Shown: in pieces, positions 1-64,000 of the stretch
Layout of the letters: each line of letters begins with the position of its first letter
Position numbering within the stretch: the stretch's first letter is position 1
From: Spirochaetia bacterium
GTDB taxonomy: Bacteria; Spirochaetota; Spirochaetia; SZUA-6; Bin103
Reading direction: 5' to 3'
Assembly: GCA_965203905.1 (NCBI GenBank)
Contig: CBDBDQ010000005.1
Coordinates: 7,648,001-7,712,000, forward strand
DNA length: 64,000 bases
Notes under the pieces: generated by a model
The model's database searches: none
What the model saw: the letters and a program-made list of their open reading frames with translations, nothing else
What the model was told of the DNA's origin: nothing
Made by a program: the position numbers and the translations under genes

Positions 1-116
1 CGCCCACCACCCAGTCTCCCCCTGATCGGCACGGCTAGGCGCGCGGGGCGTCCCACCACTTGCAGGCTTGGTGCCGATAGAGCCGCGGAATCGGTCGAAC
101 GGCTGTGTGGCCCGCG

Positions 117-509
117 CTATGGCTGGCGCTCTTCGTCCTGGGTGGGGAAATCGGCCGGCATGGTGATTTCGATCACCTGCCAGTCTTCGGAATACTCCAG
201 CACCTCGTGCCTGACGCCGGGAGCCTGGTACCAGGCATCTCCCTCCTCGACCCGAATCTCGCCGATGTCCTCCAGGTAGATCCGCGCCCAGCCCTTGATC
301 TGGTAGACCATCTGGAAGTCGAGGGTGTGGGAGTGGTAGCCCATCGGCCCCGTGCACGGCTGGTCGGCGCGGATCACGTGCGCCAGGACCTTGCCACCGG
401 TGGCGGCCTTGATACCCAGGTCGCGGTAGGCGAAGTACGACCGCAGTCCCCCCTTCTCCCACCGGGCACCCCTCGCGTGGGCGGCAAACGATTTCGCTCT
501 CTCAGCCAT
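117..509 (-). CDS. Cupin-domain protein
   Basis: MAERAKSF... with cupin motifs HSHTLDFQMVY and GDAWYQAPGVRH; GAGGAGGAG RBS; start overlaps the stop of the upstream PhyH gene. Confidence 0.8.
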   Translation of the reverse strand: MAERAKSFAAHARGARWEKGGLRSYFAYRDLGIKAATGGKVLAHVIRADQPCTGPMGYHSHTLDFQMVYQIKGWARIYLEDIGEIRVEEGDAWYQAPGVRHEVLEYSEDWQVIEITMPADFPTQDEERQP

Positions 510-1269
510 GCTGTTCTCCTCCTCGGTCGACATCCAGAATATGACGCGCCGCCGCGTCGAGTCTGGCATACATCTCCGGCTGGATGAGCTTACGCTGGTC
601 GTTCTGCTGCTCCTGGTCGCGCCGCACGAAGGCGGAGTGCAGCGCCCGCCGCCGCACGTCGCTGGAATTATGCGTACCACCGTGCCACAGGTGCGAGTTG
701 AAGACGACCACGGTGCCCACGGGAGCCAGCAGCTTGATCTCATCCGGGTGCGGGTCCAGGAGACTGCCCATCACGTCAGCCGGCACTTTCCCACTACGGT
801 GTGACCCCGGCACCACCCGGGTCGCGCCGCTCTCCTCGGTGAACTCGACCAGGGTCCATATCGAATTGCAGATGTAGTAGTCGCCGGGCTCCACGGCTCT
901 GTCCCAATCCACGTGGAGATCCTGCAGGCCGTAACCGGGACAGGCAATGCGGCTGTTTACGGAGTGCAGCCTGAAGCCGCTTCCCAGTACCTGCAACATG
1001 GCAGCCAGGATCCGTGGATGAGTGAAACACACGTCGAACATCGGGTCTTGGTGAATCACGTCGTCCAGCGACTCCACCCCCTCCTGGTGCCGTACGGACT
1101 CTCCCTGGGCGACCAGTTCGTCCAGCCGCGCACCCATCCTCTCCGCCTGGTCCGGAGTCAGGATCCCCGGCAGTGGCAGAAACCCGTCCCGATCCAGCGT
1201 CCCCTTCTCTTCCCGGGTCAGGGTGTCGTCCCTCACCCCCAGGTCATGGAGTGCCCGTTTCATGTCCAT
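502..1269 (-). CDS. Phytanoyl-CoA dioxygenase (PhyH) family Fe(II)/2OG oxygenase
   Basis: HVD...H facial triad, GATRVVPGSH and LWHGG motifs; start trimmed to MDMKRAL. Confidence 0.88.
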   Translation of the reverse strand: MDMKRALHDLGVRDDTLTREEKGTLDRDGFLPLPGILTPDQAERMGARLDELVAQGESVRHQEGVESLDDVIHQDPMFDVCFTHPRILAAMLQVLGSGFRLHSVNSRIACPGYGLQDLHVDWDRAVEPGDYYICNSIWTLVEFTEESGATRVVPGSHRSGKVPADVMGSLLDPHPDEIKLLAPVGTVVVFNSHLWHGGTHNSSDVRRRALHSAFVRRDQEQQNDQRKLIQPEMYARLDAAARHILDVDRGGEQHG

Positions 1270-1495
1270 AGAAATTGAACGCCAGCACCACGATGACAAC
1301 AAAATGATGCCGGTATGAAAAGCCATGGATAAAGTATGACGTTCCTGACATGTTGCGAATCCTCGAGCAGCGTCCCCCAACTGACGGCCGGCGGACGAAT
1401 ACCAAGCCCCAGGAAACTCAACGAGGTTTGCGGCCGTCACGGCCGCTGGTTGCGAGTGCCGCGGCTCGGGACTACCATCGATTCCACGACCTACG

Positions 1496-2452
1496 ATGCG
1501 CGCGCTGGTTACCAGGCTGAGAGAGGACCGGACCCGAGAGAAAGTGCTGGTCGATGACTGGCCGGATCCCGGAAGCCCGTCGGCCGGCCAGGTGCGCACC
1601 CGCACCATCTACTCCGCGGTTACCAACGGGACCGAGCGCAACGACCTGGTTGGGGGCAACTACGCCAACGCGGACGAAGCGCTGCCCAGTGGTTGGGGCT
1701 ATCAGAACGTCGGCGAGGTGATCGAGCTGGGGCCACGGGTCCGCAGCCTGAGTGTCGGCGACCGGTTGTACTTCAGCCAGGACCACGTGGAGTTCTGCCT
1801 GGAGCCGGAAGACGGCCTGCACGTGAAACTGCCGGACGCCGTCGACCCCAGGGAGGCGGCCCTGTTCGGGATGGCCAGCGTGGCGATGCGGAGCTGCCGC
1901 GATGCGGAGCTGCGGATGGGAGACCGGCTGCTGATCGTGGGCGCGGGATGCGTCGGACAGGCCACGGCTCAGATCGCCGCCGCCATGGGTGCCCGCGCCA
2001 CGTTGTGCGACGTCGACCCGCAACGCCTGGCCGTGGCCCGTCAGATCGGCGCCGCCGAAACGGTGCTGGATGTCGCGGGGGACGGCTGGGAACGCAACAT
2101 CCGCGACGGCGAGTTTCGCGTGGTGCTGGACGTCGCCGGCGTCGCGGGCATGGAGGAGAAGCTGATCGCGGCGGCACAGCAGCGCGGGACGGTCCTGTTC
2201 GTCGCCGGAAGGTTCGAGGTGGCGTATCCGTTCAACCTGGGCCAGCGGCGTGAGATCACGCTCAAGCAGAACAGCCACTTCGACCGTTCGGACCTCGAAA
2301 ACCTGTGCCGCCTGGTGCAGCGGGGACTGGTACGACTGGCACCGATGATCCGCGACACGGTCCCTGTCGCGGAGGCCGAATGGGTGTACGATACGCTGCG
2401 GGACGAACCAGCCAGGCTGTTCGGAACCGTTTTCGACTGGAGTAGCACGTGA
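1496..2452 (+). CDS. Zinc-binding dehydrogenase (MDR superfamily)
   Basis: GTE, GYQNVGEV GroES-like domain and GAGCVG Rossmann motif. Confidence 0.82.
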   Translation: MRALVTRLREDRTREKVLVDDWPDPGSPSAGQVRTRTIYSAVTNGTERNDLVGGNYANADEALPSGWGYQNVGEVIELGPRVRSLSVGDRLYFSQDHVEFCLEPEDGLHVKLPDAVDPREAALFGMASVAMRSCRDAELRMGDRLLIVGAGCVGQATAQIAAAMGARATLCDVDPQRLAVARQIGAAETVLDVAGDGWERNIRDGEFRVVLDVAGVAGMEEKLIAAAQQRGTVLFVAGRFEVAYPFNLGQRREITLKQNSHFDRSDLENLCRLVQRGLVRLAPMIRDTVPVAEAEWVYDTLRDEPARLFGTVFDWSST

Positions 2453-3111
2453 TGACAGACAAGCCCGTGAAAACCGCCGTGGTCACCGGCGGTCACCCCT
2501 TCGACGTAGTGAATTTCCACCATCTGTTCCGCGAACTGGAGGGCATCCAGCCTTACGTTCAGCACATGGACGAATTCGCCTCCTCTGCCGAGGAAGAACG
2601 CGACTCGTACGAGTGTGTCGTGTTCTATTCCATGCTCAGGGACGGTCCGAGCGACACCGGCCAGCCCGGCTACGCAGGCAAGCCCAAGACCGCGCTGGAG
2701 CATCTCGGCGCGAGTGAGCAGGGCATCCTCCTGCTGCACCACGCGATCCTGGCCTACCGTCAGTGGCCGCTCTGGGACGAGCTGGTGGGCATCGGCGACC
2801 GTTCGTTCGGCTATCACCACGACCAGTCGCTCCAGGTCGAGACCACGGACCGGCCGCACCCGATCACCAGCGGAATCGCGTCGTGGGAGATGATCGACGA
2901 GACCTACACCATGGCCGATGCCGGGGCGGACAGCGAAGTCCTGCTCACCACCCACCACCCCAAGAGCATGCGCACGCTTGCGTGGACCCGCACCCACAGG
3001 AACGCGCGCGTGTTCTGCTTCCAGTCCGGCCATGACAATCAGACCTGGCAGGACGAAGGATTTCGCGAGGTCCTGCGGCGCGGCATCCTCTGGGCGGCAC
3101 GCCGGATCTGA
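2449..3111 (+). CDS. ThuA-like (trehalose utilisation / class I GATase-like) protein
   Basis: GGHPFD, HPIT, DETY, LAWTR, GHD and RRGILWAA motifs; overlaps the upstream stop. Confidence 0.8.
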   Translation: MMTDKPVKTAVVTGGHPFDVVNFHHLFRELEGIQPYVQHMDEFASSAEEERDSYECVVFYSMLRDGPSDTGQPGYAGKPKTALEHLGASEQGILLLHHAILAYRQWPLWDELVGIGDRSFGYHHDQSLQVETTDRPHPITSGIASWEMIDETYTMADAGADSEVLLTTHHPKSMRTLAWTRTHRNARVFCFQSGHDNQTWQDEGFREVLRRGILWAARRI

Positions 3112-3138
3112 CGCTCGTCCGACGACCGGCGCAGGTTC

Positions 3139-3588
3139 ATGTCCTCGACGAACGACACTCCGGGTACGCATGTCGGCGCCTACGGGTGGTGCCGCGACCC
3201 GGCCGGCCGACTGCTCCTGGTGCGCATCACGGCCGGGCTGGAAGATGCGGGGCGCTGGACGATGCCCGGTGGCGGGATCGAGTGGGGCGAGCACCCGGAT
3301 GCGGCGGCGCGGCGTGAGCTGGCCGAGGAGACCGGCATCTCGGATTTCCGCAGGATGCAGTTCGCCGCGATCTGCTCCCATACCTACGGGGCCGCTGTGC
3401 GGTTCGCGCGGTCCCCGCTCCACCACATCGGCATCGTCTACGAGATGACTCCAGAGCGGTTCGAGTTGAAGTTCGAGGAGGACGGCTCGACCGACCGTTG
3501 CGAGTGGTTCACCGAGACCGAGGCTCGCGCGCTGCCGCTGACGCCGCTGGCGGAGTTCGCCATCGAGCTGACCTGGCCACCATCGTAG
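3139..3588 (+). CDS. NUDIX hydrolase
   Basis: Nudix box GGGIEWGEHPDAAARRELAEETG. Confidence 0.9.
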   Translation: MSSTNDTPGTHVGAYGWCRDPAGRLLLVRITAGLEDAGRWTMPGGGIEWGEHPDAAARRELAEETGISDFRRMQFAAICSHTYGAAVRFARSPLHHIGIVYEMTPERFELKFEEDGSTDRCEWFTETEARALPLTPLAEFAIELTWPPS

Positions 3589-3755
3589 CCGCCAAGCGGC
3601 GCGGGCTGGAGCAACCGGTCCCGCTCAACGGGGGGCGCCCACTCATGCCTTCAGCTTCGCTCCGCAGCCCGTCAGGTCAACGCGGCTCTCCGTCACGGGC
3701 AGCCGCGCCCTCCCGCCACGGTTGACGGCGCGTCCGTTCAGGCGTGAGATAGCGT

Positions 3756-6109
<2,354 letters not shown>

Positions 6110-6131
<22 letters not shown>

Positions 6132-7546
6132 TCACCGACGCCATCAGCGGCGAGCCCGCGGCGTGCACGGTGCACGTGCTGTCCGCCGACGGCCGGTTCG
6201 TCCATCCCGAGGGCGCGGTGCTCAAGGTGGGCCCCGGCACCCCGGCGTTCTACTGTGCCGGCAGCTTCGAGGTGACGGTACCGACCGGCGGGGTGCGGGT
6301 GCTGGTCGAACGCGGCACCGAGTACGTGCCGCTGGAACGCAACCTGACCGTCACCGAGACCCAGAACGTCGACCTGGAACTGCCGCTGCAGCGCTGGACC
6401 CACCTTACCGAGCGCGGCTGGTATCCCGGCAACACCCACATCCACTACGACGAGAAGGAACAGCAGCGTGACCACCGGCTGGAGCTGGAAGGTCACGTGC
6501 ACGACTTCTCGGTGACCGTGGTCAGCGTGCTGCGGCGCTGGGACCTGGACTACGCCAGCAACCACTTCCCGATCGGGGTGATGACCGATCTCAGCACCGC
6601 CCACCACGTGCTCGACATCGGCGAGGAGAACCGCCACAACTTCCACGGTGGAGAGATCGGCTATGGCCACGTCATGTTCCTGCGCATCCGCAACCTGGTG
6701 GAACCGGTCAGCCGCGGCATGCTGGTGGACAGCCTGGACCCCGACTACCCGCCGATCTGCCACGCCTGTGACGAGGCGCGGGCGCAGGACGGCATCGTGC
6801 TCTGGTGCCACAACGGGCGCGGCCTGGAGGCGCCGGTGGCCGCCGCGCTGGGCAAGCTGGACGGCTTCAACCTGTTCGACCCGTTCTGGATGGACCCCGA
6901 GTACGAGATCTGGTACCGGCTGCTCAACTGCGGCATCCCGCTGCCGGCCAGCACCGGCTCCGACTGGTTCGTGTGCTCCAACAACCGCGTCTACGTCGAC
7001 CTGGGCGGCGCGGCCTTCGACTACGACCGCTGGATCGACGGACTCAAGGCGGGCCGCACCTTTATCACCAATGGTCCGCTGCTGCTGCTGCGCGCCGACG
7101 GCGCCGCCCCGGGCGACACGCTGCAGGTGCAGCCGGAGCGCGAGCTGGAGGTGGAAGTCGAGCTGGCCAGCCATCACCGGGTCGACCGCATCGAGCTGGT
7201 ATGCAACGGTGTCGTGGTGCGCCGCTGGAAGCGGCCGGGCGGCGTCGGCAACGAGCGCATTCGGGATCGCGTCGCGGTGCGTTCCGACGGCTGGATCGCG
7301 GCGCGCTGCTACAGCCACGTGCGCGACAGCTACGCCCAGGAGATCTTCGCCCACACCAGCCCGATCTACCTGCGCTGTGGCAGTCCGAACCCGGCCGCCA
7401 AGCCCGACGCCGCCTACTTCATCGCCGGCATCGACGACGCACTGCAGCGCTGGGTGAGCCACAAGCTGCGCTACGGCAGCGACCGCCAGCGCGAGGAAGT
7501 GCGCGAGCTGTTCAAACGCGGCCGCGCCTACTTCGCCGCCCTATAG
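6110..7546 (+). CDS. CehA/McbA-family metallohydrolase
   Basis: GWYPGNTHIH, GEE, WYRLLNCG, STGSD, RVYV, GRTFITNGP, AHTSPIY. Confidence 0.8.
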
Positions 7547-7588
7547 GGCGCGACTGTTCCCAGGTTCCTTCGACATGGGCGAGTGGCC

Positions 7589-8428
7589 TCACCGTCCGAC
7601 CAATCCCGGCAGATTCTCCTGAACCATCCAGCGGGCATTGCAGCTTCCCTTTCGGGGTCCCGTCGGATCGAGGGTGCGGTAGCCCTTGGTGGGAAGCTCG
7701 GCGAGCCGGTCGACTTCGGAGGACTTGCAACCGAAGTATGCGAGGACCCATCCCAGGCGTTTGGCCGGGGCCTTTCCCCAGCGTATGGCGTACTCGGTGA
7801 TCCGCGTGACGTCCACCCGGTCCATCGCCACCTCGAATGCATGAAGAACCTCGCCGAAGTCACCGCAATGCCGCGGCCTCGACAGCCCATCCAACAAGGT
7901 ACGCTCCAGGTCCGTGATGGTTATCCGCGCATCGTGAACCCACACCTGTTCTGTGCCAAACAGGCTGCCCGGGCTCACCCGGACGAATCGATACACCGTA
8001 TCTCCTGCCAGGTAGTCGCCTCTCCGGAGGGTGCTCCCGGCCGCACGCATGCGAGGCGCGGCGGTCGCGGTCGTCGTGAGCACGAACACGGTCCGCGGTA
8101 CTTGCTCCGTCAGACCGTGATAGTGCATGGCCGACCAGTGGGAGATTACCGCCGGGGACGTCAGAGCCATGGCGACTTCGAACTCGTGGACGGACGCGGC
8201 ACCCGGAACCGTGGATGTCAAAGCGTAGAGTCCCCGACGTAGAGAGACGATCCAGCCATCCTTGCGAAGGTGATGGAGGGCCTCGCACACGTAGGCGTCA
8301 GTGAGGCCAACGAGGGGCGCGAGCTCCCGAGCCCGACCCGTCGTGAACCAACGGTCGCCCTCGCGGACAAGGAGCCGCACCAACTCGATTCCTACCCGGG
8401 AACGCTTGAGCTTGGCGTTGACGGACAC
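7589..8428 (-). CDS. AbiEi-family type IV TA antitoxin / transcriptional regulator
   Basis: N-terminal wHTH (LRRGLY), ISHWSAMHYHGLTEQVP, TDLERTLLD, KRLGW. Confidence 0.82.
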   Translation of the reverse strand: MSVNAKLKRSRVGIELVRLLVREGDRWFTTGRARELAPLVGLTDAYVCEALHHLRKDGWIVSLRRGLYALTSTVPGAASVHEFEVAMALTSPAVISHWSAMHYHGLTEQVPRTVFVLTTTATAAPRMRAAGSTLRRGDYLAGDTVYRFVRVSPGSLFGTEQVWVHDARITITDLERTLLDGLSRPRHCGDFGEVLHAFEVAMDRVDVTRITEYAIRWGKAPAKRLGWVLAYFGCKSSEVDRLAELPTKGYRTLDPTGPRKGSCNARWMVQENLPGLVGR

Positions 8429-8481
8429 TGGTACCCATCCAAGTTTCGCATACCAGGTATGGCTTAGCAGGGATACGGAGA

Positions 8482-8502
8482 AAATTGGAATACGTCCAAT
8501 TT
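8482..8502. promoter_or_regulatory. AT-rich inverted repeat upstream of abiEi (putative autoregulatory operator)
   Basis: AAATTGGA-N5-TCCAATTT in a low-GC patch about 55 nt upstream of the start. Confidence 0.4.
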
Positions 8503-8591
8503 ATTTTCATCCCTAACAAAGTGGAGATCAGCCCCGAACATCATACGATCCACGATTGGCGGCCAACCAGGCAAGACGCTACCCTCCGCCT

Positions 8592-8792
8592 ATGAAAACT
8601 ACCGTGTCGTCGAAGGGCCAGATCGTAGTGCCCGCCGAGTTCCGCCGCCAGGATGCCATTGAGCCGCTGCCCGCACACGAGCCGCCGAAGAACAAGGGAC
8701 TGGTGGACCTGCTGCTGTCCTGCCCGGTGAAGGACTGGCATGTCCCCGTGCCGTCCGAATCCAGCAACCGTATCAACCCGCCCGACTGGTGA
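8592..8792 (+). pseudogene. AbrB/MazE-type (VapB) antitoxin, probably internally deleted
   Basis: MKTTVSSKGQIVVPAEFR AbrB signature; central strands missing. Confidence 0.65.
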
Positions 8793-9030
8793 CCGGCGAG
8801 ACCTCGAGATCTGGTTCGAACAGGTGGTGCGGCGGGTCGAATGCCCCGCATGGGACGCCCGGACCGGCGTGCGCTGGGCGGAACTGCTGGCACACAGATG
8901 CGGCTTGACGGCAGAACCATGGCGGTACGGGACAGCCTGATCGCGGCCTCGGCCTTGACCCATGCGCTCACGCTGACCACGCGCAAGGTCGACGACTTCG
9001 CTGCCTGCGGGTCAGTTGGCGAATCCTCTC
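8793..9030 (+). pseudogene. VapC PIN toxin C-terminal fragment (frameshifted)
   Basis: ...RWAELLA then DSLIAASALTHALTLTTRKVDDF in another frame; N-terminal DTN motif missing. Confidence 0.65.
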
Positions 9031-9083
9031 GCGCGCGCGCCGGAGCAGCAGTCGTGAGCCGCCCCGTTCGACGGCGTGTGCCC

Positions 9084-10070
9084 CTATCCGTGATCCTCTT
9101 CGAGCGGGCGGCCGGGCAGTGATCGGCGCCCGTGCACGGCATCCCAGCGGTCCTGCACCTCCTGCAGCAGGCGCATGGTGGGCAGCACCGCCCGGCCCGG
9201 CACTGCCGGCGCACGCCCCTGCTCCAGGGCCGCGATGAAGTCCACGGTGCAGCGCGTGCAGTTCGCCTGCTCGCTCTCGATCGACTGGGTGCCGGCGCCC
9301 GTGGTCAGCGTGCTCTCCAGGATGTTCAGCCGGTAGGAATCGCGGTCGGTCACGATCATGGTGTCGTAGATGCGCTCGCGGGAGTAGTAGGAGCCGGAGC
9401 ACAGCAGGCTCTGGTCGGCCTCGGTCTCGATCAGCAGCACCACCTCCATCGGGATGCCGGTGTTCGGATCGGGCGCCGGCATGAAGTGGTTCACCGAACG
9501 GATCGGCGCGCCCTCCACCGCCAGCATCCACAGCCCCAGGTCGAGCAGATGGGTGGTGTGGTGCCACAGCAGGTTGTCGATCCAGCTCCGGTGGTAGCCG
9601 GTGGCACCGATGTTCTTCAGGCGGTGGATGAAGAAGCGGCCGTGGATATGGCGGATGTGCTCCTTGCCGCACGCAAGCCGCTCGCGCAACGGCACCCGCT
9701 CCCTGCGAAAGCGCATCGGGTGGACGACCCCCAGGGTGAGGCCTCGCCGTTCCGCCTCCATCACCACCCGCTCCGCGTCCGCAAGGTTCATCGCGATCGG
9801 GATCTCCACCAGGGTCGGCTTGTCGTGGGCCAGGCACTGCAACGCGGTGCGGGCGTGCAGCTCGCTGGGGTTGGCCACGATCACCGCATCCACGGCCGGA
9901 TCCGCCAGTGCCTCCCCCAGGTCGACGCCCCAGCGCCGGTACCCGTAGCGCGCCGCGAACTCGGCGGTCGGCTCGGCGCGCCGCCCCACCAGAAGATGGC
10001 GCGCCTCCGGCGCCAGCGCCTCGGAATGCCACACCCCCATCATCCCGTGCCCGACCATGCAGACGTTCAT
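9084..10070 (-). CDS. Gfo/Idh/MocA oxidoreductase (LigC-like)
   Basis: GHGMMG Rossmann, VEIPIA, WIDNLLWHH. Confidence 0.85.
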   Translation of the reverse strand: MNVCMVGHGMMGVWHSEALAPEARHLLVGRRAEPTAEFAARYGYRRWGVDLGEALADPAVDAVIVANPSELHARTALQCLAHDKPTLVEIPIAMNLADAERVVMEAERRGLTLGVVHPMRFRRERVPLRERLACGKEHIRHIHGRFFIHRLKNIGATGYHRSWIDNLLWHHTTHLLDLGLWMLAVEGAPIRSVNHFMPAPDPNTGIPMEVVLLIETEADQSLLCSGSYYSRERIYDTMIVTDRDSYRLNILESTLTTGAGTQSIESEQANCTRCTVDFIAALEQGRAPAVPGRAVLPTMRLLQEVQDRWDAVHGRRSLPGRPLEEDHG

Positions 10071-10121
10071 GCACGGGAGCCTATACCCAGGGAGCGCTGC
10101 GTGTCGTCGGAACCGCAGCAG

Positions 10122-10634
10122 TCAGGCGGTGTTCACAGCGCTGCCGACCTCGTCGCGGACTCGCTCGGCAAGATCGGCCAGATCAAAATCCCCCCGCTGA
10201 ACCGCCGCCACGAGCAGCATCTTCACCCTCCGCCTGCTGAATCTGAGACACCACTCGCTTGCGATGGCGGCGGCAACGCGGCGTGCGACGTTGCCCAGGC
10301 GCACATAGTCGAGCCGTTGCAGATCGACGTGGCGGTTGCGCAACTCAGCTACCGGAGTGCGACCGTCCGTAGCTTCCCAACTCTGACCGTCCGCCGCGAA
10401 GTCCCCCTCCGCGATCCAGACAACATCCAGCTTGTCGATGCGGTTTCCGGCCGCTGCCATGGCAAGAGCGACACGTTCCACCTGGTTCTCAACGCCGCTG
10501 TCGCAACGCCAGAAAGAGAGAGCGTTACCGCTCGTGCGAAGATCCGCGGTTACCGCGTCCGCCCCGATTTCACCCCGTCCCAGCCCGGGGCCCTGCAACC
10601 ATTTGGCGCGGGTGATCTTGCGAGCCAGGAACAA
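10122..10634 (-). CDS. Hypothetical protein, possible ADP-ribosyltransferase-like fold
   Basis: Open 170-aa frame starting 3 nt after the upstream stop; RKI..W, DLRT..N.LSFW, GRTP...H.D; a paralogous N-terminus occurs at 12958. Confidence 0.65.
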   Translation of the reverse strand: MFLARKITRAKWLQGPGLGRGEIGADAVTADLRTSGNALSFWRCDSGVENQVERVALAMAAAGNRIDKLDVVWIAEGDFAADGQSWEATDGRTPVAELRNRHVDLQRLDYVRLGNVARRVAAAIASEWCLRFSRRRVKMLLVAAVQRGDFDLADLAERVRDEVGSAVNTA

Positions 10635-10637
10635 GCC

Positions 10638-11261
10638 TCAAGCCCCCAGATCCTCAATCACTTCCCTGACGTAGCGGCTCAGCCACGGCTGGGTCTCGCG
10701 GTGTGATCGCAAGACTTGAACAAGGTCCTGGTCGCTCCACGATTCTGCGGCCTGTACCGCGGCGTCGCGAAGTTCCACAGCCGGGCTAGCGAGCGCAGCG
10801 CGGACTACTGCTGCGCGCCATGCAGAGGATCCGGGGCTCTGCAGACGCCCCAGACATCGTAGGGTAGACGCCGCGAAGCCGGGCCGCGTTGGGTCCGCGC
10901 ACAACTCACTGATCCGGCCGAGCGCGGACTGCTGGTCAGCGGTGCGCAAAGCATCTTCGAGAATGTGTTCGGCAGGATGTGTGATCCCATCTTCGACCGG
11001 CTCCACTTCGTATGCCCCGCTCAACAACGCATCGAGACGATCATGGAGGAGTTCCGGTACCGGCGGCTGTAGTCTGCGCCCCTGGGTCGCCGCTCCACCG
11101 GAGCGGACCCACTCGTCGATCTGCGACAACCTGAATTTCCACAGCCGGCCGACGCGGCGGGCCGGCAACTGCTTGTGCTTGATCCACCGATAGATGGAGT
11201 CCCTCGCAACGCTCAGGTGTTCGGCGACGGCTTCGACCGAGACCCAGGCTTCAGTAGACAA
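10638..11261 (-). CDS. Excisionase-type HTH (HTH_17) fused to a HEAT-like helical domain
   Basis: WVSVEAVAEHLSVARDSIYRWI...LPARRVGRLWKF; C-terminal ELRDAAVQAAESW; TTG start with GAGGAGG RBS. Confidence 0.75.
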   Translation of the reverse strand: MSTEAWVSVEAVAEHLSVARDSIYRWIKHKQLPARRVGRLWKFRLSQIDEWVRSGGAATQGRRLQPPVPELLHDRLDALLSGAYEVEPVEDGITHPAEHILEDALRTADQQSALGRISELCADPTRPGFAASTLRCLGRLQSPGSSAWRAAVVRAALASPAVELRDAAVQAAESWSDQDLVQVLRSHRETQPWLSRYVREVIEDLGA

Positions 11262-11470
11262 CCGACCCTCCTCGTGACGCCATTGGCATGGCAACCCGAA
11301 GCATAGCCGATTCCCGTGGCGTAGTCCAGAGAGTCGTAAGTTGCAGGTGAATGTCGGCGATAGTCGCTTAAACTACCAACGCGTCCTGCACCTGTACGGA
11401 CGCTGCCATGACCAACGCTCGCAAGCGAGATGAATGCCTCCGGCGCCGCCTCCGGGTCGTAGCAGAATCC

Positions 11471-12724
11471 TTATGGATCAGTGGGATCGATCCAGACCCG
11501 GATGTGGGCGTTGGCGCGGAGCACCGAGGCGGGATCCTCCCTGGCGCTCTGGCGTGCCTCCTGGGCGCAGCGCGCGGCCGCGGCGGCGCGGTCCAGCACC
11601 GGCTGCTGCAGGGTGTCGTGCTCGTCGGGGCACACGTGACGCATCAGCGGCTGCAGGGCTGCCGGAAGGGCGCGGTATTCGGCTAGCGACAGCGGCTGGC
11701 AGACCTGGTTGACGTTGTAGGTGTCGCCGGGCGCGAAGTCGTCAACCGACAGCCACCACGGCGCCCACCGGTTCACCACGGCTACGCGGGTGTGCCTGGT
11801 GTTATGCATCGGCGAGGCGTGCCACGAGCGCGAGTCCTGGATGTACACCGACCCCGCCGGCGCCGAAACCTGCAACTCGCCGGGGATCGGCGCAACCACG
11901 GAAATGCCGTCGTCCGGACCGCGCGGGTTGCGCGTGTCGCGGTGCGACCCGGGTACCACCCAAGTGCCGCCCGATTCCGCGTCCACGTCGGTCAGGTACC
12001 AGATCATCACCAGGCACATGGTCACGTCGGGAAACGGCTGCCGCACGCAGCCGACGTTGTGGAGCGGGTCGCCGGCTCCATACGCACTCAGGTCATGCGG
12101 CCAGTCGGTGTGCCATCCGCGGAACTCCCTCCCGCGGGACTGCACGGGACCGAATCCGCCCAGCGTGCCGTCCGGCCGGTCGGACTCGATGATGCGCAGA
12201 TGCAGTTGGGCGATGCGCAGGTGGTCGTCCAGCACGCGCCTGGCCAACGCGGTCACCACCGGAGCGGCCAGATGCTGCGCGTAGAGCGGCATCCGCACGA
12301 GGTCGTTGGGCGGCTTGGGCGGATGTCCGGCGCGCCGCACCGGCCGCAATTCGACGCGCGGGGTCTCCGCGTCGATGTTCCCGGATTTCAGCTCCCGGAC
12401 GGCCGCGACATTGGCCTCGATGATCGGTTGCGCCGCCACCACCTCGTCGCGGACCGCGGCCACCTGAGCGGAGGGGATGACGTGGTCGATCACGGTGAAC
12501 CCGTAGCGGCGGATCGACTCGGCGCACCCGCTGACCACCTGTTCCACCGGCAGCGAGGCCGCATCGAAGGCATAGCCGCGGGTGCGCGCCAACTCCGCGC
12601 TGACCGCCTCGCTGTCGGCGCCGGCCTGCCCGATGAGGCGACGCGTCTCGCGCAGTTCCCGCTCGAGGCGCGCTTCCCTGCCGCGCAGCTCCGCGATGCT
12701 CGCACTATCTACGGTACTTGGCAT
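11471..12724 (-). CDS. PhyH-family dioxygenase with N-terminal coiled-coil extension
   Basis: WHTD, GGTWVVPGSH, SWHAS; start MPSTVD with AGGGAGGA RBS. Confidence 0.82.
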   Translation of the reverse strand: MPSTVDSASIAELRGREARLERELRETRRLIGQAGADSEAVSAELARTRGYAFDAASLPVEQVVSGCAESIRRYGFTVIDHVIPSAQVAAVRDEVVAAQPIIEANVAAVRELKSGNIDAETPRVELRPVRRAGHPPKPPNDLVRMPLYAQHLAAPVVTALARRVLDDHLRIAQLHLRIIESDRPDGTLGGFGPVQSRGREFRGWHTDWPHDLSAYGAGDPLHNVGCVRQPFPDVTMCLVMIWYLTDVDAESGGTWVVPGSHRDTRNPRGPDDGISVVAPIPGELQVSAPAGSVYIQDSRSWHASPMHNTRHTRVAVVNRWAPWWLSVDDFAPGDTYNVNQVCQPLSLAEYRALPAALQPLMRHVCPDEHDTLQQPVLDRAAAAARCAQEARQSAREDPASVLRANAHIRVWIDPTDP

Positions 12725-12849
12725 CAAAGAATCCTCCCTGTCCCGTTTGAACTGCGCAACATCTCGCCTCACCCCTGTCCAGCTACCAGCGCGATCCCAT
12801 GCTTGACTATCCGCCGCAGGTGCTCCTCCGCGAGGCAGTGACGAACGCG

Positions 12850-13070
12850 CGCTCCCGTTGTTGCGAAGGTCTGCCGTCACGGCGTCCGCGGCGATTTCCC
12901 GCAGACAGCTCCGAATGCCGCACCACTTGGCTCGGGGGATCTTGCAAGCCAGAAACAACGCTCAGGTCTGCAGGTCTCCGGTGACTTCCACGATGTAATC
13001 GGCAAGCCACGCCTCGGCCTCGCGATGAGCCCGCAGAACGTCGATAAGACTCGCCTCGAATGCCGCGCTT
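12850..13070 (-). pseudogene. Remnant of a second HTH-HEAT / ART-like gene pair
   Basis: LIDVLRAHREAEAWLADYIVEVTGDL* then 3 nt then MFLACKIPRAKW...ADAVTADLR, matching the 10638/10122 junction. Confidence 0.75.
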
Positions 13071-13088
13071 AGCGTCGTGGCGAGCCAG

Positions 13089-13166
13089 TCGCCGCAGAGA
13101 GACGATCCAGCTATTCTTCCGGAGCTTGTGCTGGGCCTCCCACACGCAGAAATCACTGAGGCCGAC
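13089..13166 (-). pseudogene. AbiEi antitoxin fragment
   Basis: VGLSDFCVWEAQHKLRKNSWIVSLRR aligns to VGLTDAYVCEALHHLRKDGWIVSLRR of 7589..8428. Confidence 0.65.
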
Positions 13167-13213
13167 CGGGGTCGTCGAGTCGCCATGTTGAGCAGTTGTC
13201 CACGCCTTGCATC

Positions 13214-13438
13214 CTACCGGTCGATTCCGCGTTTTTCCAAGTAGTTGCGCACGTGATCTTTCCATTCATCAGGAGCAGTATCTCCTGAATCAGACCACTC
13301 AATCGCCTTCAATACATCAGCGATCTCGAACAACTCCGTAGCCAACACACGTCGCAAAGGCTCTTCAGAACCCTCCAGAAACTCCTCCGCTATCATGCGA
13401 ACCTTGAAATAGGCATAGTCCATGCTGCCACCGCTCAT
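13214..13438 (-). CDS. Small hypothetical protein (phage-like, lower GC)
   Basis: GGAGGAG RBS; MSGGSMDYAY...AIEWSDSGD; AT-richer codons than the neighbours. Confidence 0.65.
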   Translation of the reverse strand: MSGGSMDYAYFKVRMIAEEFLEGSEEPLRRVLATELFEIADVLKAIEWSDSGDTAPDEWKDHVRNYLEKRGIDR

Positions 13439-13520
13439 CTTTTCTCCTCCGGATCAACAGTCCGATGACCCGCGCGTCGCGACTCAGCGGATTCAGGGTC
13501 CTCATCATACATCCATTCCG

Positions 13521-13883
13521 TCACCGCAGGGCGAACACGCCACGCACCGTAACGGTGGTGATGCCGCTGCCGATGCTGATCGGGGTGTCGATCGATTCGG
13601 CTCTCAGCAGCGTGCCCGGGCCGGTCGTGCGGTAGGGGGCATCGGGCGGGACCACTCCGCCAGTACGTGGACGACCCGGTAGTCGGTCAGGCGCGCCACC
13701 CGCCCGTGTACCGATGTGAAGGACGGCTTTGTCGGGTACGGCCCCACGCCGCCTCGGCGGGACCACCCCGCTCCCGGTTCGGGGTTGGCCCAGGCTCGTG
13801 CCGCCCGTGTCTTGCACCTGCGGCGTCGTGCGGCACCCCGTAGTCACCAGAGCGGCCATCAGCACCGCGCCCGCAGCACGCAA
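13521..13883 (-). CDS. Possible lipoprotein fragment / hypothetical
   Basis: Hydrophobic N-terminus with VTTGC lipobox-like motif; remainder looks out of frame. Confidence 0.25.
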   Translation of the reverse strand: MRAAGAVLMAALVTTGCRTTPQVQDTGGTSLGQPRTGSGVVPPRRRGAVPDKAVLHIGTRAGGAPDRLPGRPRTGGVVPPDAPYRTTGPGTLLRAESIDTPISIGSGITTVTVRGVFALR

Positions 13884-14039
13884 TCCGAAAGTGCGACGTT
13901 TCCCCGGTGCTCGGTGTTTGCCCGAGATTAGAGGTCGCGTGCCATCCTGATAGTCGCCTCCGGGCGGACCGGCAGCGTTCGTGGGCGATAGCCTTGACGC
14001 CTGCGGGCTCCCGTTTTACCTATCTGGACTGAGGCCCCT

Positions 14040-14363
14040 GTGCATCCACTTATCGAGACTACACCCGGAATCGCCGGTGGGAAGCCACGTATCGCGGGAC
14101 ATCGGATCACGGTAGAGGACATCGTGATATGGCACGAACATCAGGGGAAGAGCAGCGCTCGGATCGGGGATGAGTTCGACTTGACCCCTTCCGAGGTGCG
14201 CGCAGCGCTGGCCTACTACCGTGATCACCGCGCCGAGATAGATCACGCGATGGAACTCGGTCGACAGTACGTAGATGCATCCCGGAGCAGTAGTACGTCC
14301 AAGGTAGCTGCGAAGCTTCGCCAGCGGAAGCGAAGTGGCGAAGCCTCCAACCGCGGGGCATGA
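14040..14363 (+). CDS. DUF433 domain protein (putative antitoxin)
   Basis: TPGIAGGKPRIAGHRITVEDI...LTPSEVRAALAYY. Confidence 0.85.
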   Translation: MHPLIETTPGIAGGKPRIAGHRITVEDIVIWHEHQGKSSARIGDEFDLTPSEVRAALAYYRDHRAEIDHAMELGRQYVDASRSSSTSKVAAKLRQRKRSGEASNRGA

Positions 14364-14584
14364 ACAATGCGCGGCATCTGCTGACCATCAGCCGCCCGGC
14401 TGGTAACATCCAGCCCCGACAGCAGCCAGGCGACTCCTTCGCGACCAGAACCCCGCATCGACGCGGTCTTGACAATCCCGCGCAGCAGCTCGCCTGGAGA
14501 GGATGCAGCCGATGCCTGACCCGAACCTGCACGCCCGCGGGCGATGCCCGTCCGTCGTTTCGTCGCCCACCCCACGGAGTGACC

Positions 14585-16435
14585 GTGCCGCGTCGGTCTG
14601 ACTACCGCCACTCATACATCGCCACGGTGGAGGAAGCGCTCGCGCGGCTCTCGGTGGATCAGCTCAAGGCGCTGGTCCGGCTGCTGCCGAAGGCGCGCAG
14701 GCCGAGCCGCAAGGCCGAGCTGATAGCCGAGATCGAGCGCCACCTCGCCGGCGACCTGCTGCGCAGGCTCTGGGCGCGACTCGACGAAACGGAGCAGCTC
14801 GCGGTGCGCGAAGCCCTGCACGGCCCGGCGGGCGAATTCAGCCCGCAGCAGTTCCGCGCCAAGTACCGCCGCCTGCCTGCCGGCGCCGGCATCCATCGGT
14901 ACGACAGCGCCAAGGTGTCGCGGCTGAGCCTGTTCCTCTATCTTCCCGACCTCCGCAGTACCAAGTCCGTCATCCCAGGCGATCTGGCGAGTCGCCTGCG
15001 GGAGTTCGTGGCGGAAGCCGAGGCACCGACGCTGAGCGTTTGCGACGATCTTCCCGCCACGGTCGCGCTGCGCCACTGGCGGGGTTCCCGGGAAACCATC
15101 GAACAGGTACCGCTGGTTCTTCGCGACACCGAGCACACCGCGCGACACGAACTGCCGGCAGTGCTGCGCCTGATCGATGCCGGCAAGGTGGCCGTGAGCG
15201 CCAAGACGATGCGGCCCTCCGCGGCCGCGGTACGGCGCATCGGAGAGGTGCTCTCCGGCGGCGACTTCTTCTCCGCGCGGGACAGCGAGAGCGCTTTCCG
15301 ATCGCCCATGGTCGGCCCGATTCGAGCGCACGCGTGGCCGTGGCTGATGCAGGCCGGCAAGCTCGCCGAGCCGCACGGCACGAAGCTCGCGCTGACGCGT
15401 GCCGGGCTCGCCGCGTTCGGCGCGCCATCGGAGCAAACCCTGCGCCGGCTGTGGCAGCGCTGGCTCACCTCCACTCTGCTCGACGAGTTCAACCGCGTCG
15501 ACGTCATCAAGGGACAGGGCGGTCGCGGTCGCCGGTCCATGACGTCGGCTGCGGGGCGCCGGCCGGCGATCCGCGAGGCGCTGGCCGCGTGCCCGGTGGG
15601 GCGCTGGGTGAGCTGTGACGAGCTGGGACGCTTCATTCGCGCCGCCGGCCACGACTTCAGCGTGACCCGTGATCCCTGGAACCTCTATCTCTTCGATCCC
15701 GAGTACGGCAGCCTGGGCTACGACGGCTATCACGACTGGGAGTTCCTGGAAGGCCGCTACCTGCTGTGCGTGCTGTTCGAATATGCCGCCACTCTGGGCA
15801 TGATCGACGTGGCCTACACCGATCCGCACGGAGCGCGGCCGGACTTCACCCGATTGTCGGGCACGGACGACCTGGAGTTTCTGAGTCGCTACGACGGCCT
15901 GCACTCCGTTCGGCTCACCGCGCTCGGGGCGTACTGCCTCGGCTTGACGGAGAGCTACACACCGAGCACGGCGCAACCCGGCGCGTCGCTCACGGTGTTT
16001 CCCGATCTGCGCGTGCAGGTTACGGGCGCGCCGCTGACCGCGGCGGAGGCGCTGCTGCTGGAGAGCTACGCGAAGGCGGAGTCGGATGGCCTGTGGCGGC
16101 TCGATCACACCCGGACCGTTCGGGCCGTCGAAGGCGGTCATGAGGTAGCGGAACTGCGCGCGTTCCTCACCTCCCGCGACGACCAGGACCTGCCGGAGAC
16201 CGTGGAGGGATTCCTGCGCAACACGGAGCAACGGGCGCGTGCCCTGAAGCAGCAGGGCAACGCGCTGCTGATCGAGTGCGCCGACGCCGAGGTCGCCGCG
16301 CTGCTTGCCACGGACCGACGCACCGCCAAGCTCTGCCTGCGTGCCGGCGAGCGCAACCTGGTGGTGCCGGCCGGGTCCGAACGCGCGTTCCGCAACGCGA
16401 TCCACGCCCTGGGCTACGGCATGCCGCGCTCCTGA
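14585..16435 (+). CDS. Helicase-associated (XPB/Ssl2 N-terminal-like, Helicase_C_3) domain protein
   Basis: RKAELI N-terminal motif; C-terminal LTVFPDL...WRLDHTR...LRAFL...LPETVEGFL; GTG start after GGAG. Confidence 0.65.
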   Translation: MPRRSDYRHSYIATVEEALARLSVDQLKALVRLLPKARRPSRKAELIAEIERHLAGDLLRRLWARLDETEQLAVREALHGPAGEFSPQQFRAKYRRLPAGAGIHRYDSAKVSRLSLFLYLPDLRSTKSVIPGDLASRLREFVAEAEAPTLSVCDDLPATVALRHWRGSRETIEQVPLVLRDTEHTARHELPAVLRLIDAGKVAVSAKTMRPSAAAVRRIGEVLSGGDFFSARDSESAFRSPMVGPIRAHAWPWLMQAGKLAEPHGTKLALTRAGLAAFGAPSEQTLRRLWQRWLTSTLLDEFNRVDVIKGQGGRGRRSMTSAAGRRPAIREALAACPVGRWVSCDELGRFIRAAGHDFSVTRDPWNLYLFDPEYGSLGYDGYHDWEFLEGRYLLCVLFEYAATLGMIDVAYTDPHGARPDFTRLSGTDDLEFLSRYDGLHSVRLTALGAYCLGLTESYTPSTAQPGASLTVFPDLRVQVTGAPLTAAEALLLESYAKAESDGLWRLDHTRTVRAVEGGHEVAELRAFLTSRDDQDLPETVEGFLRNTEQRARALKQQGNALLIECADAEVAALLATDRRTAKLCLRAGERNLVVPAGSERAFRNAIHALGYGMPRS

Positions 16436-16552
16436 CCCAACTCCCCGGCGGCGGCCTGCGTGGTAAGTTCAGACGACGGGCAAGTCCTGGGGCGATGTCC
16501 GGGTGACGCCGGTCCGTGCCGGCAGGGAGTCAATCCGGCAGGGGAGACATGT

Positions 16553-18202
16553 ATGGAGAAGAGCTTTGCCGTTAGCGCCGAGTATCTGGTGCTGCCGATC
16601 CGCAACGAGGGCGAAGAGGGCCGGCTCAGGCTCTCTGTCGAGGGTCGGATTGAGTTGGACTATGGCGTCAGCCTGGCGACGGGGCCCGAGGACGTGGACT
16701 GGTACGCGTTCTTCTCGCTCGAACGCTTCCGGGGTCAAGAGGCGCGGGTGTCGGCCTCCAACGTCACCGAGCGCGGCTTCGAGCTGGTGCGGCAGGCCGA
16801 CGCCATTCCCGGTGCCGAGGGCTTCTACCGGGAACGCCTGCGCCCGCAGTTCCACTTCACTTCGCGCACCGGCTGGTTGAACGATCCCAACGGCCTGATC
16901 TGGTACCGGGGCGAATACCACCTGTTCTACCAGCACAACCCGACCGGCCTGCCCTGGGGCAACATGACCTGGGGGCACGCGGTGAGCACCGACCTGGTGC
17001 GCTGGAACGAGTTGCCCAAGGTGCTGTTTCCCGATGCGGCGACCGGCACCTGCTTCTCGGGAGCGGCGTTCATCGACCACCGCAATCAGCTCGGCCGCAA
17101 GAGCGGCGAGGAGGAGGTAATCGTAGCCTTCTACCTGCGCACCGAGATCGGCCTGTGCCTGGCCTACTCAAACGACCGCGGCCGCACCTTCACCGACTAC
17201 GAGCACAACCCGGTGCTCAATCACGAGGGAGCGCGCATCGACACCCCGCGGCCTTTCTGGCACCAGCCGACCGGGTGCTGGGTCGCCCCCACCTACGACT
17301 TCTTCACCAACCAGCGCGGCGAGCTGCGCCGCTGCGTGGGATTCTACAGCTCCGAGAACCTCACCGACTGGCGCTTAGAGAGCCGGGTCGAGCAGGACGG
17401 CTGGGGCGACGAACTGTGCGGCTGCGTCGACTTCTTCCAGTTGCCGCTGGATCGGGACCCCGAGCACCTCAGGTGGGTGATGATTCTGATCGACGGCAGC
17501 TACATCGTCGGCGACTTCGACGGCCGCAGGTTCTGCACCCTGGCGGGCAAGCCGGCCGTGACCGACGACCGGATCAGATCGCTGGTGATCCAGGGCGAAT
17601 ACTACGCCACGATGACCTGGCACAACCTGCCCGACCTCCGCCGCGTCCAGGTCACCTGGATGAGAACGCCCGAACGCTATCCCGGCATGCCGTTCAACCA
17701 GCAGATGACCGTGCCGTCCGAGCTGTCCCTGCACACCACCGAAGATGGGCCCCGTCTGCGCATGCTGCCGGCGGCGGAACTCGCATCGCTGCGCAGCAAC
17801 AGCCATGAGTGGTCCGACGTGCTGCTGAACGAACGCGACAATCCCCTCGCCGCAATCGCCGCCGACCTGCTGGACCTGGAAACCGAATTCCGGGTGGTGG
17901 AAGGCACCGTGACCTGCGTCAAGCTCCGTGGATTCGACATCACCTACGACGCGGATGCCGAGACACTGTCCTCCTGCGGCACCGCCACTCACCTGCGCCC
18001 GATGGATGGCGTGGTGCGCCTGCGAATCCTGCTGGACCGCACTTCCATCGAGGTCTACGCCAACGACGGACGCGTCTACATCCCCCGCGTCGTGTTCCCG
18101 GATCACGACAATCGGTCCATCGGCATGACCTGCAGCAAGGGCACGACCACCGCAAACTACCTTCGAGTCCACGAGTTGAAGTCGAGCTGGGCGCAGGGCT
18201 GA
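16553..18202 (+). CDS. Glycoside hydrolase family 32 (levanase/fructosidase-like)
   Basis: RPQFHF, WLNDPNG, WGHAVS, FSG, LDRTSIEVYANDG. Confidence 0.88.
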   Translation: MEKSFAVSAEYLVLPIRNEGEEGRLRLSVEGRIELDYGVSLATGPEDVDWYAFFSLERFRGQEARVSASNVTERGFELVRQADAIPGAEGFYRERLRPQFHFTSRTGWLNDPNGLIWYRGEYHLFYQHNPTGLPWGNMTWGHAVSTDLVRWNELPKVLFPDAATGTCFSGAAFIDHRNQLGRKSGEEEVIVAFYLRTEIGLCLAYSNDRGRTFTDYEHNPVLNHEGARIDTPRPFWHQPTGCWVAPTYDFFTNQRGELRRCVGFYSSENLTDWRLESRVEQDGWGDELCGCVDFFQLPLDRDPEHLRWVMILIDGSYIVGDFDGRRFCTLAGKPAVTDDRIRSLVIQGEYYATMTWHNLPDLRRVQVTWMRTPERYPGMPFNQQMTVPSELSLHTTEDGPRLRMLPAAELASLRSNSHEWSDVLLNERDNPLAAIAADLLDLETEFRVVEGTVTCVKLRGFDITYDADAETLSSCGTATHLRPMDGVVRLRILLDRTSIEVYANDGRVYIPRVVFPDHDNRSIGMTCSKGTTTANYLRVHELKSSWAQG

Positions 18203-18314
18203 CTGATCCGAAATGGCGGCCACCGGACACTGGCCGATGCGTCGTTTCCGTGCCGACTCAGCCCTCGCAGGCGCGGATGACAGCAGCGTCATGCTCTGCG
18301 ACAATGCGCCCATC

Positions 18315-19417
18315 GTGACCGCGCGCACGTTCAACACCGAGGGGCCCGTTGTGGCTGCGGACCACTACCACATCCCGCCGCTGGAGCGGATCGATCTCGA
18401 CGAGGTGCTCGGCCTCGTGCGGGGCAAGAAGTACTTCGTGCTGCACGCGCCGCGGCAGACCGGCAAGACCTCGGCGCTGCTGACGTTGCGCGACCTGCTG
18501 AACGGCGGGCAGATGGGCGACTTCCGTTGCGTGTACGCCAACGTCGAGGATGGCCAGGCGATGCGGGAGAACGTGGCCGAGGGCATGCGCACCGTGCTTG
18601 CCGAACTCGGGTTCCAGGCCAGCCTGACGCTGGGCGATGACACCCTCGAGGACCTCTGGCCCGGGCTGCTGGATCGGGTGGGGCCGGGCAAGGCACTGCG
18701 ACAGGCGCTGGCGCGCTGGAGCATGGCCGATCCCCGGCCGCTGGTGCTGCTGATCGATGAGATCGACGCACTGGTGGGCTGACCGGCGCTGTTGAGAGCG
18801 CGTGCTCGGACGAGGACCTGGCTTACGCGCGCGACCTGGGGCTGGTGGCACAATCCGACGGCGGGCCACCCCGCATCGCCAACCCGATTTACGCCGAGGT
18901 GGTGCCGCGGCATCTGAACTACGCGGTGCAGGAGACGCTGCCGCAACGGATGACGTGGTACGTGGACGCGGACGGCGGGCTCGACGTGGACGGACTGATT
19001 GCGGCATTCCAGGAGTTCTTCCGCGAGCACTCGGAGCACTGGGTGCAACGGTTCGAGCGGTACCACGAAGCAGGCCCGCAGTTGCTGCTGCAGGCGCACC
19101 TGCAGCGCATCGTGAACGGCGGCGGACGCATCGAGCGAGAGTACGCGCTGGGGCGCGGGCGCACCGACCTGCTGATCGTGTGGCCTCAGGGCGGGCGCGA
19201 GCGCCGCTTCGTGGTGGAGTGCAAGGTGCTGCGCAAGGACCTGGAGCGGACCATCGCCGAGGGGGTGGAGCAGACCCGGGGCTACATGGACCGCTGCGGG
19301 GCGGAGGCGGGCCACCTAGTCGTGTTCGACCGCGCGCCGGACCGAACCTGGGCGCAGAAGATCTTCCGCCGCACGCCGTCGGGAGCCGGCGCACCGGTCA
19401 CGGCCTGGGGGATGTAG
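18315..19417 (+). pseudogene. AAA ATPase with C-terminal PD-(D/E)XK-like domain, internal deletion at ~18779
   Basis: FNTEGP, APRQTGKT Walker A, LIDEID Walker B, then a jump to YARDLG...REYALGRGRTDL...VVECK; compare with 59538..61119. Confidence 0.8.
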
Positions 19418-19545
19418 CGCCAAGGACCGTGCGCGGTCCGGCGACCGTGCGCCAGCGAACACTCGTGCGGTCTCCCATTACGCAGCCCCGCGGTTGATGA
19501 ACCGCAGGTGGATGATTAGTCTGCGCACGCGCAGGAGGTGCCATC

Positions 19546-20004
19546 GTGGCAGACGCAAAGCCCGCCGTTCATTTCTTCCAGGGAGTAGCCGGGATTCTGA
19601 CAGCGCTCACCGTGCTCGCCACCGTGATCTTCACGCTGCTCGGCGTGTTCGGCGTGGTCGACATGGGGGCCTTCCGGAATCAGGGATCCGCGCTCGCGTA
19701 CGTGGTCGCGATCGGGGCGTTCGCACTGAGTCCGCTGGTCGCGGTCGGCATCGTCGCCGTGGGTCTGTTCAACGCGATCGGCATCGTTGCCATCGGTGCG
19801 GGGTCCGCGCGCGGCATCATTGCGATCAGCGGGGACGACGCGAGCGGCATCATTGCGATCAGCGCCGGTGGACGGGCGTCGGGCCTCCTCTTCGCCGTCG
19901 GCGAGGAAGCGCGGGGCATGGTCACCGTGGCCTACTCGGGCCGCAAGGCGACGCCGTTCGGGCGCTGGCCGCGCTGGCCGGGCAACGACGCCCCCACCGA
20001 CTGA
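19546..20004 (+). CDS. Hypothetical membrane protein with G-I-[IV]-A-[IV] repeats
   Basis: AGGAGG RBS; several TM segments; 21-bp direct repeat GCGGCATCATTGCGATCAGCG. Confidence 0.6.
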   Translation: MADAKPAVHFFQGVAGILTALTVLATVIFTLLGVFGVVDMGAFRNQGSALAYVVAIGAFALSPLVAVGIVAVGLFNAIGIVAIGAGSARGIIAISGDDASGIIAISAGGRASGLLFAVGEEARGMVTVAYSGRKATPFGRWPRWPGNDAPTD

Positions 20005-20269
20005 TTCGGCGCCCCCGCCGGGGCACGGTACGACGGATGAAGAAAACCCCTCAGCCGCGCCGGTGGTTTGTCGCGGCGCGGGGAGTGCTCCGAGGCGAAT
20101 AGTCCCCTCAGTCTGATCCGGCTCCGGTTTCGGTGTGACGTTTCTTCCACAAGCGGACCGTGAAGCGGTTCTTCTCTTCGAGAAGCGTCTGGTTGCGCGC
20201 AGAACGCATCCCGATCTTCATTCCTGCTCCTGGATATCGCCAGTGGGAGGTGCTAGCCCAGGTCGCAAC

Positions 20270-21721
20270 TCAGCGGAAGGCGGCGTTGCCGATTCGTACC
20301 AGGGGTGGCGTCGCGCCGGCCGGCGCCGGGGTGGCGGAGGCCAGGTCGTAGGCGAACACCGCGATCCCGCCGACCCCGATGGCGCGTGCCAGGTGGATCT
20401 GCCGTACGGTACGTTCCACCGGGTTGCGATAGGCGCCGACACCGGCCCACACCCGGCCCGGTGCTCCCGCCGTGGTCAGCGCCGCGTCGATCCAGCCGTG
20501 AAACAGCTCGTCGTCGCCGGTGTACGCCATCGGTACGGCGACGTCGATGATGCCGTCGGCCAACCAGGAGGCCCAATCCTGGAACTGCCACCTTGCCGCG
20601 GCGCGCCAATCGGGGAGCACGGCCGCGGAGACCAGGAGGTGGGGCCGGCGTGCCTTGACATCGCGGTAGACGCGGCGCACCAGATGGGTAACGGTGTCGC
20701 GGCGGAAGCGGTCCCACAACTCGGGCAGCGCGTCGGTCATGGCGTAGGGGTCGTCCGGCAATGCGGCCGCCAGTTCCTCGTAACGCTGGGCGTCGACCAG
20801 AGGCCGCACCCAGGACTGGAACTGCTGCAGGGAGGAACGGGAGTAGTCGTACGCCGAGGTGGCAAGCCGGATGAAGTCGTGGTGGATGCCATCCAGGTCA
20901 TAGCCGGTTGCGAGATCGACCCAGACCCGCTTCAGGCGCTCCTGCACGCCCGGGTGGGAGGGACTGGTATACAGCCCTTCCACCACCGCGCTGTTGCCCG
21001 CCGCGTAGTCGATCAACCGCTGTACGTACCTCGGATCACGCGGGTCGCGATCGTACAGTCGATGGCCCAGAACGCGCGGCACCGCCAGCCACTCGGGGTG
21101 AGCATTTACCAGGTGGTGGGGGTCGCGGGGCAGCTCGGCCGCAGCCCAGACCAGGTGCGCGTTCACCCAGGCATGCACCGCCAGCCCGCGCGGGTGCGCT
21201 TCCTCGATTACCAGTTGCAGCGGATCGAATCCCGGTTGGTGCCTCAGGAACTCCGGGCGCGGCTCCCGCAGTGAGCGGTACAGTGCGTCGCCGCGGCCGC
21301 GCACCTGGACGAACAACGTGTTGAATCCGCAGGCAGCGGCCTGTTCCACCAGCGCCCGCACCGCGGCCGGACTGTCGAGCGAGGTGCGCGCCACCCAGAG
21401 CGCGCGCACTTCGTCGAACTGCCGCGGGGGCAGCCGCGGTTCGGCGGTGGCGGTCACGCTCGGACGCATGGCCGGTGGGGCTGTCGCGCAGGAGGTCAGC
21501 AGCGGGATACCAAACAACAGGCCGGCAACCGCCGCGCGTAGCGGGACCGACGTTAGCGCGTTCGTTCTGCGGTTGCGAGCACGCAAAGGCAGGTCCCGGC
21601 GCGCCGCGAGGCCACCGTCCACCGCTACTGACGCGGCGGCGGCCAGCGCGAAATCCGTTCGGCGGTACCCCCGGCACGGGCACCGCTTCCGATCGGATAG
21701 CGGCAGGGTGGTCAACCGCAT
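20270..21721 (-). CDS. GHL10 / DUF187 (YddW-like) glycoside hydrolase lipoprotein; true start probably downstream of 21721
   Basis: EVRALWV, FNTLFVQVRGRGDALY, VHAWVN, DGIHHDFIR, QDWASW, PMAY; LTSC lipobox. Confidence 0.82.
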   Translation of the reverse strand: MRLTTLPLSDRKRCPCRGYRRTDFALAAAASVAVDGGLAARRDLPLRARNRRTNALTSVPLRAAVAGLLFGIPLLTSCATAPPAMRPSVTATAEPRLPPRQFDEVRALWVARTSLDSPAAVRALVEQAAACGFNTLFVQVRGRGDALYRSLREPRPEFLRHQPGFDPLQLVIEEAHPRGLAVHAWVNAHLVWAAAELPRDPHHLVNAHPEWLAVPRVLGHRLYDRDPRDPRYVQRLIDYAAGNSAVVEGLYTSPSHPGVQERLKRVWVDLATGYDLDGIHHDFIRLATSAYDYSRSSLQQFQSWVRPLVDAQRYEELAAALPDDPYAMTDALPELWDRFRRDTVTHLVRRVYRDVKARRPHLLVSAAVLPDWRAAARWQFQDWASWLADGIIDVAVPMAYTGDDELFHGWIDAALTTAGAPGRVWAGVGAYRNPVERTVRQIHLARAIGVGGIAVFAYDLASATPAPAGATPPLVRIGNAAFR

Positions 21722-22309
21722 TGGTGGCGGTGCCGCTCCAAAACCAGGTCGGAAGGGTCCCGGAAGGTCCTCGATATCACATGGAAATTGTAGCCGATAA
21801 TTGCTGGGGAATCGAGTTCCTTTGTACTTTCTTTGGGGCGTCTCAACGTAAGCCGACAGGCGGCTAGGCCATTGCTAAAGCTGTCCGAAAGGCGGCGCTT
21901 TTTGGGATACGTAGAACGCAAGACTTGAATACGATTTGGGGTGCGTAAACAACCAATTACGGAGCGCCTATTGCTACGCGCCGATGGTGATCCTGCAAAC
22001 CGTGCTACGCAAAATAGAGATCAATTTCCTGTCGGCTTCAGAGGTGTCTCGAAAGGCATCCACGGCACTTGGATGGTAACCGCGGGAACTCAAAACGGTC
22101 GCGCTTTTGCCGCAGTGGCGCGACGGGAACTGCTGCCGGACACCGCTCCGGTGTTTGCCGCCGGGGCGGTATGCCGGCGTCGCGACGCCCGGCGGCCAGC
22201 CCGCACTCCCCGCCAGGCTGCACACAGGTGTGCTTTCGGTTACCGCGGTAAAGCCTTGCATTCGGCCTGCCGACCATGGGACTGGGAGGGGCCACCGGGG
22301 AGGAATCTT

Positions 22310-22453
22310 ATGATCGATCGAGACCTGCTCGCCCTCGCAGCCGTGTTCGGGGTGATGTCACTCCTGATCATGGCGGCTGCGCTCCGCGGCCGACTGATCC
22401 GGCAATCGGACCGCCGGCGCCGCAATGAATCGCATAACAGACCGATGGACTAG
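22310..22453 (+). CDS. 47-aa single-TM small protein
   Basis: GGGGAGGA RBS; LLALAAVFGVMSLLIMAAAL followed by an Arg-rich tail. Confidence 0.5.
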   Translation: MIDRDLLALAAVFGVMSLLIMAAALRGRLIRQSDRRRRNESHNRPMD

Positions 22454-22514
22454 GCGCGACGCTGGCGCTCCAGCGGCCGCCTGCGCCGTGCGCATCCGTT
22501 GGAGATTCTGGCGA

Positions 22515-22690
22515 GATGACCGCGACCGAACCGCTTCGTCCGACCGACGGCGGGTCTCTTGATGAGCGCGATTCCATACGCGGCTCGCTCCTCACCAGAC
22601 TGCTCAACTCGACGATGTGTTGCCCGATCATCCAGTAAGCGGCAGTCATGGCCACGTTCACCGAACGGACCGCCGACGTGAATCGTAAAC
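22515..22690 (-). pseudogene. DUF1016 (YhcG) PD-(D/E)XK nuclease N-terminal fragment
   Basis: RSVNVAMTAAYWMIGQHIVE / EQSGEERAAYG...RFGRG across a frameshift. Confidence 0.7.
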
Positions 22691-22795
22691 CCCGCTCGGT
22701 CAACCGTGAGCCAAACCACATCCACGCTCGGCCGCTGACTTCGCTGGCACGCACCGAGTCGCGTACGGTGAGTGGGATCTGCTAAGGTGGGATCC

Positions 22796-23619
22796 ATGCG
22801 AGCGGGACGTGCGCTGTTGTTCTTCGACGACCAGTACCTGGATCGCCGCGATAACCTGGACCGCCGCCTCGGGCAGCCGGTTCCGGTGCCGGAGGGGAGC
22901 TACCGCGACCCCGACCTGGACCCGTCCTGGGGCTATCCCAGCGTGTTCTTCGAACCCGAGTCGGTGCGCTGGTGCTGCCTCTATCAGGCGCAGCTCCCGC
23001 GCAGCTACGTCCTCCCCAAGGGCAACGCCATGCGCCACCTGCCGCTGATAGTCGAGAGCGACGATGGCGTACACTGGCACCCACCCGACCTGACCTCCGC
23101 GGTACCGATGGAGGATCGGCTGCGCCCGCACCAGGTGATACCGCTGTCCAGCGTCGGGGAGTGGGGGCCCTGTTTCTACGACGACCGGGCCGACAACCCG
23201 GACGAGCGCCTCAAGGCGTTCGTCAGCTTCCGCCATGGAACCGTCTACCTGGAGCCGCCCGGCGGGCCGGCTCGCTTACCACGCGCACGCTGTACCTGCG
23301 CGGCGACCGCCTGACGATCAACGTGCAGGCTCCCCACGGCCGCATCCGGGTGCAGGTCACCGGCCCCGACAGCCGCCCGCTGGACGGTTACGGCTATGAC
23401 GACTGCGCCGGCTTCACCGGCGACTCCCAGGCATGGGAGCCGGTGTGGCGCGGCGGCCGCACCATCGGCGCGCTCAAGGATCAGGTCATTCGCCTGGAGG
23501 TGGAGCTGTCCAACGGCCGCCTCTTTGCGCTGCGCGGCGACCTGCACCCGGCCGTACCGATTGCGGTCCGCGACTGGCAGGAAACCGGCTCCGCCCCGAC
23601 GACGCTGCAGGAAGCCTGA
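22796..23619 (+). pseudogene. Beta-propeller glycosidase-like hypothetical protein, internally deleted or frameshifted
   Basis: LFFDD, ESDDGVHW N-terminal half; GSLTTR...LTINV...GYGYDDC...FTGDS C-terminal half in another frame. Confidence 0.55.
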
Positions 23620-23658
23620 GCGGAGTCCGCCGCACGCCGCGCACGTTAGAGTTAAACC

Positions 23659-24146
23659 ATAGTGTCCCTAGCCGGACGGGTATGTCAAAAATACTGCTGG
23701 TCCTGGGGTATCAGGAGGCATCGGCAGCTCGAGAATAACGAGAAGCGCTGTTATTGGTGTAAAAGAGAATGCCTATTTTTTTGGCGGCGGAGTCGATTGG
23801 CAGCTCGAGATGGAGAGCATTTATCCGACATGTCCTGCCCAATATTATGCCTATCATATTCGTCATACTTAGCATCAACATCGGGGGCGTGATCCTGAGT
23901 GCGGCTTCTCTGAGCTTCCTCGGATACGGTCTGCCAGCCGAGATTCCTGAGTTGGGACGTCTGCTCAGCCGGGACGGGCGTCAGTACATGGAGATGGCCC
24001 CATGGATGGCTCTCTGGCCCGGGCTTTGCCTGACTGTTGTCGTATACTGTCTCAACATGTTCGGCGACGCCGTGCGGGATCTGCTCGACCCGAGGTTGCG
24101 CGGTGGCGGCGGTCGTCTCGCTGGCAGCGGCGCCGCGTCTGTTTGA
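23659..24146 (+). pseudogene. DppC/OppC-type permease, 3' half only
   Basis: GGIGSSRITRSAVIGVKENAYFLAAE...RHVLPNIMP...NMFGDAVRDLLDPRLRG; frameshifts, no 5' half. Confidence 0.8.
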
Positions 24147-24652
24147 GAGAGTGCGCGTGCGCTCTGCACCCGGTATCACGCCGGAGGAACGGTGATCTCC
24201 ACCCGTGGCAGCCTCCCTGCAGCCACCGCTGGCATGTAGCTCCCGGCCCGCGACAGGGACGTCGTGGGCTGGGAGCCCGGTGGCTATGGCTAATCTCGAT
24301 CCACTGCGCGAGTCAGAGCTGCACCGGCTGTCTAAAATGGCCTTCGCACTTCGGAAGTAACATCCGCGTCCTATTCCGGAGGCGCGCCCGACCAGGTCGG
24401 CGAGCGCCGGGCGGTGGATAGGCGTGACCTGGCCGGTCAACTCGAAGCGGCGCCAGGCACCGTACTGTCGGCGCATCATCGGGCACCGCAGACCGAGTCG
24501 GCGAAGTGCACAGGTAACTCATCACACGACTGACGCGTCGTCCCACCACTCCTTGTCCACTTCCGTCGTCCGACGATTTCAGGAGCCGTGCGCCTTTCTG
24601 CGTAGAAGCTGGGAATCGTAGTCTCAACGTACACGCGTGGTTTGCTCGCGGC

Positions 24653-24711
24653 TAAGCATTACCTGACAACAACACCTCTCGTCGCGGGTCGAGCAGGTCG
24701 CGTGCCGCGTC
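24653..24711 (-). pseudogene. DppC C-terminal micro-fragment
   Basis: Encodes DAARDLLDPR. Confidence 0.5.
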
Positions 24712-24802
24712 GATCAGACGCAGGTGGACCAGTGGCACGATTGGCGTCGGTGGTCACCCCGTAGCGGGTTGATCAGTCGGGCCAGGAGGCGGCTCGGTTA
24801 CG

Positions 24803-25732
24803 TTAGCGTTTCGTTTTCGCGGTGCCGTAACTGCCGTCTCCGCCGCGCAGCCGGGGGTCGAGCAGGTCCCTGAGGGCATCGCCGAACATGTTGAGACTGT
24901 ACACGACAATCGTCAGGAACAACCCCGGCCAGAGCGCCAGCCAGGGCGCCTGCTCCATGTACTGTCGCCCTTCCGTGCTGAGCAGGCTGCCCCAGTCGGG
25001 ACTCCCGGGGGGCAGACCGAAGCCGAGGAAACTCAGCGAAGCCAGGCTCAGGATGTGGCCTCCGATGCTGATGCTGAAAACGATGATCACGACCGGCATG
25101 ATATTGGGCACGACATGCCGGACCAGGGTTCTGACCTTGGGCTTGCCAATCGCCTCCGCCGCCAGAAAATAGTCATTCTCCTTGATCGCGATCACGGCGC
25201 TCCTGATTACTCGCGAGCCGCCGATGCCGCCGCTTATCCCCATGACCAGTATGATCTGTGGTATACCCGGCCCCACTATCGACATTATGGTCAACAGCAG
25301 CAGCAGGCCCGGAAAGACTATCCAGGCATCGACAAACCTCTGCACCAAGATGTCGAACTTGCCACCGAGGAATCCGGAAGTGCCGCCGATCAGGGTACTG
25401 ATCACCGTACTCAGAGCGGTGATGGAAAGACCGATCAGTATCGAAAGACGACCCCCCAGGATCAGGCGGCTCAGGAAGTCTCGGCCGACGTGGTCTGTCC
25501 CCAGGAGATACTGGGCGGATGAGCCCTGAAACCGGTCTCGCAAGTGGATTTCGGAAGGGGGGTAGGGGGTCAGCGCATCGGCGAAGATCGCCACCAGGAT
25601 CCAGATCAGGATGATCAACCCGCCGAACGCCCCCAGGGGCTTCTCCTTGACCAGCCGGACAAGGAACTCGGTCAGTCGGCCAAATCGTTTGGGCTCACCG
25701 ACGGCGGCTGGCACCGCTGTGGCATGGCGCAT
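24803..25732 (-). CDS. Peptide/nickel ABC transporter permease (DppC/OppC-type)
   Basis: LGTDHVGRD, RHVVPN, GDALRDLLDPR. Confidence 0.92.
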   Translation of the reverse strand: MRHATAVPAAVGEPKRFGRLTEFLVRLVKEKPLGAFGGLIILIWILVAIFADALTPYPPSEIHLRDRFQGSSAQYLLGTDHVGRDFLSRLILGGRLSILIGLSITALSTVISTLIGGTSGFLGGKFDILVQRFVDAWIVFPGLLLLLTIMSIVGPGIPQIILVMGISGGIGGSRVIRSAVIAIKENDYFLAAEAIGKPKVRTLVRHVVPNIMPVVIIVFSISIGGHILSLASLSFLGFGLPPGSPDWGSLLSTEGRQYMEQAPWLALWPGLFLTIVVYSLNMFGDALRDLLDPRLRGGDGSYGTAKTKR

Positions 25733-25755
25733 TGTTATGCTTTTCTCACCAACCA

Positions 25756-26721
25756 CTATCTATACCGCACCCTGGGGTCCAAGTAGGGATACATCAGGTC
25801 GGTCATGAGAATGCTCACCATCACTATGGAGGCGTAGAACATGTTGACTCCGGACACCACCGGGTAGTCTCGGAGTTGCAGCGCATTCAGCAGGAGGCGG
25901 CCGATCCCCGGCAGGTTGAAGATGTGCTCCATGATCACCGAGCCTCCGATCAGGAGCGGCAACTGCATGCCGATCAGGGTCACGACCGGGATCAGCGCAT
26001 TCTTGATGGCGTGTCTCACAACCACCACCCGCTCGGTGAGCCCCTTGGACCAGGCGGTGCGGACATAATCCAGCCGGAGCACTTCCAGCATCGTGGTGCG
26101 CATCATCCGCATGGTGCTGGCAGAAGCGGCCGTCCCCAGAATCAGGCTGGGGATGAGGAGCACGCCGAGATTGCCCAGCGGGTCTTCGCTGAGCGGAACC
26201 CACCTCATCGGGGGCGACCAGCCCCACCAGATGGCAGGGAAGATCATCACCATCAGGGCCAGCCAGAAGTTGGGCGCGGCCAGACCGAGGATGGCGAGGG
26301 AGCGCCCGGCGTAGTCGGCGACGCTATCCTGGCGCACCGCCGAATAGATGCCGACCGGCAGCGCGATCACCAACCCGATGACGATGGCCAGGATACCCAG
26401 TTCCAGGGTGACCGGCAGTCTCTCGATGATCCCCTTCTCCACCGGCCAATTCCCCATCAGTGACGTGCCAAGGCTGCCGTGCAGGAAAATACCTCCCATC
26501 CAGCGTCCATACTGCACCCAGACCGGCACGTCCAGTCCCAGCATGCGCTCCAGCGTTTCCCGGTCGAACCCCTCCCCGGTACCGCCGGCCACCACCGTCA
26601 TTGACTCCATGACGTCGATCACGTCACCGGGGATGAAGCGCACCGAGAGAAACACGATGATGCTCAGCAAGAACAGGGTGGGGATGATCAGTAATAGTCG
26701 CCTGATGATATAGGCTCTCAT
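25756..26721 (-). CDS. Peptide/nickel ABC transporter permease (DppB/OppB-type)
   Basis: MRAYIIRRLL, DYVRTAWSKGL, RHAIKNALIP, LDPRVRY. Confidence 0.92.
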   Translation of the reverse strand: MRAYIIRRLLLIIPTLFLLSIIVFLSVRFIPGDVIDVMESMTVVAGGTGEGFDRETLERMLGLDVPVWVQYGRWMGGIFLHGSLGTSLMGNWPVEKGIIERLPVTLELGILAIVIGLVIALPVGIYSAVRQDSVADYAGRSLAILGLAAPNFWLALMVMIFPAIWWGWSPPMRWVPLSEDPLGNLGVLLIPSLILGTAASASTMRMMRTTMLEVLRLDYVRTAWSKGLTERVVVVRHAIKNALIPVVTLIGMQLPLLIGGSVIMEHIFNLPGIGRLLLNALQLRDYPVVSGVNMFYASIVMVSILMTDLMYPYLDPRVRYR

Positions 26722-26752
26722 CTCGCACACCTCATCGCGGCGTAATCCCGAA

Positions 26753-26800
26753 GTGGACCGGGGCAGGCAGGCAGTATTGCTGCGCTGCTGCCCGGTCCAC
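26753..26800 (-). terminator. Intercistronic stem-loop between SBP and dppB
   Basis: GTGGACCGGGGCAG...CTGCCCGGTCCAC inverted repeat, no U-tract. Confidence 0.55.
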
Positions 26801-26822
26801 GTGCCTACTTCCAGTCGGCCTG

Positions 26823-28616
26823 CTACTGGCTCATGGCCTTCAAGTCCTGGTCAATCCAGAGACGGGCGTAGATGGGAGCGCTGTTGCACTGGTTGCACAA
26901 CTCGCCTTCACCGTTGTAACCGATGACCCATGGCTGCGCCGCGGTGAACTGCGGGATCTTGGGACCCCATATGATCTCGTGCTTCTCTATCATGAGCATG
27001 TCGCACTCTTTGACCAGCCGCGCCTCCTCCTCATAGGTGGTGGCGGCGACGATCGCTTCATGCAATGCCGTTTGCGCCGGATCATCCGGAACCAACATGT
27101 AATGCGTCGCATTCGTGTAGCACATGCCGGCAGGGGGATAGTCCAGGCCCAAGAACCCCATCGATAACCCGGGCCAAGTCGCTTCCCTGGCATGGACCAT
27201 CCACGTAGGATGGTCCATTGGGTCCTTCTCCGCGGCAATGCCAACCTCGGCCAGATAGGCAATGACGATGTCGTAATAGCCCGAATCGTGGTAGGAACCG
27301 ACGAATACCATGGGCAGCTCGAATCTCGTGCCGTCCTCGCCGCGCGGATACCCCGCCTCGTCGAGCAGCCGTTCGGCACCCTCCGGGTCGTAGCGCCAGT
27401 ACTGCTTGATCTCCTCGGGCCACTCTTCGAACGGGTTGTTGTACCCGCCGAGGATACCGTCTCCGATGCGCCCCTGGGGCTCCCACTTGCCATGACCCCT
27501 GAAGTAGGTCTCGTTGACGGTCTCAAGATCCAGGGCCATCTGTATGGCGTGCCGCACCCGGATGTCGTCGGTGGGCGAGGGCACGAACGGATTGTACGCC
27601 CGGTAACTGTAGTTCGACCGATAATCCCACGGGTAGAGCCTGATTTCGGGGTTGGTCTCCGCCAGGCTTTCCGCCATTTCGACATTGGCAAAGGCAGCCG
27701 CCGTGATGAGCATGTCAAGCTTGCCCGAACGCAGTGCCGCGGCGACGGTTGCCGGTTCCCGAATGATCAGGTTCGTCAACTCGTCGGTATAGGGCAAGCG
27801 GTTCTCGGGGTACTTCTCGTCGGTGCCCCAGTAGTTGGGATTCCTGGTGTAGGTTATCGAGCTCTCCTCGACCCAGTCCGTTATCTCATAGGGCCCGGTG
27901 CCCACCAGGTTCTGCCAGTCCGCTCTGTTGATGTTGCCGTCTCGCTTGATTACCTCCGGGGGCATCATGTGAGCATTGTTGGCGATCTTCAACGGCCCAT
28001 CGAGGATTGGATGCCGCAACTTGAACACCACCGTCCTCTGGTCGGGGGCCGTTACCGACTCGAGCGGCAGGGCCGCGCTGCGCCCCCCCGTATAGCTAGG
28101 GCTCGGTTCGCTAAAGCCACTGCCCAGACCGAGAAAACGGTGATAGTTGAATACGATGTCATCGGCAGTCAGCTTCCGACCGTTCATCGGTTCCTTGTCG
28201 TGCCAGTGAACGCCCTCGCGGATGCGGAATACGTAGGTCAGCGGGTCGGAAACGTCCCAGCTCTCCGCGAGCTGACCGGTCAGGACAGAGGTCGGCAGAT
28301 ACACCGGCGCAAAGTCGAACGTGTCCCGGCTTATTCCCCAGTCCGCGATGGCGAGCGTCTCGTTGACGCCGCCGATGAAATACGCCGCCCCGCAGCAATA
28401 GGCTGCGTCTATCGAGTTCTCTGCATATCCCGGCTGGGAATAGGTAATTGTTCCGCCGTATTGTGGCGCCGTCACCATCTTTCCGGTGGTGGGGTCGGTC
28501 ACCATTTCCTTCTCGGCGGCGGCCGCCGGTGCCTCTTCGCTGGCAGCGGCCCAGAGGCCGGTCGCGGTCAGAACGAGAACCAGCGCAACCGCGAAGGTCT
28601 TTGTTGCAATGTGCAT
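26823..28616 (-). CDS. Peptide/nickel ABC substrate-binding protein (SBP family 5)
   Basis: Signal peptide, LAESW, GTGPY, NPNYW, RVRHAIQMALD, LLDEAGY. Confidence 0.92.
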   Translation of the reverse strand: MHIATKTFAVALVLVLTATGLWAAASEEAPAAAAEKEMVTDPTTGKMVTAPQYGGTITYSQPGYAENSIDAAYCCGAAYFIGGVNETLAIADWGISRDTFDFAPVYLPTSVLTGQLAESWDVSDPLTYVFRIREGVHWHDKEPMNGRKLTADDIVFNYHRFLGLGSGFSEPSPSYTGGRSAALPLESVTAPDQRTVVFKLRHPILDGPLKIANNAHMMPPEVIKRDGNINRADWQNLVGTGPYEITDWVEESSITYTRNPNYWGTDEKYPENRLPYTDELTNLIIREPATVAAALRSGKLDMLITAAAFANVEMAESLAETNPEIRLYPWDYRSNYSYRAYNPFVPSPTDDIRVRHAIQMALDLETVNETYFRGHGKWEPQGRIGDGILGGYNNPFEEWPEEIKQYWRYDPEGAERLLDEAGYPRGEDGTRFELPMVFVGSYHDSGYYDIVIAYLAEVGIAAEKDPMDHPTWMVHAREATWPGLSMGFLGLDYPPAGMCYTNATHYMLVPDDPAQTALHEAIVAATTYEEEARLVKECDMLMIEKHEIIWGPKIPQFTAAQPWVIGYNGEGELCNQCNSAPIYARLWIDQDLKAMSQ

Positions 28617-28825
28617 AACTCACTCCAGGTGTTTGATTCTGAGAGTAGTGCGTAGCGAATTGCCGCACCCTGCGCTCTCAGCGCCCGCAACGCGGGCGGC
28701 AAACAGAGACGACAATGTGAATCTGTGTAGCGTGAGGCTGTGTCGCGCGCGGCGTGCGACTCATGGATTTACGCCGCGCGCGCGTGTGGTTCTTTGAGTA
28801 TCAATCTGCACCACCTGTGCGCCGG
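28617..28825 (-). ncRNA. Candidate structured cis-regulatory leader RNA, copy 1
   Basis: Stems and blocks shared with 39535..39736: GCGCGCGGCGT/ACGCCGCGCGC, GCCGCCCGCGTTGCGGGCG, TGAGAG/CTCTCA. Confidence 0.55.
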
Positions 28826-29003
28826 GTTGACCGGCAGGGCCGGCGGTCGGTTCAGCGACGGTGAGTCGGGGAACGGGGTGCCAAGACGGTTGCGGTGGTC
28901 GATGAACGAACGTGGACTGAGCCGACGCCACACGGAGCCGGCGGCTTGCCAGGCGCTGAAGGCGAAGGCGCCCGCAAGGCGAGCAACCCGTGCGGTTAGT
29001 GAT

Positions 29004-29102
29004 CTACGGGATGTACGAAAGTCCCAGGGGGGGGGATGTACCGGCGGCGTCACCGGCAAACCGGTCACTGCGCTGGCTGTCGTCGTGCCGCATCATCAGC
29101 AT
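29004..29102 (-). CDS. Putative leader peptide (32 aa) with C9 tract, copy 1
   Basis: MLMMRHDDSQRSDRFAGDAAGTSPPLGLSYIP; GGGGA upstream; homologous to 39254..39376. Confidence 0.45.
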   Translation of the reverse strand: MLMMRHDDSQRSDRFAGDAAGTSPPLGLSYIP

Positions 29103-29123
29103 CCGTCGATCCCCGACGATTGG

Positions 29124-29152
29124 ATTCTCCCATGCCGGTGGCAGACTGTCAA
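29124..29152 (-). promoter_or_regulatory. Sigma70-like promoter for SBP operon 1
   Basis: TTGACA-17-GAGAAT with extended TG; positionally conserved with 39206..39233. Confidence 0.55.
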
Positions 29153-29297
29153 CTGCACCGGCACCGCACCGGCACCGGCACCGGCGTGCGCGGCGTGAGG
29201 GCCGATGGGATTCGTCGTGTGATAGTGTCGTATAGTGTCGGTGTTCTTCGAGGCGGCCGCACCGGCAGCCGGGTTGCCAACGAGGAGGGTTCACCGC

Positions 29298-29705
29298 GTG
29301 CCTGCTGAACTGGAGACGATCATCGAGGTGCTGGAGTCGGATTGCGATCGGCTCGGGCATCTGAACCACGTGCAAGCGGTCAGGATGCTGGAGCGTGCGC
29401 GCGGCCACTGGTACGCCGCCAACGGCCTGCGCGACGCCGGCAGGAACTACGTCCCGGTGGTGGTCAACATCAACTACAACTATCGCCGCGAGTGTTTCCT
29501 CGGCGAGCGCCTGCGCGTCATGACGCGGGCGCAGAGACCGGGGCGCAAGAGCTTTACCCTCGGCCACGAGATCATCAAGCCGGACGGCGCCATTGCGCTC
29601 CAGGGAGCGGCCACGAGCGTGATCATGGACCTGGACACGCGGGTGATCGTTACCGTACCCGAGTGCGTGGCCAGCCAGTTGCCGGCGCCGGAGGCGGCGG
29701 AGTGA
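29298..29705 (+). CDS. Acyl-CoA thioesterase (4HBT/FadM-like), copy 1
   Basis: DCDRLGHLNH hot-dog motif; GAGGAGG RBS. Confidence 0.85.
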   Translation: MPAELETIIEVLESDCDRLGHLNHVQAVRMLERARGHWYAANGLRDAGRNYVPVVVNINYNYRRECFLGERLRVMTRAQRPGRKSFTLGHEIIKPDGAIALQGAATSVIMDLDTRVIVTVPECVASQLPAPEAAE

Positions 29706-29909
29706 GTCAGGCGCGCCGGGCGGCAGCCGCGGACGAACGCGAGTACCTCGCCACGGTAGCCGGGCTGGTCGAGCAGGCCTGGCCAGCCGGTGTGCCACGC
29801 GAGGTCCGCTACCCGCTCGGCGAGATCCCGGTGACCGAGCATCTGCGCCACGCCGCTCGCGCGACACCCGACAAGGCGTGCGTCGTCTACTACGGCTATC
29901 GGCTCACCT
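29702..29909 (+). pseudogene. Truncated 5' end of an acyl-CoA ligase (duplicate of 31929..)
   Basis: Near-identical to 31929-32135, breaks after YYGYRLT. Confidence 0.85.
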
Positions 29910-29911
29910 CC

Positions 29912-30286
29912 GCCCCGCGTCGATCGCCGCCAGGGCGTGGCTCAACCCAGCGCGCGGGTCGCCGGTGGCCTCCACCAGCAACGTCGATGCCGCCGGTAGC
30001 GATCACGCGCACGGCATCGTCGCCCAGGTAGGTGCGCCCGTGGTCGCGCGCGGCCGCGGTCGACGGCGCGGCCAACTGCTCCGCGTCCTAGCCGGCGTCG
30101 GCCAGCAGCCCCCGCACCTTGGGCAGGTTGCGGTCGGCGATCGCTACCACGTACAGGCCCGGGGGCGCGCCGCGCCTGCGCCAGGAACATCGACCCGAAC
30201 TTGCCCGCCCCGATCAGCCCCACCCGCACCGGCCGCCCCTCGGCCGCCCGCCGCTCCAGGCCGCGCGCCAGATTCACCAGATTCAC
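29912..30286 (-). pseudogene. N-terminal fragment of an NAD(P)-dependent oxidoreductase (homoserine dehydrogenase/SAF type)
   Basis: RPVRVGLIGAGKFGSMFLAQ, then frameshifts and truncation. Confidence 0.7.
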
Positions 30287-30434
30287 CGCCGCACCTCCCC
30301 GGTCATCGGTATTGGTCAGTATTGTAGTGGGCCTGCGCCGTGAGCGCCGGCGGGATTCACCGTGTGATAAGGCTTGGCACCGCTGACGAATCGATCCATA
30401 CTTATCAACCGTCCGACCAGTGCGCAGGGGAGAT

Positions 30435-30776
30435 ATGGATCTAGGGAACGAAACGGAACGGAGTCTTGTTGAGCTGAATGTGGAGCTGTCCCGTAGCGGT
30501 GACCCTGCCCGCGTCCGCTATATGGTGATCGAGCCTGATCCGGATTGGGACGGCGAGTGGATGGTGACGACGGTCTGGGAACTTCCGCCGCCGGATCCGG
30601 GACGTGAGGTGTGGCCGCATCACAAGCTCATGGAGTACGAGCAGATGCTGGCGGATCGATTGGTCGGAGTCGCCAGTACATCATGTTTGTTCCGTACCGC
30701 GAAAACCGTTGCCAAAGCATTCCGAAATGCCCGAGCTGTTCCTGAGGGTGCCGAAAAAGTCCCGGAGAGCCGGTGA
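30435..30776 (+). CDS. Hypothetical protein, possible degenerate nucleotidyltransferase-like antitoxin
   Basis: GGGGAG RBS; acidic DPDWDGE motif; 4-nt overlap with the HEPN gene. Confidence 0.55.
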   Translation: MDLGNETERSLVELNVELSRSGDPARVRYMVIEPDPDWDGEWMVTTVWELPPPDPGREVWPHHKLMEYEQMLADRLVGVASTSCLFRTAKTVAKAFRNARAVPEGAEKVPESR

Positions 30777-31258
30777 CACCGGAGGGGCTCCTCGAAGCCG
30801 CCGAGGCATTGGTTCCCCCAGGACGGGGCCGGCCATCGCGGGCACGCATTCGCCGCTCGATCTCCACGGCCTACTACGCTTTATTCACCGCATTCACGGC
30901 AGAGGTCGCCCGGCCCTACCGGCGAAACGTGAAAGCTACCGCTCGCAGATTGGTCGAGCACGGCAAGGCCCGCTCAGTTTGCGAGACTCTCAAAGGCAAT
31001 AACCGTTGCGACGGAAACTTGCAAGAGTTTGCGAAGCGATTCGTGCTCTTGTATCTGGGTCGTCAGCGTGCCGACTACGACCACACGTACGAACCGGACA
31101 AGAGCGATGCCCAGGAGGCGATCGAGCTCGCACGGTACGGTATCGATTACTTGTCAGGGGCCCGAACCACGAGTCCCGATCAGGTGCAGATGATGTGTGT
31201 CATCACCATCGCCGGTAATACGCAACGCAAACACATGGCGCGACAATCGGGCCGCTGA
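30773..31258 (+). CDS. HEPN-domain protein
   Basis: RRSISTAYYALF and RQRADYD motifs. Confidence 0.72.
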   Translation: MTPEGLLEAAEALVPPGRGRPSRARIRRSISTAYYALFTAFTAEVARPYRRNVKATARRLVEHGKARSVCETLKGNNRCDGNLQEFAKRFVLLYLGRQRADYDHTYEPDKSDAQEAIELARYGIDYLSGARTTSPDQVQMMCVITIAGNTQRKHMARQSGR

Positions 31259-31333
31259 GGAACGTCTACACAGGCGCTCGCGACCGATGCAGCTCCGCGC
31301 CGCTCCGCGATGAAAGCGACAGCCCCGTCGCCA

Positions 31334-31400
31334 TTGGGCAGGTTGCGGTCGGCGATCGCCACCACGTGCAGGCCCGGGGGGCGCCGCGCCTGCGCCAGGA
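31334..31400. repeat. Second copy of the 30119-30186 segment
   Basis: TTGGGCAGGTTGCGGTCGGCGATCGC...CGCCGCGCCTGCGCCAGGA occurs on both sides of the HEPN pair. Confidence 0.8.
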
Positions 31401-31524
31401 GATTCTGCTCAGCCGCGTGTGATGGCGGTCACGGCGAGCGCTGCGCTGCGTTGGGCTCGGCGGCGTGCCTTACATGGTCGCCGAGGCGATGGGTCGTGAT
31501 AGTATGTCGTACAGGATTCACTGC

Positions 31525-31932
31525 GTGCCTGCTGAACTGGAGACGATCATCGAGGTGCTGGAGTCGGATTGCGATCGGCTCGGGCATCTGAACCACGTGC
31601 AAGCGGTCAGGATGCTGGAGCGTGCACGCGGCCACTGGTACGCCGCCAACGGCCTGCGCGACGCCGGCAGGAACTACGTCCCGGTGGTGGTCAACATCAA
31701 CTACAACTATCGCCGCGAGTGTTTCCTCGGCGAGCGCCTGCGCGTCATGACGCGGGGCCAGAGGCTGGGGCGCAAGAGCTTTACCCTCGGCCACGAGATC
31801 ATCAAGCCGGACGGCACGATTGCGCTCCAGGGAGCGGCCACGAGCGTGATCATGGACCTGGACTCGCGGGTGATCGTTACCGTACCCGAGTGCGTGGCCA
31901 GCCACGTGCCGGCGCCGAAGGCGGCAGAGTGA
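31525..31932 (+). CDS. Acyl-CoA thioesterase, copy 2
   Basis: Near-identical to 29298..29705. Confidence 0.85.
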   Translation: MPAELETIIEVLESDCDRLGHLNHVQAVRMLERARGHWYAANGLRDAGRNYVPVVVNINYNYRRECFLGERLRVMTRGQRLGRKSFTLGHEIIKPDGTIALQGAATSVIMDLDSRVIVTVPECVASHVPAPKAAE

Positions 31933-33698
31933 GTCAGGCGAGCCGGGCGGCAGCCGTGGGCGAACGCGAGTACCTCGCCACGGTAGCCGGGCTGGTCGAG
32001 CAGGCCTGGCCCGCCGGGGTGCCGCGCGAGGTCCGCTACCCGCTCGGCGAGATCCCGGTGACCGAGCATCTGCGCCACGCCGCGCGCGCGACACCCGACA
32101 AGGCGTGCGTCGTCTACTACGGCTATCGGCTCACCTACGCCGGGCTCGACGAGGCCAGCGACCGGTTCGCCGCCTTCCTGGAGGCGCGCGGGCTGGTCCG
32201 CGGAGACCGCGTGGCGGTGCTCCTGTACAACTGTCCGCAGTACTTCATCGTGTTCTACGGCATCCTCAAGCTCGGCTGCGTGCACGTGCCGGTGAACCCG
32301 ATGTTCAAGGAACACGAACTGCGCTACCAACTCGTCGACGCCGACCCCAGGGTGCTGGTGGCGATGGACCGGCTCCATCCGCTGGTCGAGGCGGTGCGCG
32401 GCGACTCCAACCTGGAGGCGGTGGTGGTCACCCGCTTCACCGACTACCTCCCGAGCGAGCCCGGCCTGCCGCTGCCGAAGCTGCTGCAGGAGCCGCCGCG
32501 CGCCTGTCCCGGCGCCCTGGAGCTGCCGGAGCTGCTGGCCGGCCACGGTCCCGGCTTCACGCGGCCCGCCCCGAGCCTCGACGACCTGGCGAGCATCAAC
32601 TACACCGGCGGCACCACCGGGATGCCGAAGGGGTGCATGCACACGCAGCGCAACATGCTGCATGCCTGCACCGCGGGCAGAGTGGCGTACCTGCGCCCCG
32701 GCGCCTCGCCGCGCGACATCCGTACCGTGTCCTACGTGGCGAGCTTCTGGATCTCCGGCCAACTCCGGCTGATCGAAACGGTCCTGACCGGATCGACGCT
32801 CATCTACTTCGCCCGCTGGGACGCCGAGGCCGTGCTGCAGGCGATCGAGCGGTACCGGGTCACGCACCTCAATGGACCGCTCGACACCATCGTGGAACTG
32901 ATGGAACGGCCGGACGTGGAGCGCCGCGACCTGAGCTCGCTCGAAGTCACCACCTGCACGTCGTTCGTCAAGAAACTCAACCTCGACTACCGGCGCCGCT
33001 GGCGCGAGCTGACCGGGATCACCTTGCACGAGTCGTCGTTCGGCATGACCGAGACCCATACCTGGGACACCTTCACGATGGGCATGCAGGCCGGCGACAT
33101 GGACCTGAAGTCCACGCCCATCTTCGTGGGGCTGCCGACCGCCGGCACCCGCTACAAGATCGTCGACCGCGACAGCGGCCGGCTGGCGCCGCTCGGGGAG
33201 GAGGGGGAAATCGTGGTGTCCTCGCCGTCGCTCATGAAGGGCTACTGGAGGGACCCGGAGAAGAGTGCCGAGCAGATCCGGGACGGGTGGTTTCGCACCG
33301 GCGACGTCGGCATGATCGACGAGCGCGGCTACCTGCACTACCTCGGGCGCGACAAGGAGATGCTCAAGGTCAAGGGCATGAATGTCTACCCGTTCGAGCT
33401 CGAAAGCCTGCTTGGTCAACACCCGGCGATCGCCGGCAGTGCCGTGGTCGGCCGCGCGGACCGCGAGCGCGGCGAGGTGCCGGTGGCGTTCGTGAAGCTC
33501 GCGCCCGGCTGCGAGGCCACCACGGCCGACCAGATCGGCACCTGGTGCCGTGACAACATGGCGACCTACAAGGTGCCCGAGATCCGCATCGTGGATGAGT
33601 TCCCGCTCACGGAGGTCGGCAAGGTGAGCAAGGTCCTGCTGCGCCGGCGGTTGCGGGGCGGCGCGGCGGTCGACACCGCCTACCAGGTGTCGACGTAG
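31929..33698 (+). CDS. Long-chain fatty acid-CoA ligase (AMP-binding)
   Basis: YTGGTTGMPKG, FGMTET, WFRTGDVG, GKVSK. Confidence 0.92.
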   Translation: MSQASRAAAVGEREYLATVAGLVEQAWPAGVPREVRYPLGEIPVTEHLRHAARATPDKACVVYYGYRLTYAGLDEASDRFAAFLEARGLVRGDRVAVLLYNCPQYFIVFYGILKLGCVHVPVNPMFKEHELRYQLVDADPRVLVAMDRLHPLVEAVRGDSNLEAVVVTRFTDYLPSEPGLPLPKLLQEPPRACPGALELPELLAGHGPGFTRPAPSLDDLASINYTGGTTGMPKGCMHTQRNMLHACTAGRVAYLRPGASPRDIRTVSYVASFWISGQLRLIETVLTGSTLIYFARWDAEAVLQAIERYRVTHLNGPLDTIVELMERPDVERRDLSSLEVTTCTSFVKKLNLDYRRRWRELTGITLHESSFGMTETHTWDTFTMGMQAGDMDLKSTPIFVGLPTAGTRYKIVDRDSGRLAPLGEEGEIVVSSPSLMKGYWRDPEKSAEQIRDGWFRTGDVGMIDERGYLHYLGRDKEMLKVKGMNVYPFELESLLGQHPAIAGSAVVGRADRERGEVPVAFVKLAPGCEATTADQIGTWCRDNMATYKVPEIRIVDEFPLTEVGKVSKVLLRRRLRGGAAVDTAYQVST

Positions 33699-36600
33699 GG
33701 GCGCTTCTTGCCGGACCGCGGCGCCGGCGGCGGCAGCCGCCGCATGCTGGCGGCGATCCAGCGGCGCGTGTCGGCGGGGTCGATCACGTCGTCCACGCCG
33801 CCGCCGGCTACGGCGTTGACGGCCTTGGCCCGTTCGTAGGCTTCCGCGACCCGGCGCTCGAACTCCGCGCGCCGCTGCTCGGGATCCGCGATCGCCGCCA
33901 GCTCCCGGCGGTAGCCGAGCTTGACCGCGCCTTCCAGGTTCATGCCCGAGAACTCGGCCGTCGGCCAGGCGACGGTGAAGAAACCGAGCAGCGAGCAGGC
34001 GCCGCACATCGCCTGCACGCCCAGCCCGTACGCCTTGCGTACGATGACGCCGAACAGCGGCGTGGTCAGGTTGGCGCCGGTGTTGAACATGCGCGCGCAG
34101 TGCCGGACCAGCGCCGTGCGCTCGTGCTCCGGCCCGACCATGATGCCGGGGCAATCCATCAGGCTCAGCACCGGGATGTCGAAGGCGTCGCACAACTGCA
34201 GGAAGCGCGCGCCCTTGTCGGCGGCGTCGGAGTCGATCGCCCCGGCCAGGTGGTGCGGGTTGTTGGCCAGCACTCCCAGGGGGCGGCCCTCGACCCGGAT
34301 GAACGCGGTGATGATGCCGACGCCGAATTGCGCGCGCAGCTCCAGGATCGAGCCGCGGTCGGCGATGGTCTCGATCACCTCGCGCATGTCGTACAGGCGC
34401 AGCCGGTTGTCCGGCACCACGTGCCGCAGGCGGCGCTGGTCGTGGCTGTCCCAGTCATCGAGCGCGCCCTGGAAGTACGACAGGTAGCGCCTGGCCACGT
34501 CGACGGCGCTCTCCTCGTCCTCCACCAGGATGTCGACCACGCCGTTGGCGACCTGAAACGACATCGGCCCCACCTCCTCCGGCGTGTAGACCCCCAGGCC
34601 GCCGCCTTCGATCATCGCCGGCCCTCCCATCCCGATGGTCGAGTTGCGGGTGGCGATGATCACGTCGCAGCAGGCCAGCAGCGCGGTGTTGCCGGCGAAG
34701 CAGCGCCCGTTGTTGACGCCGACCAGCGGCACCAGGCCGCTGAGTTGCGAGAACTGCATGAAGGTGGGGGTGTCCATGGCCACGCGTGGTCCCACGTAGT
34801 CGTCGCCGGGGCGGCCGCCGCCGCCTTCGGTGAACACCACCACCGGAAGCCGGAAGCGCGTCGCCAGTTCGTACATCCGGTCCTGCTTGTAGTGGTTGCG
34901 GCGGCCCTGAGTGCCGGCCAGCACGGTGTAGTCGTAGGCGACCACGATCGCGCGTGCGTGCTGGTCGTCGAACCGGTCGCCGTTGATCGACGCCGTACCG
35001 ACCACCAGGCCGTCGCCCGGCGTCTTCTCGCGCAGCCCCTGGTCGTCGTTGCGCTGGTGCTGTTGCGCCACCACCAGCGGCCAGTACTCCTGGAACGAGC
35101 CCGGGTCGACGAGTTGGGCGATGTTGCGGCGCGCCATGCGGAACCCGAGCCGGCGCCGCTTGGCGACCGCTTCCGGCCGGTGCTCGTCCAGCGTGTAGGC
35201 GTGCCGGTCGATCGTTTCCTGCAGGTCGGGGCGGATGCGGTCGAGGTCGATCGATTGCTCGGCGGCGGCGCTGCGTTCCCCCAGGTCCGCCGGTTCGACG
35301 TACACCAGCGGGTGTCCCTCGCCGACGACGTCACCCACGCTCACCGCAATGCCGCGCACGTGGCCCGCTGCCTCGGCCTCGACGAAGTGCTGCATCTTCA
35401 TCGCTTCCACCACGACCAGCTCCTGGCCGGCGTGCACGGCATCGCCCACGGCGACCAGCACGCTGACGACGGTGCCCTGGATGGGAGCCGGCAGCGCGAC
35501 CGAGCCATCCGGTGCGTCGGCGTCGGCGTCGGTCAGGGACATGGCCGCGTCGGTCCGGCCGACGGGATCGCTGCCCTGGGCCGCGCGGGCGTGGGCGAAC
35601 ACCGCCAGCGGATCGGTGCCGCCGGCGTGCGCGCCGCCGGCGGGGGCGGCCCCGGCCGCGCCGGCGCGGGCGACCGCTGCCGGCGGATCGGTGCCGCCGG
35701 TCTGCGCGCCGGCTTTGGCCGCCGCCCCGGCCAACGGTCGCGGCCGCGGGTCGGTGCGCGGCGCCGCGAGGTCGGACAGGTGGTCGTCGACGAACCGCGT
35801 GTACAGGCGCCCGGCGCGGAAGTCCGGGTGGTCCAAGAGGTTCTGCAGGAACGGGATGTTGGTCGCCACGCCCGCAAGGCGGAATTCGCCCAGTGCCCGT
35901 GACGTGCGCCGCACCGCGTCCGCGAAGTTCGGCGACGGCGAGTGACCGACCACCTTGGCCAGTAGCGAGTCGAATGCGGGGTTGGTCGTATAGCCGGCGT
36001 AGCCGTAGGTGTCGGTGCGAACGCCGGGCCCGGTCGGCGGCTCGAACGCGGTGATGGTTCCCGCCGCGGGCCGCACGCGGCCGTCGGCGCTCACGGTCTC
36101 CAGGTTCACGCGCGCCTGGATCGCGAAGCCGCGGGCGGCAGGGATCTGATCCTGCGTGAGCCCGAGTTCCGCCAGCGACCGGCCGCCGGCGATGCCGAGC
36201 TGCGCCTGCACCAGGTCGAGGCCGGTGACCGCCTCGGTAACCGTGTGCTCCACCTGCAGCCGGGGGTTGGCCTCGATGAAGTAGAACGCGGCCGCTTCGC
36301 CCGAGTCGTCCGCGTCCACCAGGAACTCGAATGTGCCGAGGCCGCGGTAACCGACCGCGGCCGCCACGCGCTTCGCCGCGTCGATGATGCGCGCGCGCAA
36401 CGCGCCTGGCAGGCCGGGCGCCGGGGCGATCTCGATCAGCTTCTGGTGGCGCCGCTGGGCGCTGCATTCGCGCTCGCCGGCCTGCACCACGTCGGTGCCG
36501 TCACCGACGATCTGCACCTCCACGTGGCGGGCCCGCGTGACCATCCGCTCCACGTACAGCGTGCCGTCGCCGAACGCCGCCTCTGCTTCGGAGCGGCACC

Positions 36601-37150
36601 GTTCGAAGCTGGCTGCAATCTGGTCCGCGCTCCGGACGGCGCGGGTGCCGCGGCCGCCGCCGCCGGCCACCGCCTTGATCATCATCGCGGAGCCGGCGGG
36701 CAGTCCCCTGAAGAAGGCGGCCGCCTGGTCGACGCCGGTCGGCGCGTCGGTTCCGGGCAGCACCGGAACGTCGTGCGCTACCGCCGCGGCGCGCGCCCGC
36801 GGCTTGTCGCCGAACAGCTCCAGCGTCTCGACCGCCGGCCCCACGAAGCGCAACCCGCCCTCCTCACAGGCGCGCGCGAAGGCGGCGCTCTCGGCCAGGA
36901 ACCCGTAGCCGGGGTGGATCGAGTCGCAGCCGGCCGCGCGCGCGAGCCGAACGATGCCGGTGCCGTCCAGGTAGGCGGGTACGCCGCGCCCGGACAGCGG
37001 CAGCGCCTCGTCGGCCGCCTGCACGTGCAGCGACGCCGCGTCGTCTTGCGAGTGGATGGCGACGGTCGCGATGCCGAGGTCGGCGGCGGCCCGCGCCACG
37101 CGAACCGCGACCTCGCCGCGATTCGCGATCAGGAGTTTGCGCAGCGCCAC
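33680..37150 (-). CDS. Single-chain biotin-dependent acyl-CoA carboxylase (BC-BCCP-CT)
   Basis: LLIANRGE, HPGYGFLAE, GGGGRG, EAMKM biotin site, CT motifs GGGGRPGD and RKAYG. Confidence 0.92.
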   Translation of the reverse strand: MALRKLLIANRGEVAVRVARAAADLGIATVAIHSQDDAASLHVQAADEALPLSGRGVPAYLDGTGIVRLARAAGCDSIHPGYGFLAESAAFARACEEGGLRFVGPAVETLELFGDKPRARAAAVAHDVPVLPGTDAPTGVDQAAAFFRGLPAGSAMMIKAVAGGGGRGTRAVRSADQIAASFERCRSEAEAAFGDGTLYVERMVTRARHVEVQIVGDGTDVVQAGERECSAQRRHQKLIEIAPAPGLPGALRARIIDAAKRVAAAVGYRGLGTFEFLVDADDSGEAAAFYFIEANPRLQVEHTVTEAVTGLDLVQAQLGIAGGRSLAELGLTQDQIPAARGFAIQARVNLETVSADGRVRPAAGTITAFEPPTGPGVRTDTYGYAGYTTNPAFDSLLAKVVGHSPSPNFADAVRRTSRALGEFRLAGVATNIPFLQNLLDHPDFRAGRLYTRFVDDHLSDLAAPRTDPRPRPLAGAAAKAGAQTGGTDPPAAVARAGAAGAAPAGGAHAGGTDPLAVFAHARAAQGSDPVGRTDAAMSLTDADADAPDGSVALPAPIQGTVVSVLVAVGDAVHAGQELVVVEAMKMQHFVEAEAAGHVRGIAVSVGDVVGEGHPLVYVEPADLGERSAAAEQSIDLDRIRPDLQETIDRHAYTLDEHRPEAVAKRRRLGFRMARRNIAQLVDPGSFQEYWPLVVAQQHQRNDDQGLREKTPGDGLVVGTASINGDRFDDQHARAIVVAYDYTVLAGTQGRRNHYKQDRMYELATRFRLPVVVFTEGGGGRPGDDYVGPRVAMDTPTFMQFSQLSGLVPLVGVNNGRCFAGNTALLACCDVIIATRNSTIGMGGPAMIEGGGLGVYTPEEVGPMSFQVANGVVDILVEDEESAVDVARRYLSYFQGALDDWDSHDQRRLRHVVPDNRLRLYDMREVIETIADRGSILELRAQFGVGIITAFIRVEGRPLGVLANNPHHLAGAIDSDAADKGARFLQLCDAFDIPVLSLMDCPGIMVGPEHERTALVRHCARMFNTGANLTTPLFGVIVRKAYGLGVQAMCGACSLLGFFTVAWPTAEFSGMNLEGAVKLGYRRELAAIADPEQRRAEFERRVAEAYERAKAVNAVAGGGVDDVIDPADTRRWIAASMRRLPPPAPRSGKKRPYVDTW

Positions 37151-37920
37151 TACCTTCCCGTCCAGTTGGGCGGCCGCTTCTCGGCGAACGCCCGCGGTCC
37201 CTCGACGTAGTCCTCGCTGTTCCGCATCGCCTCGACGGAGTCGTGCCGGCGCCGTATCGCCTCCTCCAGCGAGGGCGTGTCGAGGCTCCGGTACACCACG
37301 TCCTTGGATGCGCGGATCGACAGCGGCGCGCAGGCGCAGATCATCTGCGCCCAGCGGTTCGCCTCGCTCAGGATGTCGGCGTCGGGAACCACGGCGGTGA
37401 CGAAACCGAGCTCGTAGCCCTCCTCGGCGGATACGTGGCGGCCGGTGAGAATCATGCCGAGGGCGCGTTTGGTGCCGATCTCGCGCGGCAGGCGCTGCAT
37501 GCCGCCGGCGACTGCCGCCAGGCCAACCGTCGCCTCCGGCAGTGCGAAGCGCGCGCTGCGCGCGGCGATGATCAGGTCGCAGGCGAGCGCGATCTCGAAA
37601 CCACCGCCCATGCACACGCCGTTGACGGCGGCGATGATCGGCTTGGTCAGGTCGAACCGGGAGGTCAGGCCGCCGAATCCTCGCGGTGTGGGCACGCGCG
37701 GTCCGCCTTCAGCCTGGTAGCGGAGGTCGTTGCCGGCGCAGAAGCCGCGGCCTTCTCCGGTAATGATCGCTACCCATGCATCGTCGTTGGCGGCGAAGTC
37801 GTCGAACACGCGGCCGAGCTCGGCGTTGGCGGGCGGATGCAGCGCGTTGAGGCGCTCCGGTCGCGTGATCGTCACGGTCATGACCTGCCCGGACAGGTCG
37901 ACCCGGCAGAATTCCGTCAT
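37150..37920 (-). CDS. Enoyl-CoA hydratase/isomerase
   Basis: FCAGNDL, GGGFEIALACD, LPEATVG, AFAEKRPP. Confidence 0.92.
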   Translation of the reverse strand: MTEFCRVDLSGQVMTVTITRPERLNALHPPANAELGRVFDDFAANDDAWVAIITGEGRGFCAGNDLRYQAEGGPRVPTPRGFGGLTSRFDLTKPIIAAVNGVCMGGGFEIALACDLIIAARSARFALPEATVGLAAVAGGMQRLPREIGTKRALGMILTGRHVSAEEGYELGFVTAVVPDADILSEANRWAQMICACAPLSIRASKDVVYRSLDTPSLEEAIRRRHDSVEAMRNSEDYVEGPRAFAEKRPPNWTGR

Positions 37921-38016
37921 GGCGGTCCCTCCTGGTGGGAAGCGTCCCACGTCTCGCCATCATATCTGTCCCGCACCCTCTCGGTCACACGCGGAGAAGC
38001 GGGAGGGGAGCATGAC

Positions 38017-38054
38017 TATTCCCATGATACATACGGTATGATACCATTGGAATA
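38017..38054. promoter_or_regulatory. Nested palindrome just upstream of the ATPase gene
   Basis: TATTCC...CATAC-G-GTATG...GGAATA in an AT-rich patch. Confidence 0.35.
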
Positions 38055-39179
38055 ATGAAGCAGTTCGTGTTCGACCGGCTTGTCGACCGTGAGAACATCT
38101 GCAACCAGCAGCGCGAGCAGCAGGTGCTCCGAGATGCGGTCGCGCGCGGATACCGCATGGTGGTCTACGGCCCGCGCAACTACGGCAAGACCTCGGTGGT
38201 GCGCAACATCACCATCGAGGAGTTCCGCCGCACCCGGGGGCGCCGCTTCGTGCTGTTCGCGGATCTGCTGGGGGTCCGCTCCATGCAATCCCTGACCCGG
38301 CGGTTGGCTGGCAGTCTGCAGCGCTCCTTCGCCGCTTCCTTCCCGGTCAGGAGTCTCCTGGAGAACGCATCGCGGTTCCTGGGTGCGCTGCTTCCCGAGG
38401 TCTCGCTCGATCCGCAGACCGGGAGCCCGAGCCTGTCGTTGCACACCCGCGAGCCGGAGTCCAGCCGCAGCCTGCAGACGCTCTGGGACCACATCTCCGG
38501 CATCACCGCGGAAGTCGACTCGCTCATCGTGCTCGACGAGTTCCAGGACGTGGCGTTCATCGACGAAGCGGCGGCGCAGTTGCGCTCCTGCCTCGAAGGG
38601 CTCGATGCGACGCCCATACTGCTGCTCGGCTCCAAGCGGCACATGCTCGCCGACCTGTTCGCCGCTCCAGGCGCCCCGCTGAGTGCCTGGGGATCCGACC
38701 TGGAGTTCCACCCGATCCCCCACGACGAGTACCACCGATACATGGAGGAACGGTTCCGCCCGCGCCGCTTGACGATCTCGCGCGAGGTGGCGGCCACCCT
38801 GCAGGACGAAATGCAGCGCGTGCCGGAGGCGATCAACCGGCTGTGCGCCCAGTTGCTGGAGTTGCACCAGGCCGTTGAGATCGATCAGACCATGGTGCGG
38901 GCAGCACTGGTGAATCTGCTGGAGAACCGGGAGGGCCGCTTCGCGGCTTACTTGTCGGCGTTCTCCGGAACCGACGAGAGCGTTGTGACCGAGATCGCGC
39001 GCCGCGAGCGGGTTGCGCATCCGCAGTCGAAGGGCTTTCTCGCGAGCGTCGGGCTGTCCAACCGCACGGTGGCGCTGGCGGTCAGACGGCTGTGGGACCG
39101 CGGCGTGATCGAGCATGTCGCGGGCAGCTACCGGATCGCCGATCCCCTGCTCGCCGCCTACCTGCGCCGATACCGTTAG
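38055..39179 (+). CDS. AAA/STAND-type (archaeal ATPase-like) protein with C-terminal wHTH
   Basis: GPRNYGKTS, LDEFQD, GSKRH, YRIADPLL. Confidence 0.85.
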   Translation: MKQFVFDRLVDRENICNQQREQQVLRDAVARGYRMVVYGPRNYGKTSVVRNITIEEFRRTRGRRFVLFADLLGVRSMQSLTRRLAGSLQRSFAASFPVRSLLENASRFLGALLPEVSLDPQTGSPSLSLHTREPESSRSLQTLWDHISGITAEVDSLIVLDEFQDVAFIDEAAAQLRSCLEGLDATPILLLGSKRHMLADLFAAPGAPLSAWGSDLEFHPIPHDEYHRYMEERFRPRRLTISREVAATLQDEMQRVPEAINRLCAQLLELHQAVEIDQTMVRAALVNLLENREGRFAAYLSAFSGTDESVVTEIARRERVAHPQSKGFLASVGLSNRTVALAVRRLWDRGVIEHVAGSYRIADPLLAAYLRRYR

Positions 39180-39205
39180 CGCCGGAGGCTCCCCCGGACG
39201 GTGAC

Positions 39206-39233
39206 TTGACGGCAGGCGGCGGCGTGGTAGGAT
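39206..39233 (+). promoter_or_regulatory. Sigma70-like promoter for SBP operon 2
   Basis: TTGACG-16-TAGGAT with extended TG. Confidence 0.55.
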
Positions 39234-39253
39234 ACGGGTCAGGGACTAAACGG

Positions 39254-39376
39254 ATGCGGATGAATCGCCATGACGACTGTCAGCGCGGTGGCCGGCTGGT
39301 GACCCAGCCGGTGGCTTCTACCCGAGTTCTCCCCCCCCCAAGATACCCTATAATTATTTATCAAATAAGCAATTAA
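39254..39376 (+). CDS. Putative leader peptide (40 aa) with C9 tract, copy 2
   Basis: MRMNRHDDCQRGGRLVTQPVASTRVLPPPRYPIIIYQISN; AGGGA upstream. Confidence 0.45.
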   Translation: MRMNRHDDCQRGGRLVTQPVASTRVLPPPRYPIIIYQISN

Positions 39377-39534
39377 GCGCTCTACCGAGAGCACCATACG
39401 CACCCCGGCTCACGCCGTCGCCTTCACCGCCGCCACTACTTCCGGTGGCGCCGGTTCGGTCCATCGCCATGGATCGTCAGCCCTTCTGCACTCTTCCACG
39501 TATCACTCTTTTCGTCCGCGACACCCTGCCGTTT

Positions 39535-39736
39535 GCCGGCATACAGGAGGCACACGAGTGAGACTCAGAGAACCGTAGGCGCGCGCGGCGTGAGCCCGGG
39601 GCGACCCGGCCGAGTCACACGCCGCGCGCTCCGCAAAATGACTCGAGCTGGCCGCCCGCGTTGCGGGCGTGAGAGCAGCCAGGGAGCGGCAATCCGTTCC
39701 GCAATACTCTCAAGAAATCCACCAACGGAGTCAAGT
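39535..39736 (+). ncRNA. Candidate structured cis-regulatory leader RNA, copy 2
   Basis: Same stems as 28617..28825, with a longer loop in the first hairpin. Confidence 0.55.
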
Positions 39737-41536
39737 ATGAAACCTGTAAGAACCACATTGACCTTCGCGGTCGCGTTGGTCCTGGTGCTGACCGCGACCG
39801 GCCTGTGGGCCGCTGCGGCAGAAGAGGAGCCGGCAGCCACCGCAGAGAAGGAGATGGTGCGCGACCCGTCCACCGGCGAGATGGTCGAAGCCCCCCGCTA
39901 TGGAGGGACCTTCACCCATGCCGAGAGGACCGGAGCCGACACTCCTGACACCTGGTTCAGCGGCGGTCAGGCGGCGACGTTCTTCATCAGTACCGTTCTC
40001 GAGAAGCTCAGCGTCGGGAACTGGGCGATCGACAGAGAGGAACATGGCTGGAATACGACCAGCGTACCTCTCTCTGCCTTGAAAGGGGCGCTGGCGGAAA
40101 GCTGGTCACAGCCTGACCCGCTGACCTATGTCTTCAACATCCGGCAGGGCGTCCACTGGCACAACAAGGCACCGATGAACGGTCGGGAGCTGACCGCCGA
40201 TGATATCGTGTTCAACTTTCACCGCTATCTGGGGCTGGGCAGTGGCTTTACCGAGAGCAGCCCGCGTCTCGGGCAACTCGCCGCCTTCTCATTCGAATCG
40301 GTAGAGGCCACCGACGAATGGACGGTGGTCATGAAGCTCAAGGAGCCACGCCTGTTTGCGCTGGAGATTATCATCGACCAGTACAGCAACTGGATGTACC
40401 CCCCCGAGGTCATCGAGGAACACGGCGACGCCCGGGATTGGAGGAACCTGGTCGGCACCGGGCCCTATGAGCTGACTGACTACGTCGAGGGCGTCTCTGC
40501 TACCTTCGACAAGAATCCTGACTACTGGGGCTCCGACGACAAGTACCCGCAGAACCGCTTGCCCTATATTGACCAGATAACGGGCCTGATTATGCCAGAG
40601 GGAGCGACCCGCCTGGCGGCACTGCGCGCGGGAACGCTTGATTACATAGGTACTCCCGGCAACACCCAACTGAGGACGATCGACCAGGTAGAGAGCGTCC
40701 AGCGCATCAGCCCCGACCTGGTGGTGTGGCAATATCCGTATCGGTCAGATAATTCTTTTGGCGTCAACGTCCAGAAGCCGCCCTTTGACGACATCCGGGT
40801 GCGCCAGGCAATGCAGATGGCACTCGATCTCGACACGATCTATGCGACCTATTACAAGGGTTATGGATCTACCAGGCCTCAGGGGGTCTACGGCGAAGAG
40901 CTGAAGGGGTGGACGACCCCCTTCGAAGAGTGGCCCGAAGCGGTCCAGAAGGTCTATACCTACGACCCGGCGGGGGCAGAAGCGTTGCTCGATGCGGCTG
41001 GGTATCCACGCGGCGCCGACGGTACTCGCTTCAAGGCCGTGTTGAGCCACCTCGAGCGGTACGACACCACGTTTGCGGAGTTGGTCGCCGCGCAGTGGGG
41101 TGAGGTCGGTGCCGATGTCGAGGTTCGGGTAACACCGGTGCCTGAGTTTGTCTCCCTCAGAACTGAGGGACTATTTGAGATGATCTCCGCGGAGTTAGGC
41201 GGGCTTCCGAGTCCTTCCGTAGCCGGGCTGGGCGCATACTACACGCACACGTCCTGGGCCCATTCCAACGTGTCTGACCCGGTTTATGACGCCATGTTCG
41301 AAGCCCAACAAAACGCCACCACCGTCGAGGAATCGCGGAGGCTGACGAGAGAGGGATACCTGTACGCGCTGGAGCGGCACTGGAGCATATGGGGCGGCGA
41401 AGTCCCACAGTTCAACGTGAGCCAGCCGTGGGTCAAAGGCTACAACGGGGAAATCTGGTTGGGTGTCGGTCAGCAGGACACCTTCTTCGCCCGTCTCTGG
41501 ATTGATCAGGATCTCAAGGCAGAAATGGGCTTTTAG
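39737..41536 (+). CDS. Peptide/nickel ABC substrate-binding protein (SBP family 5)
   Basis: Paralogue of 26823..28616; MKPVRTT start, GGAG RBS. Confidence 0.92.
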   Translation: MKPVRTTLTFAVALVLVLTATGLWAAAAEEEPAATAEKEMVRDPSTGEMVEAPRYGGTFTHAERTGADTPDTWFSGGQAATFFISTVLEKLSVGNWAIDREEHGWNTTSVPLSALKGALAESWSQPDPLTYVFNIRQGVHWHNKAPMNGRELTADDIVFNFHRYLGLGSGFTESSPRLGQLAAFSFESVEATDEWTVVMKLKEPRLFALEIIIDQYSNWMYPPEVIEEHGDARDWRNLVGTGPYELTDYVEGVSATFDKNPDYWGSDDKYPQNRLPYIDQITGLIMPEGATRLAALRAGTLDYIGTPGNTQLRTIDQVESVQRISPDLVVWQYPYRSDNSFGVNVQKPPFDDIRVRQAMQMALDLDTIYATYYKGYGSTRPQGVYGEELKGWTTPFEEWPEAVQKVYTYDPAGAEALLDAAGYPRGADGTRFKAVLSHLERYDTTFAELVAAQWGEVGADVEVRVTPVPEFVSLRTEGLFEMISAELGGLPSPSVAGLGAYYTHTSWAHSNVSDPVYDAMFEAQQNATTVEESRRLTREGYLYALERHWSIWGGEVPQFNVSQPWVKGYNGEIWLGVGQQDTFFARLWIDQDLKAEMGF

Positions 41537-41552
41537 GCTCCTTTAGGCTTGT

Positions 41553-41584
41553 TCCGGGGTGAGCTTGCTCCGGGGTGAGCTTGC
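41553..41584 (+). repeat. 16-bp perfect tandem duplication
   Basis: TCCGGGGTGAGCTTGC x2. Confidence 0.85.
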
Positions 41585-41586
41585 AC

Positions 41587-41629
41587 GAGGAAGGGGGCTG
41601 GGAGGCGCGGTTCTCCAGCTCCCTTTCTC
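41587..41629 (+). terminator. Intercistronic stem-loop between SBP and dppB
   Basis: GAGGAAGGGGGCTGGGAG...TTCTCCAGCTCCCTTTCTC. Confidence 0.5.
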
Positions 41630-41651
41630 ATTGAACGACGAGGCGTGTGAC

Positions 41652-42611
41652 ATGAAAGCGTACATCATCAGGCGTCTGTTGCTGATGATCCCCACCCTGC
41701 TCATATTGACCGTGCTGGTCTTTCTCGCGGTTCGGTTCATCCCGGGCGACATCATCGACCTTATGATCGGGCAGATGCAATATCAGTATGACGAGACGTT
41801 CGACCGGGAGGCGCTGGAGCGTATGCTGGGCTTGGACCTGCCGGTCTACGTGCAGTATGGGCGCTGGCTCGGCGATATCCTCCTGCGCGGCACGCTTGGC
41901 GCCTCATTGGTTGGCGTTATTCCGATAGAAGAGCGGATACTGGCCCGATTGCCGGTAACCATCGAGCTGGGTGTCATGGCAATCGTGATCGGGCTCGTGA
42001 TAGCCCTGCCAGTCGGCATCTATTCGGCGATACGCCAGGATACGGCTGCCGACTACACGGGGCGCGCCGCGGCCATCATCGGCCTGGCCACGCCCAACTT
42101 CTGGCTGGCTCTCATGGTCATGATCTATCCTTCGATCTGGTGGGGCTGGGTGCCACCGATGCGGTGGGTTCCGTTCGCCGAAGACCCGCTCGGGAATCTT
42201 ACGCTGTTCTTCATTCCCAGCCTGATCCTGGGGACGGCGGGTGCGGCCGGCACCATGCGGCTGATGCGCACCACGATGCTGGAGGTGCTCAGGCAGGACT
42301 ATGTCAGAACGGCGTGGGCCAAGGGTCTGAAAGAGCGGGCGATCATCGTGAGGCACGCCCTCAAGAATGCGCTCATACCGGTGGTTACCCTGATCGGCCT
42401 GCAGCTGCCGCTCCTGGTGGGTGGATCGGTCATCATCGAGAACATATTCAACCTGCCGGGGTTGGGCCGTCTGTTCCTGAATTCGCTCAATAGCAGAGAC
42501 TACCCGGTGGTCTCCGGACTGAACCTGGTGTTCGGCGTCGCGGTGTTGGGGAGCAATCTGATGGTCGACCTGATCTATCCCTATCTTGACCCCCGAGTCC
42601 GGTATCAATAG
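41652..42611 (+). CDS. Peptide/nickel ABC permease (DppB-type)
   Basis: MKAYIIRRLL, DYVRTAWAKGL, LDPRVRY. Confidence 0.92.
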   Translation: MKAYIIRRLLLMIPTLLILTVLVFLAVRFIPGDIIDLMIGQMQYQYDETFDREALERMLGLDLPVYVQYGRWLGDILLRGTLGASLVGVIPIEERILARLPVTIELGVMAIVIGLVIALPVGIYSAIRQDTAADYTGRAAAIIGLATPNFWLALMVMIYPSIWWGWVPPMRWVPFAEDPLGNLTLFFIPSLILGTAGAAGTMRLMRTTMLEVLRQDYVRTAWAKGLKERAIIVRHALKNALIPVVTLIGLQLPLLVGGSVIIENIFNLPGLGRLFLNSLNSRDYPVVSGLNLVFGVAVLGSNLMVDLIYPYLDPRVRYQ

Positions 42612-42613
42612 AA

Positions 42614-43516
42614 ATGCGTATGGCTCGAGGGGAATCATCAACCAACGGTGAGCGCAGGGGGTCGCTGCGGTGGGGAGATTTCTTCGTCAGGCTGGTCAAG
42701 CGGAAGCCGTTAGGCACCATCAGCGCGGTGATCGTATTGATACTGATTCTGGTCGCCATCTTTGCCGACGTGTTGGCGCCCTATCCCTACGACGAAATAC
42801 ACCTGATCGACAGGCTTCAGGGCCCATCGGCGCAGTATCTCCTGGGCACCGACCAGGCGGGGCGAGACCTCTTGAGTCGCCTTATCTTCGGGGCGCGCGT
42901 TTCGATGCTCGTCGGTTTGGCAACGACCACGCTCAGTGTTGTGATCAGCACCGTGGTCGGCGGCACCGCCGGATTCCTGGGGGGTAGATTCGATATTCTG
43001 TTGCAGAGATTTGTCGATGCCTGGATGGCGTTCCCGGGGCTGCTCCTGTTGCTGACGATGATGTCCATCGTGGGGCGGGGTGTGCCCCAGATAATACTGG
43101 TCCTGGGGATCGCCGGAGGCATCGGCGGCAGTCGCGTAATCAGGGGCGCCGTGATCGGCATCAAGGAGAACGTGTATTTTCAGGCGGCCGACGCGGTTGG
43201 CGCCTCGAGAGTGAGAACATTCATGCGCCACGTGGTGCCGAATGTCATACCTATCGTGATCATAACATTCAGCGTGAGCATCGGCGGCGTAATCCTGGCG
43301 CTGGCTTCCCTGGGCTTCCTCGGGTTCGGTCTGCCTCCCGGGATTCCTGATTGGGGAGGTCTGCTCAGCCGGGAGGGACGCGAGTACATGGAGATGGCGC
43401 CGCGGCTGGCGTTCTGGCCCGGTCTGTGCCTGACTATCACCGTCTTCAGCCTCAACATGTTCGGCGACGCCGTGCGAGACCTGCTCGACCCGCGGCTGCG
43501 AGGCGCGGGAAACTAG
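42614..43516 (+). CDS. Peptide/nickel ABC permease (DppC-type)
   Basis: LGTDQAGRD, GDAVRDLLDPR. Confidence 0.92.
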   Translation: MRMARGESSTNGERRGSLRWGDFFVRLVKRKPLGTISAVIVLILILVAIFADVLAPYPYDEIHLIDRLQGPSAQYLLGTDQAGRDLLSRLIFGARVSMLVGLATTTLSVVISTVVGGTAGFLGGRFDILLQRFVDAWMAFPGLLLLLTMMSIVGRGVPQIILVLGIAGGIGGSRVIRGAVIGIKENVYFQAADAVGASRVRTFMRHVVPNVIPIVIITFSVSIGGVILALASLGFLGFGLPPGIPDWGGLLSREGREYMEMAPRLAFWPGLCLTITVFSLNMFGDAVRDLLDPRLRGAGN

Positions 43517-43534
43517 GCAATCGCCGTGTTGAAG

Positions 43535-44440
43535 TTAGCGGTTGGAGGTGGAGGGCTGGAAGCCGGCGGCGCGTTCGTCGCGGGTGGTAGGGGCGAGCTC
43601 GGTGGCGGGATCGCCGGCAATGCGCGTGGCCTGCAACACGCGCGGCTCGGAGCGGTCGTAGGGCCGCGCCCGGTGCAGCACGCAGCGGTTGTCCCACACC
43701 AGCAGGTCGCCCGGCTGCCAGCGGTGGGTGTACACGCGCGGCGGCCGGCACGCGCGCCGCAGCAGGCCGTCGATCAGCGCCTGGGCGTGGGCATCGTCCA
43801 TGCCGGGAATGCGATAGATGTGGCGTGCGATCTGCAGCGCCCTGCGCCCGGTCACGGGATGGGTCTTGACCAGCGGGCGGATCGGCGCGCCCTTGTCGTG
43901 GTAGCCGTAACCGGTACCGGTATCGAACACGTAGCCGATCTTGGCCTGTGAAGCGTACAGGGAGTGATACGCCGACAGGCCGGCGATCCGGTCCCTGGTA
44001 TCGGCATCCAGGTCGTCGTAGGCGGCGCGCATGTCGGCGAACTCGGTCTCGCCGCCGCTGGACGGCACCTCGACGGCGGACAGTAGCCCCGCCTTGGCAG
44101 AGATCGGCATGTAGGTGCTGTCCATGTGCCAGCCCTCGTTGCCACGCAGCGTCTTGAAGCGGAAGTCGTCCGGCTGCACCAGGCTACCGTCCAGGTTCTT
44201 GTTGCTGAACAGCGGCGCCTCGATGCCGTCCTCGCGCAGCATCTCGATCGCGCCGAAACGCTTGCCGAACGCAACCTGCGCGCCGGCGCGGAGGTGCTGC
44301 GCCGGAAACACCAGCACCGCGTACTCCAGGAACGCCTCTTCGACCGCCCGCCACGTCTGTCCGTCGAGCAGGTTCAGGTCGATGCCCGTAATTACGGCGC
44401 CGAGCGTCGCGCCCTTGATCGGTTCGATGTTCGGATTCAT
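43535..44440 (-). CDS. TauD/TfdA family 2OG-dependent dioxygenase
   Basis: WHMDST, GGETEFADMRAAYD, WDNRCVLHRA. Confidence 0.9.
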   Translation of the reverse strand: MNPNIEPIKGATLGAVITGIDLNLLDGQTWRAVEEAFLEYAVLVFPAQHLRAGAQVAFGKRFGAIEMLREDGIEAPLFSNKNLDGSLVQPDDFRFKTLRGNEGWHMDSTYMPISAKAGLLSAVEVPSSGGETEFADMRAAYDDLDADTRDRIAGLSAYHSLYASQAKIGYVFDTGTGYGYHDKGAPIRPLVKTHPVTGRRALQIARHIYRIPGMDDAHAQALIDGLLRRACRPPRVYTHRWQPGDLLVWDNRCVLHRARPYDRSEPRVLQATRIAGDPATELAPTTRDERAAGFQPSTSNR

Positions 44441-44484
44441 CGGATCCCCTTCCTGGTCATCGTCATCCACGGGGACACCGCCGG

Positions 44485-46131
44485 TCAAGCATGCCGTTGC
44501 TCGTAGCGGCGCTCGATCCAGCGCAGGAGGCTGGAACAGGCGAGCGTGATCACCACGTACAGCACCGCCGCCGTGTTGAACGGGGCGAACGGCAGGAAGC
44601 TGGCGGACTGGAACTCGCGCATTCGCTGGGTGACGTCGCGCACCGACAGGATCGACAGCAGCGAGGTGTCCTTGATCATGGCGATGAACTCGTTGCCGAG
44701 CGGCGGCAGCACGATGCGCAGCGCCTGCGGCAGGATGATCAGGCGCGCCGCCTGCCAGCGCGACAGGCCCAGGGTGTGGGCCGCCTCCACCTGCCCCTTC
44801 GGGACCGCCTCGATCCCGGATCGGAAGATCTCCGCCATGTAGGCGGAATAGCCGATGGCGATGGCGATCACCCCGCGCGTGAAGTTGGCCAGATCGATGC
44901 CGCCGCCGGTGGCGTCCTTGACGGCGCCGGCCAGCGGCAGGCCGATGTACAGGATGATCACCAGCATCGGGATGCCGCGAATCGTGTCCACGAAGAACTC
45001 GGCCCCCACGGCCAGTGGGTGCAGCCCGTGCAGGGCGCCGCCGAAGGTCAGGATCAGCAGCAACAGGCCGATCACCGAGAACGCCATCGCCGCATTGCGG
45101 TCGCGCTCCGGCAGGAACCGGGTCTGCCAGATCACCGGGTAGCGGCCGTCGTTCGCGGCGACCGGTACGAACGCCCCCGACACGCTGTCGACCGTGGCGA
45201 TCTGCTCCAGCGCGGTCGCCACGTCCGGCGAGCTGCGGATGCGCAGCGAGGCACCCTCGGCGCCGTCGTATTCGCCGAACCGGATCACGTCGGCGACCGC
45301 CTGCGGCGTGCCCTTGACGATGGCGATCCGGGCCTCCGTGGAACCGACCATCACGTACTCGACCCGCGGCTGCGCCCAGAAGAAGCCCGCAGCCGCCAGT
45401 AGCAGCAAACTGATCGCGCCGTACACGGGAATCGTGTGCCGGGCACTGCTCAAGCGCTGCAGCCCGGTCCAGGTCAGGCCGAGCACCGCCGCCAGCAGGT
45501 AGGCGAACACCGCGGCCCGGAAGGTCACCGCGATCCCGGTCGCGAATCCCCAGTGGCTGACGAACACCAGGTGAAACAGGGCGAGGCCGGACACCGCCTC
45601 GAATCCCCGCACGCAGTAACGGCGCAGCGCGCCCGTCCCCCAGCCGGCGGCCAGCGTGAAGGCCAGGAACAGGAGCGCGTAGACGACCACCCCGATCCGG
45701 AACCGCTGCGCCACCAGCGGCAGCACCTCCGCCTTCAGCGTCCAGGGCCGCGCGGAGCGGTCGACCAATTCGGAGGCGGCTGGGTCGAGCGAGTGGAACA
45801 GCACCGACTGCACGAACGGGCCGGTGAGCGCCGGCAGCGCCAGGATCAGCACGATGACCAGCGCGTGGATCGGCAGCGCCAGGCGCGCGGCGGTGGCCAG
45901 CCAGGGCGGCGCCGCGCCGTCCATCGCCGCCCGCCGCGCGGCCAGGAAGCCCGATGCGAGCAGCGCAAGCAGGAGCAGGAAGCCGGCCAGCAGCGCGGGC
46001 GCCCCCGGCTCGATGCCGATGATCGCCTTCAGCGAGCGCAGGTACTTGCTCGACGACGCGAACAGGAACACCAGGATCGGGGCCGCCGCCAGCAGCACCA
46101 GGTTGCTCGGCCGGATTCGCTTCAGGATCAC
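44485..46131 (-). CDS. Polar amino acid ABC permease with extra N-terminal TM segments and an inserted soluble domain
   Basis: RGIPMLV, AYMAEIFRSGI, ILPQA, IKDTSL. Confidence 0.88.
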   Translation of the reverse strand: MILKRIRPSNLVLLAAAPILVFLFASSSKYLRSLKAIIGIEPGAPALLAGFLLLLALLASGFLAARRAAMDGAAPPWLATAARLALPIHALVIVLILALPALTGPFVQSVLFHSLDPAASELVDRSARPWTLKAEVLPLVAQRFRIGVVVYALLFLAFTLAAGWGTGALRRYCVRGFEAVSGLALFHLVFVSHWGFATGIAVTFRAAVFAYLLAAVLGLTWTGLQRLSSARHTIPVYGAISLLLLAAAGFFWAQPRVEYVMVGSTEARIAIVKGTPQAVADVIRFGEYDGAEGASLRIRSSPDVATALEQIATVDSVSGAFVPVAANDGRYPVIWQTRFLPERDRNAAMAFSVIGLLLLILTFGGALHGLHPLAVGAEFFVDTIRGIPMLVIILYIGLPLAGAVKDATGGGIDLANFTRGVIAIAIGYSAYMAEIFRSGIEAVPKGQVEAAHTLGLSRWQAARLIILPQALRIVLPPLGNEFIAMIKDTSLLSILSVRDVTQRMREFQSASFLPFAPFNTAAVLYVVITLACSSLLRWIERRYEQRHA

Positions 46132-46207
46132 TTACTGTCCCCGCGCGCCGGCCCGCGACCGCCCCGCCACCGCCGGAGCCGGCACGCCGAAAAGGAGGAA
46201 CCGCCGG

Positions 46208-46954
46208 TCAGTCGCTCCAGTACTTGGCGATCAGCTCGTCAAGGGTGCCGTCTTCCTTGATCGCGGCCAACCCCTCGTTGAACGCGTCGACCATCGGATC
46301 GCCCTCCTGGAACACGATGCCGAGCGGGTCGGCCTGCAGGCCGGTGACCCCCATGGTGAGCTCGCCGGCGAATTCCTGCTCGTAGGCGGCCCCCGAGGTG
46401 CCGTCGATCACCACGCCGTCCACATCGCCGTTCTGCAACGCCAGGATCGCCCCGGCGAACGCGTCATACAGGCTCACGTTGTCGCGCCCGACCAGCTCCT
46501 CCGCCAACTGGGCGTTGGTGGTGGCGGTCTGCGCGGCCAGCTTGCGCCCGCCGCCCGTGAAGTCTTCGGCGGTCAGTTCGGCATCCTCCACCCGCACCAG
46601 GATCGCCTGGCTCACCACCAGGTAGGGGTCGGAAAAATCCATCGACTCGTCGCGCTCTGCGGTAATCGAAACGCCCGAAACGACCAGGTCGAACTCGCCC
46701 TGCTGCAGGGCGGCGAAGATGCCGTCCCAGGCGGTGTTCACGAACTGCAGCACGCAGTTGATGCGTTCGCACACCGCGGTCAGCATGTCGATGTCGAAAC
46801 CGACGATCTCGCCGGTAGCCTCGTCGACGGTCTCCATCGGCGGATAGGTGGCGTCCGTCCCCACCTTGAGCACCTTTCCTTCCAGGTCGGCGGCGTACCC
46901 TCCCACCGCCAGCACCACGAGCAAGCCCGCCGCGGCCACAAGTGTTCTGAACAT
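46208..46954 (-). CDS. Polar amino acid ABC substrate-binding protein (SBP family 3)
   Basis: GTDATYPPME, GFDID, SITAER, FSDPY. Confidence 0.92.
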   Translation of the reverse strand: MFRTLVAAAGLLVVLAVGGYAADLEGKVLKVGTDATYPPMETVDEATGEIVGFDIDMLTAVCERINCVLQFVNTAWDGIFAALQQGEFDLVVSGVSITAERDESMDFSDPYLVVSQAILVRVEDAELTAEDFTGGGRKLAAQTATTNAQLAEELVGRDNVSLYDAFAGAILALQNGDVDGVVIDGTSGAAYEQEFAGELTMGVTGLQADPLGIVFQEGDPMVDAFNEGLAAIKEDGTLDELIAKYWSD

Positions 46955-47202
46955 CACTGAAACCTCCCTGCCACCGGCGTCCTTGCCCGGCAGCCATTGC
47001 ATACTGGACCCTCGCGATGCGCCTGACAAGCGAGCCGCTCCGGCCGGTACGGTTGGCTCAGCGGCCCAGGACTCGTTGACAAATACTTGCTATTCCATTC
47101 CTAGTTCCGGGAGCTTGCCGAGGGGCTCGCCGCACCGCGGTTCGGCGAGCGCTTTGCTGAGGAGAAGTCGATGAACCATGACATCAAGGCAGGAGCGGCG
47201 CC

Positions 47203-48657
47203 GTGACCGACTCCGGCGACGAAGTGCGCCATGACCTGACGATGGCGCCCGAGTTGATGCTCGACCTGGCACGCAGAACGGCGGAGTTGCTGGTGGAGCG
47301 CATCGAGGGACTGCCCGGCGAGCCTGCCTGGGACGGAGAGTTCAAGGATGCGCTCGACCACCAGTTGATGGCCGGCCCCCCGGAGCAGGGCCGGCCGCCG
47401 ATCGAGGTGATCGAGCAGGCGGCACGTGAGATTCTTCCGTTCGCAACCCGGTTGGACCACCCGCGATGCTTCGGGTTCGTTCCGTCGGCGCCGACTTGGC
47501 CCGGGGTGCTGGCCGACTTCATGGCCTCCGCGTTCAACATCAATGCATGCACGTGGCTGGTCGCGAGTGCGCCGAGCCAGGTCGAGCTGGTGGTGATCGA
47601 CTGGTTTCGCCGCTGGCTCGGCTATCCGGAAAACGCGGGCGGCCTGTTGACCAGCGGCGGCTCGGCGGCCAGCGTCGACGCCTTCGTGGCCGCCCGCGAA
47701 GCGGCCGGCCACCCGGAGCGCGCCACCGTATACATGAGCGACCAGAGCCACAGCGCGCACGTCCGCGCGGCCAGGATCATCGGCATCCGACCGGACCACA
47801 TCCGCCTGCTGCCGAGCGATGAGCAGTTCCGCCTGGACCCGGGCCGGCTGGCGCGCGCCATGGCCGACGACCGCGCCGCGGGCTTCAATCCGATTGCGAT
47901 ATGCGCCAATGCCGGGACCGCCAGCACGGGAGCCATCGATCCGTTGCCGGCGCTGGCGGACTTCTGCGAGGCGGAACGGATCTGGCTGCACGTCGACGCC
48001 TCCTACGGCGGTTTCGCGGCGGTGACCGAGCGGGGCAGGCGGCTCCTCCGCGGGATCGAGAGCGCCGACTCCGTCGGGCTGGACCCGCACAAGTGGTTGT
48101 TTCAGCCGTACGAGGTGGGCGCGTTGCTGGTGAAGGATGTCCGCACGCTCGAGCACGCGTTCGAGGTGCGGCACGACATTCTCCAGGACACGGTATGGGG
48201 CGCGAACCACCCGAACCTCTCCGATCGCAACCTGCAACTGAGCCGCTCGTTTCGCGCCCTGAAGGTGTGGATGTCGATCCAGACCTTCGGCATGGCCGCG
48301 TTCCGGCGGGCCGTGTCCAAGGGGATGGAACTGGCCGCGCGCGCGGAGGAGTACGTCCGGGAGAGCCCGACTCTGGAACTCCCGACCCCGGTGTCGCTGG
48401 GGATCGTGTGCTTCCGGGTCAATCCGTCGGATGCCGACCCTGACGAGGAGGTACTGGAGCAGATCAACCGCAAGGTGCTCGCCCGCATCTTCTGGGAAGA
48501 CCGGGCATTCCTGTCATCGACGCTGGTCCACGGCACGTTCGCGCTCAGGCTCTGCATCATCAACCACACCACGACCTGGGACGACGTTCGCGAGACCCTG
48601 GAGGCCGCCGAACGGTTCGGGACGCAGGAATTTTCCCGGCAGGAGGTGCCGCGGTAG
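47203..48657 (+). CDS. Group II PLP-dependent (aromatic amino acid-type) decarboxylase
   Basis: HPRCFGFV, WLHVDASYGG, DPHKW, RALKVW. Confidence 0.9.
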   Translation: MTDSGDEVRHDLTMAPELMLDLARRTAELLVERIEGLPGEPAWDGEFKDALDHQLMAGPPEQGRPPIEVIEQAAREILPFATRLDHPRCFGFVPSAPTWPGVLADFMASAFNINACTWLVASAPSQVELVVIDWFRRWLGYPENAGGLLTSGGSAASVDAFVAAREAAGHPERATVYMSDQSHSAHVRAARIIGIRPDHIRLLPSDEQFRLDPGRLARAMADDRAAGFNPIAICANAGTASTGAIDPLPALADFCEAERIWLHVDASYGGFAAVTERGRRLLRGIESADSVGLDPHKWLFQPYEVGALLVKDVRTLEHAFEVRHDILQDTVWGANHPNLSDRNLQLSRSFRALKVWMSIQTFGMAAFRRAVSKGMELAARAEEYVRESPTLELPTPVSLGIVCFRVNPSDADPDEEVLEQINRKVLARIFWEDRAFLSSTLVHGTFALRLCIINHTTTWDDVRETLEAAERFGTQEFSRQEVPR

Positions 48658-48775
48658 CAGCCACCGCGCGCGGCCGCCGACGCGATGTCCCGAGGACCGG
48701 GCACCCACCGCCCGGATTCCGCTCGCGGTGCTGCGGCGCGGTATCCGGGCGGGAGCGATAGCAGCCTGGTCGGGG

Positions 48776-50338
48776 CTACATTCCGGCGTGCTTGGCGCGT
48801 GCCTCGGCGAGCACTTCCTCGCCGCCAGCGCGCATCCACTGCTTCACGTAGGTGTCCCAGTCGTCGCCGGTGTCGGCGTCGCCGGTGATCGCCTTCCACA
48901 TGTACTCTTCGCGAATGCGCGACATGTCGGCGCGGTACTGGTTCTGGGAGTCCAGCACCCAGCCGTGGCCGAGCGCCGGGTTGATGATGTTGTAGCCCTT
49001 CTGGCGCTCCGCCATCGCCAGGGCGTCGCTGCCGAACGAGGCGGTGAACATCCAACCGTAGCGGATGTTGGTCAGGAAGTACTTCACCCCCAGGTCGCCC
49101 TGCGCCTCCATGCTCTGCGCGGCCGGCAGGAACTGGCGCATGCCCTCCTCGTCGAACTCGAAGTGCTCGCCCTCGACGCCGGACCAGATCAGGTTGTGGT
49201 AGAACGGTTCGGCTATCTGCAGGTCGATCACGCCGAGGATCTTCTCCAGCGCGCGGTCGCTGGTGTCCTTGCCGATGACGTGGTAGGTCCACAGCGGAGC
49301 ACGCAGCTCCCAGGTCGGCTCGTAACCGGCGGCGGTCAGTTCTCCCACGTACTCCACCGTGGCGTTGGGGTCCTTCTGGAACAGGTTCGGGAACCAGGTG
49401 CCGGGCCGGTACTTGGGCAGCACGTAGGTCCAGGTGTCGCCGGCGAAGCCCACCTTGCCGTCCTGGAACAGCGACCCGACCGCGAGCTTGTCCGGCAGCG
49501 TGATGTCGGGATGGATCACGCCCGCCTCCCACAGGCCGTTCATCCAGCGCAGAAAGTCGCGCCACCCGTCGGTGACCTCGAAGAAGGTGATCTCGCCGGT
49601 GGCGGGATCGAGGTAGGGGCGCTCGATATGCTCGTAGCCGAACGCGGCCACGAAGGTGCGCAGGTTGTTGGTCCAGTTGCCGGCGGAGGTCGCCGACGTA
49701 GCCATGCCCCAGGTGTCCTTCTGGCCGTTGCCGTCGGGATCGTCGTAGGTGAACCGGCGCGCCACCTCGGCGTACTCCTCCACGGTGGTGGGGATCGAAG
49801 CGCCGAGCGCCTCCAGCCAGTCGCCGCGCACCACGATCTGGTGCTTGATCTCGGCGCCGCCGTTGGGCACCGCCCACAGCGTCTCGGTGTCCTTGTCCCA
49901 GGACGGAAAGTCGAACCAGACCCCGTCCGCTTCGCCGTTCGCGTAGTCGCGCCAATAGGTGGGCGCCTGCTCCTTGACCATGTCGAGCGGGATCGCGCGC
50001 AGCAGCCCCTCGTCCTTGTAGCGCAGCATGTTGGTCTGGCTGGCCAGCATGTGGTCGGGAATCTCGCCGGCCGCGAACAGCAGGTTCATCTCCTCGGCGC
50101 TGAAGGCGTCCGACTTGACCACGCGCAGGTCGATGTCCAACGCCTTGTTGAACTCCTCGATGATCGGGCTGTCCGGCTGCGGGTAGAGCGCTCCGCCCGG
50201 CGTCTTCAGGCGCAGCCCCACCCAGTTGATCACGACCGGGCCCTCGTCCCCGGCCGCGGTCTCCGCCTCGGACGCGGCGAACACGCCCGGCGTCGCCGCC
50301 AGGAGAACTGCGAATGTTAGTACGGTGAGTCTTCTCAC
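48776..50338 (-). CDS. Carbohydrate ABC substrate-binding protein (LplA-like)
   Basis: AAGGAGG RBS plus GTG; RGDWLEALG, PTTVEE, DPDGNGQKDT. Confidence 0.85.
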   Translation of the reverse strand: MRRLTVLTFAVLLAATPGVFAASEAETAAGDEGPVVINWVGLRLKTPGGALYPQPDSPIIEEFNKALDIDLRVVKSDAFSAEEMNLLFAAGEIPDHMLASQTNMLRYKDEGLLRAIPLDMVKEQAPTYWRDYANGEADGVWFDFPSWDKDTETLWAVPNGGAEIKHQIVVRGDWLEALGASIPTTVEEYAEVARRFTYDDPDGNGQKDTWGMATSATSAGNWTNNLRTFVAAFGYEHIERPYLDPATGEITFFEVTDGWRDFLRWMNGLWEAGVIHPDITLPDKLAVGSLFQDGKVGFAGDTWTYVLPKYRPGTWFPNLFQKDPNATVEYVGELTAAGYEPTWELRAPLWTYHVIGKDTSDRALEKILGVIDLQIAEPFYHNLIWSGVEGEHFEFDEEGMRQFLPAAQSMEAQGDLGVKYFLTNIRYGWMFTASFGSDALAMAERQKGYNIINPALGHGWVLDSQNQYRADMSRIREEYMWKAITGDADTGDDWDTYVKQWMRAGGEEVLAEARAKHAGM

Positions 50339-50411
50339 GTCGTACCTCCTTGTATGGATGATGGATATGCGGTCGGTCGCGCCGCCGCTGCCCCGCAACG
50401 CGGGGCCCTCG

Positions 50412-51308
50412 CTATCCCTTCAATGACCCGATCATGATACCGCGCACGAAGTAGCGTTGCACGAACGGGTAGGCGAGCAGGATCGGGCCGATCGAGATCA
50501 GCACCGTGGCCGCCTTGATCGACTCCGGCACCACCGACTCCGCGCCCGCCACCGAGTCGTTGTTCTCGCCCAGGAACGCGGTGTCGTCCTGCTCGATGAT
50601 CACCCGCCGCAGCACCAGTTGCAGCACGGTCTTGGTCTCGTCGCGGATGAAGATGAGCGCGTCGAACCAGGAGTTCCAGTGCTGCACCGCCACCCACAGG
50701 CCGATGGTGGCCATGATCGGCACCGACAGCGGAATGATGATCTGCACCAGGATGCGGAAGAAGGAGGCGCCGTCGATCATGGCCGACTCCTCCAGCGAAT
50801 CGGGGATGGTCATGATGAAGTTGCGCATGATCAGCAGGTTGTAGGTGCCGAGCAGGATCGGGAAGATCAGCGCCGCGCGCGTGTCCAGCATGCCCAGGCT
50901 GCGCACCAGCAGGTAGCGCGGAATCAGCCCGCCCGAGAAGAACATCGGGATCAGGAAGAAGATGGTGAGGTAGTTGCGCAGCGGCAGCTTGCGCTTGGCC
51001 AGCGGGTAGGCGGTGCAGAACGAGAAGAACACCGCCAGCACGGTCCCGACCACGGTGCGGAACACCGTGTTGACGTAGCCGTAGTAGATCAGCCGCGACG
51101 AGAACGCGACCCGGTACGCCTCCAGGGTCACCTCCTCCGGCCACAGCTTGATGCCCCAGCTCGACGCCAGCAGCCCCGGCAGCAGCGACACCACCGCGGT
51201 CTCCCAGAACGGGTAGATCATCAACAGCGAGAACACGATCAGGAACAGGTAGTTGGCGAAGTCGAACAGCCGGTCGGGAGAATAGCGCCCGCGCGCGCCC
51301 ACTACCAC
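50412..51308 (-). CDS. Carbohydrate ABC permease (LplC-like)
   Basis: FSGGLIP, LEESAMIDGA, YPFVQRYFVRG. Confidence 0.92.
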   Translation of the reverse strand: MVVGARGRYSPDRLFDFANYLFLIVFSLLMIYPFWETAVVSLLPGLLASSWGIKLWPEEVTLEAYRVAFSSRLIYYGYVNTVFRTVVGTVLAVFFSFCTAYPLAKRKLPLRNYLTIFFLIPMFFSGGLIPRYLLVRSLGMLDTRAALIFPILLGTYNLLIMRNFIMTIPDSLEESAMIDGASFFRILVQIIIPLSVPIMATIGLWVAVQHWNSWFDALIFIRDETKTVLQLVLRRVIIEQDDTAFLGENNDSVAGAESVVPESIKAATVLISIGPILLAYPFVQRYFVRGIMIGSLKG

Positions 51309-51317
51309 GCCGCGCCC

Positions 51318-52265
51318 CTACCAGATCCCGTATTCCGAGAAGCGGTTCACGATGGCGTTGGTGAACAGCAGCATCAGCAGGCCGAGCACGTTCTTGAACA
51401 GGCCGATGGCGGTGGAGTAGCTGTAGTCGAACTCGACCAGCCCGATGCGGTACACGTAGGTGTCGATGATGTCGCCCACCTCGTAGGTGATCGGGTTGTA
51501 CAGGTTGAAGATCTCCTCGAAGCCGGCGTTCATCAGGAACCCGACGCGCAGGATGAACAGGATCACGATCACCGGCGCCAGCGAGGGCAGCGTGATGGAG
51601 ATGGCCTGCCGGAAGCGCCCGGCGCCGTCCACGGTGGCCGCCTCGTACAGTTGCGGGTCGATGGAGGAGATGGCGGCCAGGTAGATGATCGAGCCCCAGC
51701 CCACGTCCTTCCAGATGTTGGCCACCACGATCATCGGGCGGAAGAAGCCCGGCTCGATCATGAAGTTGACCGGCTCCATGCCGAGCATGATCAGGAAGTA
51801 GTTGACCACCCCGCTGGTGGGCGACAGGAGCTGGCGGATCAGGGCGGCGATCACCACCCAACTGATGAAGTGCGGCAGGTAGGAGATGGTCTGCACCACC
51901 TTCTTGAAGTGGGTCGCACGCACCTCGTTGAGCAGCAGCGCCAGGATGATCGGCGCGGGAAAGCCGAAGATGATCTTGTAGAACGAGATCAGCAGCGTGT
52001 TGCGGAACACGTTCAGGAACTGCGGGCTGCGGAACAGGCGCTCGAAGTTGTCCAGCCCCACCCAGGGGCTGCCGATGATGCCCTCCAGGATGCGGTACTT
52101 CTTGAACGCGATGATCACCCCGTACATCGGGTAGTACTCGAAGATCAGGAACCAGGCGACGGCCGGCAGCAGCATGATGAGCAGGCCGCGGTACAGGAGC
52201 ATGGACCGCCACAGCCCGCGCTTGGCGAGATCTCCGCTCCCGGTTGCCGATTGGACGCCACCCAC
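51318..52265 (-). CDS. Carbohydrate ABC permease (LplB-like)
   Basis: YLPHFISWV, LYEAATVDGA, IDTYVY. Confidence 0.92.
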   Translation of the reverse strand: MGGVQSATGSGDLAKRGLWRSMLLYRGLLIMLLPAVAWFLIFEYYPMYGVIIAFKKYRILEGIIGSPWVGLDNFERLFRSPQFLNVFRNTLLISFYKIIFGFPAPIILALLLNEVRATHFKKVVQTISYLPHFISWVVIAALIRQLLSPTSGVVNYFLIMLGMEPVNFMIEPGFFRPMIVVANIWKDVGWGSIIYLAAISSIDPQLYEAATVDGAGRFRQAISITLPSLAPVIVILFILRVGFLMNAGFEEIFNLYNPITYEVGDIIDTYVYRIGLVEFDYSYSTAIGLFKNVLGLLMLLFTNAIVNRFSEYGIW

Positions 52266-52353
52266 CGCTTCGCCGCTCCGGACGCGACATTATCACACTG
52301 AGGGAAGGTGGTGTAGGGCTGCGCCGCTGCCACCAGACGCCCCATGAGCCGGA

Positions 52354-52384
52354 TGAGCTTGACCGGTGCGGACCGGTCAGCTCA
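52354..52384. other. Strong hairpin / palindrome between divergent genes
   Basis: TGAGCTTGACCGGT-GCGG-ACCGGTCAGCTCA. Confidence 0.55.
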
Positions 52385-52467
52385 CAGGAAGCGAAGGTCG
52401 TCCAAATTGTCCGAGGTATTGGCGATTGACGGCGCGAAGCGCCATACTGCTCCAAGGAGTCCGCCGA

Positions 52468-52695
52468 ATGAGCGATGTCAGAATCGAGACGAACCCCGAA
52501 GTGATGCTGGGGAAACCGGTGATCCGAGGTACCCGCGTTACCGTCGAACTCCTCCTGCGAAAGCTGAGCGAGGGGGCGTCCGAGGACGACCTCCTCGACG
52601 CCTACCCTCGCATCACGCGGGAGGATGTGCTTGCCGCCGTGGGCTTCGCCGCCGAAACGCTGGCCAACGACGAAACCGTACCGTCAAAACCGTAG
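52468..52695 (+). CDS. DUF433 domain protein (putative antitoxin)
   Basis: NPEVMLGKPVIRGTRVTVE...YPRITREDV; AAGGAG RBS. Confidence 0.88.
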   Translation: MSDVRIETNPEVMLGKPVIRGTRVTVELLLRKLSEGASEDDLLDAYPRITREDVLAAVGFAAETLANDETVPSKP

Positions 52696-52701
52696 CACAA
52701 C

Positions 52702-53547
52702 TCAAGTGGCGGTGGTCAGGCGCTCGTACTCGATTTCGGATGAGCGCTTGACGCCGTGCTGCTCGGCCCACTCCTGCAGCGCCCACGCGTCGACGATCGT
52801 GCTCGGGTGCTTGTGGCCGCCGACGAGCTGGCGCGCGATCGGGTCGGTTACCCTCGCCAACAGCGCATCCGACTGCACGTCGTAGTCGAGTGGACTGATC
52901 CAGGCGTAGCAGTATCCCATCATCAGGCACTTCCTCGGCTGGTCGGTGCGGTTGATCCCAATGCGATGGAACGTCCGGCTCTCGAACAGGAACGCGTCAC
53001 CGGCCCGCATCTCCAATTCCACCACACCCTCCGGGTCGGTCCGTCCCTCCGGTATCTCCAGATGCCGCGTGTAGTTGTTGCTGCCCGGCACCAGGATCGT
53101 GTTGCCGCTGAGCGGACTGGTGTCGGTGAGCTGATAGCAGACCTTGATCATCATCCGCGGGTAGCGGTGCGGGCCGAGGTCGAACGGGCTCTCCCAGAAG
53201 TCGCGGTGCCAGTTGGGCGGCGGATCGAGGTCGGGAGGATCCGGGTAGTTGTAGATGAGGTGCGACTTGGCCAAGTGAATGTCGTAGCTCAGGAGCTGGA
53301 CCACCAGCGGAACGGTGGTTTCCCAGGTGAGCAGGGACAGGAACACGTCGTCCCGGGGCAGCACGTTGTCGAGGCTGGTGCGCCGGGAGCCGCTGTTGGG
53401 GTGTTTCTCGGCGTGCTCATCCGCAATCCGGTCGCATGCCGCCGTGACACGCCGCAGCATGTCGCCGTCGAGCGCATCGCGCACCAGCAGGTACCCGTTG
53501 CGGTCGAAGAACTCGCGCTGCTCGTCTGCAAGTCTGGTGAACTTCAT
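52702..53547 (-). CDS. PhyH-family dioxygenase
   Basis: FFDRNGY, WHRD, VPGS, TFH. Confidence 0.85.
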   Translation of the reverse strand: MKFTRLADEQREFFDRNGYLLVRDALDGDMLRRVTAACDRIADEHAEKHPNSGSRRTSLDNVLPRDDVFLSLLTWETTVPLVVQLLSYDIHLAKSHLIYNYPDPPDLDPPPNWHRDFWESPFDLGPHRYPRMMIKVCYQLTDTSPLSGNTILVPGSNNYTRHLEIPEGRTDPEGVVELEMRAGDAFLFESRTFHRIGINRTDQPRKCLMMGYCYAWISPLDYDVQSDALLARVTDPIARQLVGGHKHPSTIVDAWALQEWAEQHGVKRSSEIEYERLTTAT

Positions 53548-53730
53548 GTGCCTCCCTTTGTCCCTTGATCACGCCGCGGCGTCAAGTATGCGCCTCCACC
53601 AACCGCCCGCGCTCAACCCCGCATCCGCCGCATCCGCCGTTGCCGCCGGCGTTCGCCGCACCCGCCCCGCCCGCTCGGCAACCGTCCGCGATCTGACAGT
53701 CAGCGGTGCACCTGCTACCCTGGCCCGCAC

Positions 53731-54774
53731 ATGAGAGCGGCGCTCACGTTCGGACCCGGCGACATTCGCGTGCAATCGATGGCCGACCCCGCGCCGGATG
53801 CCGGCGAGGTGCTGGTGAAGGTGGGCGGCTGCGGCATCTGCGGCGGCGATTACAGCGCCCACAAGCCGCGCACCGACCGGACCGCGGAACGCCGCGAGCC
53901 AACGGTTGCCGGCCATGAGGTCGCGGGTACGGTCGCTGCCTGCGGCGCCGGTGTGCGTGGGCTGCCGGCCGGCACACGGGTGGCGGTGAGCCCGAACCGG
54001 CCGTGCGGACGCTGCCCGCCCTGCCGCCGGGGCATGGCCCACCTGTGCGAGGACCGCCTCCCCCACCCCGGCCACAAGGGCGGCGGATTCGCGGAGTACA
54101 CCGCCGTCTTTCCGCAGCAGTGCTACCCGATCGGCACCGGCACCGGCATGATCGAGGCCGCGGTCGCCGAACCGCTCGCCTGCTGCCTGCACTCGCTCGC
54201 CCGCGTTCGCGTGCGGCAGGGAGACTGCGTGGCCATCCTCGGCGGCGGCCTGAACGCCCAGTTGTTCCTGCAGTTGGCCCGCCTGCAGGGCGCCCGGCGG
54301 GTGGTCCTGATCGACAGCATCGAGGAGCGGTTGCGGATGGCGGCGACCCTCGGCGCCGACGAGGTGATCGACTCCTCTGCCGTACCGCTCGCCGAGATCG
54401 GTGGCCGGTTCCCGGACGGCGCCGACGTGGTAATCAACACCCGCGGCTCGATGGAGTTCACTTCGCTGGCGTTCCGGCTGTGCGCCATCGGCGCGCGGCT
54501 GTTGTGTTACGGCGTCGCGGGAGCCGGCAAGACGGTTCCGATCGAGCCGCACGTCATCTGGCGCAAGGAGATCCAGTTGATCGGCGGTCGCTCGTTCAAC
54601 AACACGTTCGGCGCCGCCGTCGACCTGATCGACTCGCGCCGCATCCGGGTAGCCCCCCTGGTCACCCGCACCGTGAACCTGCAGCGCTACGCCGAAGTGG
54701 TCACCTCCCCCTCCGGCACCCACATCAAAACCGTCGTGGTCCCCGACCAGACGCAGCCGGAACAGAAACCGTAA
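53731..54774 (+). CDS. Zinc-dependent alcohol/polyol dehydrogenase
   Basis: GICGGD, GHE, CGRCPPC...C, GGFAEY, EPLAC. Confidence 0.9.
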   Translation: MRAALTFGPGDIRVQSMADPAPDAGEVLVKVGGCGICGGDYSAHKPRTDRTAERREPTVAGHEVAGTVAACGAGVRGLPAGTRVAVSPNRPCGRCPPCRRGMAHLCEDRLPHPGHKGGGFAEYTAVFPQQCYPIGTGTGMIEAAVAEPLACCLHSLARVRVRQGDCVAILGGGLNAQLFLQLARLQGARRVVLIDSIEERLRMAATLGADEVIDSSAVPLAEIGGRFPDGADVVINTRGSMEFTSLAFRLCAIGARLLCYGVAGAGKTVPIEPHVIWRKEIQLIGGRSFNNTFGAAVDLIDSRRIRVAPLVTRTVNLQRYAEVVTSPSGTHIKTVVVPDQTQPEQKP

Positions 54775-54782
54775 CTCAAGCG

Positions 54783-56430
54783 CTACGGCATATGTGCGGA
54801 CTCGCCCCAGTGCCAGTGGGGCTGGTCGACGCGGTAGCTGTGGTAGCTCATGGCCGGCTTCCAGTGCGGCCACTCCAGTTCGACGCCGTCCCGCTCCAGG
54901 CGGTTCTGCAGGGCGAACAGGAGGCCGACATCGGCACGGACGGCGCGCGGGAGGACGCCGCGGTCCAGGCAGAAGGCGGCCAGGTGGCCGGCGGCCTCGC
55001 CGGTCGACCACTCGTTGGGGTGCAGCCGGAAGCAACCGTTGGTGACGTGGGTGGCGCCGATGTTCTTGCACGCCGGCAGCAGGTTGTCGACCCGCACCGG
55101 CAGCAGCGCCCCGAGCGGCAACTGTTGCGGCCAGTGCTTGCCGTGCAGACTCAGCGTGTAGCTCTGCCCCGCCGGGTGCGGCTCGTGCACGTCGATGCGA
55201 TACCCGCCCACCGCCACCGCGTCGGCAAACCGCTCCGGCGCCGCCTCCCGGCCCGGCTGCTCGCGATGGAACGAGCGCTCGGTCACCGTGTACGCGGCAC
55301 GGATGCGGCGCGACTCGCGGACGTAGGGCTGCACGGCGAGTCCATCAGGCGTATCGAACACGTCCGGCCGCGGCCTGATGCCGGGAAAGCCGCGCCCGCC
55401 GCGGTAGCCGGGCTCGATCTCGGTCTGCACGAAGTGCACCAGCGACAGACTCATGAGGCGCGCCGCCTCGCGGTGGACGGCGGCATCCTGCTCCGGGACG
55501 CCGCACAGCACGCCGCCGCGGTACTCATTGCCGCTCATCAGCATGGTCACGTCGGAATCGACGGTGCCGGGCAGGAAGTTGGCCGCGCACAGCACGCGGC
55601 GGAAGTTCCAGATGCAGAACTCGTAGCGCTCTGAAGGATCGTCATTCGGCGCAGCGAACAGGCGGCGCTGCTTCAGCTCGGGATCGTCCGAAACGCCAAC
55701 CAGGGAGGCGAACCCGGCGCGGAACCGGTCGTATTCCGGCGGACGCTCGATGGTGTGGTCTTCGCCGGGCCGGTAGTCGACCGCCACCAGGTGAGTAAAG
55801 CCCTGTTGCCGGAGCGGATCCGCCCGCTCCAGCGCGGTCGGCTCACCGGTCTCGGCCCGCGCCTCGGCGCCGATCACGTGCTCGACGCCGCCCAGCTCCA
55901 ACAGCTCGCCCAGCTCGGTGGCGTCCAGCACGTAGTTGGCCGCTACGGTCAACAGACCATCGCCGCGAGTTGACTCGAGCGTGACCGCGCGCACCAGGTC
56001 GCCGGCGCACTCCACGGCCACCGGCCTGTGATGCAGTACCAGCAGAATGCGCCCGGCCGACACCCACGGCGCCAGCAACTCCTCCAGCACGGCACGCCCC
56101 ACCTTGGGCTCGAAGCACAGCGCCGACACCCAGGCCGGCGCCGGGGTTGAATGCCCGGTCGGCGCGCGACTCCGCGGTAAGCGGATAGTTGCGCCGGTAG
56201 TATGCGCGCACCGAGCGCCGGAACTGCCGGTAGCTCTCGCTCGATCCGTAGCGCTCGATCCACGGGTGCTCGTCCAGCGGCACCCCCTGGGCGGTGGCCT
56301 GGCCGCCGATCCACCCCGTTTCCTCGGTCAGCACCACCCGCCGCCCGGCGCGCGCCGCCGCCAGCGCCGCCGACACCCCGCCGAAGCTGCCCCCCACAAT
56401 CAGAATCTCCGTATCCCACTCCCGGTGCAT
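54783..56430 (-). CDS. FAD-dependent oxidoreductase (frameshift near 56135)
   Basis: GGSFGG, GGQAT, DATELG, PYVRESRR, KNIG..H, RLHP.EW across two frames. Confidence 0.82.
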
Positions 56431-56519
56431 CGCAACCCTTCAGCGGTATTCCTGTCCCGGCAACGACCGTCCGTGGCGCGCCGCGTTGCCGGGAAGCGTC
56501 TCAACCCCCGTTGGCTCCG

Positions 56520-56661
56520 AGGTGTCCACCGCGGTATCCGCACAATCGCGGACGCGCGCCAAGTAGGCATCCACCGTCTCGCCGTGTGGCAACCGGCCGC
56601 GCCCCCGCCACTTGAGCAACGGATCGTCGGCTGCGCGCTTCGGTACGACCAGTTCGGACAC
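56520..56661 (-). pseudogene. Remnant VapBC: antitoxin C-terminus plus toxin start (TAVDTS)
   Basis: DPLLKWRGRG...VDAYLARVRD followed by TAVDTS. Confidence 0.45.
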
Positions 56662-56673
56662 TCCCCCTCCTGC

Positions 56674-57105
56674 CTATGCCGGAGCCTGCACGGCGATGCT
56701 CGGTGCGAACGCTTCGTAGTGGCGTACGTTCCAGGTGATGATCGTGGAGGCTTCGGCCTTCAACGCGGCCAGCGCGATGAGCACGTCGTACATCTGCCCG
56801 CCGTTCATGGCGCGCCGCTGCGCTTCCCGCAGTGCGCTCCACATCTCGGCGCCAGTCAGTTGCACGGTCGGCGTGTCGCGCCAGTTGCTCTCGATCAAGG
56901 CGATGGCATCATTCGCCCGGAGCCGATGCGGCGCCGGCAACCGCGTCAGCACGGCATACGTCTCGGCCAGAGAATGGGCCGAGATCACCAGCTCCTCTTT
57001 GCCGCGCTTGCGACGCTCCATCTCGACGCATGTCCGATCGTGATGCTCGTGCCACGAACTCACCGCCGCGACCAGGGCACTCGTATCGCAAAGATAGCGG
57101 CTCAC
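56674..57105 (-). CDS. vapC: VapC PIN-domain toxin
   Basis: DTSALV, AETYAVLTR, YDVLIA, TWNVRH. Confidence 0.88.
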   Translation of the reverse strand: MSRYLCDTSALVAAVSSWHEHHDRTCVEMERRKRGKEELVISAHSLAETYAVLTRLPAPHRLRANDAIALIESNWRDTPTVQLTGAEMWSALREAQRRAMNGGQMYDVLIALAALKAEASTIITWNVRHYEAFAPSIAVQAPA

Positions 57106-57374
57106 TCCGCGGGTTCCTGCTCCCCGGGCCCGTCGCGTAGCTGGGCGAGGGTCTCGTCGACGTCCGCCGCGCGCATGACCGGCTGGTCCGCCTCGGGCAC
57201 CGCGACCACGAGCGAGCCGCGGCGCTGCAGCGAGACGGCCAGCGGGACGGGCTCGATCTCCACGTGGCCGCCCTGCACGCGAAACTCGACCTCCGTGCCG
57301 GGGCGCAGATTGGCGGCTTCACGTATCGGCTTCGGCACAACGACACGGCCGGCACGATCAATGGTAGAGCGCAT
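57102..57374 (-). CDS. vapB: AbrB/MazE-type antitoxin
   Basis: MRSTIDRAGRVVVPKPIRE; 4-nt overlap with vapC. Confidence 0.88.
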   Translation of the reverse strand: MRSTIDRAGRVVVPKPIREAANLRPGTEVEFRVQGGHVEIEPVPLAVSLQRRGSLVVAVPEADQPVMRAADVDETLAQLRDGPGEQEPAE

Positions 57375-57456
57375 GCCAGTCTTGGTACCACGAGCTACCC
57401 CATTACGCAAGCGGTAACCATGCGTCCGTGTAGTGAGCGTCGTGAGCGCTCTTGAT

Positions 57457-57484
57457 TTGCACGGATATCGTGCACACGTATAAT
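57457..57484 (+). promoter_or_regulatory. Promoter with overlapping operator palindrome; probably leaderless transcript
   Basis: TTGCAC-16-TATAAT; TGCACG-N5-CGTGCA; ATG 6 nt after the -10. Confidence 0.6.
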
Positions 57485-57490
57485 GTGGTC

Positions 57491-57718
57491 ATGAACCTTA
57501 CCCTGTCGGTCGACGAACAGATCGTGGAGCGGGCCCGGACCACCGCGGCCGCGATGGGTATCAGTCTGAACCAGGCGGTGCGAGACTATCTTGGCGAGCT
57601 GGCCGGGCAGTCGTCGCCGGAAGCGGACATCGCGGAAATCGAGCACCTGTCACTGGTCGCGCGCGGCGACCGTCGCGGCTGGCGCTTCGACCGCGAGCAA
57701 CTGCACGAGCGTGCGTAG
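57491..57718 (+). CDS. RHH-type (DUF6364-like) antitoxin
   Basis: MNLTLSVDEQIVERAR...SLNQAVRDYL...FDREQLHER. Confidence 0.82.
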   Translation: MNLTLSVDEQIVERARTTAAAMGISLNQAVRDYLGELAGQSSPEADIAEIEHLSLVARGDRRGWRFDREQLHERA

Positions 57719-58122
57719 CTTCTTCGACACCAACGTCCTCGCGTACACCGATGACGCCGGCGAGCCGGAGAAACAGGCTGCGGCGCTGAAGCTTCACGCC
57801 GCCGCCCACCGGCGCGGCCACGCCGTCGTCTCCACGCAGGTCTTGCAGGAATACTTCGTCACGACCACGCGAAAGATGGGGGTCGATCCGGTTGTTGCAC
57901 GCCGCAAGCTGGAGCTGTTCGCCCGCATGAACGTGGTGGTGAACCAGGTCGACGACGTCATCGCCGCCGTCGATCTCGCCCCGGCTCCATTCCCTGTCGT
58001 TCTGGGACGCGCTGATCGTGGGCGCCGCTCAGCGCGCGGAATGCCGCGTGCTCTACTCGGAGGACATGCAGCACGGCTGGAAGCTGGACGGCCTGGAGAT
58101 CATCGATCCGTTCATCGCCTGA
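57711..58122 (+). CDS. PIN-domain toxin (frameshift near 57980)
   Basis: FFDTNVL, STQVLQE, SFWDALIV, LYSEDMQ, IIDPF. Confidence 0.8.
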
Positions 58123-58139
58123 CGGTTCCGTACCCTCTC

Positions 58140-58176
58140 TTGAACATACGTATGATCTCTTCTATTCTGGTACGTA
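58140..58176 (+). promoter_or_regulatory. Promoter with TACGTA operator palindromes
   Basis: TTGAAC-17-TATTCT; CATACGTATG and a second TACGTA. Confidence 0.5.
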
Positions 58177-58182
58177 TAAGTC

Positions 58183-58457
58183 ATGGGCACGAAACTCACC
58201 CTGAGCATCGACGGCGCGGTGGTCCGGCAGGCCAAGGCGTTCGCGAGACAGCGCCGCAAGAGCCTGTCGAGGCTCGTTGAGGAGTATCTGCGATTCGTCA
58301 GCGCCGATGCCGGGCACGCGCCGCCGATCAGCAACCGAGTCCTCGCGGTCGCCGGAGACGCTCGAGATGCCGCCCGGCTGTTTCGGGCGACGACCTGCGG
58401 GAGCAGTACCTGCGCGAGAAGCTGCTCGGGGGTGGCGGTGCACCGGATCCTGATTGA
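58183..58457 (+). CDS. RHH-type (DUF6364-like) antitoxin (frameshift fuses it to the toxin in this assembly)
   Basis: MGTKLTLSIDGAVVRQAK...SLSRLVEEYL; natural end DDLREQYLREKL lies in another frame. Confidence 0.72.
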
Positions 58458-58908
58458 CTCCGACGTCATTCTCGACCTGTTCATTGCGCGCGAGCCGCAC
58501 CACACGATCGCCCTGCACTTCTTCTCCCGCATCGAGATGGAGAGTGGCGTCACCACCGCGACGGCGTCTCCCGTTGCACTGGCCAACGTCGCCTACATCC
58601 TGACCAAGCTCAAGGACCGCACCTTCGCGGTGCACAAGCTGCGCGAGCTCAGAACGCTGATTGGAGTGTCTCCCATCAGTCAGGCTGCCGTCGACCGCGC
58701 CCTGGCACGCCCGCATCGCGACTTCGAGGACGCCCTGCAGCGGGAGTGTGCGCTCGACAACGGGATCGCCATTCTCGTGACCCGCAACACGCGAGACCAT
58801 CCCAGGGCCGCGCTCGAGATTCATACCCCGGCCGATTTCATGCGCCTGCGCGCCGCCGAGCATGCCGTGGAGACAGGCCAAGACCATCATCCAGCAACAC
58901 CCGTTTGA
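58438..58908 (+). CDS. PIN-domain toxin
   Basis: ILIDSDVILD, DFEDALQ, LVTRNTRD. Confidence 0.82.
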   Translation: MHRILIDSDVILDLFIAREPHHTIALHFFSRIEMESGVTTATASPVALANVAYILTKLKDRTFAVHKLRELRTLIGVSPISQAAVDRALARPHRDFEDALQRECALDNGIAILVTRNTRDHPRAALEIHTPADFMRLRAAEHAVETGQDHHPATPV

Positions 58909-59008
58909 TGCCCGAACGTGCGACCAGTAGCGCGCTTGACGATGGCCTTGAACGTGTTGCGTTGCACCCGATCCCGATCGAGCTCTGTGCCCGGCGCTGC
59001 GCGACGCC

Positions 59009-59389
59009 GTGGGGCCCGACGTCGACCTGATCTACGACGCGGTGTTCGCGCATACCCGGCAGGAGGCGCTGGCGGTGGGCCGCGAACTGGAACGGCTGGG
59101 CTACTTCTGGTACGAGGCGCCGCTGCCACCTGACGACATCGAGGGCTACGTCGACCTGCGCAGCCGCGTGGACGTGCCGCTGACGGTCGAGTTGATCTAC
59201 GCCACCCAGTACCGGGAGTACGTGCGGCGCCAGGCGGTGACCTACCTGCGCACGCTGTCCGGCATCCGCGGCGGGCATCACCGAGATGCGCAAGGCGGCG
59301 GCGGCTTCGTCCACGGCCCCCGCCGCCCCGGCCTGGGCCTGCCGATCGACTGGGAGCAGGTCGCCGCCGGCACCGAACTGGAAATCTGA
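59009..59389 (+). pseudogene. Mandelate racemase/enolase superfamily fragment
   Basis: LIYDA, WYEAPL, PGLGL.IDW; N-terminus absent, internal deletion. Confidence 0.7.
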
Positions 59390-59537
59390 CCCGTTCAGTC
59401 TATGCGCCAGAGAGCGCAAGTGCCGCATTGTTGACGGCTCGCGGGGTCGCCGGGCCAAGCCTGCCGTGTAGCATGATACACCTCCACGAAAAGGCGCAGG
59501 GCCAACCCCCCAAGCGTCGTCAACGAGGGTCGCAACC

Positions 59538-61119
59538 ATGCGTTCGTTCAACACTGCCGGTCCCGTCAAGCCCGCCAAGCACTATTGCATCCCGCCGCTT
59601 GAGCGCATCGACCTGGACGAGGTCCTCGGGCTGGTGCGAGACGAGCAGTACTTCGTGCTGCACGCGCCGCGGCAGACCGGCAAGACGTCGGCGCTACTGG
59701 CGCTGGCCGAGGTGCTGAACCGGCGCGGCTACCGGTGCCTGTACGTTACCGTCGAAACCGCCCGCACCGCGCGCGACGACGTGCAGCGGGCGATGCGCAC
59801 GGTGCTCGTAAGGCTGGCCTCGCAGGCGCGGGCGACGCTGGACGACGGCTTCCTGGACGACATCTGGCCGGACATTCTGGCGCGCATCGGTCCGGACGAG
59901 GCACTGGGTGAAGCGCTCTCTCGTTGGGCGCAGGCATCGCCCGGACCGCTGGTGCTGCTGATCGACGAGATCGACACCCTCGTCGGCGATTCGCTGCTGT
60001 CGGTGCTCCAGCAGCTCCGCGCCGGCTACCCAACGCGCCCGGAGCGCTTCCCGCACAGCGTGGTCCTGTGCGGCATGCGCGACCTGCGCGACTACCGCAT
60101 GGGCGCTGCCGGCAGCCCGTTCAACATCGCCGCCGCGTCGCTGCGGCTGGGCGACTTCACGCGCGAGCAGACGCAAGCGCTGCTGCGCCAGCACACCGAG
60201 CAGACCGGCCAGGCGTTCGCACCCGAGGCGCTGGAGGCGGTGTGGACGCAGACGTGCGGCCAGCCGTGGCTGGTGAACGCGCTGGCGTACAGGACGTGCT
60301 TCAAGAAGAGGGAACTGCGGGAAGATCGCTCGCGCACGGTGACCGCGGGATGACATTGCGGCGGTGCGCGAGGAGCTGATCGTGAACCGCGTGACGCACC
60401 TGGACTACCTGGCGGACAAGCTGCGCGAGGACCGCGTGCGGCGGGTGATCGAGCCGATGCTGAGCGGCACGCACACGCACGCCTTCACCGACCGCGACAT
60501 CGGGTACGCGCGCGACCTCGGGCTGCTGGCCCGCGACGCGCCGCTGCGGGTGGCCAACCCGATCTATGCCGAAGTGCTGCCGCGCGAACTGGCGTGGGTG
60601 GCGCAGGAGACGCTGGATCTGCCGCCGCCGCGGTACTTGAAGGCGGACGGCAGCCTGGACGCGGAGTTGCTGATGGCGGAGTTCCAGGACTTCTTCCGCC
60701 GCCACTCCGAGCACTGGCGTAACCGCTTCGCGTACGAGGAGGCGTGGCCGCAGTTGCTGCTGCAGGCATACCTGCAGCGGGTGGTGAACGGCGGCGGGCC
60801 GCATCGAGCGGGAGTACGCTCTGGGGAGCGGGCGGGTCGACCTGCTGATCGTGTGGCCGCTGGCGGACCGGGTGCAGGAGTTCGTGGTGGAGTGCAAGGT
60901 GGTGCGCGAGCACGACGGGCCCGAGCGCGTGGTGGACGAGGGCGTGGAGCAGACGGCGCGCTACGTGGACCGCTGCGCGGCGGAGGCCGGGCACCTGGTG
61001 GTGATCGACCGGCGCGAGAACCGGAGCTGGGAGGAGAAGATCTCCCGCACGCGGCGCCGCTCGGCGCACCTGCGACGCGGCGGCGGCGCCGTGCCGGTCG
61101 CGGTGTGTGGGGGATGTGA
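59538..61119 (+). CDS. AAA ATPase with C-terminal PD-(D/E)XK-like domain (2-3 frameshifts)
   Basis: FNTAGP, APRQTGKT, LIDEID, SPFNI, GQPWLVN, VANPIY, GRVDL, VVECK. Confidence 0.82.
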
Positions 61120-61131
61120 GTCGGCGACGGA

Positions 61132-61397
61132 GTGGGGCGGTCGGTCGCCATCATCGGCCTGCAGACAGGCTGCAGGGCTCATCCGCCCGGTATCCTCTTG
61201 GTACCGACCAGTTGGGGCGAGACCTCTTGACCCGTCTTATCTCGAGCAGGTCGCGCTAGGCATCGCCGAACAGGTTGACTCCGAAAACGACAATGACCAG
61301 GCTGCGGGCCGGGCTTACGCCTTGAGCCCCGTCAAGGCGATGCCCCGGACAAAGTACTTCTGGGCGAACAGGAAGACGACGAGTATCGGTATGACCG
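61132..61397. pseudogene. Mosaic of ABC permease scraps
   Basis: Plus strand GRSVAIIGL (dppB) joined to ADRLQGSSARYPLGTDQLGRDLLTRLI (dppC); minus strand VNLFGDA*RDLL (dppC) and AQKYFVRGIALTGLKA* (sugar permease). Confidence 0.7.
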
Positions 61398-61554
61398 CGA
61401 CACTCGCCTGCCCACTGGCAACATGACAGATAGCCCGTTCGGCTGCTACCTTCACGATACAGACAGGGGTCGAAGCGCGGTGCGTGGCGGAGGCCGGTAT
61501 GGCATCCGTGACCGTCGCCCCGACCAAGGATCGGTTCCTGCCCGGGGAGGTCAG

Positions 61555-61908
61555 GTGCGCAAGAGTCATACCGCGGCCATGGAGATCTTCGCCGCCAAGG
61601 CCAACGGGCCGGTGGCGGACCGAGCCGTACGAGGCCGGCTGGGCGCGCGAGGCGTTGGCGGTGATCTACTGCCACGAGGCGCACGGGCCGGCGCCGCGGC
61701 TGGAACTGCGCGCCCAGATCTCCGCGGACGGGGTGCGCTGGATCCGACTTCGGGCGCACGCTACCGGTCATCGGCGAGCCGGGCGGCTACTTCCTGAACC
61801 TGGACGGCTTCGGCAACTGGCTGCGCCTGGCGGGCACGGTCAGCGGCGGCCCGACCGACGGATCGGCCCGCCGTGGTGGTGGACATCTACTGGGTGTTGA
61901 AGGAGTAA
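61555..61908 (+). CDS. DUF6385-like hypothetical protein (frameshifted)
   Basis: GGAGG RBS; TEPYEAGWAREA, QISADG, FGNWLRL, YWVLKE* spread over several frames; family name from recall. Confidence 0.55.
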
Positions 61909-61911
61909 GCG

Positions 61912-62891
61912 ATGGCGAAGCTTCCTGATCGCGGGCACGACGAGGCGGTGCGCAAGGCACTGCTGCGCGCCGACCCGCTGCTGTCGCGCTACGACCCGTT
62001 GGAACGGCTGCTGATGCACTGCGACTTCGACGCGGGCATCCACGGCTGGCAGACCTACTTCCCCGACTACGACGGCTCCTCCGACTATCCGGACCGCGAT
62101 CCCCACTTCCAACCGCTCGACCAGATGCTCGCCCAGTCGCGCACCGATCCGAGCATGCGGGTCGACCGGCGCGCCCCCACCGGCGTGCGCGGGGTGCCGA
62201 TGCTGAGCACGCTCACCTCCTGGGACGTCGGCGCCTCCGGCAGCTTCCGCGGCACCTACGCGCTGAAGATTCCCACCGCGCCGCTGGCCGGCACGCACAG
62301 TTGGGCGCTACGCCGGGTCACCTCGCCGTGGCGCGGCAAGGTGCGCTTCGAGTGCTACTTCACCTACAAGGCAGAGCCATCCGACTTCCGGCTCGGCGAA
62401 CCTGGACGTGCGCAGCGTGTTCCTCAGCGTGGACGCCATGGGACCTGGGCAACGTGCGCGGCGCGGCGCAGGCTCCGGTGCGCTGGTGGCCGTCGGTGCG
62501 CTATCACAACGCCCAGGACGGCAAGCTGATCCAGCGCTGGCAGGCCAACTTCAGCGGCTCCAAGGGCACCAAGGACGGTCCCTTCACCGACCTGGAGGAC
62601 GGCTACCAGGAACTGGGCTTCAACCGCTCGCCGACCAAGTACCAGTGGCACTACCTGCGCTTTACCTTCGACACCGCCCGCCACGAGTACGTCGACCTGC
62701 ACTGCCACGGCCAGGAGTTCGACGTAGCCGGGCGCCGGCACGTGTTCGACCCGCCGCTTACCGGCTTCCGCGCCTCGACCGAGCGTTGCGCCGGCCTGCT
62801 GAACTTCGGCATCGGCATCGAGACCAACACCGACAAGCGCTGCTTCCTCTACCTCGACTCCATCGTCGTGTCGGTGGAGCCGGTCCGGTAG
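61912..62891 (+). CDS. DUF6772-like hypothetical protein (frameshifted near 62400-62450)
   Basis: DFDAGIHGW, YALKIPT, FECYFTYK, WHYLRFTFD, LYLDSIVVS; family name from recall. Confidence 0.55.
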
Positions 62892-62909
62892 TCCGTGACC
62901 GCGCCCGCG

Positions 62910-62960
62910 AGCCAAGGTCGGGATGGTGAGCAATAACCGCCGGATGATATAGGTACGCAT
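62910..62960 (-). pseudogene. DppB N-terminal micro-fragment
   Basis: MRTYIIRRLLLTIPTL. Confidence 0.7.
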
Positions 62961-63112
62961 TGAGGGCGGGCAGGCGGGACAGTGGCGGTTCATGGCCCGG
63001 CAATATCGACGCCATCCCGATCCTGGTGCGCCACACGTGGAGTGACGACGCCGGCACCGAGCTGGAGATCCGAACGACCGCCGACGGCGCACGCAGCGCG
63101 CATGCGAACCGG

Positions 63113-63398
63113 TTATTCGAAGATCGTCGCAAGACGGGCAAGTACGTCGTCCATGATCTGTTCGGGAACCGCGTCGACGTGCATCCCCATTCCGAGCGCC
63201 GACATCGAGTGCACGAGGCTGGTCGCATCGGATCACCCCGGTGGTTCGCGTGCCTGCGCCTTGGAGGGAAACGGCAAATCCACGCCTGCGGGCATAGCTT
63301 CCACCCCTGGTGATCGGCACTACCACCGGTGTCCTGGTCAGCTTGTTGAACGACCCGGGTGAGACGATCAGTACCGGCCGAGTGCCCTGTTGACGGTG
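63113..63398 (-). pseudogene. PemK/MazF toxin, 5'-truncated and frameshifted
   Basis: QQGTRPVLIVSP...VVPIT.GG..AR..GFAV...GVIRCDQPRALD...IMDDVLARLATIFE*. Confidence 0.8.
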
Positions 63399-63430
63399 AA
63401 GTCGATCTGGGGAGGATCAGTCAGCGCCTG

Positions 63431-63484
63431 ATCTACGCGCGCCTCTGGATTGATAGTGAGCTGAAGGAAGAGATGGGTCAGTAG
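63431..63484 (+). pseudogene. C-terminal scrap of a third family-5 SBP
   Basis: IYARLWIDSELKEEMGQ* matches both SBP C-termini. Confidence 0.75.
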
Positions 63485-63505
63485 TCGCCTGAGCTTAGGG
63501 GAAAA

Positions 63506-63548
63506 GGAAGCCGGGAGGCTGTCGCCTGCAGGCGCGCTTCCCGGCTCC
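63506..63548 (+). terminator. Intercistronic stem-loop after the SBP scrap
   Basis: GGAAGCCGGGAGGC...GCTTCCCGGCTCC. Confidence 0.5.
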
Positions 63549-63559
63549 CCACACAAACA

Positions 63560-63593
63560 TGTCATTGCGAGGAACGTTAGCGACGAAGCAATC
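63560..63593. repeat. REP-like palindromic element
   Basis: TGTCATTGCGAGG...GCGACGAAGCAATC, resembling the widespread GTCATTGCGAG/GAAGCAATC repeat. Confidence 0.55.
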
Positions 63594-63628
63594 CCGTTGA
63601 CGGCGGAAATCGCGATGAGGCGGATCCC

Positions 63629-64000
63629 ATGAGAGCCTATATCATCAGGCGATTATTGCTGATGGGTCCCACACCTGTTGCTATTGACCATCGTGGTCTT
63701 TCTCTCGGTGCGCTTCATCCCCGGCGATGTCATCGACGCCATGGTGGGCCGCATGGATCAGTCCGCTACAAATATAGACCGGGAAGCGCTCGAGCATCTG
63801 CTCGGATTGGACGTGCCGGTCTGGGTGCAATATGGAAGGTGGTTGGGAGGTGTTTTCCTGCACGGCAGCCTTGGCGAATCACTGATGGGCCGTGGGGCGG
63901 TAGAGGAGCGGATAGTCGCAAGGCTGCCGGTCACCCTCGAGCTGGGTGTCCTCGCAATCCTCATTAGCCTGGTGATCGCGATGCCCGTTGGCATCTATTC
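63629..64000 (+). CDS. DppB-type permease (frameshift near 63670; runs off the window)
   Basis: MRAYIIRRLLL...RFIPGDVID...RLPVTLELG. Confidence 0.85.

Follow-up and report, generated by a model that had tools for sequence, protein, structure and literature searches.

A shared leader of spirochaete family-5 SBP operons as a probable phase-variable translation switch

Two leaders and their operons

The window, a stretch of 64,000 nucleotides from a Spirochaetia genome, contains two operons in which a family-5 SBP gene is followed by two permease genes. No ATPase gene was seen adjoining the SBP-permease genes in either operon (24803-28616; 39737-43516), and the two SBPs are 49% identical. An earlier note on this DNA had described a series of blocks upstream of both SBP genes, and had read them as a long noncoding leader that is under selection and regulates an expanded transporter family. 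Every block that it lists was found, in the same order and at the positions given below, in both copies.

Copy 1
29152 to 28616, minus: order of blocks, namely TTGACA (29152), GAGAAT (29129), ATG (29102), C9 (29035-29027), CGCCTTCGCCTTCAGCGCC (28970), GTGGCG..GTCCA (28931), CCCTGCCG..GCAC (28839), ACTCAAAGAACC (about 28800), hairpins, GGAGT (28626) and SBP start (28616)
29124..29152, minus: predicted sigma70-type promoter, TTGACA-17-GAGAAT with extended TG, 10/12 matches
29004..29102, minus: leader ORF as currently read, 32 aa, ending at a TAG stop (OFF), with SD-like GGGGAT at 29114-29109
29027..29035, minus: C9 run, proposed slippage site
28996..29006, minus: double stop, TAG 29006-29004 and TAA 28998-28996, closing two of three frames
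28769..29026, minus: third frame (putative ON track), 85 stop-free codons from the C-run, in the frame of the mini-ORF and ending at its stop
28817..28826, minus: putative antisense group II intron 5'-end scar of about 10 nt abutting SD-B, inferred from paralogous leaders and too short for an Rfam hit
28769..28816, minus: SD-B (AGGTGG) and mini-ORF TTG-ILKEPHARAA-TAA
28745..28781, minus: hairpin H1, whose 5' arm ends at the mini-ORF stop
28638..28720, minus: predicted H-type pseudoknot domain, partly decayed (fold z -1.39; hit of model R1 with E 2e-6)
24803..28626, minus: ribosome-binding site, family-5 SBP (26823-28616) and permeases (25756-26730, 24803-25756)

Copy 2
39206 to 39737, plus: order of blocks, namely TTGACG (39206), TAGGAT (39228), ATG (39254), C9 (39331-39339), further blocks (39413, 39445, 39524), GGAGT (39727) and SBP start (39737)
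39206..39233, plus: predicted sigma70-type promoter, TTGACG-16-TAGGAT with extended TG
39254..39376, plus: leader ORF as currently read, 40 aa, ending at the conserved TAA (OFF)
39331..39339, plus: C9 run, proposed slippage site
39351..39376, plus: double stop, TAA 39351-39353 and TAA 39374-39376, closing two frames
39340..39561, plus: third frame, 73 stop-free codons, its TGA (39559-39561) overlapping the mini-ORF start (GTGA)
39493..39544, plus: putative decayed antisense intron 5'-end scar, maybe reaching back to about 39470, aligning to a paralogous leader with an RF02005 hit
39545..39578, plus: SD-B (AGGAGG) and mini-ORF GTG-RLREP-TAG (39558-39578)
39581..39644, plus: hairpin H1, possibly a first pseudoknot (GAGTCA at 39612 pairing with TGACTC at 39639)
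39648..39711, plus: predicted H-type pseudoknot, CTGGC/GCCAG crossing GAGAGCA/TACTCTC, with hairpins in both loops
39727..43516, plus: ribosome-binding site, family-5 SBP (39737-41536) and permeases (41559-42611, 42614-43516)

The promoter is the single sigma70-type hit in the leader region of each window copy (shuffle mean 0.2). In paralogous leaders an ATG stands about 40-60 nt downstream of the -35 box, and the leader ORF crosses a C-rich repeat before it meets a conserved stop (TAA, TAG or TGA) with CCG after it. In both window copies one frame of the C-run reaches the mini-ORF and the other two are closed within 40 nt; since the third frame runs on to the mini-ORF, each copy would be one slip from read-through. 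Both are currently out of frame (OFF), with intact SBP genes. In copy 2 no frame is closed over a short stretch past the conserved stop, which weakens the case. The term 'noncoding' does not suit this DNA, as the leader holds three translated-looking elements (the head ORF, the stop-free track and the strong-SD mini-ORF), and the C9 run, which had been listed as one more conserved block, is likely the switch instead.

Sponge metagenomes are among the sequencing runs that contain DNA of the window; all four runs compared with it consist of assembled contigs. Contigs from an RNA run match the SBP gene of copy 2 at more than 99%, and one of them, at 96% identity, spans H1 and continues into this gene. 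These contigs (assembled, not reads) cover 39581 into the SBP gene and, weakly, the bin 39188-39348, and none covers 39349-39509 or the upstream gene, gaps that are no proof regarding RNA ends or termination. The RNA contigs are thus consistent with transcription of the 3' module, and are uninformative on starts, ends and levels. DNA contigs are broken on both sides of the leader head, as any repeated sequence would give, and the breaks are therefore not evidence of variation in the C-run.

An open frame and a repeat across the leader family

Parts of both window leaders match about 30 further places in the genome, which are paralogous upstream regions, and 44 of the 47 genome hits of a profile of the 3' part end at most 300 nt upstream of an SBP start. 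The likeness of the leaders is therefore not due to chance. Identity over the whole leader is 58% between copies 1 and 2 (299/517), near the 53% identity at four-fold sites in the SBP body of the same pair (72/136; chance 34%), so that pairwise identity alone is not evidence of selection: the leaders do stand above the synonymous sites, but not clearly, and the comparison is uninformative for this pair. Selection on a long 5' leader is borne out by frame openness, covariation and repeat enrichment, and the leader is real and under selection. It is also common to an expanded SBP family, as had been proposed, with dozens of copies per genome before one family-5 SBP clade. The earlier note recognised no known riboswitch or T-box in the leader, and we agree, having found no Rfam match for it; within the window nothing reached the gathering score, and only chance-level hits appeared at E up to 10. 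As read from the sequences, the overall anatomy is a promoter, a leader ORF over a C-run or 7/8-mer repeat, two frames stopped, a third open to the mini-ORF, and a predicted pseudoknot by the ribosome-binding site of the SBP gene.

The open frame was examined in 109 of 206 pseudoknot-bearing leaders that passed the anchors, the remainder being without a recognisable head or cut short. The frame rule was set on 72 distinct leaders (of 143 pseudoknot-bearing ones) and was fixed before it was applied to a held-out set, in which 37 of 63 further loci passed. No stop interrupts the predicted frame before the mini-ORF in 65 of the 72 leaders (shuffles 28.5±3.7; reverse strand 14.7 per frame), and in 35 of the 37 held-out leaders (shuffles 12.2±2.6; reverse strand 5.0). 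A second frame is closed between -15 and +50 nt of the stop motif in 62/72 and 32/37 leaders, respectively. Among the 100 open tracks, 63 are fused to the mini-ORF, 25 are in the frame whose stop overlaps the mini-ORF start, and 12 are in the third frame. Leader copies are homologous and are swapped between genes, and these counts overstate their independence; when the leaders are clustered at 85%, the track is open in 75 of the 82 representatives, and 77 different track lengths occur. A simulated single mutation event leaves the track open 52-74% of the time, and single events are thus a weak filter.

The track does not behave like a protein gene. In the open frame its pN/pS is 1.25 (23 sequences), which argues that stop-free continuity is kept and not the peptide, and the reading frame of one and the same DNA block varies from copy to copy. 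The head is under mild constraint, with a pN/pS of 0.68 in the ATG frame versus 1.16 and 1.04 in the other frames, and with stop codons in 1 of 55 blocks. A conserved small protein was rejected on the grounds of pN/pS and frame switching.

The repeat at the start of the track is concentrated in these leaders. The chromosome has 28 C-runs of at least nine, and half of these (14) fall within the leaders, which make up 0.3% of strand space; among the others, two precede other close SBPs and two are in leader heads cut off by intron insertion. A C7 or longer run stands just before the stop motif in 69/109 leaders, many runs being interrupted or very long, and in 18 leaders a 7- or 8-mer array takes its place. 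Of six 7/8-mer arrays that reach at least four copies, five are found upstream of SBPs, and 19 of 20 leader repeat units of at least 4 nt are not multiples of three; among other arrays with units of 5-12 nt, 6/8 have units divisible by three. The lone 6-mer unit is probably the array upstream of the copy 1 promoter.

Both predicted states occur among the copies. In the 109 leaders we called 46 ON, 43 OFF at the motif and 15 OFF elsewhere (13 earlier, 2 later); five, which have no start, were uncalled. Poly-C lengths in assemblies may be wrong. The 7/8-mer leaders nevertheless show both states, with 8 ON, 9 OFF at the motif and one OFF earlier, and for these errors in homopolymers are no explanation. 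Seven of 11 near-identical leader pairs, drawn from four groups, differ in state through the tract; in one example C6 (OFF) faces C7 (ON), with 0/80 and 2/78 mismatches in the flanks. Length variation was seen between near-identical leaders only, in assembled contigs. At the orthologous sites checked in relatives the neighbouring genes match, the match ends before the leader and the cassette is absent. A pattern scan of metagenomes returned one locus, in which the frame is closed 32 nt past the motif.

Several repeat-bearing loci lie apart from the scored leaders or depart from their usual form. At G000:C5:3237955 (minus strand; G000 is the source genome), outside SBP leaders, TTGACC and TACTCT are separated by a 17-nt spacer that is mostly a C13 run, as in classical phase-variable promoters. 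A C22 run at G000:C5:2839143 (minus strand) is likewise outside the scored leaders, with a family-5 SBP-like gene at 2839432 on the opposite strand. Promoter and head occur as two to four tandem repeats, each about 128 nt long, at G000:C5 near 3635750-3636060, 6002850-6003240, 7568070-7568330 and 7737190-7737700, and these head-to-tail units give stacked promoters and short ORFs.

The downstream module, intron remnants and the history of the cassette

In paralogues SD-B, a strong Shine-Dalgarno sequence, and the mini-ORF stand 100-190 nt upstream of the SBP gene. The mini-ORF mostly reads M-ILKEPHARAA and ranges from a bare start-stop to 11 or more codons; its first six codons have a pN/pS of 0.41, against 0.69 and 1.23 in the other frames (37 variants). 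In the window subtype it is followed by H1 and by two crossing stems, which end a median of 14 nt before the SBP Shine-Dalgarno sequence. H1 is 97.5% paired, and the extra stem of a possible first pseudoknot has only 2 double-sided changes, which is weak.

The two crossing stems carry compensatory changes and are a predicted H-type pseudoknot. In window-type copies (A3, n = 51) 94.6% of positions pair and 12 pairs are changed on both sides, against 3.4±1.3 in shuffles. In older-type copies (A2, n = 49) 82% of cells pair, with 55 double-sided changes against 34±4 in shuffles; stem 2 is 91% paired, with 4/8 pairs changed on both sides, and stem 1 has 6/14, the number of such pairs in A2 being not above shuffles (68/500). 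The structures were derived from the tested sequences, and slid controls therefore favour them. Variants without the loop-1 hairpin (L075, L042, L089) keep both stems with a loop of 1-4 nt, which points to H-type geometry. A covariance model recovers both window copies. Apart from stem positions capable of G.U pairing, few bases of the pseudoknot loops are invariant. In one subtype, opening stem 2 lowers the predicted accessibility of the Shine-Dalgarno sequence from 0.64 to 0.38, with a fall of more than 0.3 in 24/54 copies; in the window subtype there is almost no effect (0.66 versus 0.62; 4/62). For SD-B the predicted accessibility averages 0.34, a value that had no control and on which no conclusion is built. 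We regard the pseudoknot as a candidate RNA motif that is absent from Rfam. Two deletion variants were seen, at L140 (G006:C32) and at G000:C5:4847230-4847299: one fuses the promoter to the pseudoknot, and the other is without the 3' half of the pseudoknot, the SBP gene being intact.

Leaders have also been entered by a group II intron (Rfam RF02005, group-II-D1D4-6), of which full and partial copies lie antisense with their 5' end abutting SD-B. A D1-D4 match to RF02005 was present in 7/7 paralogous loci scanned, and an RT ORF was read by eye in L231; full-length introns with an RT ORF lie antisense against SD-B at L231 and L232 (G000:C5:5100550-5102550; 7566040-7567650). In the window RF02005 gave no Rfam hit, the scars there being too short to score. 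The block around CCCTGCCG proved to be an intron junction, at which copy 1 keeps a scar of about 10 nt and copy 2 one of 50-75 nt. Part of CCCTGCCG..CCGGC..AC is native; it is joined to the 5'-end scar of the intron, and the match between the copies is partly coincidental. The intron is a parasite of the leader and not a component of the switch.

The intron offers a view of the track under disturbance. The two full-length antisense introns of the source genome close the track at the junction; of the leaders with internally deleted remnants, 14/15 are open, and 25 of 26 informative remnant segments lie in a stop-free frame. One antisense frame of the intron is stop-free over its whole length of about 2 kb, which eases this result, and some of the breaks are strain indels; the nominal chance product of 1.5e-7 is for these reasons too small.

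The source genome contains 143 ORFs resembling the window SBPs, 49 of them in a close clade. Pseudoknot covariance hits number 29 in G000, 74 in G001, 57 in G004, 99 in G005, 36 in G006, 7 in G007, 5 in G008 and 1 in G003. Of 13 sister-genus genomes, one has a single marginal hit (E 1e-4); there is none in 150 other genomes of the phylum or before SBP homologues of other lineages. Judged by these searches, the leader appears to be restricted to one Spirochaetia genus, bar the marginal hit. In G009 and in G010 the clade is represented by a single SBP, whose leader is short and plain and gave no pseudoknot hit, and a leader of G008 (L353) has promoter, start-stop and pseudoknot only, with no repeat module. 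This suggests a layering in which a plain promoter may have been joined by the mini-ORF and pseudoknot and then, as the family expanded, by the repeat switch. The near-twins of SBP 2 in L152 and L348 (91-93%) and L349 (90%) have different leader subtypes and N-termini, which indicates that leaders were exchanged between SBP genes. Cassettes were also gained, lost and hit by mobile elements.

Other rearrangements and relatives were met in the course of these comparisons. In L349/L253 (G004:C4:1056100-1058760) a transposase-like insertion of about 2.5 kb splits the leader inside the mini-ORF, before an SBP 90% identical to SBP 2. A split near the 5' end leaves each of two close SBP paralogues (G000:C5:5138728-5140629 and 7734880-7736800) as two ORFs, the cause being either gene breakage or assembly errors. 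In two lower-GC genomes (L154-L223) the same SBP clade is expanded, with long modular leaders made of repeated segments of a Shine-Dalgarno sequence plus a short ORF and with no pseudoknot match. Same-clade SBP genes at L164, L168, L172, L215 (Dehalococcoidia) and L183 have a G7-G9 run in the spacer between -35 and -10; such runs occur in 4/10 Dehalococcoidia loci and in 1/36 others scanned, and these poly-G spacers are possibly a separate route to phase variation in unrelated bacteria.

Interpretation of the leader

What the sequences display is the anatomy, a selected open frame, no protein constraint, repeat enrichment, both states among copies and pseudoknot pairing. The reading we consider probable is phase variation of the leader ORF by repeat slippage, with an output probably via Rho, so that every SBP-permease operon would have in its leader a phase-variable switch of translation. 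Ribosomes would start just past the promoter and cross the unstable repeat, be it poly-C or a 7-/8-mer array. In the OFF state two of the three frames would hit the conserved stop within about 50 nt; in the ON state the third would carry ribosomes over 70-1000 nt of C-rich RNA to the strong-SD mini-ORF. Slipped-strand changes of repeat length would shift a lineage between the states, independently for each importer. We infer that the OFF state would silence the operon, just as we infer repeat slippage within populations. A regulatory role in the transporter family, which the earlier note had assigned to the leader, is accordingly what we too consider most likely.

Regarding the output, neither window copy has an intrinsic terminator on the sense strand, Rho is encoded in the genome, and the tracks are C-rich (42% C, 30% G) and weakly folded, with YC steps at 0.21 versus 0.14 in SBP genes. 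Together these make Rho termination on the uncovered track the leading candidate, to which we give about half of our confidence, C-richness alone being no proof of a rut site. The next candidate is lost translational coupling to the mini-ORF. An intrinsic attenuator at H1 was rejected for want of a U-run (the 8 nt after H1 contain a mean of 2.4 T in 54 copies), and protection from RNase J by a stabilising Shine-Dalgarno sequence and structure is not favoured, since the genome of G000, 98.7% complete, gave no RNase J. Downstream, the mini-ORF together with the pseudoknot seems to be an older module, and it may set translation of the SBP gene or mRNA stability.

Other explanations deserve weighing against this one. 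RNA polymerase slippage or ribosomal frameshifting on the C-run might make it a rheostat, its length tuning expression with no heritable switch. Slippage on homopolymers is established, the run sits just before the stop motif in 69/109 leaders, and many runs are interrupted or very long. The 18 leaders with 7-/8-mer arrays at the same place are a better fit to slipped-strand mispairing of DNA, and we think a rheostat unlikely, the two readings being not exclusive. It is equally improbable in our view that a long leader ORF is simply needed for expression and does not switch, with functional copies in frame and out-of-frame copies reflecting assembly errors or dying cassettes. Of the 91 clean calls, 46 (51%) are indeed ON, more than the third that free slippage would give, and the gain, loss and disruption of cassettes would suit decay; yet OFF states occur in the 7/8-mer leaders, OFF leaders retain open tracks and intact SBP genes (both window copies among them), and this account gives no reason for repeats at that place or for two frames being stopped together.

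Main control might instead lie with the pseudoknot, as a ligand-sensing riboswitch, the upstream blocks being duplication relics. The pseudoknot covaries, lies a median of 14 nt before the Shine-Dalgarno sequence of importer genes, occurs without the repeat module in one G008 leader (L353) and, in one subtype, affects accessibility when stem 2 opens (0.64 to 0.38); whole-leader identity near synonymous identity would also fit relics. It has, however, no Rfam match and is found in one genus only, bar one marginal hit; few of its loop bases are invariant, the window subtype is nearly without the accessibility effect, one ligand would be unsuited to about 50 diverged SBPs, and the open frame and repeats would be left unexplained. 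We hold this to be a shade less probable than the two preceding accounts. Least credible by some distance is that the long ORF encodes a genuine small protein and is phase-varied for the sake of that product. The mild coding constraint of the head (pN/pS 0.68; a stop in 1/55 blocks) and ON products of 68-273 aa would agree with it; the track pN/pS of 1.25, the reading of one block in different frames and the tolerance of antisense intron debris do not.

The switch we favour resembles several known systems in part. In the pil1 locus of Streptococcus gallolyticus, a repeat in a leader ORF sets the frame and hence the stop, and longer translation turns the operon on (PMC3894217). Both have a repeat unit not divisible by three within an upstream ORF after the promoter. 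In pil1 an intrinsic terminator lies close to the stop, whereas none was found in the spirochaete leader, and two of three frames are ON, against one of three here. Unlike in pil1, a ribosome in the spirochaete ON state would have 70-1000 nt to travel before it met a second mini-ORF and a pseudoknot, and the repeat type is interchangeable; pil1 serves two pilus loci of a pathogen, and the spirochaete leader dozens of nutrient importers of a symbiont. The lack of a terminator and the opposite ON ratio make the spirochaete leader a variant of the pil1 type, not a member of it.

Rho-dependent attenuators controlled by upstream ORFs (tnaC, speFL, mgtL, cruR) are described in a review as systems in which a ribosome on the leader shields C-rich RNA from Rho and in which a ligand is sensed by ribosome stalling on a conserved peptide; the phase-variation entries seen in the table of that review are DNA inversions (fim, flgB) or CsrA-based (PMC12360218). 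The likeness is that the spirochaete genome encodes Rho and that the leader is C-rich and folds weakly. In contrast to these attenuators, the peptide of the spirochaete track is unconstrained and the input is apparently a random change in DNA length; no conserved arrest peptide or sensor codons were found in the leader, the track having a pN/pS of 1.25 and the mini-ORF a variable length. Contingency loci, in turn, carry the repeat in the coding 5' end of the gene itself, for example the poly-C of Neisseria siaD with Rho polarity. They share homopolymer slippage, one ON frame in three and a premature stop followed by polarity, but the spirochaete repeat is placed in a dedicated and otherwise meaningless upstream ORF, so that the SBP gene stays intact. 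The repY-repZ region of IncI-alpha/IncB plasmids combines a leader peptide with a pseudoknot. Here too a short ORF lies beside a pseudoknot that may be able to free a downstream ribosome-binding site, whereas the spirochaete pseudoknot is local and, as far as tested (no Rfam hit), unrelated in sequence. Our literature search, which lay outside most subscription papers, returned no description of the spirochaete leader, and an earlier description is possible.

A wider picture can be drawn tentatively, and we would not yet rely on it as a whole: genome-wide, independent and random ON/OFF switches for 50-100 importers per cell, built from an ORF selected for being stop-free, a double-stop gate, a swappable repeat and a Rho output, set upon a new and possibly metabolite-sensing pseudoknot, with leaders exchanged as cassettes and a separate poly-G route in unrelated bacteria. 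Most known cases of phase variation concern surface antigens of pathogens. If the proposed switch is real, a sponge symbiont would have a large repertoire of nutrient uptake under phase-variable control; the cells of a clone could then divide substrates among themselves, or be spared the expense of producing 50-100 binding proteins together. The leader would also hold a regulatory ORF selected solely for having no stop, of which the intron remnants would be a rare natural test; the parts of the leader are portable.

Follow-up and report, generated by a model that had tools for sequence, protein, structure and literature searches.

A candidate repeat-length frame switch in the leaders of an expanded importer family of a Spirochaetia bacterium

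Results and Discussion

Two related leaders precede importer operons

The window, by which we mean the whole 64,000-nucleotide stretch of Spirochaetia DNA analysed here, carries two related leaders, designated copy 1 and copy 2, each of which precedes an SBP_bac_5 binding-protein gene and two permease genes. In copy 2 (plus strand) a sigma-70-type promoter-like site (39206..39233; TTGACG, 16 nt, TAGGAT; most leader heads of this family have a -35-like box on their 5' side) is followed by a leader ORF, uORF1 (39254..39376), which starts with an ATG at 39254, 20 nt past the -10 box (ending at 39233), reads MRMNRHDDCQRGGR... and terminates at a TAA (39374-39376); as assembled it has 40 codons, which is the short state. 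Within uORF1 a hairpin (39285..39318; z -2.4, the family mean z being only -1.3) lies just 5' of a C9 run (39331..39339), at which read-through is predicted with C7, C10 or C13. The read-through frame (39373..39561) has its stop overlapping the start codon of a second mini-ORF, uORF2, which together with an AGGAGG (39545-39550) occupies 39545..39578 and is here shortened to VRLREP-stop (39558-39578). A conserved three-hairpin RNA (39579..39711; z -3.0, with two-sided change in only 1 of 27 predicted pairs) separates uORF2 from the binding-protein gene (39737..41536), after which the two permease genes extend to 43516.

Copy 1 lies on the minus strand and has the same order of elements. Its promoter-like site (29124..29152; TTGACA, 17 nt, GAGAAT) is followed by a uORF1 of 32 codons (29004..29102), also in the short state as assembled and with one additional base before the run as compared with the family; the ATG at 29102 lies 21 nt past the -10 box (ending at 29124), and the ORF reads MLMMRHDDSQRSDR... 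up to a TAG ending at 29004. Read-through at its C9 run (29027..29035) is predicted with C5, C8 or C11, and the read-through frame (28769..28999) is fused in frame to uORF2 (28769..28816; AGGTGG at 28816-28811, TTG at 28804, then ILKEPHARAA-stop). The hairpin RNA (28640..28768) and the binding-protein gene (26823..28616), whose product is 47% identical to that of copy 2, come next, with the permease genes extending to 24803. Re-examination of the sequence bore out the two ORFs, the C9 runs, the promoter-like sites and the spacings given in the preliminary description, as well as its open frame in copy 1, which runs to 28769, ends in LKEPHARAA-stop and would be joined to uORF1 by C8 or C11. That description had regarded LKEPHARAA-stop as the end of a shifted frame, but the element is more than that, forming a mini-ORF in its own right that is led by a ribosome-binding site.

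Both window copies are currently out of the read-through frame, copy 2 needing one more base and copy 1 one base less. When the two C runs were compared with Logan contigs, sequencing runs with a small share of words being set aside, zero differences were noticed at both of them in run X1, which may be the window's own sample. The sole strain difference at a window run was that of run X3, which at the copy 1 locus carries 21 additional nt at the C run, with the frame kept and 1 other change in 389, at 10 nt from the contig end. RNA run X14 offered short contigs only, one of which, possibly from a paralogue, is without the base at 29058 and would shift the frame of copy 1. At window position 39381 a contig of run X4 has one extra base restoring the family's usual downstream frame, window copy 2 there reaching uORF2 via a frame other than the usual one. 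Nothing above the curated cut-off was found in Pfam for both uORF1 peptides and both read-through peptides, and Rfam at gathering score gave 0 matches within the window. The window also holds two thioesterase-family genes, 98% identical and 2.2 kb apart (29286-29585 and 31513-31812).

The leader belongs to a large family within one genus

A profile of the leader head (promoter plus uORF) gave 63 matches in the 8.0-Mb genome, and the 57 with E below 0.01 were used; these heads lie at 45 loci, seven of which are tandem arrays of 2-4 heads. The uORF2 and hairpin module was present in 33 strong copies among 37 matches, and the binding protein has about 50 close paralogues among 98 BLAST hits in the genome. 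Among ten genomes of the same genus the leader was detected in six with copy 2 as query and in seven with copy 1, while by BLAST it was found in 0 of 30 genomes outside the genus; the leader profiles had no match upstream of 48 related binding-protein genes of other lineages. Relatives are labelled Spirochaetia, and the sequencing runs that hold the stretch include sponge metagenomes. Leaders have also been swapped between genes, as the binding protein closest to that of copy 2 (L151, 91% identical) has another leader type. In the literature we found no description of this leader, and nothing relevant on sponge spirochaete importers together with phase variation, in a search that lay largely outside subscription journals.

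The tandem units are promoter-plus-uORF1 heads of ~125 nt (contig G000:C5, 3635698-3635945, 7737314-7737736, 6002862-6003065 and four more loci); the C run is present in the last unit only, and relatives have up to six heads. The number of promoters could vary in such arrays by unequal recombination. The head is also present before genes outside the expanded family (G000:C5 4727320, 6734366, 3028740, 10497 and 5288128), which we take, as judged from their sequences, to be a methyltransferase-like gene, ABC ATPases and other binding proteins. Two leaders, near G000:C5 5100072 and 7568111, are interrupted just 5' of the uORF2 ribosome-binding site by an element in antisense orientation, presumably group II intron-like as judged from its domain motifs. 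Remnants of the end of this element were noticed in other leaders, and the read-through frame is often open across them.

Most heads keep an ATG in the uORF1 frame but the peptide is not under selection

The leader ORF had been proposed to encode a conserved peptide whose shared residues use synonymous codons. The quoted synonymous codons do exist, but they are unrepresentative of the family, in which codon-position entropy is flat (0.91/0.98/0.86), and dN/dS across the heads gave an omega of 0.96 in the uORF1 frame against 0.97-1.14 in the other five frames. The set used for entropy and omega consisted of 86 distinct ungapped heads of 111, 20 having been dropped for indels or divergence and 5 as duplicates. 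Pairwise synonymous differences in the heads numbered 76 against 79.6 expected, which is no excess, and the stop deficit in the head (3.5 vs. 5.9 expected) was not significant. All these selection tests compare present-day sequences along a minimum spanning tree, by which multiple changes are undercounted. The omega, the flat entropy and the lack of synonymous excess led us to reject the conserved-peptide reading; as judged from these comparisons the uORF1 peptide is not selected. Of 111 heads, 105 have an ATG within four codons in the frame of uORF1, as against 0 of 111 for each of the other frames; both usual start codons are missing together in 12 heads, against 14.8 by chance (P 0.18), and the position of the uORF1 stop varies widely. 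The peptide would be a by-product, and only the start, the frame and the end point of translation would matter.

The C run is labile and other repeats take its place

Exactly nine Cs in both copies had been considered special; in fact the 33 heads of the genome with a run of at least 5 C span lengths of 5-20, with up to 55 in relatives, and a random pair of heads agrees in 13% of cases. The suggestion of a phase-variable tract fared better and gains comparative support: no other part of the leader is as labile as the run, whose length sets whether uORF1 stops early or reaches the downstream element. Of 16 pairs of near-identical leaders, 15 have runs of different length and 10 differ in frame. 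Of the 29 C or G runs of at least 9 bases in the genome 17 lie in this leader slot, all of them with C on the sense strand, which greatly exceeds what chance would give (18 long runs were first flagged in leaders, and one, located in a gene fragment, was excluded). Runs of at least 9 C are in frame in 12 of 37 leaders, which is expected if their phase is random, against 23 of 36 for shorter runs (P 0.007); this contrast was not significant in the fresh set of leaders alone (8 of 13 shorter vs. 6 of 16 longer, P 0.18), and it is shallow when no anchor is used (in frame 35% with 9 or more C, 42% with 6-8 C and 52% with no repeat). A coding C9 at G000:C5 3470737 is frameshifted relative to 15 paralogues, by ordinary phase variation or by assembly error, so that some long runs may be assembly errors as well. 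Assembly error or neutral slippage would thus account for a share of the run variation.

The leader of L151 carries a 7-base array in place of the C run. Furthermore, 7-mer arrays of several units, 8-mers and one 4-mer were found in or near the slot, with CA repeats in 3 of 62 leaders, and none of these 62 leaders had a 3-, 6- or 9-base array there. The leaders make up 0.6% of the contig and hold 3 of its 6 perfect 7-mer arrays and 4 of its 11 8-mer arrays. A point of caution is that in many bacteria long repeats lying outside genes most commonly have seven-base units (PMC4679880). Sixteen repeat cases were examined; the rule found no start in two and an out-of-frame start in one, and uORF2 was unlocated in three, in which one phase ran to about the start of the binding-protein gene. 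For ten 7-mer leaders the fixed rule picked a start and uORF2 could be located; in each of them uORF2 is reached in one of the three phases, although one open frame of three is not rare in DNA of 66% G+C; seven of the ten are currently in that phase. Several leaders with repeat arrays have heads unrelated to RHDDSQR. Elsewhere on the contig (G000:C5 3237956 and 2839144) a C13 run lies directly 3' of a TTGACC box, and a 22-base run lies near a binding-protein gene; the C13 run resembles promoter-spacer phase variation.

One frame of three is open from the run to uORF2

Two of the three frames meet a stop in the first 45 nt or so past the run, and the third is open to uORF2; a conserved motif 3' of the run supplies the stop in one frame and usually that of a second frame too. 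Of 33 leaders, 28 had the read-through frame open as far as uORF2, as compared with 10.9 expected from shuffles, the other five frames being open in 5-11; excluded from this set were 2 mis-hits of the motif and 10 leaders in which uORF2 was not located, and one mis-anchored row was counted as a miss. With the rule fixed beforehand, a fresh set gave 26 of 29 open against 10.5 expected, with 2-12 for the other frames. The fresh loci numbered 66, of which 52 had both modules, and these comprised 29 with the anchor, 19 without it and 4 with uORF2 unlocated; in the 19 anchorless leaders uORF1 reached uORF2 in only 6. The three misses of the fresh set appear to belong to the repeat-array group, with another open frame, a reading made after the fact. 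When no anchor was used at all, 43 of 101 leaders had an assembled uORF1 that reached uORF2, the expectation with the head kept being 21.1; after clustering at 70% the figures were 27.5 of 69 against 16.3 (P 0.0001), both states being present in 9 of 11 multi-member clusters. Of the 43 reaching leaders, fusion to uORF2 is seen in 27, a stop on the uORF2 start codon in 13 and passage in the third frame in 3.

Differences that make a stop in the open frame were fewer than expected (10 vs. 17.9, P 0.03), with no such deficit in the other two frames and no accompanying synonymous excess. Neighbours that differ by a net frameshift were both open in 18 of 24 cases against 13.5 with random indels (P 0.02). 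Since the leaders are kin and have been shuffled between genes, all these P values overstate the significance. Over its length range of 87-653 nt the frame stays open, in spite of net frameshifts and of intron remnants inserted in it; of 29 clean indels in the read-through region, only 11 have a length divisible by three.

uORF2 and the downstream RNA

uORF2 is a mini-ORF, MILKEPHARAA-stop, with its own ribosome-binding site, set in folded RNA before the binding-protein gene. It served as the positive control for the uORF1 test and has a clear coding signal (omega 0.25 in codons 2-6, a third-position excess, and ATG in 67 of 88). Many leaders have uORF2 without a detected uORF1 head (151 vs. 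108 loci). Its codon 7 (window 39576-39578) varies strongly; in 5 of 49 distinct copies, among them copy 2, a stop stands at this place, which gives a peptide ending Glu-Pro-stop. Covariation is near absent in the downstream RNA because the sequences are too alike, and the hairpin structure therefore rests on folding energy. No intrinsic terminator was found on the sense strand of either window leader, the one hit per leader being on the opposite strand. Rho is encoded in the genome. After the early stop C exceeds G in 89% of 61 leaders; the C skew is 0.15-0.17 there and 0.56 around the run, as compared with -0.06 in the gene. Pairing of the C run with the uORF2 ribosome-binding site was also considered and was rejected, the predicted pairing being 0.001 and the site no more closed than with shuffled upstream RNA.

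A proposed frame switch and its alternatives

The layout that recurs comprises a promoter-like site, uORF1, a repeat with a unit length indivisible by three, stops directly after it in two of the frames, and a third frame open for 100-650 nt, which ends either fused to uORF2 or with a stop on the uORF2 start codon. At the level of sequence comparison the anatomy, the lability of the repeat and the one open frame in three are firm. The feature described earlier is real but was partly misread; instead of a conserved peptide and a fixed C9, it is probably a frame switch, set by repeat length, that serves a large family of importers. We regard a simple-repeat frame switch in a translated leader, that is leader-ORF phase variation, as having a somewhat better than even chance of being correct, with the slippery repeat probably acting as a random on/off switch for each importer. 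Ribosomes would start at uORF1, and slipped-strand changes of repeat length during replication would move the leader among three states, two of them short and one long. In the long one the C-rich leader would be covered by ribosomes, which would be delivered into uORF2 and the hairpins, so that the importer operon would be expressed; in the short ones a C-rich stretch of RNA of 200-500 nt would lie bare and transcription would most likely be cut by Rho. The assignment of the ON state is made by analogy. Since no intrinsic terminator was found, Rho is encoded and the RNA after the early stops is C-rich, polarity combined with ribosome delivery to uORF2 is favoured, and the fit to Rho attenuation is one of composition. 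The variation of the run was seen in contigs, between paralogues, species and one other strain. That uORF2 has a strong ribosome-binding site of its own speaks against the switch. A wider proposal, to which we give somewhat less than an even chance, is that of a portable two-tier cassette, in which a stochastic frame switch built from interchangeable repeats gates ribosomes to uORF2 and the structured RNA and is shuffled among about 45 importer and metabolic operons per genome, which would let a sponge symbiont express a random heritable subset of its very large set of transporters.

Among the alternatives, there may be no switch at all: the leaders would have been co-duplicated and recombined, a single ancestor would have passed on the open frame, the runs would be no more than mutable or mis-assembled sequence, and regulation would lie in uORF2 and the hairpins alone. 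The exchange of leaders between genes (the different leader type before the 91% identical binding protein), the omega of the head, the coding signal lying in uORF2 and not in uORF1, the modest share of indels in multiples of three and the coding C9 that is likewise frameshifted would all agree with this; yet a frame open over 87-653 nt in spite of net frameshifts and intron remnants, the same logic in unrelated heads and unrelated repeats, and the crowding of 17 of 29 long runs into one slot are difficult to reconcile with it, and we consider it unlikely, though it is the strongest of the alternatives. Slippage during expression, by realignment of RNA polymerase helped by a nascent hairpin or by ribosomal frameshifting on CCC, would send a fixed fraction of ribosomes into the open frame, so that repeat length would tune the output of all cells and not divide the population. 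The run follows a hairpin at a distance of 0-6 nt in 44 of 59 leaders, which may be likened to the hairpin-stimulated slippage at T5C5 reported for Roseiflexus IS630 (PMC5009743), and most long runs are out of frame. But the distance of the hairpin spans 0-16 nt and its stability is modest, the genomic run length differs among near-identical leaders, and the 7- and 8-base arrays in the slot fit slippage at replication and not a stuttering polymerase, which makes this account improbable.

The two remaining explanations place the function in the run itself. A proline-sensing attenuator, for which the preliminary description had invoked stalling at polyproline codons, would use the C run as prolines in every frame, and stalling through limitation of prolyl-tRNA or EF-P would refold the leader. 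EF-P is encoded, three or more adjacent prolines occur in 35 of 62 leaders, shifts of the frame before the run are tolerated, as in copy 1, and MgtL acts via proline codons according to the available part of PMC12360218. The run codons are, however, almost all CCC (160 of 187), although the binding-protein genes use CCG most often for proline; consecutive prolines are absent from 12 of 62 leaders, the non-C repeats that replace the run give no run of prolines, and the open third frame is left unexplained. Polyproline stalling is a poor fit and we hold it quite improbable. Least credible of all, with very little probability, is a role of the run as RNA or DNA, whether by pairing with a G-rich partner (a small RNA or the ribosome-binding site) or as a Rho loading site scaled by length. 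The strong C skew around the run agrees with it, and in the accessible text of PMC12721329 the 5' UTR repeats of H. influenzae hmw1A act via RNA structure and G runs are small-RNA targets elsewhere; against it stand the predicted pairing of 0.001 with the uORF2 ribosome-binding site and the exchangeable sequence of the repeat.

Comparison with known leaders

Leader-ORF phase variation has one worked example that we found in the literature, pil1/pil3 of Streptococcus gallolyticus. As far as the available part of PMC3894217 goes, the repeat unit there is likewise not divisible by three and lies inside a leader ORF 3' of the promoter, gain or loss of units moves the stop codon, and the long form reaches a downstream RNA element. 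The leaders described here differ: they carry a C run, or repeats of one of several 2-8-base units, their long form extends 200-500 nt to end at a second mini-ORF, and the cassette serves dozens of importer operons. In the same part of PMC3894217 the pil1 element is a terminator hairpin and both out-of-frame states are long, whereas here one frame of three is long and no intrinsic terminator was found on the sense strand; as the terminator is absent, we file the present leader as a variant and not as a member of the pil1 type.

Leader ORFs that control Rho attenuation (tnaC, speFL, mgtL and cruR, in the portion of PMC12360218 available) are similar in that translation would shield C-rich RNA before transport genes, but those peptides sense a ligand via conserved residues, while here omega is near 1 and the stop is variable. 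A ligand-sensing or stalling leader peptide of the TnaC, SpeFL or MgtL kind was accordingly rejected, conserved residues and a fixed stop position both being absent. The (ATCTTTC)n repeat of Haemophilus influenzae hmw1A is also a transcribed seven-base repeat in a 5' UTR, there controlling a surface gene; it is, however, a graded dial that works via RNase III and a hairpin in the RNA, and the available part of PMC12721329 describes no leader ORF for it. Roseiflexus IS630 has a nascent hairpin directly 5' of a C-containing slippery motif, to which the predicted hairpin of the present leaders may be likened, but its T5C5 is fixed and lies within a transposase gene in the account available (PMC5009743), while here both length and spacing vary.

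If the frame switch is true, leader-ORF phase variation would cease to be a curiosity and become a strategy at the scale of the genome, repeated on dozens of nutrient importers in an uncultured sponge symbiont, and it would offer a reason why such symbionts can afford large expansions of transporters. The design would be compact, with repeat length modulo three setting expression from a short leader. In the low-G+C genomes L157, L176 and L193 the same binding-protein family is expanded with repeated leaders of their own, which carry T runs before the promoter or a 7-base array.
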